49,490 nt of DNA from Syntrophales bacterium (GTDB lineage Bacteria > Desulfobacterota > Syntrophia > Syntrophales > UBA2192), in the NCBI GenBank assembly GCA_035685905.1, contig DASRZY010000228.1, forward strand, positions 1 through 49,490. The letters are read 5' to 3'. Within the stretch, counting starts at the first letter, position 1; each line of letters opens with the position of its first letter. The notes beneath the pieces were generated by a model. The model saw only the letters and a program-made list of their open reading frames with translations, had not been told where the DNA came from and did not search any database. The position numbers and the translations under genes were made by a program. Positions 1-49,490 of the stretch are shown in pieces.

Positions 1-589
1 GCACCAGGACCCCGTGGGCCGCCTCGCCGCCGAGGCACTTCTGCCACGAGTAGGTCAGGACGTCCACTTTCGACCAGTCGACGGGCATGGCGAAGACGGC
101 GCTCGTGGCGTCGCACAGCGTGAGCCCCTCGCGGTTGTCGGGGATCCAGTCCCAGTTCGGGATCTTCACCCCGCTCGTCGTCCCGTTGGCGACGAATACG
201 ACATCGCTCTTCCAGTCCACGGCCTTCAGGTCGGGAAGCTTCCCGTAGGGGGCCTCGAGGACCGTCGGTTTCAGTTTCAATTCCTTCTGGATGTCCTTGG
301 CCCACTCGCCGCTGAAGCTCTCCCACACCAGCACCGTGACCGGCCGGGGGCCCAGCATTGTCCACATGGCCGCCTCGAAGGCGCCCGTGTCGGAGCCGGG
401 GAGGATCCCGAGCAGGTAATCGCCGGGGACCCCGAGGAGTTTCTTGCTTCGGGCAATGGCCTCGCCCAGCTTGTTCTTGCCGAGTGCCGAGCGGTGCGAG
501 CGCCCCAGGGCGGCGTCTTTCAACCCGTCGACGGTCCAACCGGGTCTTTTGCTGCAGGGGCCGGAGCTGAAGTTTGGATTATGATGCAT
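1..589 (-). CDS. serC: phosphoserine aminotransferase, N-terminal part (3' end runs off the window start)
   Basis: Own translation of the minus strand from ATG (rc of cat 587-589): [76 protein letters not shown], which matches the SerC family. It is absent from the ORF track because it is open at the window edge. The + ORF 14..595 is its antisense shadow. Confidence 0.8.
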
Positions 590-723
590 GATTGATCACC
601 TGTCGTCAAAAATCCGAAAAAATCCTCTTATCAGAAATCGATGCGTTAGACAAGCGAATTCCTGGGGGCTTCGGGAGGGCAACGTCCCTTTTTGATTGAC
701 GGAAACAGGACAAAACAGTAAAG

Positions 724-825
724 CAGTTCAGTTAGTTCAACAAAGCAGTTCGTTAGTGACCTGGTTCGGAACCAAGGAACTAACGAACTAACGGACGTCT
801 GTTATTTGTCGAACCAACAGAACGG
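724..825. repeat. GAAC/GTTC-word inverted repeat element in the serC-radA divergent intergenic region
   Basis: cagttcgttagt (746-757) pairs with actaacgaactaacgg. GAAC occurs at 769, 777 and 785 (period 8), followed by gaaccaacagaacgg and a T6 run. It uses the same words as the elements at 8974, 15751 and 24786. Confidence 0.7.
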
Positions 826-833
826 TTTTTTCT

Positions 834-2192
834 ATGAAAAAAACGAAAACCGCCTTTTTCTGCCAGAATTGCGGATATGAATCGCCCAAGTGGATCGGGA
901 AGTGCCCCGGTTGCGGCGAATGGAACCGCTTTGCCGAGGAGCCGACGCAGGCCGCCGATGCCCGCGTGCCGGCGGAGTACCAGTTGAATGAAAAGCCCCG
1001 CCCCATCGACGCCGTCGAGGCCGACGAGAAGGGGCGCCTCAAGACGGGCATGGAGGAGATGGACCGCGTCCTCGGCGGGGGCATCGTGGGCGGCTCGGCA
1101 ATCCTCGTGGGGGGCGACCCCGGGATCGGCAAGTCCACCCTGCTGCTCCAGGTCCTGCATCGGCTTGCATCGGGGGGGCTCAAGGTCCTCTACATCTCGG
1201 GCGAGGAGTCGGCAAGCCAGATCAAGCTGCGGGCCGACCGGATCGGGGCCGCCTCGAAGAACCTCTTCGTGCTCGTGGAGGTCTCCCTCGAGAACATCCT
1301 CCGCTATATAAAGGAAGTCGGGCCCGCTGCCGTCGTGATCGATTCCATCCAGACCGTCTACAGTTCCATGCTCACCTCGGCGCCGGGGAGCGTGGGGCAG
1401 GTGCGGGAGGCCTCGGAGCGCCTGATCATCCTCTCCAAGAAGACGGGGATCCCCGTTTTTCTCGTCGGGCACGTCACGAAAGACGGCTCCATCGCGGGCC
1501 CCAAGGTCCTCGAGCACATGGTCGACACGGTCCTGTACTTCGAGGGCGACTCGGGGCACTCCTACCGGATCATCCGCGGGATCAAGAACCGCTTCGGCGC
1601 CACCAACGAGATCGGCGTCTTCGAGATGCGCGACCGGGGCCTCGTGGAGGTGTCGAACCCCTCGGAGTACTTCCTCACGGAGCGGCCCGAGGGGGTGGCC
1701 GGTTCCGTCGTGGTGGCGGCCATCGAGGGCACACGGCCCATCCTGGTCGAGCTCCAGGCGCTGGTGGTGAGCACCAGCTTCGGCATGCCCCGGCGCACCG
1801 CCATCGGCGTCGACGTGAACCGCGTCTCGCTCCTGGTGGCGGTTCTGGACAAGATCGGGGGCCTGCACCTGGGCAACCACGACATCTTCGTCAACGTCGC
1901 CGGGGGCGTGAAGCTTGCAGAGCCTGCCGTGGACCTGGGGATCCTTGCGGCCATCGCATCGAGTTTCCTCGATCGACCCATCGACCCGAAGACGGCCGTC
2001 TTCGGCGAAGTCGGTCTCACGGGCGAGGTCCGCGGGATCAACCAGATGGACGTGCGCATCCGCGAGGCGGCCCGCATGGGGTTTACGCGGTGCATCATGC
2101 CGCTCACCCGCCTGCGCGATGCCGGCAAGGCCGACGGAATACAGCGCATCCGGATCGACAACCTCAGGGGTTTGATGGAGCAGCTGTTCTAG
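834..2192 (+). CDS. radA: DNA repair protein RadA/Sms
   Basis: 452-aa ORF with an N-terminal C4 zinc ribbon (CQNCGYESPKWIGKCPGCGEWN), Walker A GDPGIGKST, the KNRFG motif and a Lon-like C-terminal domain. Confidence 0.95.
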   Translation: MKKTKTAFFCQNCGYESPKWIGKCPGCGEWNRFAEEPTQAADARVPAEYQLNEKPRPIDAVEADEKGRLKTGMEEMDRVLGGGIVGGSAILVGGDPGIGKSTLLLQVLHRLASGGLKVLYISGEESASQIKLRADRIGAASKNLFVLVEVSLENILRYIKEVGPAAVVIDSIQTVYSSMLTSAPGSVGQVREASERLIILSKKTGIPVFLVGHVTKDGSIAGPKVLEHMVDTVLYFEGDSGHSYRIIRGIKNRFGATNEIGVFEMRDRGLVEVSNPSEYFLTERPEGVAGSVVVAAIEGTRPILVELQALVVSTSFGMPRRTAIGVDVNRVSLLVAVLDKIGGLHLGNHDIFVNVAGGVKLAEPAVDLGILAAIASSFLDRPIDPKTAVFGEVGLTGEVRGINQMDVRIREAARMGFTRCIMPLTRLRDAGKADGIQRIRIDNLRGLMEQLF

Positions 2193-2231
2193 GAAATCCT
2201 GCCGGGCGGGTTGAAACCACAGGGGTCACCC

Positions 2232-2930
2232 ATGGCGCCGAGCATCCTCATCGTCGATGACGAAAAAGATATCGTCGATCTTGTCGCTTACAACGTCGAG
2301 AGGCAGGGGTACAGGGTCCTCAAGGCCTACGACGGGGAAGGGGCGCTCCGGGTTGCGCGCTCGGAGAAACCGGACCTGATGGTTCTGGATCTCATGCTGC
2401 CCGGCATCCAGGGCCTCGAGGTGTGCAGGCGGATCCGCCGGAACCAGGATACGGCGGGCATCCCGATCATCATGCTGACGGCCAGGGGCGAAGAGTTCGA
2501 CAAGGTCGTCGGTCTCGAGGCGGGCGCCGACGACTACATCACCAAGCCCTTCAGCGTGAAGGAGCTCCTGGCCCGGGTGAAGGCCGTGCTGCGCAGGGCC
2601 GATGCGCGCCGGGCATCCGAAGAGGCCGAGATCTTCGAATTCAAGGGGCTGCGGATCGATCTCAAATCCTACGAGGTCAGCGTCGATGGCAAGAGCGTGC
2701 CGCTCAGCCGCACGGAGTTCAATCTGCTGCGGTTCCTGACGCGCAACCCCGGGCGAGTTTACAGCCGGGAGCAGATCCTGGATCGGGTCTGGGGCGACGA
2801 GTCCTTTGTCGAGCCGCGCACCGTCGACGTGCACGTGCGGCGCCTGAGGGCGCAGATCGAGCCCGACGAGAGCTCCCCGACGTACATCGTCACGGTCCGC
2901 GGTGTGGGCTACAAGTTCGCGGAACGCTGA
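2232..2930 (+). CDS. OmpR/PhoB-family response regulator (receiver plus winged-helix); no cognate kinase adjacent
   Basis: ILIVDDE..DLMVLDLMLPG..ADDYITKPF receiver motifs and a C-terminal trans_reg_C (RTVDVHVRRLR..VRGVGY). I chose the ATG at 2232 with aggggt upstream rather than the TTG at 2211. Confidence 0.9.
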   Translation: MAPSILIVDDEKDIVDLVAYNVERQGYRVLKAYDGEGALRVARSEKPDLMVLDLMLPGIQGLEVCRRIRRNQDTAGIPIIMLTARGEEFDKVVGLEAGADDYITKPFSVKELLARVKAVLRRADARRASEEAEIFEFKGLRIDLKSYEVSVDGKSVPLSRTEFNLLRFLTRNPGRVYSREQILDRVWGDESFVEPRTVDVHVRRLRAQIEPDESSPTYIVTVRGVGYKFAER

Positions 2931-2940
2931 TCTTGGCAAT

Positions 2941-3003
2941 CTTCCTCTCTTATCTTACCTCTTTCTTCACTTGAAACTTAAAACTGCGCCCGGCGGGCGC
3001 GGC
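2941..3003 (+). repeat. periodic pyrimidine-rich spacer plus GC hairpin (gcgcccggcgggcgc, 2986-3000) after the response-regulator stop codon
   Basis: cttcctct/cttatctt/acctcttt 8-mer words, then cacttgaaacttaaaactgcgcccggcgggcgcggc. That 36-nt block recurs at 24749-24786. Confidence 0.6.
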
Positions 3004-3012
3004 AGGAAATTC

Positions 3013-3041
3013 TTGACAACATCGGGCATGCACGTTATGAA
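3013..3041 (+). promoter_or_regulatory. candidate sigma70 promoter upstream of phoH2 (TTGACA-N17-TATGAA)
   Basis: TTGACA at 3013-3018, 17-nt spacer, TATGAA at 3036-3041. It would give a leader of about 250 nt. Confidence 0.35.
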
Positions 3042-3289
3042 GATGGTGTAGCAAGTAGCGGCATTTTGAGTGTATCATCCGAGCGCCGGAAGATGCGGCG
3101 TAATAGACAGGAGGCCAATCCTGCAATCGGATCAACCCCACGAACCCTGCCTACCGGCCCGACCTCGGCCGACAATCGTTGCACCCCGAAGGATAGCTAT
3201 TGCCCGTACCCGCGAGGGACTTCGCCTTGCAGGGACAGGAACGCGAGGAAGGGCACCAGGCTGCTGCGGATGCGGAGGAGTCTGAACTC

Positions 3290-4594
3290 ATGATTAAAAC
3301 ATACATCCTGGACACAAACGTGCTGCTCCACAATCCGGGGGCCCTTTTTGCCTTCGAGGACAACAACGTAGTCATCCCCATGGCCGTCATTGAGGAGATC
3401 GACAATCAGAAAAAAAGGCAGGACGAGGTCGGGCGCAACGCCCGTGTCGTCTCCCAGGAACTCGACAGGATGCGCGAGTCGGGCTGCCTGTCGACGGGCG
3501 TGCCTCTTCCCTCGGGCGGAAGGCTGCGCATCGAGATCAACCACCAGGACGCCGTGGCCGATTTCCCCCCCGGCTTCGACCCGAACAAGACGGACAACCG
3601 GATCCTCGCCGTGGCCTACAGCCTGAGCAAGCAGCTTGTCGGGCGGGTCTTCCTGGTGTCGAAGGACTTGAACCTGCGCGTCAAGTCGGACGTCCTCGGC
3701 ATTCCCGCCCAGGACTTCTACAACGACAAGGTGAACTACCACGAGCTGTACACGGGCGCAGGCGTGGTGGACGTGACGGCAGAGGAGATGGACACCTTTT
3801 TCAAGGAGGGGCGCCTCCAGATGAACGGCCGCGGTCCCGGGCGTCCCCACGAGTTCTTTGTCTTACGGAACCACGTTGCGTCCTCCCAGTCGGCCCTGTC
3901 CCGGTACTTCCGCGGCGAGCTGAGGCCGCTGGTCCACGGCGAGAGCACAAACCAGGGAATCAAGGCGCGAAACAAGGAACAGCGCTTCGCCCTGGAGCTG
4001 CTCCTGAACGATCATATCCGCGTGGCGACCCTTGTGGGCCGTGCCGGAACGGGCAAGACGCTTCTGGCCATTGCCGTGGGCCTCGAAAAGGTCATGGAGC
4101 AGAAGGCTTACTCGCGCCTGCTCGTCACGCGGCCCGTCATCCCGCTGGGCAACGACCTGGGCTTTCTCCCCGGCTCCAAGGAGGAGAAACTGCGGCCCTG
4201 GATGCAGCCCATCTACGACAACCTGGAGTTCATCTTCAGCAGCAACCCCGAGCCGCACCGGATCATCGAGCACCTCATGGACCGTGGCATCCTCGAGATG
4301 GAGGCCCTGGCCTACATCCGGGGGCGCAGCATCCCCAAGCAGTTCATCATCTGCGACGAGGCGCAGAACCTCACCCCGCACATGATCAAGACGCTGATCA
4401 CGCGCGTGGGCGAGGGCACGAAGCTCGTCTTCACGGGCGACCCCGAACAGATCGATCATCCCTACCTCGATGCCAGCAGCAACGGGCTCACCTACCTCGT
4501 GGAGCACCTGAAGGACGAGGAGATTGCCGGCCACGTGACGTTGTTCAAGGGGGAGAGGTCGCTGGTTGCCGAAATGGGGGCGAGACTCCTCTAA
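3290..4594 (+). CDS. phoH2: PIN-domain plus PhoH-like ATPase (PhoH2 family)
   Basis: N-terminal PIN (MIKTYILDTNVLLH..), Walker A GRAGTGKT and a PhoH C-terminal region (ICDEAQNLTP..FTGDPEQID). ATG at 3290 is preceded by ggaggag, and the upstream part of track ORF 3200.. looks non-coding. Confidence 0.9.
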   Translation: MIKTYILDTNVLLHNPGALFAFEDNNVVIPMAVIEEIDNQKKRQDEVGRNARVVSQELDRMRESGCLSTGVPLPSGGRLRIEINHQDAVADFPPGFDPNKTDNRILAVAYSLSKQLVGRVFLVSKDLNLRVKSDVLGIPAQDFYNDKVNYHELYTGAGVVDVTAEEMDTFFKEGRLQMNGRGPGRPHEFFVLRNHVASSQSALSRYFRGELRPLVHGESTNQGIKARNKEQRFALELLLNDHIRVATLVGRAGTGKTLLAIAVGLEKVMEQKAYSRLLVTRPVIPLGNDLGFLPGSKEEKLRPWMQPIYDNLEFIFSSNPEPHRIIEHLMDRGILEMEALAYIRGRSIPKQFIICDEAQNLTPHMIKTLITRVGEGTKLVFTGDPEQIDHPYLDASSNGLTYLVEHLKDEEIAGHVTLFKGERSLVAEMGARLL

Positions 4595-4603
4595 GAAAGG
4601 GTA

Positions 4604-4660
4604 CAGGAGAGAACAGATAGCAGACGGCAGGCAGCAGACAGCCAACAGCAGGCAACAGAA
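4604..4660 (+). repeat. CAG-anchored heptamer array directly after the phoH2 stop codon
   Basis: CAG at 4614, 4621, 4628, 4635, 4649 and 4656 (exact 7-nt period; 4642 is cca). Confidence 0.7.
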
Positions 4661-4661
4661 T

Positions 4662-4698
4662 CCCCCTGTGTACATGACGGGCACAGGGGGATTTTTTT
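4662..4698 (+). terminator. rho-independent terminator of phoH2
   Basis: 9-bp stem ccccctgtg/cacaggggg with an 11-nt loop, followed by T7. Confidence 0.8.
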
Positions 4699-4828
4699 AT
4701 TCGAAGGCTGTGACGGGGGCGGTGTTGATGCCCGGCGAAAGGGCGCGAAAAGACCCGGGAAAGGCATGAATCTTGTAAGTCTTTGCCTGATACTCTCACG
4801 ATTGTAAATCCTTGCCATTTAGGACGCC

Positions 4829-7186
4829 ATGGAATGTAACCCGCTACGCCTGACAGGCTCGTTACGAGGCCCCCTGGGGCTTCTTGCTCTCACGATCCTG
4901 ATGTTCTGGGATGTCCTGTTTTTCCCCGGCGACGCCGTGCTCTCCAGCGGCAGAGCAGATCTGGCCGCGCAGTTCGTGCACTGGCGGGGCTTTGCCGTCC
5001 AGGAGATGCTCCGCGGGAATCTTCCCCTCTGGAACCCTCACATCTTCAGCGGTGCGCCTTTTCTTGCCGGATTCCAGTCGGCCCTGCTCTACCCGCTGAA
5101 TGTCCTCTACCTGGTCCTGCCCCTTGCGAAGGCCATCAATTGGGGTATTTCCCTGCACGCCTTCCTCGGGGGTCTCTTCTTCTATCTCTGGGCGCTCAAA
5201 CGGGGCCTGCACCCGCTGGCCTGCTTTATGGCCGGGGCCCAGTTCATCTTCTGCGCTCCGTACTTCCTGCACATCTACGCAGGGCACCTGCCCAATCTCT
5301 GCACCATGATCTGGGTGCCATTGCTCTTCCTTGCAATCGACGGGATCCTCGAGAAGCCCTCCGCCGGGTGGTGCCTGCTGGGGGTTGGGGCCGTGGCGAT
5401 GCAGATCCTGGCCGGTCACATCCAGTACGCCTATTACACGGGGATCGCGGCCTCCATCTACCTGGGCATCCGGCTGTACGGGGCACCCGAGCGGTTGAAA
5501 GCACTGCTCTGTTTTGCCGTCTTCTACGGAGGCGCCGCCATCCTGGCTGCAGCCCAGATCCTGCCCGGCATCGAGGCCGGCAAGGCCACCCTGCGGGGGA
5601 TGGGCGTCTCCCACGAGTTTGCTGCCCTGTTTTCCTTCCCGCCGGAGAACCTCATTACCTGGGTTGCCCCCGCCTTTTTGGGCGACATGATTCATTTCCC
5701 CTACTGGGGGCGCTGGTACCTGTGGGAGATGTCTCTTTTTGTGAGCGTCACCGGTTTCCTGCTTGCCTTTTACGCCCTTGTGTTTCGCCGGGGAAAAGAC
5801 AGATTCATCGTGCTTTCCATGGTGGTGATCCTCCTGCTTCTGGCCATGGGATCCTACATGCCCTGGTTTCCCCTCCTGCATGCATGGCTTCCCGGTTTCA
5901 ATCTGTTCCGGGGGACATCGAAATTTGTCTTTCAGGCCTCGCTCTTCCTGATCCTGCTTTCCGCCATGGGGCTCGATTGCCTCATCCGGGACGGGCTCCG
6001 GAAGCGCTGGCCCGTCCTGTCGGTCCTGGGGGCCTCGGCGGCTCTTTCACTGGCTGCCGCCCTTGCGATCCTGCAGTCTGCCCAGACGCCCTCCGGCTTC
6101 TGGGCGGAGCTGATGCTTGGAATCGGCAAGACGAAGCAGAGCTACCTTGCCGAAGGATTTTACCTGAACAGCCTGGTCATCCTGCAGGCAGGCGAAGTTG
6201 CGGCCCAGGCCCTCGCGGTCCTGTCTGCCACCTGCGTGGCCATCGCGGCGGTCCTGTTCCTGAGGGTATCCAACACCTGGAAGGCATCGCTGCTCGTCAG
6301 CCTGGCCGTCGTGGAGCTCTTTGCAGCGGGGATGCCCGTCCGGGACACCTTCCGGCTCTCCGCCGCCTATCTTGCTGAACTGGCGGCCCTGGTGGGCAAC
6401 AGGCTCGACGAGCACCGCCTCTTCAACCCGTACAGCCCGAATCTGGCCATGTCGATGGGATGGCGGGACATCTGGGGCTACGACCCGCTGATTCCGCGCC
6501 GCTATGGTGAGTTCATGGCCTGGATGCAGCACATGGATATTTCGCAGGTCGAGCAGAACGCAACGCGTTTCCAGCCACACCCTCTGCTGAGGATGCTGGG
6601 GTGCCGGTACATGCTGAGAGCCGTCGGGGGCAGCATCGCGCTTACAGAACTGGGCGGGGACATCATGCCCCGGGCGGCACTGATCGGGCAGTGGGCCGTC
6701 GAGCCGGACCGGGACCGCGCGTTCGCCATCCTCGGGCAGCCGGGATTTGACCCTCGCAGGCTTGTTGTCCTGGAACGGGACCCGAACCTTCCCGCAGTGG
6801 CAGTCGCGTCAAACCCTGGGACCGTAACCGTGACGGAGACTTCTCCGAACCAGCTCACGATAGAGGCCGATGTGAACAGTGCATCGATCCTTCTCGTAAC
6901 GGACAGCTTCGTGGAAGGCTGGCGGATCGTGCCCCTGGCCGGCAGTGTCTCCGGCTCCTATGAGATCATCCCCGCAAACTATGCCCTGCGGGGAGTGCCG
7001 CTGGCGACGGGGCACCATCATATCAGGATGGAGTACCGCCCCGTCTCCTTCGTGATCGGCGCCTGGCTCTCCCTGTCCGGGGTTTTTGCATGGCTGGCCG
7101 TTGCCGGTGTCTTCGTTTGGCGCAAACGAAAACCGGATGCAGAAGACAATTCACGACCGGAGCCCCGATGCGAGGTGAACGAATGA
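4829..7186 (+). CDS. YfhO-family polytopic membrane protein (GT-C-like glycosyltransferase)
   Basis: 785 aa, many TM helices, and an N-terminal region typical of YfhO (FFPGDAVLSSGRADLAAQFVHWRGF..GNLPLWNPHIFSGAPFLA). Confidence 0.75.
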   Translation: MECNPLRLTGSLRGPLGLLALTILMFWDVLFFPGDAVLSSGRADLAAQFVHWRGFAVQEMLRGNLPLWNPHIFSGAPFLAGFQSALLYPLNVLYLVLPLAKAINWGISLHAFLGGLFFYLWALKRGLHPLACFMAGAQFIFCAPYFLHIYAGHLPNLCTMIWVPLLFLAIDGILEKPSAGWCLLGVGAVAMQILAGHIQYAYYTGIAASIYLGIRLYGAPERLKALLCFAVFYGGAAILAAAQILPGIEAGKATLRGMGVSHEFAALFSFPPENLITWVAPAFLGDMIHFPYWGRWYLWEMSLFVSVTGFLLAFYALVFRRGKDRFIVLSMVVILLLLAMGSYMPWFPLLHAWLPGFNLFRGTSKFVFQASLFLILLSAMGLDCLIRDGLRKRWPVLSVLGASAALSLAAALAILQSAQTPSGFWAELMLGIGKTKQSYLAEGFYLNSLVILQAGEVAAQALAVLSATCVAIAAVLFLRVSNTWKASLLVSLAVVELFAAGMPVRDTFRLSAAYLAELAALVGNRLDEHRLFNPYSPNLAMSMGWRDIWGYDPLIPRRYGEFMAWMQHMDISQVEQNATRFQPHPLLRMLGCRYMLRAVGGSIALTELGGDIMPRAALIGQWAVEPDRDRAFAILGQPGFDPRRLVVLERDPNLPAVAVASNPGTVTVTETSPNQLTIEADVNSASILLVTDSFVEGWRIVPLAGSVSGSYEIIPANYALRGVPLATGHHHIRMEYRPVSFVIGAWLSLSGVFAWLAVAGVFVWRKRKPDAEDNSRPEPRCEVNE

Positions 7187-8982
7187 CCGTGCCCTTCGAG
7201 CGCAGGGGAATCTATGTCTGCCTGGTGCTTGCCGCGGCAGTGCTGGCGGTCTATTACCCCGTGATGGGCTTCGATTTTGTCAACCTCGATGACCAGCTCT
7301 ATGCTTACGAAAACCCCCACGTGCGGGCGGGGATCACCCCGGCAGGCATCCAGTGGGCCTTCACGAACCTCGATGCCAATTTCTGGCACCCGCTCACGTG
7401 GCTCTCCCACATGCTCGACTGGCAGCTCTTCGGTGACTGGGCGGGCGGGCACCACGCCATGGGCCTGTTGCTGCACGTGGCAAACACGCTCATTCTTTTC
7501 ATGGCGCTTGCGCGGCTGACAAACCGCTTCTGGGAAAGCGCCGCCGTGGCGGCCCTTTTTGCCCTCCACCCGCTCCACGTGGAATCGGTGGCCTGGGTGT
7601 CGGAACGCAAAGACGTTCTGAGCACGCTGTTCTTCATGCTCACGCTGCTTGCCTATCCGCGATACGTGGAAAAACGCACGCCGGGACGTTACCTGTGTGT
7701 CCTCACACCCTATGCGCTGGGCCTCATGGCAAAGCCGATGCTCGTGACGGTTCCTTTCGTCCTGTTGCTCCTGGATGCCTGGCCGCTTCAGCGTTTCGGG
7801 AGCGGAGGCCTGCGATGGGATGCTGCAAAGACTGTGATCCTGGAAAAAATCCCCTTCGTGGTTCTCGCCGTGCCGGCCGGAGTCATGGCCGTCGTTGCCC
7901 AGGGCAGGGGCGCGGCACTGGCCGGAATGGATCTGGTGCCCCTCGACATGCGGCTTTCCAATGCCGCCCTTTCGACCGTGGCGTACCTGGGGAAAACGGT
8001 CTTGCCCGTTGATCTGGCCGTTTCCTATCCGCTGGAACCTGTTCCTGCGGGGATGGCCATCAGTGCAGGCCTTATTCTCGCGGCGATCACGGCAATTGCG
8101 CTGCCTGCGATCCGGCGGTGCCCCTATGTCACGACCGGGTGGCTCTGGTACCTTGGAACGCTTGCACCCGTGAGCGGGCTCATCCAGGTGGGTACCCACT
8201 CCATGGCGGACAGGTACACGTACATCCCGCTCGTCGGTATCTTCATCATCGTTGCCTGGGGGGCATCGGATCTTCTCTCCCGTGCCCGGCGGTGGAGGGT
8301 GCTTGCCGCCTTCGGGGCCTGTGCGCTTGCGCTGGCGATCGGGGCCGTAACGTGCTATCAGCTCCAGTACTGGAGCGACAGTGAAACGCTCATGCGCCGC
8401 ACGCTGGCCGTGACGGGTCCGAACGGGATCGCCGAGAACAACCTGGCCACGGCTCTCACACTGCGGGGTGCTTACGATGAGGCGCTCCCCCATGCCCTGC
8501 GCGCCGTCACGCTGCGGCCGGCCGATGAAGAGGTGGTCTTCAACATGGGCAACACTCTGGCAGGCCTGCGACGCGACGATGAAGCGAAGGCCTGGATGGA
8601 GAAGTCCATCGAGATGAACCCGCGTCTCGACAGGGCGTATACCAACCTGGGCGCCCTGCTCATCCGGCAGAGGCGTTTCGATGAGGCGATTGGGAATCTG
8701 AAGATCGCAATGGGCCTCAACCCGGCAAGCCCCGTGTTGAGGCTCAACATGGCCGTGGCTCTTGCAGCGACAGGAAGGACCGATGATGCGGCGGCTCATC
8801 TCGAGGAGGCCGTGAAACTGGCGCCGGGTTCTCTGCTTCTGCGGACAAAGGCGGTACAGACCTGGTGGAGGATGGGCCTGCAGGACAGGGCCCTTCACGA
8901 GAACGAGTGGATACGAAACGTTGACGGCAAGCTGGCCGATGAGATCTCTCGGTGGATGGAAGAGCAAAAAGAAGTTCGTTAG
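7183..8982 (+). CDS. membrane glycosyltransferase-like (PMT_2/DUF1736, TMTC-like) protein with C-terminal TPR repeats
   Basis: ATGA overlap with the upstream stop (7183-7186). Conserved FVNLDD..FWHPLTWLSHMLD..ALHPLHVESVAWVSERKDVL block and TPR repeats in the C-terminal third. Confidence 0.85.
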   Translation: MTVPFERRGIYVCLVLAAAVLAVYYPVMGFDFVNLDDQLYAYENPHVRAGITPAGIQWAFTNLDANFWHPLTWLSHMLDWQLFGDWAGGHHAMGLLLHVANTLILFMALARLTNRFWESAAVAALFALHPLHVESVAWVSERKDVLSTLFFMLTLLAYPRYVEKRTPGRYLCVLTPYALGLMAKPMLVTVPFVLLLLDAWPLQRFGSGGLRWDAAKTVILEKIPFVVLAVPAGVMAVVAQGRGAALAGMDLVPLDMRLSNAALSTVAYLGKTVLPVDLAVSYPLEPVPAGMAISAGLILAAITAIALPAIRRCPYVTTGWLWYLGTLAPVSGLIQVGTHSMADRYTYIPLVGIFIIVAWGASDLLSRARRWRVLAAFGACALALAIGAVTCYQLQYWSDSETLMRRTLAVTGPNGIAENNLATALTLRGAYDEALPHALRAVTLRPADEEVVFNMGNTLAGLRRDDEAKAWMEKSIEMNPRLDRAYTNLGALLIRQRRFDEAIGNLKIAMGLNPASPVLRLNMAVALAATGRTDDAAAHLEEAVKLAPGSLLLRTKAVQTWWRMGLQDRALHENEWIRNVDGKLADEISRWMEEQKEVR

Positions 8983-9070
8983 TTCAGCGCCGCGCCGCGG
9001 CGGGGTTTACGTTTTACGTGATTACGTTTTAAGCAAGAAAAAGAACCAACGAACCAACGAACTAACGAAC
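8974..9070. repeat. GTTC/GAAC inverted octamer arrays flanking a GC hairpin and a TTACGT 8-mer array
   Basis: The left arm gttcgttagttc overlaps the stop codon at 8980-8982. The core is gccgcgccgcggc plus tttacgttttacgtgattacgtttt. The right arm has GAAC at 9043, 9051, 9059 and 9067 (period 8), followed by a T5 run. Confidence 0.75.
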
Positions 9071-9077
9071 TGTTTTT

Positions 9078-11210
9078 ATGCCCATGAATTTCAAAATCGA
9101 CCGGAACAAATTGCTGATCGCCCTGCTGCTCGTCGCGGCCACGGCGGCCGTATACGGGCAGGTGATCGGCTTCCGTTTTGTCAATCTCGACGACAATCCA
9201 TACGTGCTGGACAATGCCAACGTACTGAAGGGGTTGACCCTGAAGGGTGTCCTCTGGGCCTTCACATCCTTCGACGCCGATTTCTGGCACCCGCTCACCT
9301 GGCTCTCCCACATGCTCGACGTGGAGCTCTGGGGCCTCTGGGCCGGCGGGCATCACCTCACGAGCCTGTTGATACACCTGGCCAACACGGCCCTTCTCTT
9401 CCTTGCCCTGGCGGCCATGACCGGGGCAAATGGCCGGAGCGCGGCCGTGGCGGCCCTCTTTGCGCTGCATCCGCTCCACGTGGAATCGGTGGCCTGGGTG
9501 GCGGAGCGAAAGGATGTCCTGAGCACCTTTTTCTTCATGCTCACCTTGCTGGCCTACGTGAAGTACTGCCGCACAGGCCGGCGGGTTCACTATGGCCTCG
9601 TCGTGCTCGTCTTCGTCCTGGGCCTCATGGCAAAGCCCATGCTCGTCACGGTCCCCCTGGTCCTGTTGCTCCTGGATCTCTGGCCCTTGCGGCGGTTCAG
9701 CCTGCAGGACCTCAGGAGCCCGCGGACCCTTCTTCCGCTTCTCGAGGAAAAGTTGCCGTTTCTCGCGGTCGGATTTCTTTTCGGCATTGTGGCCATTGTC
9801 GCGCAGATCCACAGCGGCGTGGCCTTGCCCTTTTCCGGCGGTTACCCGATGTGGATCCGGATCGTCAATGCCATGGTCTCCTACGGATCCTACCTTGCGC
9901 TGGCCGTCTGGCCCTCGGGGCTCGTCCCCGTCTACCAACACGCGGGTGAAGATGTGTCCCTCTGGAAGGCGGGTGTTTCCGTCGCGGCAATTGCGGCTGC
10001 AGCGGCCTTTGCATGCTGGAAGGCCAGGAAGTACCCCTACCTGATCGTTGGTCTTGCCTGGTATCTGATCACGCTGCTGCCCGTCATCGGGATCCTCCAG
10101 GTGGGCTGGCATTCCATGGCGGATCGGTATACCTACATTCCTCTCATCGGAATCTTCATCGCGGCCGCCTGGGGAATGAACGATCTTGCGGAGGGAAAAC
10201 CCTGGGGGAAGGCCGCCCTGGCCGTCGCAACAGGTGGCGTCATGGGCGCGCTGATGATCGCAACCTGGATCCAGGTCGGGCACTGGAAGGACAGCACCCG
10301 ACTTTTCGAATATATCGTCACGGCAAGCCCGGGAAACGCGCTGGCCCACAACAACCTCGGCTCTGCCTACCAGGGCGAGGGCAGGATGCAGGATGCCATC
10401 GTCCAGTACCACGAGGCCATTCGCATCAAGCCGTACTTCCTGAAGGCCCACGTCAACCTCGCCCTGGCCATGGACCGGGAGGGACGGTCCGACATCGCCA
10501 TCGCCTTTTTCCAGCACGTCATCATGAACTGGCCCCAGTTCGGCGCCGGCTACGCCATGCTGGCCGATATCCTGAAAAAGCAGGAAAAGCCGAGCGAGGC
10601 AATCACGAGATACCTGGAGTCGCTGCAGATCGAGGAGTACCCCGAGGTCCATGTGAGACTGGGCCAGCTTCTGGCCAACGAAGGCAAGACGGAAGAGGCC
10701 GCCTTTCACTTCTACCGCGCCCTGGAGATGCAGCCCGCGCTTGTCGATGCGCGGGTGAATCTGGGGATTCTCCTCCTGCGCAAAGGCATGATCGAGGAAG
10801 CCCGGAAGGAGTACCTCACGGCCCTGCGGTATGCCCCCAATCTTGCTGAGGCTCATTTCAGCCTGGGGAACCTGTACCTGCGGGAAGGAAAGCTTGAGGA
10901 GGCCCACAGGCATCTCTCCGAGGCGGTGAAGGCGAAGCCCGACCACGCCGGCGCACGGACAAACCTGGGTGTGACCCTGGGGCGACAGGGAAAGATCAAG
11001 GAAGCTGCCGCACAGCTGGAAAAGGCCGTTGAACTCAACCCCGGCTCTGCCGAGGCGCGGGACAATCTGGCAAAGGCTTATTGGGTACTGGGGCGCAGGG
11101 ATGAGGCACTGCGTGAGGCTGCCGCCCTCAAGAAGATCAAGCCCGCTGACGCCGAAGCCCTCCGGCTGTGGATGAATTCGAGGGGCGCCGGAACGAATCC
11201 CCGGAACTGA
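9078..11210 (+). CDS. paralogous TMTC-like membrane glycosyltransferase-like protein with a longer TPR tail
   Basis: The N-terminal ~170 aa are near-colinear with 7183..8982 (FVNLDD, FWHPLTWLSHMLD, ALHPLHVESVAWVAERKDVLSTFFFMLTLLAY). Multiple TPRs follow (AHNNLGSAY.., AHFSLGNLY..). Confidence 0.85.
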   Translation: MPMNFKIDRNKLLIALLLVAATAAVYGQVIGFRFVNLDDNPYVLDNANVLKGLTLKGVLWAFTSFDADFWHPLTWLSHMLDVELWGLWAGGHHLTSLLIHLANTALLFLALAAMTGANGRSAAVAALFALHPLHVESVAWVAERKDVLSTFFFMLTLLAYVKYCRTGRRVHYGLVVLVFVLGLMAKPMLVTVPLVLLLLDLWPLRRFSLQDLRSPRTLLPLLEEKLPFLAVGFLFGIVAIVAQIHSGVALPFSGGYPMWIRIVNAMVSYGSYLALAVWPSGLVPVYQHAGEDVSLWKAGVSVAAIAAAAAFACWKARKYPYLIVGLAWYLITLLPVIGILQVGWHSMADRYTYIPLIGIFIAAAWGMNDLAEGKPWGKAALAVATGGVMGALMIATWIQVGHWKDSTRLFEYIVTASPGNALAHNNLGSAYQGEGRMQDAIVQYHEAIRIKPYFLKAHVNLALAMDREGRSDIAIAFFQHVIMNWPQFGAGYAMLADILKKQEKPSEAITRYLESLQIEEYPEVHVRLGQLLANEGKTEEAAFHFYRALEMQPALVDARVNLGILLLRKGMIEEARKEYLTALRYAPNLAEAHFSLGNLYLREGKLEEAHRHLSEAVKAKPDHAGARTNLGVTLGRQGKIKEAAAQLEKAVELNPGSAEARDNLAKAYWVLGRRDEALREAAALKKIKPADAEALRLWMNSRGAGTNPRN

Positions 11211-11492
11211 ATCCGACCCCGCTGCCCTGACGCATTTCCCGGTCACGTATAAGCAATTGATCTTCAGCATTGCATTAAAAAACAAGGACATGCAGGGTTT
11301 TCCCTCAGCTTTAACCCCCCGTTTTTCAATCCGCCTTCATTCGAATCGATCTAATACTTTTTTCGTATAAACAACTTGACAAGAAGTGCAACAAATGCAA
11401 CTAATGCAATGTCTTGTAGGGGAGGTCTCCAAAATTTCATCAGGTTTGATCGACGTTGACTTGCCCGGTCATCTCATCGGCAGGTTGGACAA

Positions 11493-11804
11493 ATGGCACT
11501 GGTCTGCATACTATCCGTTTTCGCCGTGGTTGCGATTGTCCTTTATTCAATCTGCGCAGCCTCTTCCAAGATACATCGCCGCATTGAGAATCGAACTCTT
11601 GTGTTTCGGCCCCCTGATTTGGCGAAGCCGTTCGAGGACCTTCTTGCGGAGGGGGATGTGGAAAGCGTCTACCGGATCGTGAAAGGTCTGGCGCAACGGG
11701 GCGATATTGAGATCATCGAAACGGAAAACGAAATCATCATCACGAGGCCCGAGCCTTTGCCAGAAGACGTGGAACCCATTGCCATGCCCGGCAGGATGCC
11801 GTAA
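11493..11804 (+). CDS. hypothetical small membrane-anchored protein (one N-terminal TM helix, acidic C-terminus)
   Basis: 103-aa ORF in a visibly AT-richer stretch. The codon pattern looks coding, I recognise no family, and the RBS is weak. Confidence 0.45.
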   Translation: MALVCILSVFAVVAIVLYSICAASSKIHRRIENRTLVFRPPDLAKPFEDLLAEGDVESVYRIVKGLAQRGDIEIIETENEIIITRPEPLPEDVEPIAMPGRMP

Positions 11805-12077
11805 CTATCCATTGCAGCCGGCCCTGCCGAGTCGTCTTCTTGCCGCAAGCCGGGGACGCCCCCGGCCAGCCCTTTCAACGCCGCAGTAAATCACCTCTGG
11901 AACGTGTGATCGATTCTTGATAAAGCCGCATGGAACTCCCCGCTGTGCGTGTCAAATCGTCAAGATAATTGGTCAGTTGGGAAAAGTTCTTCTCCTGGCC
12001 TTTTTTCGGATATATCATTGAACCTGGTGTGGATTTGTGCTATGACGTGCACCGAGTCCGAAGGAGGGGTTCCTGCC

Positions 12078-12698
12078 ATGAGGTTTGTCCCGAAGGATGA
12101 GAAGTTCTACGATCTTTTCGAGGAGCTTGCCTGCAAGATCGAAGAGGGCGGAAAGCTCTTCGTGGACATTCTCAATAACTACGAGTACGGCGAGCCGAAG
12201 CTGACGAAGCTCAAGGAGATTGAGCACGAGGCCGACGAGATCACTCACCGCGCCTACGAGAGGATGCACAAGACCTTTCTCACGCCGCTGGATCGCGAGG
12301 ACATCTATGCCCTGGTCAACAAGATGGACAGCATCCTGGACATGATCGAGGCCTCGGCGGTGAGAATGTTTCTCTACAAGGTCAAGAAGCCGGCCGAGGA
12401 GCTTTTCGTTCTCATGCGGATTCTCAACGAGGCCATCGCCAAGGTGAAGGTTGTCGTCCATGCCCTCCGGGACAAGAAAAACTCCAAGATGATCCTCGAG
12501 GCCTGCGTGGAGATCAACACCCTGGAGAACGAGGGGGATTACGTGCTGCGCACGGCGATGGCCCGCCTGTTCGAGCGCGAAAAGGACCCCATCGAGCTGA
12601 TCAAGTGGAAGGAAATATTCGAGCGGATCGAGGAATCCATTGATGTATGCGAGGACGTCTCAAACATCATCGAAGGAATCGTCCTGAAGCATGCCTGA
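12078..12698 (+). CDS. DUF47/PhoU-like (TIGR00153) protein, the usual partner of PiT phosphate transporters
   Basis: MRFVPKDEKFYDLFEE...EHEADEITH...LENEGDYV. ATG at 12078 is preceded by aaggagggg. Confidence 0.9.
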   Translation: MRFVPKDEKFYDLFEELACKIEEGGKLFVDILNNYEYGEPKLTKLKEIEHEADEITHRAYERMHKTFLTPLDREDIYALVNKMDSILDMIEASAVRMFLYKVKKPAEELFVLMRILNEAIAKVKVVVHALRDKKNSKMILEACVEINTLENEGDYVLRTAMARLFEREKDPIELIKWKEIFERIEESIDVCEDVSNIIEGIVLKHA

Positions 12699-12846
12699 TC
12701 CGGTTCTTGCCGCCGTTATCTTCCTGATCGTCGTCGCGCTGGCCTTTGACTTCATCAACGGCTTTCACGATGCGGCCAATTCCATTTCCTGTGTCGTCTC
12801 CACCCGGGTTCTTTCAACGGCAGCAGTACACCCGCTCATCGACTGA
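12691..12846 (+). pseudogene. pit: truncated remnant of a PiT-family inorganic phosphate transporter (first ~45 codons only)
   Basis: Own translation: MPDPVLAAVIFLIVVALAFDFINGFHDAANSISCVVSTRVLS, then TAAVHPLID-stop. The FDFINGFHDAANS..STRVLS signature is the PiT N-terminus. The start overlaps the DUF47 stop, as in intact DUF47-pit operons. Confidence 0.7.
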
Positions 12847-12886
12847 GCCCCGGACAAACTGTCTCAAGCCTTGGAGGAGGAGCACA

Positions 12887-13498
12887 ATGCTGGAGAAGAT
12901 TTTCTGGCTGGGCCACTCGACGATCCGGATCGACGCGGAGCCGGTCATTTACATCGACCCCTGGAAGGTCAAGCAGCCGAAAAAGGCGGGCCTTGTCCTC
13001 ATCAGCCACTGCCATTATGATCACCTTTCGCCGCAGGATGTAAAAAGAGTCTCCGGGCCGGATACCGTTATCCTGGCTCCTGCCGACTGCCTGGGGGATC
13101 TGCCGGCCGGGGCAAGAATCATCAAACCGGGCGACCGGGTCGAACTGGGTTCAATCATCGTGGAAGCCGTGCCGTCCTACAACACCAACAAGGCCTTCCA
13201 CCCCCGGACGAGCGGATGGGTGGGGTTTGTCATCACGGTAGAAGGGCGTCGCATCTATTACCCGGGCGACACGGATGTCATCCCCGAGATGGAAAAAATC
13301 AGGGCCGACATCGTGGTGATCCCCGTCGGGGGGACCTACACGATGACCGCCGCAGAGGCGGCCGATGCCGTAAACCTGATGAAACCCGTCGTCGCCATCC
13401 CCATCCACTGGGGTGATATCGTCGGGACGCGGGCAGATGCGGAAAAATTCAAGGAATATTGCATGGTTGCTGTTGAAATCAAACCGATTGCCGAATAG
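12887..13498 (+). CDS. MBL-fold metallo-hydrolase (small UPF0173-like)
   Basis: HCHYDH motif. ATG at 12887 is preceded by ggaggagg, and the upstream part of track ORF 12746.. is the pit remnant read in another frame. Confidence 0.85.
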   Translation: MLEKIFWLGHSTIRIDAEPVIYIDPWKVKQPKKAGLVLISHCHYDHLSPQDVKRVSGPDTVILAPADCLGDLPAGARIIKPGDRVELGSIIVEAVPSYNTNKAFHPRTSGWVGFVITVEGRRIYYPGDTDVIPEMEKIRADIVVIPVGGTYTMTAAEAADAVNLMKPVVAIPIHWGDIVGTRADAEKFKEYCMVAVEIKPIAE

Positions 13499-13535
13499 CG
13501 AGCCTGTGGACGCGATAAATTTTTCATCCTTTCCC

Positions 13536-13564
13536 TTGACAGTCCCCATTCCATGCATATATAT
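13536..13564 (+). promoter_or_regulatory. candidate sigma70 promoter of groESL (TTGACA-N16/17-TATATA)
   Basis: TTGACA at 13536-13541 and tatata at 13558-13563. No CIRCE inverted repeat is seen. Confidence 0.5.
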
Positions 13565-13652
13565 ACCTCTGATTTCCCGCATTTAAAATCCGCTACCCAC
13601 AGGGTCAGCATTAAATCCTGAAAATAACAACAATAAAAAGGGAGGTTTGACG

Positions 13653-13946
13653 ATGAAGATCAGGCCATTGTACGACAGACTTATCGTGAGGCGCGTTGCG
13701 GAAGAGGAGAAGACCAAGGGGGGGATCATCATCCCTGACACCGCAAAGGACAAGCCCACCGAAGGCGAAGTCGTGGCAGCGGGCAAGGGCAAAATGACAG
13801 AAGACGGCAAGGTCATCCCCATGGACGTCAAGAAGGGCGACCGGATCCTTTTCAGCAAGTACGCCGGCAACGAAGTCAAAATCGACGGCACCGAGTACCT
13901 CATCATGAGGGAAGAAGACGTGCTGGGAATCATCGAGAAAAAGTAA
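13653..13946 (+). CDS. groES: co-chaperonin GroES
   Basis: [34 protein letters not shown]; RBS gggagg. Confidence 0.97.
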
Positions 13947-13970
13947 TCGAAATTAAGGAGGATACAATAG

Positions 13971-15614
<1,644 letters not shown>

Positions 15615-15649
15615 GAAGAGGCGATTTGCCCCTTTCTCGAGAACGAAAA

Positions 15650-15680
15650 AGCCTCCTGCCCCGGCAGGGGGCTTTTTTTA
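15650..15680 (+). terminator. rho-independent terminator after groEL
   Basis: agcctcctgcc / ggcagggggct stem followed by T7. Confidence 0.8.
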
Positions 15681-15750
15681 TCCCGCAGCGGTATTCATCC
15701 GCCTTGAAACTCGGGGAACAATGTGATAATTGCTACAGATTCGTAAAACA

Positions 15751-15885
15751 GTTCGTTAAGTTCCATTGGTTCTGTTAGTTCTATTGGTTCGAGAAAGAAA
15801 AGAAGTTTGTTGGCAGGATGCTTCCTGGGGGAATCTCCCTCCATTTTGAACCAATTGAACCAATAGAACTAGCGAACTAACGAAC
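15751..15885. repeat. large inverted repeat built from GTTC (left) and GAAC (right) 8-9-nt periodic words, immediately upstream of ileS
   Basis: GTTC at 15751, 15760, 15769, 15778 and 15787. GAAC at 15848, 15857, 15866, 15874 and 15882. A perfect 13-bp inner stem (gttctattggttc/gaaccaatagaac) and an outer ~12-bp stem surround a 57-nt purine-rich core. A T-rich run (15891-15903) follows. Confidence 0.85.
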
Positions 15886-15927
15886 GCATTTGTTTTTTTT
15901 GTTTGATCGTGTCTGGAGGACATACCG

Positions 15928-18720
15928 ATGGATTACAAAAGTACCCTGAATCTGCCCAAGACCGATTTCCCCATGAAGGCCAGCCTTTCCAAGAAAGAGC
16001 CGGAAACGCTCGGCTGGTGGGAGCAGATCCGCATCTACGACAAGATCCGCGAGGTCTCCAAGGGCCGCCCGACCTACATCCTTCATGACGGCCCCCCGTA
16101 CGCCAACGGAGACATCCACCTCGGCACGGCCCTGAACAAGATCATCAAGGACCTCGTCATCAAGTCGAAGAACATGGCCGGCTTCGACAGCATCTACGTG
16201 CCCGGCTGGGACTGCCACGGCCTTCCCATCGAGCACCAGGTGGACAAGGAGCTGGGCGACAGGAAAGGGACTCTCACGCAGGCCGAGAAGCGGCGGTACT
16301 GCCGCAAGTACGCCGAGAAGTTCGTGGGCATCCAGCGCGACGAGTTCAAACGTCTCGGTGTCTTCGGCGAGTGGGACAACCCCTACCTCACCATGGCGTA
16401 CGAGTACGAGTCCATCACGGCGGCTGAGTTCGCCAGGCTGATGCTCAGCGGCGACGTCTACAAGGGCAAGAAGCCCGTCTACTGGTGCGCCACCTGCAAG
16501 ACGGCGCTTGCCGAGGCCGAGGTGGAGTACGGCGATCACGTGACGCCGGCCATCTACGTCAAGTTCCCCATGATCTCGGACATCTCGGCCGTGCGCCCGA
16601 AGCTCAAGGGCGAGAAGGTCTTTGCCGTCATCTGGACGACGACCCCCTGGACGATCCCGGCCAACCTGGCCATCGCCTTCCACAAGGAGTTCATCTACGC
16701 CGCCGTGAAGGTGAAGCAGACAGGGGAGGTCCTCATCATGGCCAGGGACCTCGTGGACTACTGCATGGACGCCTTCGGGTTCAAGGAATACGAGATCCTC
16801 GACGAGTTCCCCGGCGAGGTGGTGGAAGGCCTCAAGGCCAAGCACCCCTTCATCGACCGGGAGAGCGTCTTCATCCTGGCCCCCTTCGTCACCCTCGATG
16901 CCGGCACGGGCATGGTCCACATCGCCCCGGGCCACGGCGCCGAGGACTACGAGATCGGCATGGAGTACGGTCTTGACAACTACGCACCCGTCGACGAGGA
17001 CGGCAACTTCACGAAGGACGTGGAATTCTTCGCCGGACAGTTCGTCTTCGACGCCAACGGGGCCGTAAACAGGAAGCTCAAGGAAGTGGGGGCGCTCCTG
17101 GGCGTGGGGGACATCGAGCACTCCTACCCCCATTGCTGGCGCTGCAAGAAGCCCATCATCTTCCGCTCCACCGAGCAGTGGTTCATCTCCATGGAGAAAA
17201 ACGGGCTTCGAAAAAAGGCCCTCGAGAGCATCAACAGCGTCCAGTGGTTCCCCTCGTGGGGGCGCGACCGGATCTACGGCATGGTGGAGAACCGCCCCGA
17301 CTGGTGCATCTCCCGCCAGCGTCTCTGGGGTGTGCCCATCATCCTTTTCTACTGCAAAGCGTGCGACACGGTCGTTTACTCGAAAGAGATCCTCGACCAC
17401 GTCGTGGGGCTCATGCGCGAGCATGGCGCAGATGTCTGGTTCGAGCGCGAGCCGAAGGACCTGATGCCCGCGGGCACGGCCTGCCCGGACTGCAAAGGCA
17501 CGACGTTCCGCAAGGAGACCAATATCCTGGATGTCTGGTTCGACTCCGGCGTGAGCCACGCCGCCGTTCTCGAGACAAGGAGCTACCTGCGTTCCCCCTG
17601 CGACATGTACCTCGAGGGCAGCGACCAGCACCGCGGCTGGTTCCACTCGTCTTTGCTCGAGTCTGTGGGGACCCGCGGCCGGGCGCCTTACAAGACGGTG
17701 CTCACCCATGGTTTCGTCGTCGACGGCGAGGGGAAGAAAATGTCCAAGTCCGTGGGCAACGTCATCGACCCCCAGGCGATCATCGACAAGTTCGGCGCCG
17801 AGATCCTTCGTCTCTGGGTTGCCGCCGAGGACTACACCGACGACATCCGGATCTCCGACGAGATCCTGGAGCGCCTCGTCGAGGCGTATCGCCGCATTCG
17901 AAACACGAGCCGCTACATCCTGGGCAACCTCTACGATTTCGATGCGAAGAAGGACATGGTCCCCTACGGCGAGATGGAAGAAATCGACCGCTGGGCCCTC
18001 TGGCGCCTGCAGGCCCTCATCGAGCGGACGCGGAAGGCCTACGAGAACTTCCAGTTCCATATGGTTTACTACACGCTGTACAACTTCTGCACGGTGGATC
18101 TCAGCTCGCTTTATCTCGACGTGCTGAAGGACCGCCTCTACACATCGGGCAAGGCCTCGAAGGGCCGGCGCTCCGCGCAAAGCGCCATGTTCATCATTCT
18201 CGACGCCATGACGAGGATGCTTGCCCCGATCCTCACGTTCACCGCCGAGGAGGTGTGGCGGAGCCTGCCCGCCTATGAAGGCAAGGCTGCAAGCGTCCAC
18301 CTGACTCAGTTTCCGGAAGTGAACGCGGCCTGGGCCGACGAGAAACTGGGCGAGACCTGGAAGACCCTGATTGCCGTGCGCGGCGAGATCTCCAAGGCGA
18401 TGGAGACGGCCCGGAAGAACAAGGTCATTGGCCACCCGCTCGATGCGGCCGTGACCGTTACCGGCCCGGAGAAACTGACGGAGCTTCTCGCGAAGTACGA
18501 GGAGGACATGAAAGCGTTCTGCATCATCTCGGGGTTCCGCGTGCAGAAGGGCGGTGAACTGAAAGATGCCTTCGAGAGCACGGAACTTCCCGGCCTGAAG
18601 GTTGCCGTGACGAAGGCCGGCGGCGCAAAGTGCGAGCGCTGCTGGGTCTTCAGCGAGGAACTGGGGCGCGATTCGAACCACCCGAAGATCTGCCCGAAGT
18701 GCCTGGCGAACCTGCAGTAG
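15928..18720 (+). CDS. ileS: isoleucine--tRNA ligase
   Basis: 930 aa with HLGTALNK (HIGH-type), KMSKS and a C-terminal Zn-binding CxxC pair. Confidence 0.98.
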
Positions 18721-18729
18721 CAGGTCCGA

Positions 18730-18753
18730 GGGACGAGGGTTTAGGGACAAGGG
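18730..18753 (+). repeat. GGG heptamer array (canonical G4 motif) right after the ileS stop codon
   Basis: GGG at 18730, 18737, 18744 and 18751 (exact 7-nt period). It is followed by the hairpin ggcgaaagg/cctttcgcc (18776-18801). Confidence 0.8.
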
Positions 18754-18813
18754 TCAAGGCGGAAGAAAAAGAAAAGGCGAAAGGGCATCAATCCTTTCGC
18801 CTTCAGTTTCGAG

Positions 18814-19296
18814 GTGACTGTGAAAAGAAACTATCTGTTGTTCGTTCTCACCGTGCTGGTGATCATTGTGCTCGACCAGATCACGAAGGTCTACATCGAC
18901 ATGCACATGACGCTGCATGAGTCGATTCCCGTCGTCCACGGCTATTTCAACATCACCTATGTCAGAAACCCCGGAGCCGCTTTCGGGTTCCTGTCCGACG
19001 CCTCGCCGTTCCTGAGGGCGCTTTTCCTCATCGGCGTGTCCACGTTCGCAGCAGGGCTCATCGTCTTCTATATCATCAAGATGAAGACGGAAGACATCCT
19101 GCTCACCTACGGCATGTCGCTCATCATGGGGGGGGCCGTTGGCAACCTCATCGACCGCATCCGCCTCGGAGAGGTGATCGACTTTCTCGACGTCTACGTC
19201 TCCACCTATCACTGGCCTGCCTTCAACGTGGCCGACTCGGCGGTCTCCGTGGGGGCGGTGATACTGTTCTACAAGCTGATCAAGGGGCAAGTCTGA
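18814..19296 (+). CDS. lspA: lipoprotein signal peptidase II
   Basis: NPGAAFGF and IDF..FNVAD motifs. GTG start after gagg, with ileS-lspA synteny. Confidence 0.9.
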   Translation: MTVKRNYLLFVLTVLVIIVLDQITKVYIDMHMTLHESIPVVHGYFNITYVRNPGAAFGFLSDASPFLRALFLIGVSTFAAGLIVFYIIKMKTEDILLTYGMSLIMGGAVGNLIDRIRLGEVIDFLDVYVSTYHWPAFNVADSAVSVGAVILFYKLIKGQV

Positions 19297-19299
19297 AAC

Positions 19300-19394
19300 G
19301 GAATGATGGAATAATGGAATGATGGAATACTGGGTCATGGAGGAGATTCTTCGTACCCAACATTCCAGCATTCCAATATTCCATTACTCCATTC
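19300..19394. repeat. inverted GGAAT/ATTCC octamer arrays between convergent lspA and the 3D-domain gene
   Basis: GGAAT at 19300, 19308, 19316 and 19324. ATTCC at 19362, 19370 and 19378, with a degenerate unit at 19386. The core is gggtcatggaggagattcttcgtaccc. The right arm overlaps the stop codon at 19384-19386. Confidence 0.85.
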
Positions 19395-19860
19395 TTCTGA
19401 TGATCGTTACATCGAGGTACTTGCGGCCCCAGGCGATGGCGTCTTTTTCTTTGGGGAAGAAGACGTCAATGTGATCCCCTTTGATGGCTGACCCCGTATC
19501 CTGCACTTCTCCCCAACCGTAGCCCGGCACGTGCATCTGTGTTCCGTATGGGTACCGCCGGATATCTGCGGCGATGGTCCCCTTCTTTGCTTTTTTCCCG
19601 CTCGAGGTCATGCCCACCTCTTTGACCTTTCCCTTATGGGGGCCGTAGGCATAAACGGGCGTGAAGAAGAAATCCAGAAACCTGTATTCCCACCCGGTCG
19701 ACTTGGGCCCGGGATCGTAAGCGGTGACCAGCATGCGCCGGGTTTCCCGGTCAGCCTTCTCCCCGGAGGAAAGCGTCGCGCATCCGCTGATCAGCAGGGT
19801 GATGCCGATCAGCATGACAGCGGCCTGAAGCCCCCGTCTTCGGGATGGAGTAACGGCCAA
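19384..19860 (-). CDS. 3D-domain (MltA-like C-terminal domain) lipoprotein
   Basis: C-terminal GEVQDTGSAIKGDHIDVFF. A likely TTG start at 19860 after agagagga gives a signal peptide with RRR and the lipobox LISGC. The track ORF extends to 19998. Confidence 0.7.
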   Translation of the reverse strand: MAVTPSRRRGLQAAVMLIGITLLISGCATLSSGEKADRETRRMLVTAYDPGPKSTGWEYRFLDFFFTPVYAYGPHKGKVKEVGMTSSGKKAKKGTIAADIRRYPYGTQMHVPGYGWGEVQDTGSAIKGDHIDVFFPKEKDAIAWGRKYLDVTIIRRME

Positions 19861-19921
19861 GGACGAAATCCTCTCTTTGCTGCAGCAGAAATCATCTCCC
19901 GTCCGTCCGCGCATGACCCTT

Positions 19922-21721
19922 TCACATTGCCTTGTGCCTTGTGTAGACGGCGCAGGAGCGCGCAGTGAATTCCAGGGGGATGTCCGCGTCCCTTCCATGC
20001 ATCATGTCGGGGAGCCGACTCCCGGGACCATTCCACCTTGTGTCGGCCGAGTTGAAGCGAAGAAGCCAGGGACCGGCGGGAATCGGCACGGCCACCACAG
20101 TCCTTTCCCGCCCCGCGTTGAACAGAACGATGAGATCTTCATCCTCTTTCCAGTATCGGGCAAGGAGGAACGTCTCTTCTTCGTAGCCCAGTATCCCCAT
20201 GCATTGCTTGTCCAGAAGACCTGCGGAGCGAAGCTCCTTCCTGAGCCGCGTGAGTTCGCTGTGAAACGGGCCGATCCCCTGGCCGGCCCCTCCGGGACAA
20301 GCGGCCCGGGGGCCCTCGAAGCAAAGCAGAGGCACGAAGGGAGAGAGAAGGAGAGTCGCGACGGCCAGCTTTTGCTCCTCCAGCGCCAAACCGGTTCTTG
20401 GCACCCGGCCTGACGGCAGGGGGAAGCTGACGAGAAACCGCTCACCCGGGAGATCCCGGGATGACCGTCCGTGGCGCCTCTGCCGCGAAGGCGAGAAATC
20501 TCCCGAGCAGACAAAACCCTCGAGGAGTGCCTTTTTGAAATGCCCGACGTTTCCGAACTCGGGGGGCGGGGTCATCAGCCCTTGCGTCAGCACTCCCTGG
20601 AGTGCATCGTGGAAGTCAGGATTCCAGAGCGCATCGAGGCCGATCCCTCCGTCCTCCCGTCGACGGATCAGGCGCGGGTCGTTGCGGCGGCTCTGCGCGA
20701 CGAGATGCAGCGGCCGGCCGATGCGGGTCGATTCATCCCGGGTCATGCGGGTCAATTCTTCGAGCAGGGGCGTCGGGGAGCGGTCGACAAGATGATCGAT
20801 GTGGCCGACGTCCAGGGTGTCGATGTGAAATTCCCTGAACCACCGCAGCGCGCCTTCGAGAAAATACCGCCGCACCCCGTCGCTGCGGGCTCCGTCGATG
20901 TTGATGTGCCGATCCGGGTCTGTGAAGTAAGGCCCGTAGCACGCAAAGGGGTCTCCCTCGATACCCGGCTCGAACAGGGATGTGCCCAACAGGACCGCGA
21001 GACCCCTCCGATGGCAGGCATCGGTGAGCCGCTTCAGTCCTGCATGCCCTCCCCGGGACGCGGGCACGCAGCAGGGCAGGCCCGACGGACGTGCTGCATC
21101 CAGCCTGACACAGAGAGCGGTGGCGCCCAGGTCCCGGATAGGACCGAGCTCCGGGATGAGGACATCAAAGGCGACGGTGCGGTCGCTGCTCTCATGAATA
21201 ATGTATTCGGAAAGTGGAAGGCCGCGCCACTGTCGATCTCTCCAGGGAAAGCGGGGGTCGGTGAGGCGGGAAGGCCCGCGGGGGCCCCGGGGTTGGCATT
21301 GCGAGGACGGGTCGGGCCGTTCGATCAGGCCGTCAAGACGATAAACGTAAAGCGCGCCCGGTTCGACTCCATCGACAACCCCGTGATGATAGCCGTTTGC
21401 TTCTCTCTGCAGCCTCACCGTGCGAGTGCGAGGCGCACGGATGCGCAGGTCCACCGCATCCGACCAGGGTGACCAGACCACAAAGGAGGAACGCTTGCGA
21501 CCCAGGTAGAAAGAGCCCAATGGCAGCCTTTCATCCACCTTGACCTCCCTGGGCGCCATCCCTGTCCGTCGGAAATCCGAAGCGCCCCGCCGGGTGAAGG
21601 GGTCGTTGACGGGTTGACCGTTTCGCTGCTGTACGCGCGCTGAAGCCATTGGGGCGGTGACGAGCGACTCCGTGCTTCCGTTTTTCCAGTGCTGTATCGG
21701 ATACGGCTGCCGGGGCGTCAT
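19922..21721 (-). CDS. malto-oligosyltrehalose trehalohydrolase (TreZ, GH13)-like protein with degenerate catalytic motifs; pseudoenzyme or in-frame decaying gene
   Basis: Colinear TreZ landmarks: VVWSPW, PDPSSQCQPRGPRGPSRLTDP, INIDGARSDGVRRY, IGRPLHLVAQSRRNDPRL, GIGLDALWNPDFHDAL and the C-terminal domain. The catalytic motifs are replaced. The start codon is uncertain (M1, M25 or M55). Confidence 0.6.
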   Translation of the reverse strand: MTPRQPYPIQHWKNGSTESLVTAPMASARVQQRNGQPVNDPFTRRGASDFRRTGMAPREVKVDERLPLGSFYLGRKRSSFVVWSPWSDAVDLRIRAPRTRTVRLQREANGYHHGVVDGVEPGALYVYRLDGLIERPDPSSQCQPRGPRGPSRLTDPRFPWRDRQWRGLPLSEYIIHESSDRTVAFDVLIPELGPIRDLGATALCVRLDAARPSGLPCCVPASRGGHAGLKRLTDACHRRGLAVLLGTSLFEPGIEGDPFACYGPYFTDPDRHINIDGARSDGVRRYFLEGALRWFREFHIDTLDVGHIDHLVDRSPTPLLEELTRMTRDESTRIGRPLHLVAQSRRNDPRLIRRREDGGIGLDALWNPDFHDALQGVLTQGLMTPPPEFGNVGHFKKALLEGFVCSGDFSPSRQRRHGRSSRDLPGERFLVSFPLPSGRVPRTGLALEEQKLAVATLLLSPFVPLLCFEGPRAACPGGAGQGIGPFHSELTRLRKELRSAGLLDKQCMGILGYEEETFLLARYWKEDEDLIVLFNAGRERTVVAVPIPAGPWLLRFNSADTRWNGPGSRLPDMMHGRDADIPLEFTARSCAVYTRHKAM

Positions 21722-21733
21722 CTCCCCGGCTGC

Positions 21734-22258
21734 TCAGGATGTCCTTCTGCCCTTGCCTTTGCCGGTTACGGACTCCTCTTTCCGGGGCCGGCCCCTGCGG
21801 CGTTTTGTGACGGGCCCCTTTGCCGCGCGATCGAGAATCCGGACGAGCTGTGCGAGGCTGAAGGACAGCCGCCTGAGTTTCTTGTCCGGAAGCGTTTCCA
21901 GCACGCCGGGGAGATTCCCCTGGGCCGCTTCGGGGGCCTTTCGCAGGGCGCCATTGCCTTTGGCGGTCAGTTTTACGTTGACCTGTCTGCGGTCTTCTTT
22001 CGATCGCGTCCGCACGACAAGGCCCCGCCCCTCGAGGCGGTCGACAATCCCGACAACCGTTGCCGGGTGGAGGTAAATGCGGCGGGCGAGTTCCGAGATG
22101 CTGATGCCGGGCGACTCGGAAAGGGTCTTCATGGCCAGGATCTGGGGCCCGGTGATCCCCGTCTCCTTGCGGATTTTCTTGGAGCGGGTCTGAAGGAGCT
22201 GAATGAGGTGCCTCAGGTGGCCGTTGATCTCTCTGACGAGGTCCTTCTCCGCCGCCAT
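21734..22258 (-). CDS. MarR-family transcriptional regulator with a basic AT-hook-like C-terminal tail
   Basis: Winged-HTH core (ISISELARRIYLHPATVVGIVDRLEGRGLV.R). Tail KRRRGRPRKEE..GKGKGRR. ATG at 22258 after aaggaggg. Confidence 0.85.
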   Translation of the reverse strand: MAAEKDLVREINGHLRHLIQLLQTRSKKIRKETGITGPQILAMKTLSESPGISISELARRIYLHPATVVGIVDRLEGRGLVVRTRSKEDRRQVNVKLTAKGNGALRKAPEAAQGNLPGVLETLPDKKLRRLSFSLAQLVRILDRAAKGPVTKRRRGRPRKEESVTGKGKGRRTS

Positions 22259-22294
22259 ACGCCCTCCTTTGTGTACATTCGAGTTGATGAAATT

Positions 22295-22323
22295 CGTATA
22301 CAAATAATTACGGGGATTGTCAA
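22295..22323 (-). promoter_or_regulatory. candidate marR promoter (TTGACA-N17-TATACG on the minus strand)
   Basis: rc of tgtcaa at 22318-22323 and of cgtata at 22295-22300, with a 17-nt spacer. Confidence 0.45.
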
Positions 22324-22355
22324 TGCGGTGAGCTGCAGGACGCCGAGCGGGAGCC

Positions 22356-22383
22356 TTGCAGAAAATCACAATTTCTGTATCAT
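22356..22383 (+). promoter_or_regulatory. candidate divergent promoter (TTGCAG-N16-TATCAT) with an embedded 19-bp palindrome
   Basis: The palindrome cagaaaat-cac-aatttctg (22359-22377) lies in the spacer and is a plausible MarR operator. Confidence 0.4.
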
Positions 22384-22421
22384 GCAAACAGCTGGGCGTT
22401 GACCGGGGGCGCCTAAGAATA

Positions 22422-22483
22422 AATCCTACCCTGATCTCCCTCTCCCCTCGGTGGGAGGGGGTCGGGTTGAGGGGGAATAATCC
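22422..22483 (-). repeat. REP-like element (CCCTCTCCC..GGGAGGGGG hairpin), copy 1
   Basis: Its reverse complement aligns with 42292-42338 (ggattattc..ctca.ccc..ccctctccc..). It carries G-runs at 22453, 22457, 22464 and 22471. Confidence 0.7.
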
Positions 22484-22689
22484 TGTTCCTCAATGTTTTC
22501 GGGACGCAATCACGTCCGATTCTTTCATTGCCGGGAAGCCCCGCCCTGTGGGCGCGGAGCTTCACAAGGCGTTCACCCACAGGGAGGCAGCCCGTGCCGG
22601 AAAACAGGGATCATCGCGATGCGCCTGCCGGAGCGCAGGGGAGGCGGGAAGCAGCCGGCGGCCGGGAGGTAACGGAGCGCCTGATTGCA

Positions 22690-24675
22690 ATGGATCCGCT
22701 TCTCGAGCCGTATCGCAGAAAATTGGACGAACGCATGCGGCGTGTCGTGGAGATGGAAAAGCGTCTGACGGGCGGGCGGATGAGCCTTGCCGACTTCGCA
22801 AGCGGTCATGAGTATTTCGGCCTGCATCGACGGGGGGGAGAGTGGGTGCTGCGGGAGTGGGCGCCGAATGCAACCCGCATCTGTCTGGTCGGGACCATGA
22901 CCGACTGGCAGGAAAAAAGCGCCTTCACGCTGGAAAAACCGGATGGCGCCGACGGTGTCTGGGAGATCCGTCTTCCACCGGACGCCATGAGCCACGGCGA
23001 TCTCTACCGGCTCCGGGTCCACTGGATCGGGGGGCAGGGCGATCGAATCCCCGCCTGGGCCCGGCGCGTCGTGCAGGACCCCCGCTCCCTCATCTTCAAC
23101 GCCCAGGTCTGGGACCCGCCTGCTCCGTATCGCTGGCAGCAGGAAGGGTTCCGGTGTCCGGCGAAACCGCCGTTCATCTACGAGACGCACGTGGGCATGG
23201 CCCAGGAAAAAGAAGGCATCGGCACGTACCGGGAATTCACGGAAAGCATCCTGCCGCGCATCGTCCGCTCGGGCTACAACGTCATTCAGCTCATGGCGAT
23301 CCAGGAGCATCCCTACTACGGATCCTTCGGCTACCAGGTGACCAATTTCTTTGCCGCCTCGTCGCGATTCGGGACACCGGAGGAGCTCAAGGAGCTGATC
23401 GATGCGGCCCATGCCGAGGGCCTCTGCGTGATCATGGACCTCATCCACTCCCATGCCGCATCGAACGAGGTGGAGGGCCTGAGCCGCTTCGACGGCACAC
23501 TGCACCAGTACTTCCACAAGGGCCCGAGGGGCCTCCACGAGGCCTGGGGCTCGCGCTGCTTCGATTACGCGAAACACCAGGTCCTGCACTTCCTGCTGTC
23601 CAACTGCCGGTTCTGGCTCGACGAGTATCGTTTTGACGGCTTCCGGTTCGACGGCGTGACAAGCATGCTCTACCTGCACCACGGTCTGGGAAAGGCCTTC
23701 CTGTCCTACGACGATTATTTCGACGGGACCGTCGATCATGACGCCCTGGCCTACCTGACCCTGGCGAACCGCGTGATCCACGATGTGCGGCCCGATGCCG
23801 TCACCATTGCCGAGGATGTCAGCGGGATGCCGGGGCTTGCCCTGCCCTCGGCCCGGGGGGGGACCGGATTCGACTACCGGTTCGCCATGGGTGTGCCCGA
23901 CTACTGGATCCGGCTCACCAAGGACACGGCAGACGAGGACTGGCCCCTCGGGCAGCTGTGGCACGAACTCAACAACCGCCGGCACGACGAGAAGACCATC
24001 AGCTATGCCGAATCGCACGACCAGGCCCTTGTGGGAGACAAGACACTCGTCTTCCGGATGATCGATGCCGACATGTACACCGGCATGAGCGTTTTTCAGG
24101 AGAATGTCCGCGTGGACCGGGGAGTGGCGCTGCACAAGATGATCCGCCTGGTGACACTGGCCACTGCAGGAAACGGCTATCTGAATTTCATGGGAAATGA
24201 ATACGGCCATCCCGAGTGGATCGATTTCCCGCGGGAGGGGAACGGCTGGTCCTACAAATACGCACGGCGGCAGTGGAGCCTCGTGGACAACGGCACGCTG
24301 CGATACCGGTTCCTGGCGGCGTTTGATCGGGAGATGATCGGCCTGGCCCGGCAGATCGGCCTGCTGGGATCAGGGAACCCGCGCCTCACGCACGAGCACA
24401 ACGATTTCAAGGTCCTCGCCTTCGAGCGCGCGGGGCACCTGTTCATCTTCAACTTCCACCCGGCCCGTTCCTATGACGGCTATCGGATCGACACGCAGCC
24501 CGGGACGTACCGCCTCGTCCTGGACAGCGACGCCGAAATCTACGGCGGCCATGGGCGTCTCGAGCGCGACCAGGTCTACTTCACGCAGCCGGAAGAGAAG
24601 GGACCCGGCCTGCGCCATCAGCTTCTTGCCTACCTCCCCACCCGTACCGCTCTCGTCCTGCGCTTCGAGGAATGA
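22690..24675 (+). CDS. glgB: 1,4-alpha-glucan branching enzyme, GH13_8 (eukaryote-like) type
   Basis: Intact GH13 motifs: DLIHSH, GFRFDGVTSM, IAEDVSG, AESHDQ. ATG at 22690, and the upstream part of the track ORF is non-coding leader. Confidence 0.9.
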   Translation: MDPLLEPYRRKLDERMRRVVEMEKRLTGGRMSLADFASGHEYFGLHRRGGEWVLREWAPNATRICLVGTMTDWQEKSAFTLEKPDGADGVWEIRLPPDAMSHGDLYRLRVHWIGGQGDRIPAWARRVVQDPRSLIFNAQVWDPPAPYRWQQEGFRCPAKPPFIYETHVGMAQEKEGIGTYREFTESILPRIVRSGYNVIQLMAIQEHPYYGSFGYQVTNFFAASSRFGTPEELKELIDAAHAEGLCVIMDLIHSHAASNEVEGLSRFDGTLHQYFHKGPRGLHEAWGSRCFDYAKHQVLHFLLSNCRFWLDEYRFDGFRFDGVTSMLYLHHGLGKAFLSYDDYFDGTVDHDALAYLTLANRVIHDVRPDAVTIAEDVSGMPGLALPSARGGTGFDYRFAMGVPDYWIRLTKDTADEDWPLGQLWHELNNRRHDEKTISYAESHDQALVGDKTLVFRMIDADMYTGMSVFQENVRVDRGVALHKMIRLVTLATAGNGYLNFMGNEYGHPEWIDFPREGNGWSYKYARRQWSLVDNGTLRYRFLAAFDREMIGLARQIGLLGSGNPRLTHEHNDFKVLAFERAGHLFIFNFHPARSYDGYRIDTQPGTYRLVLDSDAEIYGGHGRLERDQVYFTQPEEKGPGLRHQLLAYLPTRTALVLRFEE

Positions 24676-24748
24676 ACGCATAACGAAAACGGAGAACGTG
24701 AGACCCACATCCTCCGGGCGCGATTTCTTTTCTTGCTTAAAACTGAAT

Positions 24749-24812
24749 CACTGAAAACTTGAAACCCGCGCCCAGCGGGCGCGCGGAACCAACGAACTAA
24801 CGAACCAACGAA
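24749..24812. repeat. TGAAA-word array plus GC hairpin plus GAAC octamer array between convergent glgB and kef
   Basis: cactgaaaacttgaaacccgcgcccagcgggcgcgcgg is homologous to 2968-3003. GAAC at 24786, 24794 and 24802 (period 8). Confidence 0.75.
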
Positions 24813-24822
24813 ATGAGCGTGT

Positions 24823-26799
24823 CTATTCCTCCCCCCTCAGCACCATTTCGAGGTTCATCATCTTCTCGGGCGGCCCGACGATGAAGAGGATGTCCTCGGG
24901 TTGAAGGGCAAGCTCTGCCGGCGGGATGGAAACGATCTCCGCGTCGCGCCTCACCGCAAGCACCGTGACCCCGTAGCTGCTTCCCAGCTTTGCCTCGGCG
25001 ATTGTCTTTCCGGCAAGGGGCGATGTCGCATGGACACGAAGCGAGCGAAGATCCATGTCGGGCATACAGGCGCCGATGTTCGGGCACGATGTGGCGTGCC
25101 TCGAGAGATTCCGGAACATGGCGTACCCGTCCGATCGGATTTCCTCCACGAAGCGGTGGATTTCATCCTCCGGCAGGAGGTAGCGTGAAAGAATCCGGCT
25201 GAAGATCTCCACGGAGGCCTCGAATTCCTCGGGGATGACCTCGTTTGCGCCGAGGTCCATGAGGGGCTTGATCTCCTCGCGAAACCGGGTTCGGGCGATG
25301 ATGTGCAGCCTGTGGTTGAGCTTACGGGCGATCGCGGTGATTCTCCTTGCGGCCGCCGCATCGTTGATCGCGATGACCAGCGTCCGGGCCTGCCGGATGT
25401 TCACGTGGCTGAGCACGGCCTCGTGGGTGGCGTCACCGTAGAAGACAGGCTCGCCCTTTTCCCTCTCGTCGCGGACCCGGTCGGGATTCATGTCGAGTAC
25501 CGCATAGGGGATCTTCGTTTCCCGCGCCGCCCTGGCGATGTTTCTCCCCGTCATGCCGAATCCGATGACGACGAGATGTTCCTTCTCGTGGAAACGCTTT
25601 GCGCCGTGGACGTGCGAGGTCCCCCGCTTCCAGCGGCGGGGAAGCGGCAGGCGGGTCAGGGCTTCGGCGATGCGCGGTGAAAACTGAAAAAGGAAGGGCG
25701 TCGCCATCATGGTGAGAATCGAGAGGGCCAGGAACTCCTGGTAGAGATCGTCCGTGAGCAGCCCCTGGCTTCTTCCTGTTTCGGCAAGGATGAAGGAAAA
25801 CTCGCCAATCTGGCAGATGGCAAGCCCTACCAGGGCGGCGGCCCGCAGCGGGATCCCGACGACCAGGGCGGAAGCCGTGGCCAGGACGGCCTTGATCCCG
25901 ATGATCCCCCCGGCAACCATCAGGATGTAGCCGTAATAATTCGCAAGAAATCCCAGATCGAGGAGCATGCCCACGGAGACAAAGAAAAAGCTGGCGAAAA
26001 TGTCGCGGAAAGGAAGGATGTTGCCCATCGCCTGGTGGCTGTATTCATCGGAGATGACAAGTCCGGCCAGGAAGGCGCCCAGGGCCAGTGAGAGGCCGGC
26101 TGCATAGGTCAGCGACGCCACGGCGAGGCAGATGAATACCGTGGTGAGCAGGAAGAGTTCCCGACTCTGCGTCTGTGCGACCTTGTGGAGGATCCACGGC
26201 ACGACCCAGCGCGTGGCGGCAATCGTGAAGAAGACCACACCGGCCGACTTGGCCAGTATGAACAGGATGTTTTCCTGCGACACCTGGGCCGTCCCGCCCA
26301 GGAAGGGCAGGAGGATCATCATGGGGACCACGATGAGGTCCTGATAGATCAGGATGCCCAGGGCGTTGACCCCCTGCGGTGTTTCGACTTCCGCCCGGTC
26401 CTGGAGGAGCTTCATGACAATGGCGGTGCTGCTCAGCCCCGTGAGAAACCCGATGAACACGGACTGGCGCCAGGGCTGGCCGAAGGCATAGGCCACGGCT
26501 GCCGACGCTGCGAGCGTGAGTGCCATCTGGAGGGTCCCGCCGATGAGAGCCGTCCGCCGGATCTCGAAAAGGTTCGCAAACGAGAACTCGAGGCCGATGG
26601 TGAAGAGCAGGGCGATCACCCCGATTTCGGCGAGCGTCGTGACCGCCTCGATGTTGCCGACCAGGCGAAAGCCGTAGGGACCCGTGAGCAGGCCCGTCAG
26701 CAGAAACCCTACAATGACAGGAACCTTGAGCCGGTGGCAGAGGTAGAGCACAGCAGCGGAAAGGCCGATGATGACGAGAATGTCGTGCAGGAAAAACAT
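24823..26799 (-). CDS. CPA2-family monovalent cation:proton antiporter with RCK (TrkA-N/TrkA-C) domains, KefB/KefC-like
   Basis: MFFLHDILVIIGLSAAVL..VPVIVGFLLTGLLTGPYG, then the Rossmann motif VVIGFGMTGR and a C-terminal TrkA-C domain. ATG at 26799. Confidence 0.9.
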   Translation of the reverse strand: MFFLHDILVIIGLSAAVLYLCHRLKVPVIVGFLLTGLLTGPYGFRLVGNIEAVTTLAEIGVIALLFTIGLEFSFANLFEIRRTALIGGTLQMALTLAASAAVAYAFGQPWRQSVFIGFLTGLSSTAIVMKLLQDRAEVETPQGVNALGILIYQDLIVVPMMILLPFLGGTAQVSQENILFILAKSAGVVFFTIAATRWVVPWILHKVAQTQSRELFLLTTVFICLAVASLTYAAGLSLALGAFLAGLVISDEYSHQAMGNILPFRDIFASFFFVSVGMLLDLGFLANYYGYILMVAGGIIGIKAVLATASALVVGIPLRAAALVGLAICQIGEFSFILAETGRSQGLLTDDLYQEFLALSILTMMATPFLFQFSPRIAEALTRLPLPRRWKRGTSHVHGAKRFHEKEHLVVIGFGMTGRNIARAARETKIPYAVLDMNPDRVRDEREKGEPVFYGDATHEAVLSHVNIRQARTLVIAINDAAAARRITAIARKLNHRLHIIARTRFREEIKPLMDLGANEVIPEEFEASVEIFSRILSRYLLPEDEIHRFVEEIRSDGYAMFRNLSRHATSCPNIGACMPDMDLRSLRVHATSPLAGKTIAEAKLGSSYGVTVLAVRRDAEIVSIPPAELALQPEDILFIVGPPEKMMNLEMVLRGEE

Positions 26800-27082
26800 G
26801 CTTGTCCCTCGAGTGAATTGTCCTGAAAAAAGACAAGGCCGCAACCTGACAGAATGACGGATGGCGGCCGGGCGTCTCTCATGAGCTCCGGGTCATGGTT
26901 CGCGGACCTTCACCCTAAAGATATAAAATTCGTTTCTGAAAAGGCAAGGGTTTTCACAGCGTCCCGATTCCCGGGGCCCTGCCTTCGGAGGGTATCCGGC
27001 CGATCCGGTTCACTTTTTTATTTGACATTGATTTTTATCTGTGGTTTTGTAAGCGCAATCCAACCGGGGTACGCATCAGGCA

Positions 27083-27184
27083 ATGGTCTGCAGAAACGAA
27101 TTCAGGGTAAGGGTTGCTTCGGGAAATAGCTACGGCGGCTATTACTATTATAGCTATATCTTACCCGGGTCTGCCCATCGCTGA
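27083..27184 (+). promoter_or_regulatory. candidate Tyr-rich leader peptide ORF (33 codons) of the liv/paaK operon
   Basis: Own translation: MVCRNEFRVRVASGNSYGGYYYYSYILPGSAHR-stop. There are 6 Tyr codons within 9 codons (27131-27157). The SD is weak (agg 2 nt upstream). Confidence 0.35.
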
Positions 27185-27215
27185 ACCTTCTCCGGCAAAA
27201 AGCGAAGAAACAAAG

Positions 27216-27250
27216 ACCACGGGAAAACAAAGAGCCCCGTGGTTTTTTTT
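27216..27250 (+). terminator. intrinsic terminator/attenuator 48 nt upstream of the livK-like start
   Basis: 8-bp stem accacggg/cccgtggt (27216-27223 / 27236-27243), 12-nt loop, then T8. Confidence 0.75.
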
Positions 27251-27297
27251 ATTTTTCATGCCGCGGGGGCAAACCGACAGGAGTCAAGGAGGTCGTT

Positions 27298-28440
27298 ATG
27301 TCAGGAATCCGTTGCAGAGTGTTCTTTTCGTTGCTGTTCGTCGTTTTGACGGCGTGCCCGGCACTGGGGGCCCCTCCCGTCAAGATCGGGGCCCTGTTCT
27401 CCATCACCGGCCCCGCATCGTTCCTCGGCGAACCGGAGCGCAACACCGCTCAAATGGTTGTCGACGAGATCAACAAGGCCGGCGGGATCAAGGGGCGCAC
27501 CCTGGAGCTCGTGACGTATGACACGCAGGGGGATGCCACAAAAGCCGTGCAGGCCGCCACCCGGCTGATCAAGGAAGACAAGGTCGTTGCGATCATCGGT
27601 CCCAGCACGACAGGGGACACGATGGCGGTCATCCCCCTGGTGGAGAAGGCGCAGATACCCCTTGTCTCCTGCGCCGCCGGGATAAAAATCACCGAGCCGG
27701 TCAAGAAATGGGTCTTCAAGACGGCCCAGAACGACTCCCTGGCCGTCGCCCGGATTTACGAACAGCTGAAGAAACGGAAGATCAGCAAGATCGCCGTTCT
27801 GACCGTTTCCGACTCCTTCGGGGCATCCGGGAGAGAACAGCTCACGGCCCAAGCCAGGAGCCACGGCATTCAGATCGTCACGGACGAGACCTACGGGCCG
27901 AAGGACACGGACATGACCGCGCAGCTCACGAAAATCCGGGGCACCCAGGCGCAGGCCATCGTATGCTGGGGAACCAATCCGGGCCCCGCCATTATCGCGA
28001 GGAACGTCAAGCAGCTGGGACTCAACATTCCCCTGTACATGAGCCACGGCGTTTCATCGAAGAAGTTCATTGAACTCGCCGGCGATGCCTCCGAGGGGAT
28101 CATCCTGCCATCCGGGCGGGTGCTGGTGGCAAATCTGCTGCCCAACTCGGATCCGCAGAAGAAAAACCTGCAGAAATTCGTGAAGGACTACCAGGCGCGG
28201 TACAAGGCCGAAGGGGACCACTTCGGCGGACATGCCTGGGATGCCGTCATGCTGTTGAAGGGCGCGATCGAACGCGGGGGCGACTCCCCGGCGGCAATCC
28301 GCGATCAGCTCGAGCAAACTCGAAATTTCAGCGGGATCGGGGGCATTTTCAACTACTCTGCGCAGGACCACGCCGGGCTCACGATGGATGCCTTCGTCCT
28401 GGTGGAAGTGAAGAAAAAAGGCTGGGCCCTCGTGAAGTGA
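27298..28440 (+). CDS. ABC transporter substrate-binding protein, LivK/branched-chain amino acid family
   Basis: Signal peptide, then IKIGALFSITGPASFLG..; RBS aaggagg. Confidence 0.9.
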   Translation: MSGIRCRVFFSLLFVVLTACPALGAPPVKIGALFSITGPASFLGEPERNTAQMVVDEINKAGGIKGRTLELVTYDTQGDATKAVQAATRLIKEDKVVAIIGPSTTGDTMAVIPLVEKAQIPLVSCAAGIKITEPVKKWVFKTAQNDSLAVARIYEQLKKRKISKIAVLTVSDSFGASGREQLTAQARSHGIQIVTDETYGPKDTDMTAQLTKIRGTQAQAIVCWGTNPGPAIIARNVKQLGLNIPLYMSHGVSSKKFIELAGDASEGIILPSGRVLVANLLPNSDPQKKNLQKFVKDYQARYKAEGDHFGGHAWDAVMLLKGAIERGGDSPAAIRDQLEQTRNFSGIGGIFNYSAQDHAGLTMDAFVLVEVKKKGWALVK

Positions 28441-28497
28441 CCCCGTGATCGGCAGAGGATACGACAGGAATCTGCATCGAAGAGGAATCGAGGGCTG

Positions 28498-29382
28498 ATG
28501 GAAACTGCCTCGCAAATCGTTCAATATCTTTTGTCCGGCCTTTCGACCGGAGCCATCTACGCCCTGATCGGCCTGGGGTTTGCCGTCATCTACAACGCCA
28601 CCGGGATCATCAACTTTGCCCAGGGGGAGTTTGTGATGCTCGGCGGGATGCTGACCCTGTTCTTCCTTACGGACATGAACCTGCCGCTGGTGCCCGCGGT
28701 GATGCTGGCCATTTTTTCCTCGACGGCCGTGGGCACCGCCTTCGAGCGTCTCGCCATCAGGCCGCTGAGAAACGCCACCCCCTTGAGCCTGGTCATCATC
28801 ACCATCGGCGCCAGCATCCTGATCCGCGGTCAGGCCATGCTCCTGTGGGGCAAGGACACCCATGCCCTGCCGCCCTTCTCCGGCAGCGACCCCCTGGAGA
28901 TCGCCGGTGCAACCATCCTGCCGCAGCACCTGTGGATCTTTGCCGTCACCATCGTGATCATTGTCGCCAGCAGGCTGTTTTTCACGTACAGCATAGCCGG
29001 CAAGGCCATGCGTGCCTGTGCCTATAACCCCCGGGCTGCAGGTCTCGTCGGCATCGATGTCAGGAAAATGGTTCTTTTCTCGTTCGTCATCAGTTCCGCC
29101 ATCGGTTCCATGGCCGGGATCATCGTTGCCCCCCTCACGATGACCTCCTACGATGTGGGCATCCTGCTGGGGCTCAAGGGGTTTTGCGCAGCGATCATCG
29201 GGGGCATGAGCAGCGGGCTCGGCACGGTGATCGGGGGATTGCTTCTCGGTGTCCTGGAATCACTGGGCGCGGGGTTGATCTCCGCAAGCTACAAGGATGC
29301 CATCGCCTTCGTTGTCCTGCTGGTCATCCTGTTCGTCAGGCCGGAGGGAGTGTTCAAGAAGACGGAAACAGAACGGGTATGA
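28498..29382 (+). CDS. ABC transporter permease, LivH family
   Basis: 294 aa, polytopic, with the INFAQGEFVMLG motif. Confidence 0.9.
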   Translation: METASQIVQYLLSGLSTGAIYALIGLGFAVIYNATGIINFAQGEFVMLGGMLTLFFLTDMNLPLVPAVMLAIFSSTAVGTAFERLAIRPLRNATPLSLVIITIGASILIRGQAMLLWGKDTHALPPFSGSDPLEIAGATILPQHLWIFAVTIVIIVASRLFFTYSIAGKAMRACAYNPRAAGLVGIDVRKMVLFSFVISSAIGSMAGIIVAPLTMTSYDVGILLGLKGFCAAIIGGMSSGLGTVIGGLLLGVLESLGAGLISASYKDAIAFVVLLVILFVRPEGVFKKTETERV

Positions 29383-29469
29383 TTCTCATCCCCGTTGGTC
29401 CTCCCCGCAGGGGCCGGCAGAATATGAAATGCACGGGGGCCTGTGCATCGGCTGTTTAGGGAAGAAGCA

Positions 29470-30444
29470 ATGACGAGGGAAAAACGGAAATTCCTGGCAT
29501 TCGCACTCTTTACGCTGGCGGTCCTGATCGCCCCGCTCTTCTTCCAGGGCAGCTACCTCGTGAATGTGATGGTGTTTGTCGGCATCAACACGATGCTCGC
29601 CGTCGCACTGAATCTCCTGCTCGGGCTGGCCGGTCAGATTTCTCTCGGTCATGCCGCTTTCTTCGGGCTCGGGGCGTACCTGTCCGGCGTTCTCACAACG
29701 GCGTATGCCGTCGGGCCCTGGAGCGCCATGGCCCTGTCGGCCGTTGCGGTCGGGTGTCTTTCCTTCCTGATCGGGTTCCCCATCCTGAAGCTCAAGGGGC
29801 ACTATCTTGCCATGGCGACGCTGGGCTTCGGCATCATCGTCTACATTCTTCTCAATGAAACGGTGGATCTGACCGGCGGGCCGTCGGGACTCTCGGGGAT
29901 CCCCAATCTCTCGATCGGTCCATGGGCCTTCGACAGCGACGAGAAAAACTATTATCTCATCTGGGGCTTTACCCTTCTGACCATGCTTTTGTCGATCAAC
30001 CTGTCCAACTCCAGGATCGGCAGGGCACTCAGGGCCATCCACGACTCCGAAATCGCCGCCCGGGTCATGGGGGTCAATGCCCGGCTCCTGAAAGTCCAGG
30101 TGTTCGCGATCTCGGCCATCCTCTCGGCCCTGGCGGGAAGTCTCTACGCCAGCACGATGACGTTTATCGCACCGGCTTCCTTCGGGTTCAACGTCTCGGT
30201 GGAACTGGTGACCATGGTCATCGTCGGCGGTCTCGGCAGCATCTACGGCTCTTTTCTCGGGGCGGGCATCCTGACCCTGCTTCCCGAGTATCTTCGGGTC
30301 CTGCAGGATTATGATATCGTGGTCTACGGATTGCTGCTGATTGTGATGACGATGTTCATGCCCGGCGGCCTTGTGAGCGGGATTCGGCGGGTCGAGGCGG
30401 CCGCCCGTGCGGGCATGAGAGGAAAGGACCGGACGAATGCTTAG
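29470..30444 (+). CDS. ABC transporter permease, LivM family
   Basis: GQISLGHAAFFGLGAY motif. I preferred the ATG at 29470 over the GTG at 29443. Confidence 0.88.
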   Translation: MTREKRKFLAFALFTLAVLIAPLFFQGSYLVNVMVFVGINTMLAVALNLLLGLAGQISLGHAAFFGLGAYLSGVLTTAYAVGPWSAMALSAVAVGCLSFLIGFPILKLKGHYLAMATLGFGIIVYILLNETVDLTGGPSGLSGIPNLSIGPWAFDSDEKNYYLIWGFTLLTMLLSINLSNSRIGRALRAIHDSEIAARVMGVNARLLKVQVFAISAILSALAGSLYASTMTFIAPASFGFNVSVELVTMVIVGGLGSIYGSFLGAGILTLLPEYLRVLQDYDIVVYGLLLIVMTMFMPGGLVSGIRRVEAAARAGMRGKDRTNA

Positions 30445-31189
30445 ACTGCAGGGCGTAACCAAGGTGTTCGGGGGGCTCACGGCGCTGGAAAATGTGTCTG
30501 TCTCCATGGAGAAAGGCGCCATCACCGGCGTCATCGGCCCCAACGGGGCCGGCAAGACGACCCTGTTCAATATCGTGTCCGGCATTTACAGCCTCACATC
30601 GGGGAGCATCTTTCTGGAAGAGAAAAACATCTCTGGATTTGCGCCGGAGACGCTTGCGACGCTGGGCCTGGTGCGGACCTTCCAGAATGTGGAGCTCTTC
30701 GGGAAGATGAGCGTCCTGGAAAATGTCATGGTGGGTCTGCACACCAGGAGCAGAAGCGGAATCGTTTCCTGTGCCTTCAGGCTGCCGGGCCAGGTCAGGG
30801 AGGAAAAGCGCATCCGGGAGCTCGGCATGAAATGGCTCGAATTCGTCGGCATGGCCGATTCGGCTGATCTGACGGCGGCGAGCCTGCCTTTCGGCAAGGG
30901 CAGGCTTCTCGAGATTGCCCGGGCCCTTGCCGTCGAACCGCGGATCATCCTGATGGATGAACCTGCAGCAGGGCTCAACAGCCGGGAGACGATCGGGCTT
31001 GCCGCACTGATCAAGCGGATCCGGCTCTCCGGCATCACGGTGATTCTCGTGGAGCACGACATGGACCTGGTCATGGACGTCTGTGACAGGGTCGTCGTCC
31101 TGAATCTGGGGTGCATGCTGGCGGAGGGGACTCCGCGGGAGATCCAGGAAAACCCGTCGGTCATCTCCGCGTATCTGGGTGAAGGGTAA
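30437..31189 (+). CDS. ABC transporter ATP-binding protein, LivG family
   Basis: GPNGAGKTT, LMDEPAAGL. 8-nt overlap with the upstream gene. Confidence 0.9.
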   Translation: MLRLQGVTKVFGGLTALENVSVSMEKGAITGVIGPNGAGKTTLFNIVSGIYSLTSGSIFLEEKNISGFAPETLATLGLVRTFQNVELFGKMSVLENVMVGLHTRSRSGIVSCAFRLPGQVREEKRIRELGMKWLEFVGMADSADLTAASLPFGKGRLLEIARALAVEPRIILMDEPAAGLNSRETIGLAALIKRIRLSGITVILVEHDMDLVMDVCDRVVVLNLGCMLAEGTPREIQENPSVISAYLGEG

Positions 31190-31240
31190 CGGGGAAAGAG
31201 TCTCAGGGCCCCGAATTTGACCGATGAAGAGACATCGGAT

Positions 31241-31984
31241 ATGCTGAGAATCAAAAATATCAACACCTATTACGGACAGGTCCATGCCCTGAAAAACGTC
31301 TCCCTGCATTTGCAGGAAGGCGAGATCGTCACGCTGATCGGCGCAAACGGTGCCGGCAAGACGACCCTCCTGAACTCCCTGTCGGGCATTGTGCCCGCCA
31401 AGAGCGGCCAGATCCTGTTTGCGGGCGAGCCCGTCCACGATCTTCCGGCGCACCGGATCGTCGAGGTCGGCGTCTCGCAGGTCCCTGAAGGCCGGCAGGT
31501 TTTCAAACCTCTTGACGTTGCCGACAACCTCGAGCTGGGTGGGTACGTGCGGCGCAGGAAACGGGAGGGCAAAAAAGATATGAAAGCCGCGCTGGCCATG
31601 GTGTATGAGCTGTTTCCCGTGCTCTCGGAGAGGAAAAAGCAGCCGGCGGGAACCCTTTCCGGGGGAGAGCAGCAGATGCTGGCCATCGGACGCGCGCTGA
31701 TGGCGCAGCCGCGATTGCTGCTTCTCGATGAACCCTCCATGGGGCTGGCGCCTCTCATCGTACAGGAGATATTCCGGGTCATCGAGAGCCTGTCGCGGGA
31801 GCGGAAGACGACGGTCCTTCTCGTTGAGCAGAACGCGAGGGCGGCCCTGAAGATCGCCGATCGCGGCTATGTGATCGAGACGGGGAAAATCATTCTCGAA
31901 GGGGCAGCGGCCGAGCTGCTGGAGAACCGCGAGGTCCAGAGGGCCTATCTCGGCAAGGACAAGAAGCAGATCTGGGAACGATAA
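31241..31984 (+). CDS. ABC transporter ATP-binding protein, LivF family
   Basis: GANGAGKTT, LSGGEQQML, LLLDEPSMGL. ATG at 31241 matches the usual MLxIxN..YG start. Confidence 0.9.
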   Translation: MLRIKNINTYYGQVHALKNVSLHLQEGEIVTLIGANGAGKTTLLNSLSGIVPAKSGQILFAGEPVHDLPAHRIVEVGVSQVPEGRQVFKPLDVADNLELGGYVRRRKREGKKDMKAALAMVYELFPVLSERKKQPAGTLSGGEQQMLAIGRALMAQPRLLLLDEPSMGLAPLIVQEIFRVIESLSRERKTTVLLVEQNARAALKIADRGYVIETGKIILEGAAAELLENREVQRAYLGKDKKQIWER

Positions 31985-32013
31985 CGATCGATCCGCCGCC
32001 AGGAGGCTTGGGT

Positions 32014-33318
32014 ATGACTATCTGGGATTCCGCTCGTGAAAGCCTGTCGCGCGATGAGCTCGAACAGCTCCAGCTGGAGCGGCTTCAGGCAACCGTGAAC
32101 CGGGTTTACAAGAATGTGATTCACTATCGGAAGATATTCACGGAACGGGGGATCATCCCGGAGGATATCCAGTCGCTGGCCGATCTGGCACGTCTTCCCT
32201 TCACCACACGGGATGACCTGCGCCTGAATTACCCGTACGGGATGTTTGCCGTGCCGCTCCGGGAAGTCGTCCGCATTCACTCCTCTTCCGGCACGACCAG
32301 CAAGCCCATCGTCATGGGGTACACGAAAAACGATGTCAGGATGTGGTCCAATCTCGTCGCCCGGTTTATGACCGCAGCCGGTGTGACCCGGGACGACCTG
32401 GTCCAGATTGCCTTCAATTACGGTCTCTTTACCGGTGCATTCGGCCTGCATTACGGTGCGGAGACCATCGGCGCATCGGTGATCCCCACGAGCACGGGGA
32501 ATACGGAAAAGCAGATCATGATCATGCAGGATTACAAGACAACGGTGCTGGTCTGCACGCCGAGCTACGCGCTGATCCTGGCCGACCGGATGAACCAGAT
32601 GGGGATCGACCCGAAGGGGCTGTCCCTGAGGGTGGGGCTGTTCGGCGGAGAGCCCTGGTCGGAAGCCATGCGGGCGGAAATCGAAGCCAGGCTGCACCTC
32701 AGGGCGACCGACAACTACGGCCTGTCGGAGGTCATTGGGCCGGGTGTCGCCGGCGAGTGCGCCTGCAGAAAAGGCATGCATCTGTCCGAGGATGCGTTGA
32801 TCCCCGAAATCATCGACCCGGAGACGACAGCCGTCCTGCCGCCCGGGAGGGAAGGCGAACTCGTGCTGACCACCCTCAACAAGGAAGCCTTTCCGATGAT
32901 CCGTTATCGCACGGGGGACTTGACGAGTCTCGACTACGAAACGTGCGACTGCGGCAGAACACTGGTTCGCATGAAGAAAACCATGACGCGCTCCGACGAC
33001 ATGCTCATCGTAAAAGGGGTCAATGTGTTTCCCTCGCAAATCAGGGAAATCCTTTTTGACACGGCGCAGGGTGAAGCCCCGCATCAGATCATCGTCGAAC
33101 GCGAGGCGGCCATGGATGTCCTCGAGGTGAGGATCGAGGTCACGGAACGGATTTTTACCGTCGAGGTTCAAAAGCCCCGGGCTTTCCTGGAGATGTTCAG
33201 GAAACGCATCAAATCCGTGATCGGCATCGATGTCGCTGTCAGCCTGGTCGAGCCGGGCAGCCTGTCCAGGGACGACGCAGGGGTGATCCCGGTCATCGAC
33301 AAGAGGCGGGCATCGTGA
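32014..33318 (+). CDS. phenylacetate-CoA ligase family (PaaK-like / coenzyme F390 synthetase-like) adenylate-forming enzyme
   Basis: LPFTTRDDLR..HSSSGTTSKP..YGLSE.. motifs. RBS aggagg at 32001-32006. Confidence 0.9.
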   Translation: MTIWDSARESLSRDELEQLQLERLQATVNRVYKNVIHYRKIFTERGIIPEDIQSLADLARLPFTTRDDLRLNYPYGMFAVPLREVVRIHSSSGTTSKPIVMGYTKNDVRMWSNLVARFMTAAGVTRDDLVQIAFNYGLFTGAFGLHYGAETIGASVIPTSTGNTEKQIMIMQDYKTTVLVCTPSYALILADRMNQMGIDPKGLSLRVGLFGGEPWSEAMRAEIEARLHLRATDNYGLSEVIGPGVAGECACRKGMHLSEDALIPEIIDPETTAVLPPGREGELVLTTLNKEAFPMIRYRTGDLTSLDYETCDCGRTLVRMKKTMTRSDDMLIVKGVNVFPSQIREILFDTAQGEAPHQIIVEREAAMDVLEVRIEVTERIFTVEVQKPRAFLEMFRKRIKSVIGIDVAVSLVEPGSLSRDDAGVIPVIDKRRAS

Positions 33319-33473
33319 AAAGGGCGGCATCTGCTGATCTGCCATTCATTTTGCGGGGATCCGCAGCGACGGGGTTGATGCGGCAGACGGTCCACTCGGT
33401 TTGTGTTCAGAAACACCGAGAGAGAGGATTCTCGCGGCCGCGGAAAACCTTTGTGAAGGGTTTTGGATCGGGG

Positions 33474-33761
33474 CTACTTGGTATCCTTTAGTTTCTCCAA
33501 TTCCTCGCGGTATTTATCGGCCTCCGCCTTGGCCCGCTCGAGCTCGGCCCGTGCCTTGTTGAGCTCCTCCTTTTCCTTTTCCTGCGTCTCGCGGATCTTG
33601 TCCTTCAGCTCGTCGAGCCCCACATAAACAGCAAGCGCACCGCCCATGATGAGAAGGATCGGAATGGCACCCATGAGGAGAACGAGGAAGTGCTTGTACC
33701 AGAAGATGAGCAGAACCAGGCCCAGCATGACCGATACGCCGCCGCCAATGAGTACTGACAT
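33474..33761 (-). CDS. hypothetical small membrane protein (2 TM helices plus a charged coiled-coil tail)
   Basis: 95 aa, strong RBS (ggagggg), and a KE-rich C-terminus. Confidence 0.6.
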   Translation of the reverse strand: MSVLIGGGVSVMLGLVLLIFWYKHFLVLLMGAIPILLIMGGALAVYVGLDELKDKIRETQEKEKEELNKARAELERAKAEADKYREELEKLKDTK

Positions 33762-33902
33762 GGATTTTCCCCTCCGTCGAGTCGTGCGTTTTCATGTTCC
33801 CGCTGCCTGCAAATTCCTCCCGCGGGGATGTAACTCAAAGGAAAAACAGCTATTTTTCTAACACAATTTGCGGGGCCAGGCAAGGCGAAAAGAAAATAGT
33901 TC

Positions 33903-33931
33903 TTGATAAAAGCGGGTCGTTTCCTTAGTAT
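33903..33931 (+). promoter_or_regulatory. candidate promoter of hisIG (TTGATA-N17-TAGTAT)
   Basis: TTGATA at 33903-33908 and TAGTAT at 33926-33931. Confidence 0.45.
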
Positions 33932-33997
33932 TGCCCGTTACATAGACGAAGGAAGAAGGGCAAAGGCAAAAGGAAAAAGGAGACTGTAATCAGAGAT

Positions 33998-34372
33998 ATG
34001 GTGCAACCCGATTTCAAGAAAAGCGGCGGCCTCGTTCCCGCCGTCGTTCAGGACTATGACACGAAGGAAGTCCTGATGCTTGCCTACATGAACGAGCTTT
34101 CGTGGAAGAAAACTCTCGAAACGGGCAAGGCTACCTACTGGAGCCGCTCCCGCAACGAGCTCTGGGTCAAGGGGGAAACCTCGGGAAACGTGCAGAGGAT
34201 CAGGGAGATCCGGATCGACTGCGACAACGACACCATCCTGTTGCTGGTGGACCAGATCGGCAGGGCGGCCTGCCACACGGGGTACCGGTCGTGCTTCTAC
34301 CGGAAGCTGTCCGGCGGCAGCGAGGAAATCGTCGGCGAGCTCATTTTCAACCCGAAGGACGTCTACAAATGA
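33998..34372 (+). CDS. hisI: phosphoribosyl-AMP cyclohydrolase (monofunctional HisI)
   Basis: [39 protein letters not shown]. Confidence 0.9.
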
Positions 34373-35241
34373 AAAAACTGAAACTCGGCATACCGAAAGG
34401 AAGCCTCGAGACCAACACGGTCGATCTGTTCAAGAGAGCCGGCTGGCGGATCAGCTACGACAGCCGCAGCTATTTCCCGGACATCGACGACGAAGAGATC
34501 TCCTGCGCCCTGGCGCGTGCCCAGGAAATGTCCAAGTACATCGAGGCGGGGACCCTTGATCTGGGCCTCACGGGCCATGACTGGGTCGTCGAGAACGAGT
34601 CGGATGTTGTCGTGGTCGAAGACCTGGTGTACTCCAAGGTGCTTGCAAGACCGGCCCGCTGGGTCCTTGTCGTCCGGGAAGACTCGCCCGTGACGAAGAT
34701 CGAGGATCTGCAGGGCAAGAAGATCTCCACGGAACTCGTCAACTTCACGAAACGCTACTTCAAGGAGCGCAATATCGACGTCAAGGTGGAGTTTTCCTGG
34801 GGCGCCACGGAAGCGAAGGTTGTCGAGAGCCTCGTCGATGCCATCGTGGAAGTCACGGAGACGGGGAGCACCATCAAGGCGAATCGCCTGCGCATCGTGC
34901 ACGAGCTGATGCAGACCAACACGCAGCTCATCGCCAACAAGGCGGCCTGGGGAGACCCCTGGAAGCGCCGCAAAATAGAGCAGATCCGCACGATGCTCAA
35001 GGGATCGCTGCTGGGCATGGGGAAGGTGGTCATCAAGATGAACGTCTCCAAGGAGAACCTGGGCCGCGTGATCCTGCTGCTACCCTCCCTGAAGGCGCCC
35101 ACCATCTCGAACCTTTACAACGAGGAGTGGTTCGCCGTGGAGACGGTTGTGGACAGCAGCATCATCCGCGAGTTGATCCCCCTGCTGCAGGAAGCCGGGG
35201 CGGAGGGGATCATCGAGTACGCGCTGAACAAAGTGGTATAA
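34369..35241 (+). CDS. hisG: ATP phosphoribosyltransferase, long form
   Basis: [13 protein letters not shown].., 290 aa including the C-terminal regulatory domain. ATGA overlap with hisI. Confidence 0.9.
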
Positions 35242-35256
35242 GACCAGCGGGCCGCA

Positions 35257-35420
35257 CAGGATTCTCCCGCGAACAGGCTCTTTTCGACCGCTCTACGGTT
35301 CGCTTCGCTGCAGACGCAAAAACTCGCCCTTGCGGGCTCAGACAATTTGCGCTGCGGCCGCTTCGCTTCACCTAGATCGGTTCGCGAAAAGGAGCCTGAA
35401 TTTCGCGTTCCAGAATCCTG
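35257..35420. repeat. ~165-nt imperfect nested palindrome (MITE-like or structured RNA) between hisG and hisB
   Basis: Arms are caggattctcccgcgaacaggctcttttcgaccg (35257-35290) and the rc of cggttcgcgaaaaggagcctgaatttcgcgttccagaatcctg (35378-35420). An inner IR is ctgcagacgcaaa / tttgcgctgcgg, and the central hairpin is gcccttgcgggc. Confidence 0.65.
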
Positions 35421-35451
35421 TCACGGTCCAACGCGTAAAAGGGGAGGGGGC

Positions 35452-36039
35452 ATGGCCAGGAAAGCGAAGATCGACAGGAAGACGTCGGAAACGGACATAC
35501 ACATCCTTCTGGATCTCGACGGAACGGGCAGGGGAAAGATCGCCACGACAATCCCGTTCCTCGATCACATGCTCACACTCATGGCCCGGCATGGCCTGTT
35601 CGACCTGACGGTGAGGGGCAGCGGGGACACGGACGTCGACGATCATCACCTCGTCGAGGACATCGGCATCTGCCTGGGGCAGGCATTCAAAGAGGCGCTC
35701 ACGGAGAAGGAGGGGATCAACCGCTACGGGTCCGCCACGGTCCCCATGGATGAGAGCCTTGCGGCGGTGCACGTTGATCTTTCGGGCCGGACCTACCTCG
35801 TGTACGACGTGAATTTCGGCGCCCGGAAGATCAAGACCTTCGACCTCGCTCTCATCCGGGAGTTCTTCAAGGCCTTTGCCGATCACAGTGGAATGACCTT
35901 GCACGTGAACGTCATGTATGGTAAGAATAATCACCACATCGTAGAGGCGGTTTTCAAGGCATTTGCGCGGGCCCTGCGTGAGGCCGTCACCCTGAACAGC
36001 CGTGTCCGGGGAGTCCTTTCGACGAAGGGGACCCTTTAA
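35452..36039 (+). CDS. hisB: imidazoleglycerol-phosphate dehydratase
   Basis: RKTSETDI..FLDHML..DDHHLVEDIGI..NNHHIVEA. Confidence 0.93.
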   Translation: MARKAKIDRKTSETDIHILLDLDGTGRGKIATTIPFLDHMLTLMARHGLFDLTVRGSGDTDVDDHHLVEDIGICLGQAFKEALTEKEGINRYGSATVPMDESLAAVHVDLSGRTYLVYDVNFGARKIKTFDLALIREFFKAFADHSGMTLHVNVMYGKNNHHIVEAVFKAFARALREAVTLNSRVRGVLSTKGTL

Positions 36040-36167
36040 AATACAGGTTCATTGATGTTCACCGGGAAGACGAAAACAAGGTTCTGAACAGAATCCCGCT
36101 CGTCTCCTTTTTTGTTTCATCATTTCATCCGAACACCGGCCCGAGACACTCCTGGCGGGGGAAACAA

Positions 36168-36857
36168 GTGACGTCCTTTTCGAGAGCCTCTTCTGCGTTT
36201 ATCTACACCCTTTGCATCGTATTCATCGCATTATTCGGATGCGCCTCGAGCACATCGGTGCGCACGTCAGAGACCGGGAAGGAGCCCGTCGTCCCGAAAA
36301 AGATTGCCGTTGTGCCCTTCGAGAAACTGACCTCCGACGACGGCAGCCGGGTAGCCCGCAGCCCCGTCGGCGGGACCGTTTACAGCACGTGCGCCCTGCC
36401 CCAGGATGCCGACCTGATCGTGCAGGAGCTTTTTCTCCAGAAGCTGGAGAAATCGGTCAAGGCTGCAGTCATCCCGCCCTACCAGAGCGACCCCGTTTAC
36501 CGCAGAGTGAAAAGCGACAACCCGAATGCGCCGGTGGTGCAACAACTCCAGATGACAGGCAAGGCCCTCGAGGTCGACGATGTCGTCATCGGCTATGTGT
36601 CCTGTATCCGTGAGCGGGTAGGATACGCATATTCCGCCGAACGCCCGGCATCGGTCACGTTCGGGGTCTACATGATCCAGTCGAGCGATGGGGATCTGGT
36701 CTGGGGGAGAATCTACGACAAGACCCAGCAGTCGTTTTCCGAGAATATCCTGCAGGCCTCAACATTTTTCAGCAGAGGGCTCAAGTGGGTGACGGCGCGG
36801 GAATTGGCGGAAGACGGCGTCGATGAAATACTGAAGACCTTCCCCGGGTATCAATAA
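36168..36857 (+). CDS. putative lipoprotein of unknown function
   Basis: Signal peptide with lipobox ALFGC and a GTG start. I could not assign a family confidently. Confidence 0.65.
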   Translation: MTSFSRASSAFIYTLCIVFIALFGCASSTSVRTSETGKEPVVPKKIAVVPFEKLTSDDGSRVARSPVGGTVYSTCALPQDADLIVQELFLQKLEKSVKAAVIPPYQSDPVYRRVKSDNPNAPVVQQLQMTGKALEVDDVVIGYVSCIRERVGYAYSAERPASVTFGVYMIQSSDGDLVWGRIYDKTQQSFSENILQASTFFSRGLKWVTARELAEDGVDEILKTFPGYQ

Positions 36858-36968
36858 GCACCGGCTGACCGAGAGCAATGCCGGTCCGGCGCTCCACCCG
36901 GGGATTTGCCGCAAACCGGCTTTTTTATATGGATCAGAACCGGGCCACCGGTTCCGGAGCGACTGTCC

Positions 36969-37706
36969 TTGATTATCATCCCGGCGATTGACATCCGAGG
37001 CGGCAGATGCGTCAGGCTCCTCCAGGGGGATTTCCAGCGGGAAACCGTCTACGGTTCAGACCCCGTGGAAGTGGCTCTCCGATGGGCCGCGAAAGGGGCC
37101 GAGCGCATCCACATCGTCGATCTCGACGGCTCCCGCGAGGGCCGTCCCGTCAATGATGCCGTCATCCGGCGGATCCTGTCCTCCGTCAGTGTCCCCATCG
37201 AACTGGGCGGCGGTATCCGGGATATCGGCACGGTGGACTACTACATCGGGTTAGGGGTGCAATGGACAATTCTGGGCACGGCGGCACTCAAGAACCGCGA
37301 CTTCGTCGGTGAGGCCTGCCGCCGCTTTCCGGGCCGGATCATCCTCGGCATCGACGCGAAGGACGGAAAGGTCGCCGTCGAGGGCTGGACGGAGGCAACA
37401 GGGGCGGACGCCCTCGAAGTGGCCAGGCGGTATGAGGGAATCGGACTTGCCGCCATCGTCTACACGGACATCAGCCGCGACGGCATGGAAACGGGGGTGA
37501 ACGTGCCCGCCACCGAGCGCCTCGCCCGTTCCGTAGCGATCCCCGTCATCGCCTCGGGCGGTGTCGCCGGGATGGGCGACATCGAGAGGCTCCTCGCCGT
37601 GGCTGCCCCCGGCATCCTGGGTGTGATCACGGGCAAGGCTCTATACACCGGAGCCCTCGACCTGGGAGAGGCGATCCGGAAAACGAAAGCCGGCAACCCC
37701 CGCTAA
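36969..37706 (+). CDS. hisA: 1-(5-phosphoribosyl)-5-[(5-phosphoribosylamino)methylideneamino]imidazole-4-carboxamide isomerase
   Basis: IIPAIDIRGGRCVRLLQGD..VDLDGS..GGGIR..ASGGV. TTG start at 36969. Confidence 0.88.
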   Translation: MIIIPAIDIRGGRCVRLLQGDFQRETVYGSDPVEVALRWAAKGAERIHIVDLDGSREGRPVNDAVIRRILSSVSVPIELGGGIRDIGTVDYYIGLGVQWTILGTAALKNRDFVGEACRRFPGRIILGIDAKDGKVAVEGWTEATGADALEVARRYEGIGLAAIVYTDISRDGMETGVNVPATERLARSVAIPVIASGGVAGMGDIERLLAVAAPGILGVITGKALYTGALDLGEAIRKTKAGNPR

Positions 37707-37731
37707 ACGCTGGGATCAAGGAGGTGGAGAG

Positions 37732-38076
37732 GTGAGCGACTGCATCTTCTGTAAAATCGTTCAGGGAGAGATCCCCTGCAGCAAAGTTCTGGAAACAGAC
37801 AAGATACTCGCCTTTAACGACATTCACCCCGTGGCGCCCGTCCATGTGCTCATTGTCCCGAAAGAGCATATCGCGACGTTCAACGACGTGAAGGCGGGCC
37901 AGGAAGACATCTTGGCGGAAATGTACCGGGCGGCACGGACGATTGCCCGGGAGAAGGGGATCGCCGAGAAGGGCTACCGGGTCGCCGTCAACGTCAACCC
38001 CGACGGGGGCCAGATCATTTTTCATCTGCACATGCACGTGTTCGGGGGGCGGAAACTCACGGACGCCATGGGGTGA
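37732..38076 (+). CDS. histidine triad (HIT) nucleotide-binding protein
   Basis: CIFCKI.. and the HLHMHV histidine triad. GTG start after ggagg. Confidence 0.9.
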   Translation: MSDCIFCKIVQGEIPCSKVLETDKILAFNDIHPVAPVHVLIVPKEHIATFNDVKAGQEDILAEMYRAARTIAREKGIAEKGYRVAVNVNPDGGQIIFHLHMHVFGGRKLTDAMG

Positions 38077-38179
38077 TCGCGGGACGTTTCCCGTTGACTT
38101 GCAGTATCAAAGCTGATAGGAATTTGCCGCCGTAAAGCGGTCGGCTACAAGGATAGAAACGTCTTCGGGGAGGAATGAC

Positions 38180-40588
38180 ATGATGAATGAAAAAATGGTT
38201 ATGTGGTTTGATGAACTTCAACTCAAGGACATACCCGAGGTCGGGGGAAAGAATGCCTCACTGGGAGAGATGAGGCAGAACCTGCAAAAGAAAGGGGTCA
38301 ACATCCCCGACGGGTATGCCATCACGGCAGCGGCCTACCGCCACCTCATCGAATCAGCAGGGATCTGGGGCAAGATCAAGGAGGTTCTCCAGGACCTCGA
38401 CACGCACGATATGCACAACCTCAGTACGCGGGGGAAGAAGGTCCGCGACCTGATCTACAACGCCCCTGTCCCCAAGGACCTGAGGGACGAAATCGTAAAG
38501 GCTTACAGGAAGCTCTGTGACGAGTACGGACCGAACACGGACGTCGCCGTTCGCAGCTCCGCCACCGCCGAGGACCTGCCCGATGCAAGTTTTGCGGGCC
38601 AGCAGGAGACGTTCCTGAACATCCGGGGCGAGGAAGCTCTCATCGATGCCTGCAAGCGCTGCTTTGCCTCTCTCTTTACGGACCGGGCCATCTCCTACCG
38701 CTTTGACAAGGGGTTCAACTATGAAACGGTCTTCCTGTCCATCGGCGTCCAGAAAATGGTCCGCTCCGACATCGGCGCTTCCGGTGTCATTTTCTCCATC
38801 GACACGGAATCGGGCTTCAAGGACGCCGTTTTGATCACGGCCTCCTACGGCCTCGGCGAGACGGTCGTCCAGGGTACCGTGAACCCCGACGAGTTCTATG
38901 TCTTCAAGCCCACCCTGAAGACGGGGTTCAGGCCCATCGTCCAGAAGAAGCTGGGGACCAAAGAGATCAAGATGATCTACTCCAAGAAGAAGGGGCTCGA
39001 GTCGACGGAGACCAAACCCGTTCCCAAGGCGCAACGGAGCGTCTTCTGCATCAGCGAAGACGAGATCATTACCCTGGCCAAGTGGGCCTGTATCATCGAG
39101 GACCACTATTCCGCCGAAGCGGGCTATTTCAAGCCCATGGACATCGAGTGGGGCAGGGACGGCAAAACGGGGGAGCTCTTCATCCTCCAGGCCCGTCCCG
39201 AGACGGTCATGTCACAGAGGGACGCGAACGTTCTCGAAAACTACGTTCTTCTCGAGAAGAAGACGCCCCTTGTCACGGGCACCGCGGTGGGTTCCAAGAT
39301 CGGCGCCGGCCCCGTGCATGTTATCGCGAGCGTCAGCGACATCAAAAACTTCAAGAAGGGCGAGGTCCTGGTCACGGACATGACGGACCCCGACTGGGAG
39401 CCCATCATGAAGATCGCCGCGGCCATTGTCACCAACAAGGGCGGGAGGACCTGCCATGCCGCCATCGTGAGCCGCGAGCTCGGCGTGCCCTGTATCGTGG
39501 GGACGGGCAAGGGAACGGAAGCGCTGAAAAAGGCAAAGGAGGCCACCGTATCCTGCGCCGAGGGCGAAGTCGGGAATGTCTACGAGGGCATCCTCAAGTA
39601 TGACGTCAAGAGGGTCAACCTGCAGAACCTGAAGCGGCCCAAAACGTGGATGCAGATGAACGTGGCCACTCCGGAAACAGCCTTCGATCTGTCCTTCATC
39701 CCCAACGACGGCGTCGGGCTTGCGCGCCTCGAGTTCATCATCGCCCAGCACGTCCGGGTCCACCCGATGGCGCTGCTGCAGTTCGAGAAGGTCAAGGACA
39801 AGAAGACCCGCAAGGAGATCGAGGAATTGACCCGGAACTACGAGGTTCGATCGGACTTCTTCGTCGACATGCTCGCCCAGGGCATCGCGAAGATCGCCGC
39901 TGCGTTCTACCCGAACCAGTCTGTCACGCGCATGAGCGATTTCAAGAGCAACGAGTATGCGAACCTGATCGGCGGGAAGTACTTCGAGCCCCATGAGGAA
40001 AATCCCATGATCGGCTGGCGAGGGGCTTCGCGGTACTATGACGACAAGTACCGCGACGGCTTTGCCCTGGAGTGCAAGGCCATCAAGAAGGTCCGAAACG
40101 AGATGGGGCTCACGAATGTCGTTCCCATGATCCCCTTCTGCCGGACCGTAGAGGAGGGCAAGCGGGTGCTCGAGGTCATGCGCGCCAACGGTCTTGTCCA
40201 GGGTGAAAACGGCCTCGAGATCTACATGATGGTCGAGATCCCGAGCAACGTGATCCTGATCGAGGAGTACGGGAAGATCTTCGACGGCTTCTCCATCGGG
40301 TCCAACGACCTCTGCCAGCTCACGCTGGGCCTCGACCGCGATTCGGCCCAGGTGGCCCACATCTTCGACGAGCGCAACCAGGCCGTGCAGGACCTGATCC
40401 GGGATGCGATCACGAAGGCGAGGAAGATGAAGAAGAAGATCGGTATCTGCGGGCAGGCGCCCAGCGACTACCCCGAGTTCGCCCGATTCCTCGTTGAGTG
40501 CGGCATCGACGCCATTTCGCTGATATCGGACACCGTCATCAAGACCACGCTCGACATCATCGAGTATGAGAAGATCATGGGGAAGTGA
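38180..40588 (+). CDS. ppsA: phosphoenolpyruvate synthase
   Basis: 802 aa with VGGKNASLGEM, the phosphohistidine region GGRTCHAAIVSRELG and a PEP-utilising C-terminal domain. Confidence 0.95.
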   Translation: MMNEKMVMWFDELQLKDIPEVGGKNASLGEMRQNLQKKGVNIPDGYAITAAAYRHLIESAGIWGKIKEVLQDLDTHDMHNLSTRGKKVRDLIYNAPVPKDLRDEIVKAYRKLCDEYGPNTDVAVRSSATAEDLPDASFAGQQETFLNIRGEEALIDACKRCFASLFTDRAISYRFDKGFNYETVFLSIGVQKMVRSDIGASGVIFSIDTESGFKDAVLITASYGLGETVVQGTVNPDEFYVFKPTLKTGFRPIVQKKLGTKEIKMIYSKKKGLESTETKPVPKAQRSVFCISEDEIITLAKWACIIEDHYSAEAGYFKPMDIEWGRDGKTGELFILQARPETVMSQRDANVLENYVLLEKKTPLVTGTAVGSKIGAGPVHVIASVSDIKNFKKGEVLVTDMTDPDWEPIMKIAAAIVTNKGGRTCHAAIVSRELGVPCIVGTGKGTEALKKAKEATVSCAEGEVGNVYEGILKYDVKRVNLQNLKRPKTWMQMNVATPETAFDLSFIPNDGVGLARLEFIIAQHVRVHPMALLQFEKVKDKKTRKEIEELTRNYEVRSDFFVDMLAQGIAKIAAAFYPNQSVTRMSDFKSNEYANLIGGKYFEPHEENPMIGWRGASRYYDDKYRDGFALECKAIKKVRNEMGLTNVVPMIPFCRTVEEGKRVLEVMRANGLVQGENGLEIYMMVEIPSNVILIEEYGKIFDGFSIGSNDLCQLTLGLDRDSAQVAHIFDERNQAVQDLIRDAITKARKMKKKIGICGQAPSDYPEFARFLVECGIDAISLISDTVIKTTLDIIEYEKIMGK

Positions 40589-40593
40589 GGAAA

Positions 40594-40617
40594 GGGTCAA
40601 GGGTAAAGGGTTAAGGG
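40594..40617 (+). repeat. GGG heptamer array (canonical G4 motif) right after the ppsA stop codon
   Basis: GGG at 40594, 40601, 40608 and 40615 (exact 7-nt period): gggtcaagggtaaagggttaaggg. Confidence 0.8.
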
Positions 40618-40636
40618 TAAACGAAGCACGACAACC

Positions 40637-42238
40637 CTATTTCAATTCAAGCCCGCGGTAGTAATGAAGGAGGATTTCCCGGAAGGGGGATCCTCCTTCT
40701 GCCATCATACGGGCCCCCCACTGGCTCAACCCCACCCCGTGGCCGGATCCCCGGCCTTCAAAGCGGATTCCCTGACTGCTCCGCTCAGCCTTGAAGAGAG
40801 TGCTCTTGATCAGTGCGGGGTCGGTCATCGAGCGGAACTCGTTTCCGCCGACGATTGTCGTCCCTGCGCTGTGGGTGATCTTCATCCTGACAGCGCGCCC
40901 CGACGGGCTTTGGGCAGCGGTCTCGATATCGCTGATCCGACCTACCGCGAGCCCGTTTCGGCTCATCGCATCCCGGATCTGATCGAAGCTCAAATAGGTT
41001 GTCCATCCAGCGCCGGGTGCCCGTGCGCTGTAGTCATCGGAGATGGACTGCAGGTAGGGGATGGCGACACGCCAGACATGGCGGGCATCCTCCGTCACCC
41101 CGCCGCTGTTGGCGTGGAAGTAGGTCAGGGCGGGCCTTCCGTTGAACGTGAGGATCAGGCCCCGCGTGGCGTCGACGGCCCGTCGGGTCCTTTCCGTCTC
41201 GGCAGCGACACCCCCGTAGACCTGGGAGGCGGTCGAGGCGCCGATGTCGTATTCGCGCGCAGCGTTGGCATCCATTTGATAACGGGCAAACGTCCGCGAA
41301 ACGACGGCCTGGGCTTTAAGGGCCTCTTCGGGCCAGTTCGGGGGCATTTCCCGCGGAACCACACCGTAGAGGTACTCCTCGATATCGACAAGGTTGACGG
41401 CGTTGAGCCGACCCTGATCCGTCACGACCAGCTTCAGATTGCCGCGGTACACAGCGCCGTTGACCCGGACCGTGCCTCCCTTTGCCGGGGTCATCATCAG
41501 TTCAGTAACGGGCCACGTTTTCCCGTTCACGGACAGGACGCCGCCCTCGAAGCGAACCCGGGCCTCCTGCGGGACGCTGATCGTCTGGAGGACGGGGCCC
41601 CCGCTCGGGTTCCTGATCTCCAGGAATGAAGAGGCCGACACGCGGGTCTCCGCCGCGCGTTCCAGGACAAGGACCCGGATGGAGGCGCCCCTCACCTGAC
41701 GGGCAGCAAGCTCACGCGTCTTGCGCTCCCGCTCAGCGGGAGGGTTGTCGCTTGCATCGCGCATGAAGGACGCCACATCCCTGCTGCTGCCGGAGGGGAA
41801 TTTTTCAAGGTACAGACCGAACAGGCGTGAAGACTCTTTGTATCGGGCCCTCTCGTACTGAATCATGGCTGTCTGGAAGATGGCATCGGCCTCGTAGACG
41901 GAGCCGGGGTATTTTTCCCGCGCCCTGCTGTAGAGTTTGAGCGCCGCCTCATGATCCTTGAGGAATGTGCCGTAGATCGTCGCCGACATCAGGAGAGCCC
42001 TGGGCTGATACTCGCCGGCTTTGGCCTGCTCGATGACACTCCGGTAGTCATCCAACGCCTCCAGGTATTGTCCCCGGGCGAAGTGATTATCGGCTTCACG
42101 CATCCGCCACGCTGTGTCATCGGCCAGGGCATGAAAGGGGAGGGGAAGGGAAAAAAGGGCAAGAAGAATTAAAGCGACGAAGAGATGAAAAGAAAAAAGT
42201 AGAGGACGATGAGTCAACGTCATTGATTTAGCCGTCAA
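40637..42238 (-). CDS. SpoIID/LytB-domain protein with N-terminal TPR-like region
   Basis: C-terminal GHGVGLSQWGA motif, N-terminal signal anchor, TTG start. Confidence 0.85.
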   Translation of the reverse strand: MTAKSMTLTHRPLLFSFHLFVALILLALFSLPLPFHALADDTAWRMREADNHFARGQYLEALDDYRSVIEQAKAGEYQPRALLMSATIYGTFLKDHEAALKLYSRAREKYPGSVYEADAIFQTAMIQYERARYKESSRLFGLYLEKFPSGSSRDVASFMRDASDNPPAERERKTRELAARQVRGASIRVLVLERAAETRVSASSFLEIRNPSGGPVLQTISVPQEARVRFEGGVLSVNGKTWPVTELMMTPAKGGTVRVNGAVYRGNLKLVVTDQGRLNAVNLVDIEEYLYGVVPREMPPNWPEEALKAQAVVSRTFARYQMDANAAREYDIGASTASQVYGGVAAETERTRRAVDATRGLILTFNGRPALTYFHANSGGVTEDARHVWRVAIPYLQSISDDYSARAPGAGWTTYLSFDQIRDAMSRNGLAVGRISDIETAAQSPSGRAVRMKITHSAGTTIVGGNEFRSMTDPALIKSTLFKAERSSQGIRFEGRGSGHGVGLSQWGARMMAEGGSPFREILLHYYRGLELK

Positions 42239-42291
42239 GATTACTGGGTAGAATAATCAACCGTACCCCAACACGTTCCGCCTGAGGAAGC

Positions 42292-42338
42292 GGATTATTC
42301 ACTCTCACCCCGTCCCTCTCCCGTAAGAGGAAGGGATC
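42292..42338 (+). repeat. REP-like element, copy 2 (abuts the IS left end)
   Basis: ggattattcactctcaccccgtccctctcccgtaagaggaagggatc aligns to the rc of 22422-22483. Confidence 0.65.
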
Positions 42339-42353
42339 TGGTCTTGCCCCATT

Positions 42354-43232
42354 TTAGTGGACAGGGGGAAAAGCTTCTAGCTTCTTTTGTTCGAACTCCA
42401 TCGGGGACAGATCCTCGATGCTGGTATGCATCCGCTGGCGGTTGTAAAACCGCTCAATGTAGTCGAAGATGCTCTGCCGTGCCTCGACACGGGTACGATA
42501 TCTGTGGTGGAAGACCCACTCGCGCTTCAGGGTACTGAAGAAGCTCTCCACCGGGGCGTTGTCCCAGCAGTTGCCCCTGCGGCTCATGCTGCAGAGGATC
42601 CCGTTCTTTGTCAGAAGCTCCTGGTAGTTGCCTGCGGCATACTGGGCGCCGCGATCCGAGTGATGAAGCAATCCCGAAGGCGGCCTTCGTTGCTGCAGGG
42701 CCATCTGCAACGCATCCCGGACCAAGGGGCTCGTGAGCCTCTCGGCCATGGACCACCCCACGATGCCGCGCGAGTATAGGTCCATGGTCACGGCCAGGTA
42801 CAACCACCCCTCCAGGGTCCAGATATACGTGATATCCGAGGCCCAGACCCGGTTGGGAGCCTCGGGATTAAACTCCCGATGCAGTAAATCCGGTGCCACG
42901 GGATGGTGATGTCGGCTATCCGTGGTCGCCTTGAACCGTCGCCTGCTCTTGGCCTGCAGGCCATCTCTTCGCATCAGGCGGGCTACCCGGTGCCGCCCGA
43001 CGGCCTTTCCGCGGCGCTTGAGCGCTCGATAAATGCGGGGGCTGCCATAGCTGCCCCGGCTGTCCCGATGGATCTCGGCAATCTCCCGGGACAGCACCCG
43101 GTTGGCCTGGCATGTTGGGCTCTCGGGGCGACTCAGCCAGCTATAATAGCCGCTGCGGGAAACCTCGAGCACGCTGCACTGAACCGCCACCGGCCAGTGG
43201 CCCTGATGATCCCGAATGAAGCGATACCTCAC
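42354..43232 (-). CDS. IS3 transposase OrfB (DDE integrase core), expressed as an OrfAB fusion by -1 frameshift
   Basis: DITYI.., HSDRGAQY.., NAPVESFF (D,D,E). The orfB frame is open back to the slippery site. Confidence 0.9.
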   Translation of the reverse strand: MRYRFIRDHQGHWPVAVQCSVLEVSRSGYYSWLSRPESPTCQANRVLSREIAEIHRDSRGSYGSPRIYRALKRRGKAVGRHRVARLMRRDGLQAKSRRRFKATTDSRHHHPVAPDLLHREFNPEAPNRVWASDITYIWTLEGWLYLAVTMDLYSRGIVGWSMAERLTSPLVRDALQMALQQRRPPSGLLHHSDRGAQYAAGNYQELLTKNGILCSMSRRGNCWDNAPVESFFSTLKREWVFHHRYRTRVEARQSIFDYIERFYNRQRMHTSIEDLSPMEFEQKKLEAFPPVH

Positions 43233-43525
43233 TTCGGGTCTTTGGAAAAGATGGCCACTGCTTTTTTTAAAATATCACGCTCCATCCGCAGCCGCTCGTT
43301 CTCACGCTGCAGCTGCCGGAGCGCCTCGGCCTCGGTCAGTTGATGCCCTTTGCCGGGAAAGGCATCCTGGGGCCTCTCCTCATACTGCCGAACCCACTTG
43401 CATATGGTGTTCGGATGAATCCCCAGATCGGAGGCAACCTGGGCCTGGCTGTTGCCGGCCTCGGTGACCAGCTTTACGGCTTCGATCTTGTACTCGCGTG
43501 TAAAGTTTCGTTTCCTGGATCCCAT
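43229..43525 (-). CDS. IS3 transposase OrfA (HTH)
   Basis: 98 aa. The slippery sequence TTAAAAAAAG (plus-strand T7 at 43262-43268) lies near its 3' end. Confidence 0.9.
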   Translation of the reverse strand: MGSRKRNFTREYKIEAVKLVTEAGNSQAQVASDLGIHPNTICKWVRQYEERPQDAFPGKGHQLTEAEALRQLQRENERLRMERDILKKAVAIFSKDPK

Positions 43526-43591
43526 GACAGTCCTCCTTGTGCTTATTTAGCAGCTTTTCGGACTGTCCACAATTATGGGGGAACCCCAATC

Positions 43592-43655
43592 TGTCACCCT
43601 CACCCTGACCCTCTCCCCTCAAGGGAGAGGGAACCTGAGAGGAAGGGTTCCTGTA
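43592..43655 (+). repeat. REP-like element, copy 3 (abuts the IS right end)
   Basis: tcaccctcaccctgaccctctcccctcaagggagagggaacc. C-runs at 43597, 43603, 43609 and 43615. Confidence 0.65.
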
Positions 43656-43672
43656 GAACCCAGTGTTAGTAT

Positions 43673-44066
43673 GTGTCGGAGCAGGCTGTAAGCCGAGTTT
43701 TGTTCCCCCCCTCGGTCACCCTCCGGGGGGCGATGATCATTAATCTGGGACAGCAGTTGCCTGCTGCCTCAAGCGACCTACCCGGGAGCTCGGGCGGGCT
43801 ACCCTCAAGCGCTCCCCTACATGGTCTTGCTCCGGATGGGGTTTACCTTGCTTCCCCGGTCACCCGGGGAACGGTGAGCTCTTACCTCGCCTTTTCACCC
43901 TTACCCTTCAACTCGGCCTGACGGCCTCGCTCAAGGGCGGTATGTTTTCTGTGGCACTTTCCCTGGGGTCGCCCCCGGTCGCCGTTAGCGACCATCCTGC
44001 CCTGTGGAGCTCGGACTTTCCTCCAGCCTCGTGTTGGGCCAGCGATCATCCTGCCTGCTCCGGCAC
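43673..44066 (-). ncRNA. rnpB: RNase P RNA, bacterial type A
   Basis: The minus strand reads ..CGGAGCAGGC..GAGGAAAGTCCGAGCTCCACAGGGCAGG..GGGAAAGTGCCACAGAAAACATACCGCC..AGGTAAGAGCTCACCG..GGTAAACCCCATCCGGAGCAAGACC..ACAAAACTCGGCTTACAGCCTGCTCCG. The P1 halves are at 44053-44062 and 43677-43686. The ends are approximate, within a few nt. Confidence 0.92.
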
Positions 44067-44118
44067 GGCTCATTCTCCAATGACGGCGCTATCTTTGCAA
44101 CAGGTATTTCTTAAACTA

Positions 44119-44263
44119 GGGACGAGGGACAAGGGGGTAGGGACGAGTAAGAAGTGCGTAAGTGCCTAAGTGTTTGAGTGAAGATTGGAAAAGAGGATTG
44201 TTCTTCTGTAGCCTGCGCGAAGCGCTCACTCATGCACTTCCGCACTCAGACACTCATGCACTG
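44119..44263. repeat. composite element: GGG heptamer array, then inverted GTG/CAC octamer arrays around a purine-rich core
   Basis: GGG at 44119, 44126, 44133 and 44140. GTG at 44154, 44162, 44170 and 44178. CAC at 44227, 44235, 44243, 44251 and 44259. The right arm overlaps the rnhA stop codon. Confidence 0.85.
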
Positions 44264-44688
44264 TTTTTGAGGGTTTCGTCGATAGCCTCGTTGGCGAGTC
44301 GGTCGGCAAGGGCATTATCGCTGCGCGGCACATGTTCGATCTTCCAGGAGTTGAAACGGTCCAGGAGGTCCCGGATTTCGGACATGAGAGGCTTCAGGTC
44401 CGGATTCTTTACGCGATAAATTCCCTGGATTTGGCGGACAAGAAGTTCCGAGTCCAGATAGATGGAGATCTCCGGGGTGCCGCGCTCGAGGGCCGTTTCG
44501 AGTCCCAGGATGAGAGCGCGATACTCGGCAATGTTATTGGTGCAATGGCCGAGGAATTTCTTTGCCGTCCCGATCACTTCGCCGTTCCGGCCCACCAGGA
44601 CGGCGCCCGCGCCTCCTCGGCCCGGATTTCCCCGGCAGGCCCCGTCGGTGAAAAGGGATAGGGGCTTATCCACCATTGACGGTTTCAT
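44254..44688 (-). CDS. rnhA: ribonuclease HI family protein
   Basis: LFTDGACRGNPG..NNIAEYRAL..DSELLVRQ..RSDNALADRLAN. Start is the ATG at 44688 (alternative 44676), which overlaps the upstream gene end. Confidence 0.85.
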   Translation of the reverse strand: MKPSMVDKPLSLFTDGACRGNPGRGGAGAVLVGRNGEVIGTAKKFLGHCTNNIAEYRALILGLETALERGTPEISIYLDSELLVRQIQGIYRVKNPDLKPLMSEIRDLLDRFNSWKIEHVPRSDNALADRLANEAIDETLKNSA

Positions 44689-45385
44689 CCCAGTAGAGAA
44701 TCCGGTTGCAGTTGGGGCAGCAGATGAGCTCCTCCGAGCGCTGAAGCTCGTTGTACAACTGGGGCGGCAGGTTGATGTTGCAGCCGCTGCAGACGGCATT
44801 CCGGGCGAAGACGACAGCGAGCCCGTTGCGGCGGCCCTTGATCATTTCGTATCGGCGCAGCAACTCGGGCTTGAGACCCGGAACGAGGGCTTCGAATTTC
44901 TTCTGTTGTATTTCCAGTTCCCCGTCGATGGAGGAGAGCTCCTCGTCGATCTCTTTCCGTTCCGCTTCGTAGCTGCTCTGGTACTGCTTGAGATCCTTTT
45001 CATGGCTCTTGACGAATCCCTTTTTTTCGTCAATCCGGTCGTAGAGGATGAGGATTTCCTCTTCGATCCGGCCGTTGCTCTTTTCGAACGTATCGATCTC
45101 CGTGAGCATGGCCTGGTATTCCTTGTTGGTCTTGACTTCCAGCAGGCGCTCCTTTGCTTTCCGCAGCTTCTCCTGACCCTGCTTGAGCTCCGATTCCTTT
45201 TCCTTGTGGAGCTTGTTCAACCCCTCCAGGCCCTGCCGCTCTTCCTCTGCCTTTGCCGTACGGGCCTGTAGAGCCTGATCAATCTCACTTGCCTTTTCGG
45301 GAAGGGTCTGTTTCTTTGTGTTCAGGGTCCTGATGTCCTGATCGATCTTCTGAAGCTCGATGAGAAGGGCTATCTGTTTTTTCAA
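44666..45385 (-). CDS. COG1579-type coiled-coil protein with C-terminal C4 zinc ribbon
   Basis: Long coiled coil, then CSGCNINLPPQ..CCPNCNRIL. TTG start after gggag. The pairing with RNase H is a known conserved neighbourhood. Confidence 0.85.
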   Translation of the reverse strand: MKKQIALLIELQKIDQDIRTLNTKKQTLPEKASEIDQALQARTAKAEEERQGLEGLNKLHKEKESELKQGQEKLRKAKERLLEVKTNKEYQAMLTEIDTFEKSNGRIEEEILILYDRIDEKKGFVKSHEKDLKQYQSSYEAERKEIDEELSSIDGELEIQQKKFEALVPGLKPELLRRYEMIKGRRNGLAVVFARNAVCSGCNINLPPQLYNELQRSEELICCPNCNRILYWDETVNGG

Positions 45386-45432
45386 TCTCGGTCTCCCGGT
45401 TTTTCGTTTATCCCTGCAGAAGCCTTTGGAAA

Positions 45433-45462
45433 TAAAAAATGCACCGATGTCGGTGCATTTTT
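45433..45462. terminator. bidirectional intrinsic terminator downstream of tRNA(CAU)
   Basis: tgcaccg-atgt-cggtgca stem flanked by an A-run and a T-run. Confidence 0.7.
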
Positions 45463-45577
45463 GCGCTGGTTCCCTGTTCGGGTTTTGATGCCCATCCTGC
45501 GTCTGCTCGATTGTTCATAACGTCCATGTCTGTTTGCCGACATCTTTTGAGGGTGTCGACCCCGGGCCCTGGAGAAA

Positions 45578-45653
45578 TGGTGGGCCCACCTGGGTTCGAA
45601 CCAGGGACCGACCGGTTATGAGCCGGTGGCTCTGCCAATTGAGCTATGGGCCC
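45578..45653 (-). tRNA. tRNA with CAU anticodon (Met or, more likely, lysidine-modified Ile2), CCA encoded
   Basis: The minus strand GGGCCCATAGCTCAATTGGCAGAGCCACCGGCTCATAACCGGTCGGTCCCTGGTTCGAACCCAGGTGGGCCCACCA folds into a perfect cloverleaf by hand. Confidence 0.95.
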
Positions 45654-45716
45654 TATCTGAAGTAAAATCTCATTGAATTCGAATATTTAACTGCAACCGG
45701 CCCGTTTGTCAAGCCT

Positions 45717-47528
45717 TTATTTCACGGCCGACTTTAATTCCCTGCGGCGAGAGGGATTTCTCAGATTTTTAAGGACGTTTTCCTCGATCTGTCGTGCCTT
45801 TTCGACGTTGGCATCGACGTCTTCAATGACCGCCTCCTCAAGCAGGAGGTCAACGCGCTCGCCGATCCCGAACCTCATGCGCAACACCTTTTCCTCGCGG
45901 GGGGTGAGGGTGGAGAGGATCTTGCGGGTCTGCTCCGCGAGGTCCATGCTGATGGCCGCCTCGGAGGGGGACATGATCTTCTTGTCTTCGATGAAATCCC
46001 CCAGGTGGCTGTCCTCCTCCTCGCCGATGGGCGTCTCCAGGGAGATGGGTTCTTTGGCGATCTTGAGCACCTTGCGAACCTTCTCGAGGGGGAACTCCAT
46101 CTTGTCGGCGATCTCCTCGGGGGTGGGCTCCCGCCCCAGTTCCTGAACGAGATATCGGGACGTGCGGATCAGCTTGTTGATCGTCTCGATCATGTGCACG
46201 GGGATGCGGATGGTCCGCGCCTGGTCTGCAATGGCGCGGGTGATGGCCTGCCGGATCCACCACGTGGCGTAAGTGGAAAACTTGTAGCCGCGCTGGTACT
46301 CGAACTTGTCGACGGCTTTCATCAGGCCGATGTTGCCTTCCTGGATGAGATCCAGGAATTGCAGGCCCCTGTTGGTGTACTTCTTGGCGATGCTCACGAC
46401 AAGCCGCAGGTTGGCCTCCACGAGCTTGCGCTTTGCGGTGCTTGCCTTCCGTTCCCCCGCCTCGACGGTCTCGACGATCTTCCTGAGCTCGGCCACGGCA
46501 AGCCCCGTTTCGGTCTGCACGTGCTTCAGGACTTTTCGAGCCTCCTTGAGCCGCTCCTCGTACTCCCGCAGCCTGGCCGCGGAGATACGAAGGTCCTTTG
46601 TCACCTTGCGCTCCTCCTGCTTGCTTCGCCGGATTTGCGCGAAAACTCCTTCGAGCGATTTGAGGGGCAGCTTCGTCTTCAGGCGGATGAAGCGGATCTC
46701 CGCATCGGCGTTGTCGGCCTCGGCGGTGAAGTCCTTGAGTTTCGACACCATCCTCTGGATGCGTTTCTTGCTCAGGTTGATCTCACGGCATGTCTTGGCA
46801 ATGTTCTTGTTGTTCTTGACCAGCTTGGCATCCAGTTCCTTCCGCTCGTCTTCGTCAATCCCTTTTTCACGGAGCTTTCTGCGAAGGGATTCGCTGCGCC
46901 GGTCGATGTCCGCGATCCGGTCGATCAGCTTGAGCACCCGTTCGCTGTGAATATCCTCTTCGACGAAGCCGTCCTCGTCCTCGAGATTGTCCACGATGCT
47001 CTTCACGCGAAGGTCGCCCGTCTTGAGCTCCCTGCCCATCCCGACGACGTCCTTCACCGAGGTGAGCACGCTGAAAACGGCGTCGGTGATCTCCCGTTCG
47101 CCCTCTTCGATCTTCTTGGCAATCTCGACTTCCTCGTCTCGGTTCAGGAGCGACACGAGGCCCATCTCGCGCAGGTACATCTTCACCGGGTCGCCCGTCC
47201 TCGCCCCGCTGGGAAGGATCGTGAGCAGCTCTTCCTCTTCCTCTTCCTTGGCTTCGGCGGTTTCCTCGACCGTCTTTTTCAGGATGATCTTTTCACCCTT
47301 GTCGGTGTCGATGATGTCGATGTTCTTCTCCCCGAAGAGCATGATGATCTCGTCGATCTGGTCCGACGAGACGATGTCCGAGGGAAGCATCTCGTTGACG
47401 TCATCGTAGGTCAGAAACCCCTTTTCCTCTCCAAGCGAGATGAGCTTCTTCACTTCGTCGGACTGGATTTCCTTGGAAATGAAGGTTCCGCCCCGGCGCC
47501 GGTTATCCCTTACGTTCTTTTTGCTCAT
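45717..47528 (-). CDS. rpoD: RNA polymerase sigma factor RpoD (sigma70)
   Basis: 603 aa with regions 1.1-4.2 ([24 protein letters not shown], EEVGKxF-like region, etc.). Confidence 0.97.
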
Positions 47529-49278
47529 GGCGTAATCGTTCCTTTTCGTCTAGAAGCCGGTTGAACAGTTCCTGGTCTCCTGCTTCCTGCGCTCTCAGCA
47601 GCTTGACCCGCAGATCACGCTGCCGTTCTTTGTACCATCGTTCCTTGATCCTCCGGACGGTGTCCCCGAATAGCTTCTCGCTGACGCCGCTGTCCGGCGA
47701 AGCCGCCGACAGGGTCAGCTCAAGGAGCTTTTCCCGGATTGCCCTGTTCTCAATCCGGTCGATCAGGCCGGCCAGGCTCGAAGACTTCCCTTCGCGGTGG
47801 CTTGCCGTGATCGTTTCCGCAAGGCTCTTCATTGCGTCGCTCATAAAGAAGTCCAGGACGTTGCCCTGGACGATGTCGTGGATCCTGGACGGATTCTCCA
47901 TCATGATCTGGATGAGGGAAAACTCCACGAGGTCGATCTCCGCGGCCGCGCGGCGCACCGGGGGGGCTGTCCCTTCTTTTCGCTCTGCAGGCTGCTGGCG
48001 GCTCACCTCGCGTCTCACGAGCTCCTCATCGACACCGAGACGTTCCGAGACGCGTTTTATGAACTGGTCGCGCTCAGCGGGATCGGTGATCCCCGCGATA
48101 AAAGGGATGGCCCCTCTCAGGGCGACTCTGCGTTCATCGATGTTCTTTCCGTGCCCGATGACCTCATCGATGTAGTAGTCGACGAGGGCCCTTGCGCGGT
48201 CGACCTCGCTCAGGAACGCTTCTCTGCCGTGCTTCGAAACGAACTCGTCGGGGTCCTTCCCGTCGGGAAGCACCACCGCCTTTGCCCGCAGACCCCTTTC
48301 CAGAAAAAGGGACATGCTTCGCTCCAGGGCGGCTTTCCCGCCGGCATCGGTATCGAAGGTGATGGCCACGGCACCCGTGTAGCGCTTGATCAAGTCCACG
48401 TGCTCCCGCGTGAGGGCTGTGCCCAACGTGGCCGCGACATTCGGGATCCCGTTGTTCCACAGGGCCAAGAGATCAAAATAGCCTTCGACGATGATCAGGG
48501 TTTCGTCCCTGCGGATTGCCCCCTTGGCACGGGCCAGCCCGTAGAGATTCCTCCCCTTGACGTATACGCTCGATTCGGGGGAGTTGAGGTACTTGGGTTC
48601 GCCCTCCCCGATCACTCTTCCCCCAAAAGCGATGACATTCCCGCTGATGTCTTCAATGGGAAACATCAACCGGCCCCGGAACCGGTCGTAGTAGTCGCCA
48701 TCTTTGCGCGACACCAGAAGGCCTGCCTGCTCGGCCAGCTTCAGCGGAACGTTATTCCGTTGCAGATGGTCACGCAGATTCCTCCAGCCTTCCGGGGCAA
48801 AGCCGAGCCGAAACGTCTCGATGATCTCCGGCTTGATCCTTCGCTTATCGAGATACCCCCTGCCTGCCGCTCCCGCTGCCGTCTGCAGCGTCTTCGCGTA
48901 GTGGCTGGCGGCGATTTGGTTGACACGAAGCAGGCTCTCCCTCAGGTCCTGATGGGACTTCTCTTCCGGGCTGAACTCCCGGGAGGGGAGGGGGATGCCG
49001 AGTTTGCCAGCAAGGTGACGCACGGCCTCCGGGAAGGTCATATTGTTGATTTTCATCAGGAAGGAAAATGCATTTCCTCCCTCGCCGCACCCGAAGCAGT
49101 GGTAGATCTGTTTTTCGGCATTGACCGTGAACGACGGGGTCTTTTCCTTGTGAAAGGGGCAGGAACCGATATGGTTGCGTCCCGCCTTCTTCAGCGTTAT
49201 ATACTCGGAAACCAGATCGACGATGTCGATCCGGTTCCGGATCTCCTCGATTCGATCCTCGGGAATGTAACCCTTCAA
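47503..49278 (-). CDS. dnaG: DNA primase
   Basis: Zinc-binding [37 protein letters not shown] start, and 26-nt overlap with the rpoD start. Confidence 0.95.
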
Positions 49279-49310
49279 GATTCGATACCCTTTTCCAATG
49301 CCTCATCACT

Positions 49311-49338
49311 AATATAATGAAGATCGGCAAGGTGTAAA
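49311..49338 (-). promoter_or_regulatory. candidate promoter for dnaG-rpoD (TTTACA-N16-TATATT on the minus strand)
   Basis: rc of tgtaaa at 49333-49338 and of aatata at 49311-49316. Confidence 0.45.
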
Positions 49339-49403
49339 GTCTCGGACCGCATTTTTTTCAAAAACGCTCACTCTTCTTTCGGGCTGTTTCGGGAACGGGC
49401 CTC

Positions 49404-49490
49404 TCAGCCGGCGAGTTTTGCCTTGACGGTATCGCTTACGAGTTTGCCGTCGGCCTTCCCCGCCACTCTGGGCATGAGGACCTTCATGAC
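49404..49490 (-). CDS. yqeY: GatB/YqeY-domain protein, C-terminal end (5' part outside the window)
   Basis: The minus-strand translation ..VMKVLMPRVAGKADGKLVSDTVKAKLAG-stop is the typical YqeY tail. Its position upstream of dnaG-rpoD is a common synteny. Confidence 0.6.
   Translation of the reverse strand, partial: VMKVLMPRVAGKADGKLVSDTVKAKLAG

Follow-up and report, generated by a model that had tools for sequence, protein, structure and literature searches.

What is the large hairpin, built of short periodic GTTC and GAAC words, that separates groEL from ileS in a Syntrophales genome, and what could such a structure do in front of ileS? We analyzed it within the 49,490-nt stretch of contig DASRZY010000228.1 that contains it (the window), the sequence of which matches a wetland metagenome contig. 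With moderate confidence, we favor the view that it is an SSR hairpin belonging to a dispersed, lineage-specific family of the LSSR/STRR class and that it acts as a generic cis RNA structure in the ileS leader.

Structure and genomic setting of the ileS hairpin

The element had been noticed in a reading of the DNA made without database searches (the sequence-only reading), which placed five GTTC words opposite five GAAC words in a large hairpin that is followed by a T-run and then by the ileS SD. All of these positions hold (Table 1), and the segment from 15740 to 15915, folded as RNA, reaches −56.8 kcal/mol (z = −4.89; 0 of 200 shuffles as good). In the predicted fold, the main stem comprises 45 pairs (5 of them G-U) extending from 15745-15896 to 15794-15844, and leaves 5 bases of the 5' arm and 3 of the 3' arm unpaired; the stem breaks coincide with the variable filler positions of the words, and a 5-nt bulge precedes the A/U extension. 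The pairing originally proposed, with 13 inner and ~12 outer base pairs, needs revision in part. The outer 12 bp of the arms do pair, with a 1-nt bulge, but the perfect inner pairing is 15 bp long and joins 15776-15790 with 15857-15871 in a register shifted by one word, so that the arms amount to a multi-register zipper. Similarly, the 57-nt core exists, but its supposed purine richness comes down to a purine content of 54%, with only the first 15 nt being all-purine. On the 3' side of the second arm, the order is tgttttttttgtttg, the SD GGAGG, and the ileS ATG. We also observed that the 5' part of the core (15789-15823, TCGAGAAAGAAAA...GGCAGGATGCTT) resembles the groEL terminator region (15637-15674, TCGAGAACGAAAA...GGCAGGGGGCTT) at matching spacing (152 and 149 nt), and duplication of the terminator followed by decay may have given rise to the core.

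Table 1. Positions in the window of the ileS hairpin, its surroundings, and other word arrays
Feature	Position	Strand	Description
Copy A	726-831	+	Nested GTTC/GAAC hairpins (726-738/811-823; 747-767/769-789), U6 run; −39.1 kcal/mol, z = −4.6
Copy B	8967-9077	+	5' arm 8967-8985, GAACYAAC array 9043-9070, U5 run; z = −3.6
groEL intrinsic terminator	15646-15680	+	GC-rich stem with C-rich 5' arm, then T7; conserved in relatives
Promoter-like block	15703-15731	+	CTTGAAACTC-N3-GRRCAATRTGRTAAKT; conserved; directly after the groEL terminator
ileS hairpin, A-tract	15745-15750	+	AAAACA; predicted stem extension via pairing with UGUUUU at 15891-15896
ileS hairpin, 5' arm	15751-15790	+	Five GTTC words (15751, 15760, 15769, 15778, 15787), 9-nt period; G/T-rich, C-poor
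ileS hairpin, core (loop)	15791-15847	+	57 nt; two mini-hairpins (15814-15827, 15828-15840)
ileS hairpin, 3' arm	15848-15885	+	Five GAAC words (15848, 15857, 15866, 15874, 15882), periods of 9, 9, 8, and 8 nt; A/C-rich, G-poor
U-rich tract	15889-15904	+	TTTGTTTTTTTTGTTT, 3' of the stem
ileS SD and start	15915-15930	+	GGAGG 15915-15919, ATG 15928; unpaired in the predicted big hairpin
GGAATRAT word hairpin	19297-19393		GGAATRAT x4 versus ATTCC-type x4, mismatch every 8 nt; −48.3 kcal/mol, z = −7.1
Copy D	24786-24812	+	Lone GAACYAAC array, 3.4 units, convergent genes, no partner arm; unstructured, z = −1.0
AAGGGTN heptamers	40591-40621		4.4 units, four G3 tracts, right past a stop codon
GGGTNAG-type array	43594-43617		On the other strand
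AGGGACG array and hairpin	44118-44262		AGGGACG x4, then AAGTGCNT versus CACTCATG hairpin, then T-run

That the arms are arrays of words and not the halves of a simple palindrome, as had been proposed, is borne out by the pattern GAAC-N4-5-GAAC-N4-5-GAAC, which has 10 matches on the two strands of the window against 0.07 expected from shuffles. TRF returns tandem-repeat rows at 15760-15790, 15846-15885, 769-793, 9043-9070, and 24786-24812. The arrays of the ileS element consist of at least three head-to-tail units of 5 to 11 nt and are longer than expected by chance, the properties that define LSSR(5-11)/STRR arrays.

IleS homologues assign the DNA to an uncultured Syntrophales bacterium, and the gene order groES-groEL-ileS-lspA is kept in relatives. 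As the sequence-only reading had it, the element lies 3' of a normal groEL terminator, and it is not needed for groEL termination. The promoter-like block between the two combines TTGAAA (15704-15709) with a TG-extended −10-like TGaTAATTG (15724-15732), 17 nt apart. It is identical or nearly so, with diverging flanks, in three related loci (L002, L003, and L004) and in the 12 metagenome loci recovered by a scan with the block, all 12 of which are upstream of ileS; the ileS SD region is also conserved among relatives. A scan for consensus sigma-70 promoters did not call the block. In sludge metatranscriptomes, RNA contigs of L003 begin 27 to 40 nt 3' of the block and run into ileS, and none of them extends over the terminator or the block. 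Among wetland and peat metatranscriptome contigs, the ileS element is uncovered, with only conserved groEL/ileS pieces of other organisms mapping, and L004 was not found in the RNA runs. We infer that the block is the ileS promoter and, because the block and the SD are conserved around a variable cassette and given the L003 RNA coverage, that the hairpin lies in the ileS 5' UTR, starting ~6 nt from the putative 5' end. The earlier placement of the element upstream of ileS is thus correct as to position and is refined to a probable location inside the ileS 5' UTR, past the conserved block.

The same leader slot holds other words in relatives

In at least 12 related Syntrophales lineages, the ileS leader slot contains hairpins of other words or decayed ones. 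The word pairs found there include AAGGC/GCCTT and GGCTAAA/CCTTAGC: L128 and L133 set AAGGC-type against GCCTTA-type words, L132 has seven GGCTAAA against four CCTTAGC in unequal arms, and L130 and L004 carry different purine/pyrimidine word hairpins. The leaders of L002, L127, L134, and L135 retain decayed remnants whose folding is at the level of shuffled sequences (z near 0). U-runs are absent from the relatives' leader hairpins. Since the slot can hold other or decayed hairpins, the element is no riboswitch, T-box, or leader peptide dedicated to ileS. Comparison with sister genomes, which the sequence-only reading had suggested, shows this leader slot to be hypervariable among related lineages.

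Variation is also seen at closer range. A sister GTTC/GAAC allele, found on one contig from soil/sediment runs, differs by 23 substitutions and 6 small gaps. The 5' arm accounts for four of these changes and the 3' arm for none, so the changes are not compensatory. The U-rich tract is unaltered in this allele (run X4), and the two copies differ by substitutions and 1-nt indels only, with no change in unit number. On other soil/sediment contigs, the segment 15743-15942 is swapped for 90 unrelated nt, and the spacer containing a further copy of the family (copy A) is swapped for 129 to 189 nt in related strains.

Two observations concern other words. In L128, L130, L132, and L133, the 5'-arm words (UAAGGC and AAAGGC) are SD-like, the 3'-arm words (GCCUUA and CCCUUAG) are like the 16S anti-SD tail, and the 3' arm continues straight into the true SD (GCCUCGGAGG). 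Upstream of hisI (PRA-CH), the window has an AAGGMAA array (33949-33981) and a 94%-identical relative has a CAGGCTA array (L002, 16135-16161), another case in which one slot holds different words in related genomes.

A GAACYAAC family with variable unit numbers

GAACYAAC is the commonest array word of the window, with five arrays at four loci, all of them intergenic, and more array-only contigs with this unit occur in the same metagenomes. The family is absent from ~157 kb of relatives, where GGCTAAA and AGGGTNN are the preferred words. The recurrences that had been reported are found at 726-823, 8974-9070, and 24786-24812 (copies A, B, and D, the ileS element being copy C). The family words are GTTCGTTA / TAACGAAC, and copies A, B, and C have in common an end motif, AAACAGTTCGTTAGTTC, with five arm matches at three loci against 0.03 expected. 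Sharing among copies is limited to these 17-nt ends; the interiors are unrelated, with loops of 1 nt in copy A and 57 nt in both copy B and the ileS copy. In copies A, B, and C, A-runs and U-runs lengthen the stem, and the U-run starts 2 nt past the stem in copies A and B. Independent slippage is insufficient to account for the presence, at several loci, of a single word family whose copies share an end motif; such a recurrence requires either that copies pass from locus to locus or that some agent selects for the word itself.

Copy A ends 3 nt 5' of the ATG of a radA-like gene (834). The gene before copy B has its stop codon inside the 5' arm of that copy, and the start of a TPR gene follows the copy at 9078. 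Neither the radA-like nor the TPR gene has an SD (826-836 and 9073-9080). The ATGs of both genes lie 1 to 3 nt past the U-run that trails the GAAC array.

The suspicion that the arrays are prone to slippage is supported by an array of this family. The window and the contig L001 are ~99.9% identical over 16.5 kb, and their sole indel is a +16-nt difference (two units) at 9043-9070; other population contigs have +8- and −8-nt alleles at this site. Among near-identical sequences, the array before the TPR gene (L001 3100-3143) is found with 2.5, 3.5, 4.5, and 5.5 units. Gain and loss of whole 8-nt units is a signature of slipped-strand mispairing, and the alleles point to slippage as the source of length change in GAACYAAC arrays. 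The array acts like a VNTR in a 5' UTR and could modulate the TPR gene. Elsewhere in the same alignment, the identity of ~99.9% holds up to 22500 and is followed by ~25 differences in 250 nt (window 22519-22764, L001 16576-16820), around the start of the ORF at 22528-24675; this divergence may reflect the edge of a recombined segment or a gene start that is hypervariable.

Distribution across phyla and arm polarity

Octamer arrays of this kind are not unique to the window: a pattern search of the type advocated by the sequence-only reading, run with GAACYAACGAACYAACGAAC on one genome per species, recovered at least 119 loci in many phyla. Among the matches listed are Wenzhouxiangella, Vicinamibacterales, Bacteroidota, Omnitrophota, Planctomycetota, Chloroflexota, and others, along with a dozen inverted pairs with arms of up to 117 nt; viral contigs have 6 matches only. 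The GTTCG/CGAAC core is conserved, and the fillers are variable and non-complementary. The genomes with GAACYAACGAACYAACGAAC arrays have neighboring tracts of many other 7- to 8-nt repeats, and 71 of the 86 arrays in other genomes are outside called genes, in agreement with the intergenic placement seen in the window. Satellite-like GAACYAACGAACYAACGAAC matches were left out as probable contamination. In L110, L107, and L093 ("Metamycoplasmataceae" MAG), (GTTCGTTG)n and (GTTC)n tracts of kilobase length lie next to a long (CA)n microsatellite and are probably eukaryotic host satellite binned into a bacterial MAG.

The arms of these hairpins have a fixed polarity. In close GTTC/GAAC pairs, the GT-rich arm comes before the AC-rich arm in 18 of 18 cases. 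In ~1 Mb of loci, the inverted repeats whose arms measure 18 nt or more include 30 hairpins with periodic arms, and in all 30 of them G exceeds C in the 5' arm, as it does in 19 of 19 with words other than GTTC/GAAC; the nonperiodic hairpins are split 22:18. Single arrays behave accordingly: with gene calls by a GC3 heuristic, those at most ~40 nt past stop codons have G>C on the sense strand (52:9), and those at most ~40 nt before start codons have C>G (28:3). The canonical terminators of the window have the reverse polarity, with a C-rich 5' arm. Because G-rich arrays follow stops and C-rich arrays precede starts, the arm polarity points to a constraint at the level of RNA rather than to DNA binding.

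Possible function and competing explanations

The SSR hairpin is an inverted pair in which five GTTC-N5 units are followed by five GAAC-N4-5 units. When transcribed, its arms would form a 45-bp stem punctuated by mismatches close to the 5' end of the mRNA, with a U-run behind it. This predicted stem would act in cis as a leaky terminator or insulator and/or as a 5' stem that slows decay, with no sensing of isoleucine; a generic UTR hairpin under weak selection, be it a leaky terminator or a stabilizer, is most likely. Selection would be weak, given that decayed versions exist in relatives, and would bear mostly on arm polarity. Past stop codons, C-poor, stop-rich sequence would be favored, C-poor words being stop-rich because none of the three stop codons contains C, and before start codons the preference would be for G-poor sequence free of starts or SD motifs. 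An alternative basis for the polarity could be avoidance of Rho: a C-rich, G-poor arm that came first in the transcript would leave a loading site for Rho exposed. As to termination, a terminator scan did not call the ileS hairpin; the base of its stem is A/U-rich and its U8 run begins 7 nt past the last GAAC, so that it is not a canonical terminator, and the lack of U-runs in the relatives' leader hairpins shows that a termination role is not conserved.

Other explanations give the words themselves a reader. The sequence-only reading had considered a protein-binding array; for such arrays, the sense-strand polarity disfavors binding at the DNA level. The C-rich CGAAC words could be a landing pad on RNA for S1, a cold-shock protein, or another factor, with the G-rich arm as a mask, which would make SD-independent or regulated translation conditional. 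Several facts fit such an RNA array: the A/C-rich strand is the sense strand just 5' of starts (44:16, 30:7, and 21:2 in three counts), copies A and B adjoin start codons without an SD, the core word is kept as the fillers vary, and the TAACTGA repeats are a precedent (PMC4679880). Conservation of the GTTCG/CGAAC core with non-complementary fillers could likewise be the sign of a binding factor. We nevertheless consider this explanation rather unlikely. The ileS gene has a good SD of its own 30 nt past the arm, and the words at the ileS slot are wholly different in close relatives, which means that ileS expression does not depend on a conserved match between factor and word. The recurrence across phyla can be put down to the limited choice of G-poor octamers; with neighboring arrays using many other words and with some probable contamination among the matches, we do not take it as proof of a universal binding factor. 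A related and quite unlikely proposal is that hairpins with a G arm and a C arm, the GTTCG/CGAAC type of which is found in many phyla, are a generic, actively selected intercistronic device in which the G arm, being transcribed first, masks an S1/ribosome or Rho pad in the C arm and slippage tunes the mask. If this were true, the masking would be the reason for the strict polarity, slippage in unit number would provide heritable and rapidly adjustable expression of downstream genes, and the ileS hairpin would be an example of a mask tuned in this way.

A reader of DNA is less plausible still. Tandem words could be operators for a nucleoid-associated protein or global regulator (IHF/HU-like or ribbon-helix-helix-like), with the inverted arrays cooperating, and the architecture is the same as that of the class 1-3 "global regulator binding sites" of Geobacter (PMC2700814); copies A and C also start just 3' of promoter-like sequences, and the core of the words is conserved while the fillers vary. 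However, a period of 8 to 9 bp places successive sites on different faces of the helix, the arrays are oriented with the sense of whichever gene end, stop or start, lies next to them, an asymmetry of the RNA type, unit number drifts freely, whole cassettes are swapped between strains, and the IHF consensus is absent; we regard operators as improbable. No more probable is a non-autonomous mobile element (MITE, REP, or foldback-like) with subterminal words recognized by a transposase. The end motif on five arms at three loci, the fixed polarity of the ends, the lineage specificity of the family, and the association of IS elements with the Geobacter sites (PMC2700814) would all suit mobility. Yet copies A, B, and C have unrelated interiors (1 to 57 nt), relatives carry other cassettes, the same polarity is found in unrelated word families of many phyla, and viral contigs seldom have the pattern (6 matches). 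Neither the window nor its relatives has the near-identical full-length copies, target-site duplication, or empty site that would identify a REP/REPIN or MITE.

An ileS attenuator, in the form of a T-box, a leader peptide with Ile codons, or a terminator/antiterminator sensing isoleucine or tRNA-Ile, is suggested by the presence of a hairpin and U-run in the leader of an aminoacyl-tRNA synthetase gene and by a 21-codon ORF with three Ile codons that runs from the ATG at 15818 through the 3' arm. We find it extremely improbable, since elements of the same type precede radA and the TPR gene, and the leaders of relatives are unrelated and have no U-runs or such ORFs. The ORF at 15818 has no SD, is frameshifted in the sister allele (+G after 15826), and is missing in relatives; a leader peptide was accordingly rejected. 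A T-box or riboswitch was likewise rejected, there being no match in Rfam and no relationship among the leaders of relatives: no family reached its gathering score over the whole window, and nothing relevant was retrieved at E ≤ 10 for 15600-15960, the best match being a plant miRNA hairpin (E = 0.007) far below its threshold. The generic cis hairpin with arms of constrained polarity remains the explanation that we favor.

Relationship to known repeats

The sequence-only reading compared the arms with the cyanobacterial STRR heptamers, which were reportedly described by Mazel et al. in 1990. The analogy is apt, in that the STRR and LSSR arrays also consist of head-to-tail units of 7 to 9 nt, are non-coding, hypervariable, and slippage-prone, and are dominated by a few units per genome. 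The hairpin form with inverted pairs and the 8- to 9-nt GTTCG word are not defining features of the LSSR/STRR class. For LSSR(5-11), we follow the definition of Mrazek 2007 in the summary form given in PMC4679880.

The same reading did not recognize the repeat as a described family, and this holds only for the word. The architecture is catalogued in Geobacter metallireducens, where classes 1-3 comprise 24, 21, and 8 pairs, the two sites of a pair lying on opposite strands (Aklujkar et al. 2009, PMC2700814). These sites have three to five tandem octa- or heptanucleotides at variable spacing and are absent from G. sulfurreducens (PMC2700814). The arrays studied here resemble them in the tandem units of 7 to 9 nt, the opposite-strand pairing, and the variable spacing (5 + 5 words, 57 nt), in being intergenic, lineage specific, and found in Desulfobacterota, and in recurring at several loci, with four in the 49-kb window. 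The words differ (GTTGCTYN, TCTCCGTS[Y], and MTYCTGA in Geobacter versus GTTCGTTR / YAACGAAC), so that the consensus is not shared, and the association of the Geobacter sites with IS elements is not seen in the window. The binding of IHF/HU to the Geobacter sites is a hypothesis of the authors (PMC2700814); in contrast to their proposal of binding to DNA, the polarity described above favors an RNA-level constraint. The literature searched contained no relevant paper on the exact GAACYAAC words.

Two further repeats invite comparison. TAACTGA heptamers occur in Beggiatoaceae, Cyanobacteria, and Bacteroidetes, with a suggested role in translation (MacGregor 2015, PMC4679880). They are like the present arrays in their patchy spread across phyla and in the placement of sense arrays within a few nucleotides of SD-less starts, as in copies A and B and many arrays elsewhere. 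They differ in unit and in being nearly all direct repeats, with one inverted set, and the ileS copy lies 43 nt from its ATG, with a separate normal SD. For the GGGNATC repeats of Xanthomonas and Nostoc, Rehm et al. 2015 (PMC4692102) report that they are transcribed and that the G-rich strand is sense past stops and antisense before ORFs. The likeness extends to positional polarity, overrepresentation in non-coding DNA, and variable unit number; unlike the GTTC/GAAC words, which have no G-tracts, those repeats form G-quadruplexes and prefer four units (PMC4692102). Resemblance to REP/BIME/REPIN elements lies in the dispersed, imperfect, intergenic palindromes within transcription units, which may stabilize or terminate mRNA. 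REPs, however, are fixed palindromes of 20 to 40 nt with a GTAG head that are mobilized by RAYT and have no variable-number tandem words.

In many environmental bacteria, short-period tandem repeats take up an appreciable part of the DNA between genes, and they have been seen repeatedly, as STRR, LSSR, TAACTGA, and Geobacter sites. The present case documents hairpin-form arrays in the leader of an essential gene, the turnover of whole leaders between close strains, and natural polymorphism in unit number. The polarity (30/30; 52:9; 28:3) across unrelated words and phyla is a testable clue to an RNA constraint, such as translation hygiene or Rho avoidance. In annotation, such arrays should not be taken for riboswitches, sRNAs, or CRISPR-like arrays, and they are likely hot spots of assembly and strain variation.

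Other word arrays in the window

Further arrays of the window use AAGGGTN, ACAGCAG, and AAGGMAA. The GGAATRAT hairpin lies immediately past the lspA stop, between convergent genes, and has no U-run. The AGGGACG array and the hairpin behind it occupy the gap that separates the RNase P RNA gene (43674-44061, minus strand) from the next ORF on the minus strand. The AAGGGTN and GGGTNAG-type arrays fit the G-quadruplex motif and the placement of the GGGNATC repeats (PMC4692102).

Follow-up and report, generated by a model that had tools for sequence, protein, structure and literature searches.

Leader-peptide attenuation is a textbook mechanism of transcriptional control, known for Trp, Phe, His, Leu, Thr and Ile/Val. 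In the trp (trpL of Escherichia coli), his, leu, thr and ilv attenuators a short leader ORF carries clustered codons for one amino acid, a Rho-independent terminator lies 5′ of the first structural gene, and mutually exclusive 1:2, 2:3 and 3:4 pairings are possible in the RNA, with a ribosome that terminates at the leader stop codon masking region 2. The leader described here, from a 49,490-nucleotide stretch of Syntrophales DNA (the window), appears to be built in the same way. It departs from the classical four-region attenuators in that its clustered codons specify tyrosine, that its target is an uptake and CoA-ligase operon rather than a biosynthetic one, and that the terminator loop is 10–15 nt long and in most members of the leader family is part of the antiterminator partner; it is also longer, at 33 codons, than the trpL and hisL leaders, which have 14–16 codons, and the classical attenuators share no sequence or structure homology with it. 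The pheL and pheM leaders of the gamma-proteobacteria (controlling pheA and pheST) likewise read an aromatic amino acid through a codon run, and in PMC3082878 pheL is presented as a leader-peptide attenuator reading a run of Phe codons; unlike the present leader these belong to another phylum, use Phe rather than Tyr codons, and regulate either a biosynthetic enzyme or a tRNA synthetase. Leader-peptide attenuation has also been predicted for cysteine (PMC8632094).

The Tyr T-box leaders (for example of tyrS in Enterococcus and Bacillus) respond to the same signal, with the charging of tRNA-Tyr setting terminator against antiterminator (PMC3315439; PMC1262725), but they bind uncharged tRNA directly and need no translation, whereas here a translated ORF is the predicted sensor; the T-box model has no match between 26780 and 27320 even at E values up to 10. 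Attenuators have been predicted for tyrA-containing operons in the Merino database, and the listing in PMC1173090 gives these as generic structures and names no Tyr-codon leader peptide among them. They resemble the leader in having terminator/antiterminator pairs tied to tyrosine metabolism, and differ from it in lying 5′ of biosynthetic genes and not of a transporter operon. The predicted tyrA-operon attenuators of Bacillus we take to be probably T-boxes. There are no gathering-level Rfam matches in the window or in eight related loci: the best leader-family match on the + strand is His_leader (RF00514; E 1.3, with 18.5 bits where the threshold is 49), the top match overall, to the ylbH leader, is on the − strand (E 0.028, with 21.2 bits where 50 are required), and the Phe leader models have no match in the window at E≤10. 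Neither Rfam 15 nor the searchable literature yielded a Tyr-codon leader peptide, the RNA-level control by tyrosine found there being of the T-box type, in agreement with an initial sequence-only reading of this DNA that knew of no established example. Judging from sequence comparison and folding, the leader is most likely a Tyr-specific addition to the classical leader-peptide attenuators. Its parts, all on the + strand, are as follows.

27083–27184, + strand: leader ORF, 33 codons plus TGA, translation MVCRNEFRVRVASGNSYGGYYYYSYILPGSAHR
27083–27112, + strand: region 1, comprising AUGG (27083–86), GCAGA (27090–94) and GGGUAAGG (27105–12), from the minimum free energy (MFE) structure
27131–27157, + strand: putative regulatory Tyr codons, TAC at 27131, TAT-TAC-TAT-TAT at 27140–27151 and TAT at 27155
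27160–27178, + strand: region 2, CUUACCC-GGG-UCUGC-CCAU, with alternative partners in region 1 or, via CCCGGGUCU (27164–27172), in region 3
27212–27223, + strand: region 3, the terminator 5′ arm AAAGACCACGGG, including the antiterminator partner AGACC-A-CGGG (27214–27223)
27236–27250, + strand: region 4, the terminator 3′ arm CCCGUGGU and U tract, with T8 at 27243–27250

The ORF contains six Tyr codons within nine, at 27131–33, 27140–51 (four consecutive) and 27155–57, and its TGA stop codon is at 27182–84. Tyrosine accounts for 1.3% of triplets in the 49.5-kb window, and the leader run is the single place, in all six frames, where at least four Tyr codons fall within nine stop-free codons. 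The 33-codon ORF, its six Tyr codons in nine, the T8 and the position of the stop, all of which the initial reading had proposed, can be read directly from the sequence, as can its four pairing segments, GGGTAAG at 27105–27111, CTTACCCGGGTC at 27160–27171, GACCACGGG at 27215–27223 and CCCGTGGT at 27236–27243. It had also described the Shine-Dalgarno sequence of the ORF as poor, and it is indeed weak, both in the window (AGG, 2 nt 5′ of the ATG) and in the leader's close relatives.

Folding of the whole leader (27060–27260), a check proposed with the initial reading, gives a structure of −66 kcal/mol (z −3.4) that contains both the 1:2 stem and the terminator. The terminator alone folds at −17.4 kcal/mol (z −5.0) as a 12-bp stem of 27212–27223 with 27236–27247; a simple terminator scan restricted to loops of 3–8 did not call it, because its loop is 12 nt. 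The 1:2 domain (−22.8 kcal/mol, z −2.2) had been anticipated and is present in the MFE structure, but it is larger than first drawn, as AUGG and GCAGA at the start of the ORF pair in addition with UCUGC and CCAU at its end. The 2:3 hairpin, in which CCCGGGUCU pairs with AGACC-A-CGGG, matches the earlier drawing exactly and folds at −21.0 kcal/mol (z −2.8). Region 2 ends 4 nt 5′ of the stop codon, and the 1:2 and 2:3 pairings, like 2:3 and the terminator, are mutually exclusive.

Fourteen further leaders of the same family precede LivK orthologues in genomes of Syntrophales and Smithella and in metagenomes; ten of these came from the first searches, and four more distinct leaders (at six loci) lie before the closest LivK relatives of the window. 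A profile built from ten non-window leaders has a single match in the window, at 27082–27249 (E 6.4e-17), and exact look-up of the window's LivK found it in one other contig only, with an identical leader. When metagenomes were scanned by terminator pattern, the matches were mostly unrelated terminators and only four were new family members, so stems of that pattern do not in general have a Tyr run beside them. The short ORF with a Tyr run followed by a terminator, for which the initial reading had suggested a search in orthologous liv-paaK loci, is thus conserved.

The reading frame has been maintained. The start codon is ATG or GTG in the same column in all 15 leaders, and the ORF is 31–35 codons long across the family; alignment A2 comprises 11 leaders, all of which end in TGA or TAG, differ by insertions and deletions of either 3 or 6 nt and have neither of the other frames open, and start, stop and frame are retained in four close relatives beyond that alignment. 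Five codon columns are invariant for tyrosine with a mixture of TAT and TAC in each, whereas outside the Tyr columns the codon-pair differences are 1724 nonsynonymous against 434 synonymous and the peptide drifts freely. There is thus selection at the codon level on tyrosine. Some non-Tyr positions of the leader peptide, N5 and G19 for example, are conserved.

These patterns bear on the possibility that the ORF is an independent gene encoding a small peptide rich in Tyr, such as a signalling peptide or the precursor of a modified one, with its own terminator, and that liv-paaK is expressed from a separate promoter. The conserved length of the ORF, the conserved non-Tyr positions, the strong terminator 3′ of it, and the fact that the homologous 33-aa ORF of one relative (L203) is picked up by a gene caller would all fit such a gene, but the excess of nonsynonymous differences elsewhere in the peptide would not, and the covarying pairing of the ORF end with the terminator 5′ arm, described below, would be left without explanation. 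Furthermore, in the window the LivK start lies just 47 nt beyond the U tract, an interval in which no promoter-like site occurs, and a phmmer comparison of the 33-aa peptide with 1.84 billion protein representatives found no relatives, the one match being an irrelevant protein of 312 aa. We therefore regard a peptide gene as highly improbable, and return to the attenuator.

Conservation in the leader extends to its alternative pairings in the orthologous loci, with compensatory changes. The terminator has been retained by every member; in the 11-leader alignment each leader forms all 11 pairs of its stem, one of which has undergone a compensatory change of G:C to A:U, and the terminator is the only structure that RNAalifold reports from that alignment; the other helices were specified by hand and their paired cells counted. 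Scored in this way, 84% of antiterminator cells are paired, compared with 26–40% when the partner is slid, and the 1:2 pairing has 78–84% of cells paired, compared with 31–48% when the whole structure is slid. Four antiterminator pairs are changed on both sides, one position among them showing A:U, G:U and G:C, although the independent lineages number only about seven and the covariation statistics are modest. Within the 1:2 pairing, GCAGA:UCUGC is retained across the family, and close relatives have U:A, C:A or C:G at 27108:27163, the compensatory change from U:A to C:G being in L207.

The register of the antiterminator is not uniform. In most family members it is formed by UCUGCCC(G) with the last G residues of the terminator 5′ arm and the loop, and the 2:3 register drawn in the initial reading, while it holds for the window, is common only to the window and L207. 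G27215, whose partner is C27171, is present only in these two, and both are without the loop sequence of the family's usual register; register and loop sequence thus switch together in the window subfamily, possibly as the result of a single event.

A structured leader of this kind could also be a metabolite- or protein-binding RNA, similar to a riboswitch or an operator and acting on the same terminator, in which the ORF is incidental. The stability of the leader fold (z −3.4) and a mean column identity of 76% in the nucleotide alignment are compatible with this, and so is a long stem in the AT-rich members, one strand of which is made up of the Tyr codons. Selection on a ligand-binding RNA does not account, however, for the retention of start, stop and frame, with indels in multiples of three only and the other frames closed, or for invariant Tyr columns that change only between TAT and TAC even though local pairing differs between subfamilies. 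Nor was any Rfam family matched, T-box and known riboswitches included, and the upstream arm of the antiterminator lies always just 5′ of the stop codon, at the distance of a ribosome footprint. We consider this explanation very unlikely, and one in which a ribosome acts on the leader much to be preferred.

When the A site of the ribosome is at the stop codon, a standard footprint, which is assumed, would extend over approximately 27167–27197, including the 3′ part of region 2. When the RNA was folded with the ribosome masked at this position an antiterminator formed in none of the 14 leaders folded, and nothing more stable than −3.7 kcal/mol was found; with the A site at a Tyr codon in the middle of the run, the antiterminator folds at −12 to −26 kcal/mol in all 14, with 3–6 of the seven core nucleotides of the terminator 5′ arm sequestered. 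For the window the corresponding values are −21.0 kcal/mol and six of seven. Stalling at the last Tyr codon (27155) would place the ribosome partly over region 2. The stall geometry put forward in the initial reading therefore works in masked folding of every leader so treated. The equilibrium fold of the window's full-length RNA 3′ of the stalled ribosome (−27.7 kcal/mol) contains the terminator, and the antiterminator must therefore win kinetically, while in L035, L118 and L178 it wins thermodynamically too.

We therefore propose, with a probability of roughly 0.78, that the leader controls transcription by ribosome-mediated (leader-peptide) attenuation, the quantity sensed being the supply of charged tRNA-Tyr. 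Transcription would begin near 27057, and the 33-codon leader would be translated as it emerges from the polymerase, to which the ribosome would be coupled. When Tyr-tRNA is plentiful the ribosome would reach the stop codon at 27182 and mask region 2 (27160–27178), leaving region 3 to pair with region 4, and the polymerase would terminate at the U tract, at about 27250. When Tyr-tRNA is scarce the ribosome would stall with one of the Tyr codons among 27131–27151 in the A site; regions 1 and 2 would be held apart, and region 2 would be free to pair with newly made region 3 (CCCGGGUCU with AGACC-A-CGGG), so that the terminator is blocked and transcription reads through into the operon. Should there be no translation, the 1:2 pairing would form and with it the terminator.

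The same output could in principle arise from any slower decoding of Tyr codons, and the attenuator might then sense the decoding state of tRNA-Tyr (for example queuosine modification of the tRNAs for NAY codons) or the overall capacity for translation, rather than tyrosine supply. Approximately half of the codons in the AT-rich members are NAY (Asn, Asp, His and Tyr), with 16 of 33 in L027, as might be expected of such a signal. The window subfamily, in contrast, is enriched for tyrosine only (nine of its 33 codons are NAY and six of these are Tyr), the Tyr columns alone are invariant, and the visible links of the operon are to aromatic acids, with none to queuosine. A decoding-state signal accordingly seems to us to have little chance of being correct, and tyrosine supply is the signal that we favor.

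The transcript start near 27057 is implied by a promoter-like block upstream of the ORF, kept in all of the type A leaders examined.

27010–27050, + strand: promoter-like block, predicted
27014–27019, + strand: T run of the block
27022–27027, + strand: −35 element TTGACA, followed by a 17-nt spacer
27042–27044, + strand: TGn
27045–27050, + strand: −10-like element TTTTGT, non-consensus

Among the type A leaders examined the −10 takes the forms TTTACG, TTTACA, TTTAAA, TTTATA and TTTTGT. A consensus promoter scan called no promoter in the window, and missed this block because its −10 has no A at position 2; the uncertainty that the initial reading attached to the upstream promoter is borne out, both by that scan and by the non-consensus −10.

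The operon that the leader is predicted to control spans 27286–33318. The gene upstream of it is divergent, and the terminator therefore sits inside the 5′ leader of the operon, the elements of which are given below.

27286–27292, + strand: Shine-Dalgarno sequence AAGGAGG, at the start of the operon
27298–28440, + strand: LivK-type binding protein (Pfam)
28498–29382 and 29443–30444, + strand: permeases, LivH and LivM (Pfam)
30437–31189 and 31217–31984, + strand: ATPases, LivG and LivF (Pfam)
32008–33318, + strand: PaaK-like aryl-acetate-CoA ligase (Pfam), substrate range putative

The Pfam assignments to LivK, LivH, LivM, LivG, LivF and a PaaK-like ligase uphold the earlier description of a Liv-type importer joined to such a ligase, and the same gene set follows a type A leader in L208 and a type B leader in L209. 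'Liv' is a fold-level label only for the binding protein, as its matches in the PDB to aromatic-acid binders have E values of 1e-43 to 1e-38 and those to LivJ/LivK 1e-15, and it scores 104.5 bits against the NCBIfam LIV model NF011933, below the cut-off of 477; an example of its nearest solved matches is CouP (3tx6/4f8j), which binds coumarate and 4-hydroxyphenylpyruvate. The ligase is strongly PaaK-like (PDB 2y4o, E 3e-126) and scores 531.6 bits against the PaaK equivalog TIGR02155, below its cut-off of 646.3; its substrate may differ from that of PaaK. In Geobacter-type loci the LivK orthologue follows iorA-iorB-paaK-ACT, and this arrangement, together with the aromatic-acid binders as nearest solved proteins, supports the link to aromatic compounds made at the outset, although what connects the operon to tyrosine is circumstantial evidence. 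No indolepyruvate oxidoreductase (IOR) gene is present in the window or in L208 or L209, and a literature search found no paper on a liv-paaK-IOR cluster in Syntrophus.

Methanococcus maripaludis is known to make aromatic amino acids from aryl acids by way of indolepyruvate oxidoreductase (Porat et al., as cited in PMC4162585). By a similar route the operon could import an aromatic acid, such as 4-hydroxyphenylacetate, for conversion to its CoA thioester, IOR-type reductive carboxylation to 4-hydroxyphenylpyruvate, and transamination to tyrosine; we offer this tentatively, as somewhat less than an even chance. The regulatory codons would act as a free functional label, indicating that a 'branched-chain' ABC importer and a PaaK-like ligase are wanted when tyrosine is short, and thus pointing to salvage of aromatic acids for amino acid synthesis in syntrophic anaerobes. 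A conserved Tyr version would fill a gap among the leader-peptide attenuators and extend the mechanism to the Syntrophales, a group with almost no genetics. It would also give thousands of similar operons an annotation that can be tested; of the 8000 candidates scored, 6866 are LivK relatives at E≤1e-100. A broader claim, that this is the first described family of Tyr-sensing leader-peptide attenuators and that it identifies anabolic aryl-acetate salvage as the role of the liv-paaK operons widespread among syntrophic and metal-reducing anaerobes, is more doubtful, and we think it unlikely to hold in full; if true, salvage would replace branched-chain amino acid uptake or aromatic catabolism as the reading of liv-paaK operons.

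Sister genomes with the same operon carry a second, unrelated short ORF (type B), which always ends in Tyr-Met-Tyr-stop, and the end of which abuts a conserved hairpin that has no U tract. The type B leader may be a mechanistically different sensor of tyrosine, for example one that is Rho-dependent or based on an arrest peptide.

With a probability of nearly four in five, we regard the element upstream of the LivK-to-PaaK-like operon as a leader-peptide attenuator of the classical mechanism that reads tyrosine codons. The sequence-only reading had described a short ORF with a Tyr run and its stop codon, four segments able to pair in mutually exclusive ways and a run of eight T's; on direct checking, all of its coordinates and sequences were correct, as follows.

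27083-27184, plus strand: leader ORF, encoding MVCRNEFRVRVASGNSYGGYYYYSYILPGSAHR
27105-27111, plus strand: segment 1, GGGTAAG
27131, 27140-27151 (four consecutive) and 27155, plus strand: leader Tyr codons, read from the sequence
27160-27171, plus strand: segment 2, CTTACCCGGGTC
27182-27184, plus strand: leader stop codon, read from the sequence
27215-27223, plus strand: segment 3, GACCACGGG
27236-27243, plus strand: segment 4, CCCGTGGT
27243-27250, plus strand: T run, eight T's

Because Tyr triplets make up 1.3% of all triplets in the window (60% G+C), and no site other than this leader has four or more Tyr within nine stop-free codons in any of its six frames, the cluster is not an effect of composition. 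The pairings that had been drawn by hand also agree with computed folding. For the leader (27060-27260) the fold has -66 kcal/mol (z -3.4) and contains both the 1:2 stem (region 1 with region 2) and the terminator; the terminator alone (3:4) forms 12 bp at -17.4 kcal/mol (z -5.0), the 1:2 domain has -22.8 kcal/mol, and the 2:3 hairpin, in which CCCGGGUCU (27164-72) pairs with AGACC-A-CGGG (27214-23), has -21.0 kcal/mol (z -2.8).

Relatives of the LivK protein were scanned in one genome per species, giving 80 loci from Syntrophales, Smithellaceae and Geobacterales (loci are denoted by L-numbers), and a homologous short ORF with a Tyr run lies at an equal distance upstream of LivK in six of them (L014, L026, L027, L035, L048 and L069; for example, MVSRNDYSINNKLNRNYYGYYYYYTVAYRSARH). 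The leader is also present in all of the window's closest LivK relatives (L202-L207, 93-96% identical), with peptides that include MVCRNEIRARVASGNSYGGYYYYSYLLPGSAHR and MGYRKEIRARVASRNSYVGYYYYSYILPGSARR, and in L203 the 33-aa ORF is already annotated by a public gene caller. The short Tyr-run ORF and terminator that the earlier reading proposed to seek are found at orthologous loci. A metagenome scan with the terminator stem alone as pattern returned 120 stretches, four of which (L118, L125, L173 and L178) are further members; the rest are unrelated terminators, among which five Tyr in nine codons occur only at L121/L140 (the end of a permease gene), four at L155, and three or fewer elsewhere. 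A profile HMM of ten leaders outside the window's subfamily has a single match in the window, at 27082-27249 (E 6.4e-17), and the element therefore belongs to a conserved family, which we call type A (15 leaders including the window).

Several features of the type A ORF point to its translation, as judged from sequence comparison. Across all 15 leaders ATG or GTG serves as start codon in one shared alignment column, and the ORF closes with TGA or TAG; lengths differ by 3 or 6 nt, and both other frames contain stops. Tyr occurs in five codon columns of every sequence, with both TAT and TAC in each column, and such changes are seen even among the window's nearest relatives (L203 and L204). The remaining peptide is not conserved (1724 nonsynonymous versus 434 synonymous codon-pair differences), and codon differences outside the Tyr columns are evenly distributed across the three codon positions. 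Selection thus acts on a few codons and not on the whole peptide, as is predicted for a leader peptide, but neither for a functional small protein nor for a pure RNA element. Translation is least well supported by the Shine-Dalgarno sequence: the window subfamily has a poor one, and those of L048 and L125 are better. We note also that about half of the codons in the AT-rich leaders (L027, with 16 of 33, L173, L026 and related ones) are NAY (Asn, Asp, His and Tyr), the codons read by queuosine-modified tRNAs; this is probably a composition effect, since the window subfamily has no such enrichment.

The alternative pairings are likewise conserved in the relatives, with terminator, antiterminator and 1:2 stem all retained through compensatory changes. 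The terminator stem is paired in every sequence, with one compensatory change from G:C to A:U. In the usual antiterminator, present in most members, CGAUCUaCCCG at the ORF end, 4-6 nt before the stop, pairs with CGGGuAGAUcG, which comprises the last G's of the terminator 5' arm and the terminator loop; in an 11-sequence alignment this helix is 84% paired, versus 26-40% with the partner slid by 1-3 columns, and both sides have changed at four pairs, with one position being A:U, G:U or G:C by lineage. For 1:2, the early part of the ORF supplies a conserved GCAGA that pairs with a UCUGC close to the ORF end, and a stem enclosing the Tyr run and an inner hairpin are kept across the family; the 1:2 and inner helices are 78-84% paired, and sliding the whole structure leaves 31-48%. 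The 1:2 stem also shows a compensatory change at 27108:27163, where the window, L203 and L204 have U:A, L202 has C:A and L207 has C:G. In L202-L206 the antiterminator still uses the usual register, in which GGUCUGCCC pairs with GGGCAGAUC. In the window and L207, CAG has been lost from the loop, but a G at 27215 extends the pairing originally drawn (C27171:G27215), and the antiterminator is thus kept via a change of register.

Folding was repeated with a ribosome assumed to cover 12 nt after the first base of the A-site codon and to allow no pairing across it from the RNA behind. With a mid-run Tyr codon in the A site and the RNA ending before the terminator 3' arm, the antiterminator forms in 14 of 14 leaders at -12 to -26 kcal/mol, sequestering 3-6 of the seven core nucleotides of the terminator 5' arm (-21.0 kcal/mol and six of seven in the window). 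With the stop codon in the A site nothing falls below -3.7 kcal/mol and the terminator is the sole option, and the ribosome-free minimum-energy fold is 1:2 plus 3:4. These three states are the same as those of the classical trp-type model: a ribosome stalled mid-run would leave 2:3 to form and sequester the terminator 5' arm, one at the stop codon would mask region 2 so that 3:4 forms, and a leader devoid of ribosomes would adopt 1:2 plus the terminator. In the full-length window RNA with a stalled ribosome the terminator is still preferred at equilibrium, so the antiterminator can prevail only if it forms earlier; a ribosome stalled at the sixth Tyr codon would cover part of region 2.

The sequence-only reading had held the upstream promoter uncertain, and conservation now removes this doubt in part, with the transcript start placed by inference. 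All type A leaders examined share a block consisting of a T run, TTGACA, 17 nt, and TGn plus a TTTAYN-like hexamer; a consensus promoter scan did not call the window's copy. The setting is as follows.

24823 (end) to ~26799 (start), minus strand: Na+/H+ exchanger with TrkA domains, upstream gene
27022-27027 (TTGACA) and 27045-27050 (hexamer TTTTGT), plus strand: promoter-like block
27298 (LivK start) to 33318, plus strand: operon of LivK-type binding protein, two permeases, two ATPases and PaaK-like ligase

With the upstream gene transcribed in the opposite direction, the 498 nt between it and the operon form a divergent promoter region, which places the terminator inside the operon's 5' leader. 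Directly upstream of the -35 hexamer, 26998-27019 contains a small G+C-rich hairpin (GGCCGATCCGGTT) followed by CACTTTTTT; the hairpin recurs in the L026 group, and every relative retains the T run. They may represent a UP-element-like T tract, or a terminator that insulates against transcription from upstream. At four loci (L033, L042, L063 and L066) the promoter block (TTTGACA ... TATCTGTGATTTAC or similar) lies in the last ~150-250 nt before LivK with no leader ORF or terminator, just downstream of what by eye is the 3' end of a histidine-kinase-like gene. Because these loci retain the block, the leader seems to be a module that was gained or lost behind a single promoter.

We rate the Tyr specificity as new. 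The leader regions of the window and of eight related loci have no match to a curated RNA family at Rfam's gathering thresholds, and no leader peptide with Tyr regulatory codons was found in the openly searchable full-text literature; an earlier prediction may exist in subscription journals. Attenuation at Enterococcus tyrS is of the T-box type. This attenuation is tyrosine-dependent (PMC3315439), a comparative study of Actinobacteria has tyrosine regulated by T-boxes in other species (PMC1262725), generic attenuator structures before tyrA operons were catalogued with no leader peptide named (PMC1173090), and a recent survey gives new uORF attenuators for Cys and Phe and none for Tyr (PMC8632094).

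In its closest genome-level orthologues the operon is preceded by a different element, type B, ~110-290 nt upstream of the LivK start (L001-L006, L018, L020, L025, L028, L034 and L047) and at L209:9760-9862. Its short ORF is unrelated to type A and very variable in length and sequence, and at 11 of 12 loci it ends in Tyr-X-Tyr-stop, where X is Met in ten and Lys in L006; the L047 ORF continues beyond Tyr-Met-Tyr. The stop, TGA or TAA, is one nt 5' of a conserved hairpin, GCCUGCU...AGCAGGC (consensus GCCUGCUG(Y)CC-loop-GG(G)YRAGCAGGC), followed not by a U tract but by an A/C-rich, G-poor stretch; L001, L002 and L018 gave no Rfam match. Type B could be another kind of uORF device that senses Tyr, either Rho-dependent or resembling an arrest peptide, and a second Tyr-linked uORF on the orthologous operon strengthens the tie to tyrosine. 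In L155, a metagenome contig (minus strand; the stretch runs from ~300 nt before to 60 nt after the pattern match, at reverse-complement position 927), a GTG-start ORF, VHSCWLFHLNTHSYYSYGYRRRETAGHGWRPLLEK, with four Tyr in seven codons precedes a terminator (GCCACGGG..CCCGTGG, T6), and 34 nt past it is a gene for a biopterin-dependent aromatic amino acid hydroxylase (Pfam Biopterin_H, E 1e-32), a family that includes the enzyme converting Phe to Tyr. This single case is possibly an independent Tyr-codon attenuator.

The binding protein stands well apart from true LIV binders, scoring 104 bits against a cut-off of 477 for the LIV binding-protein model and E 1e-15 against LivJ/LivK structures; its closest structures are aromatic-acid binders of Rhodopseudomonas palustris (3sg0, 4dqd, 3uk0, 3ukj and 3tx6, E 1e-43 to 1e-38), among them CouP (3tx6/4f8j), a protein with nanomolar affinity for coumarate, ferulate and 4-hydroxyphenylpyruvate (PMC3610893). 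The ligase is strongly PaaK-like (2y4o, E 3e-126), with a score under the PaaK equivalog cut-off, and the five liv genes and paaK remain together in L208 and L209. At Geobacter-type loci (L010:357-2861 and L079:1-2912) the LivK orthologue follows POR/TPP-Fer4 oxidoreductase genes, a PaaK-like gene and an ACT-domain (ACT-pair) gene; we read the oxidoreductase genes as iorA and iorB, with iorB and the C-terminal end of iorA (the latter in L079) in range. This order ties the transporter to an indolepyruvate-type ferredoxin oxidoreductase; the window itself contains no IOR gene. Many such loci carry LivK as two tandem paralogues. Methanococcus maripaludis can convert aryl acids to aromatic amino acids via indolepyruvate oxidoreductase (Porat et al., as cited in PMC4162585). 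An operon induced by Tyr starvation fits an anabolic aromatic-acid route, in which 4-hydroxyphenylacetate or a similar acid, the putative substrate, would be imported, activated with CoA, reductively carboxylated and transaminated.

The gene after the operon's end at 33318 is on the opposite strand, and histidine biosynthesis genes occupy 33998-37706 (a hisI-like gene starting at 33998, HisG, IGPD and His_biosynth). The same neighbourhood is present in L209 in opposite orientation, so the two are syntenic despite their different leader types. Two ordinary RNA genes lie further along.

43674-44061, minus strand: RNase P RNA, bacterial class A (312.7 bits)
45581-45653, minus strand: tRNA gene
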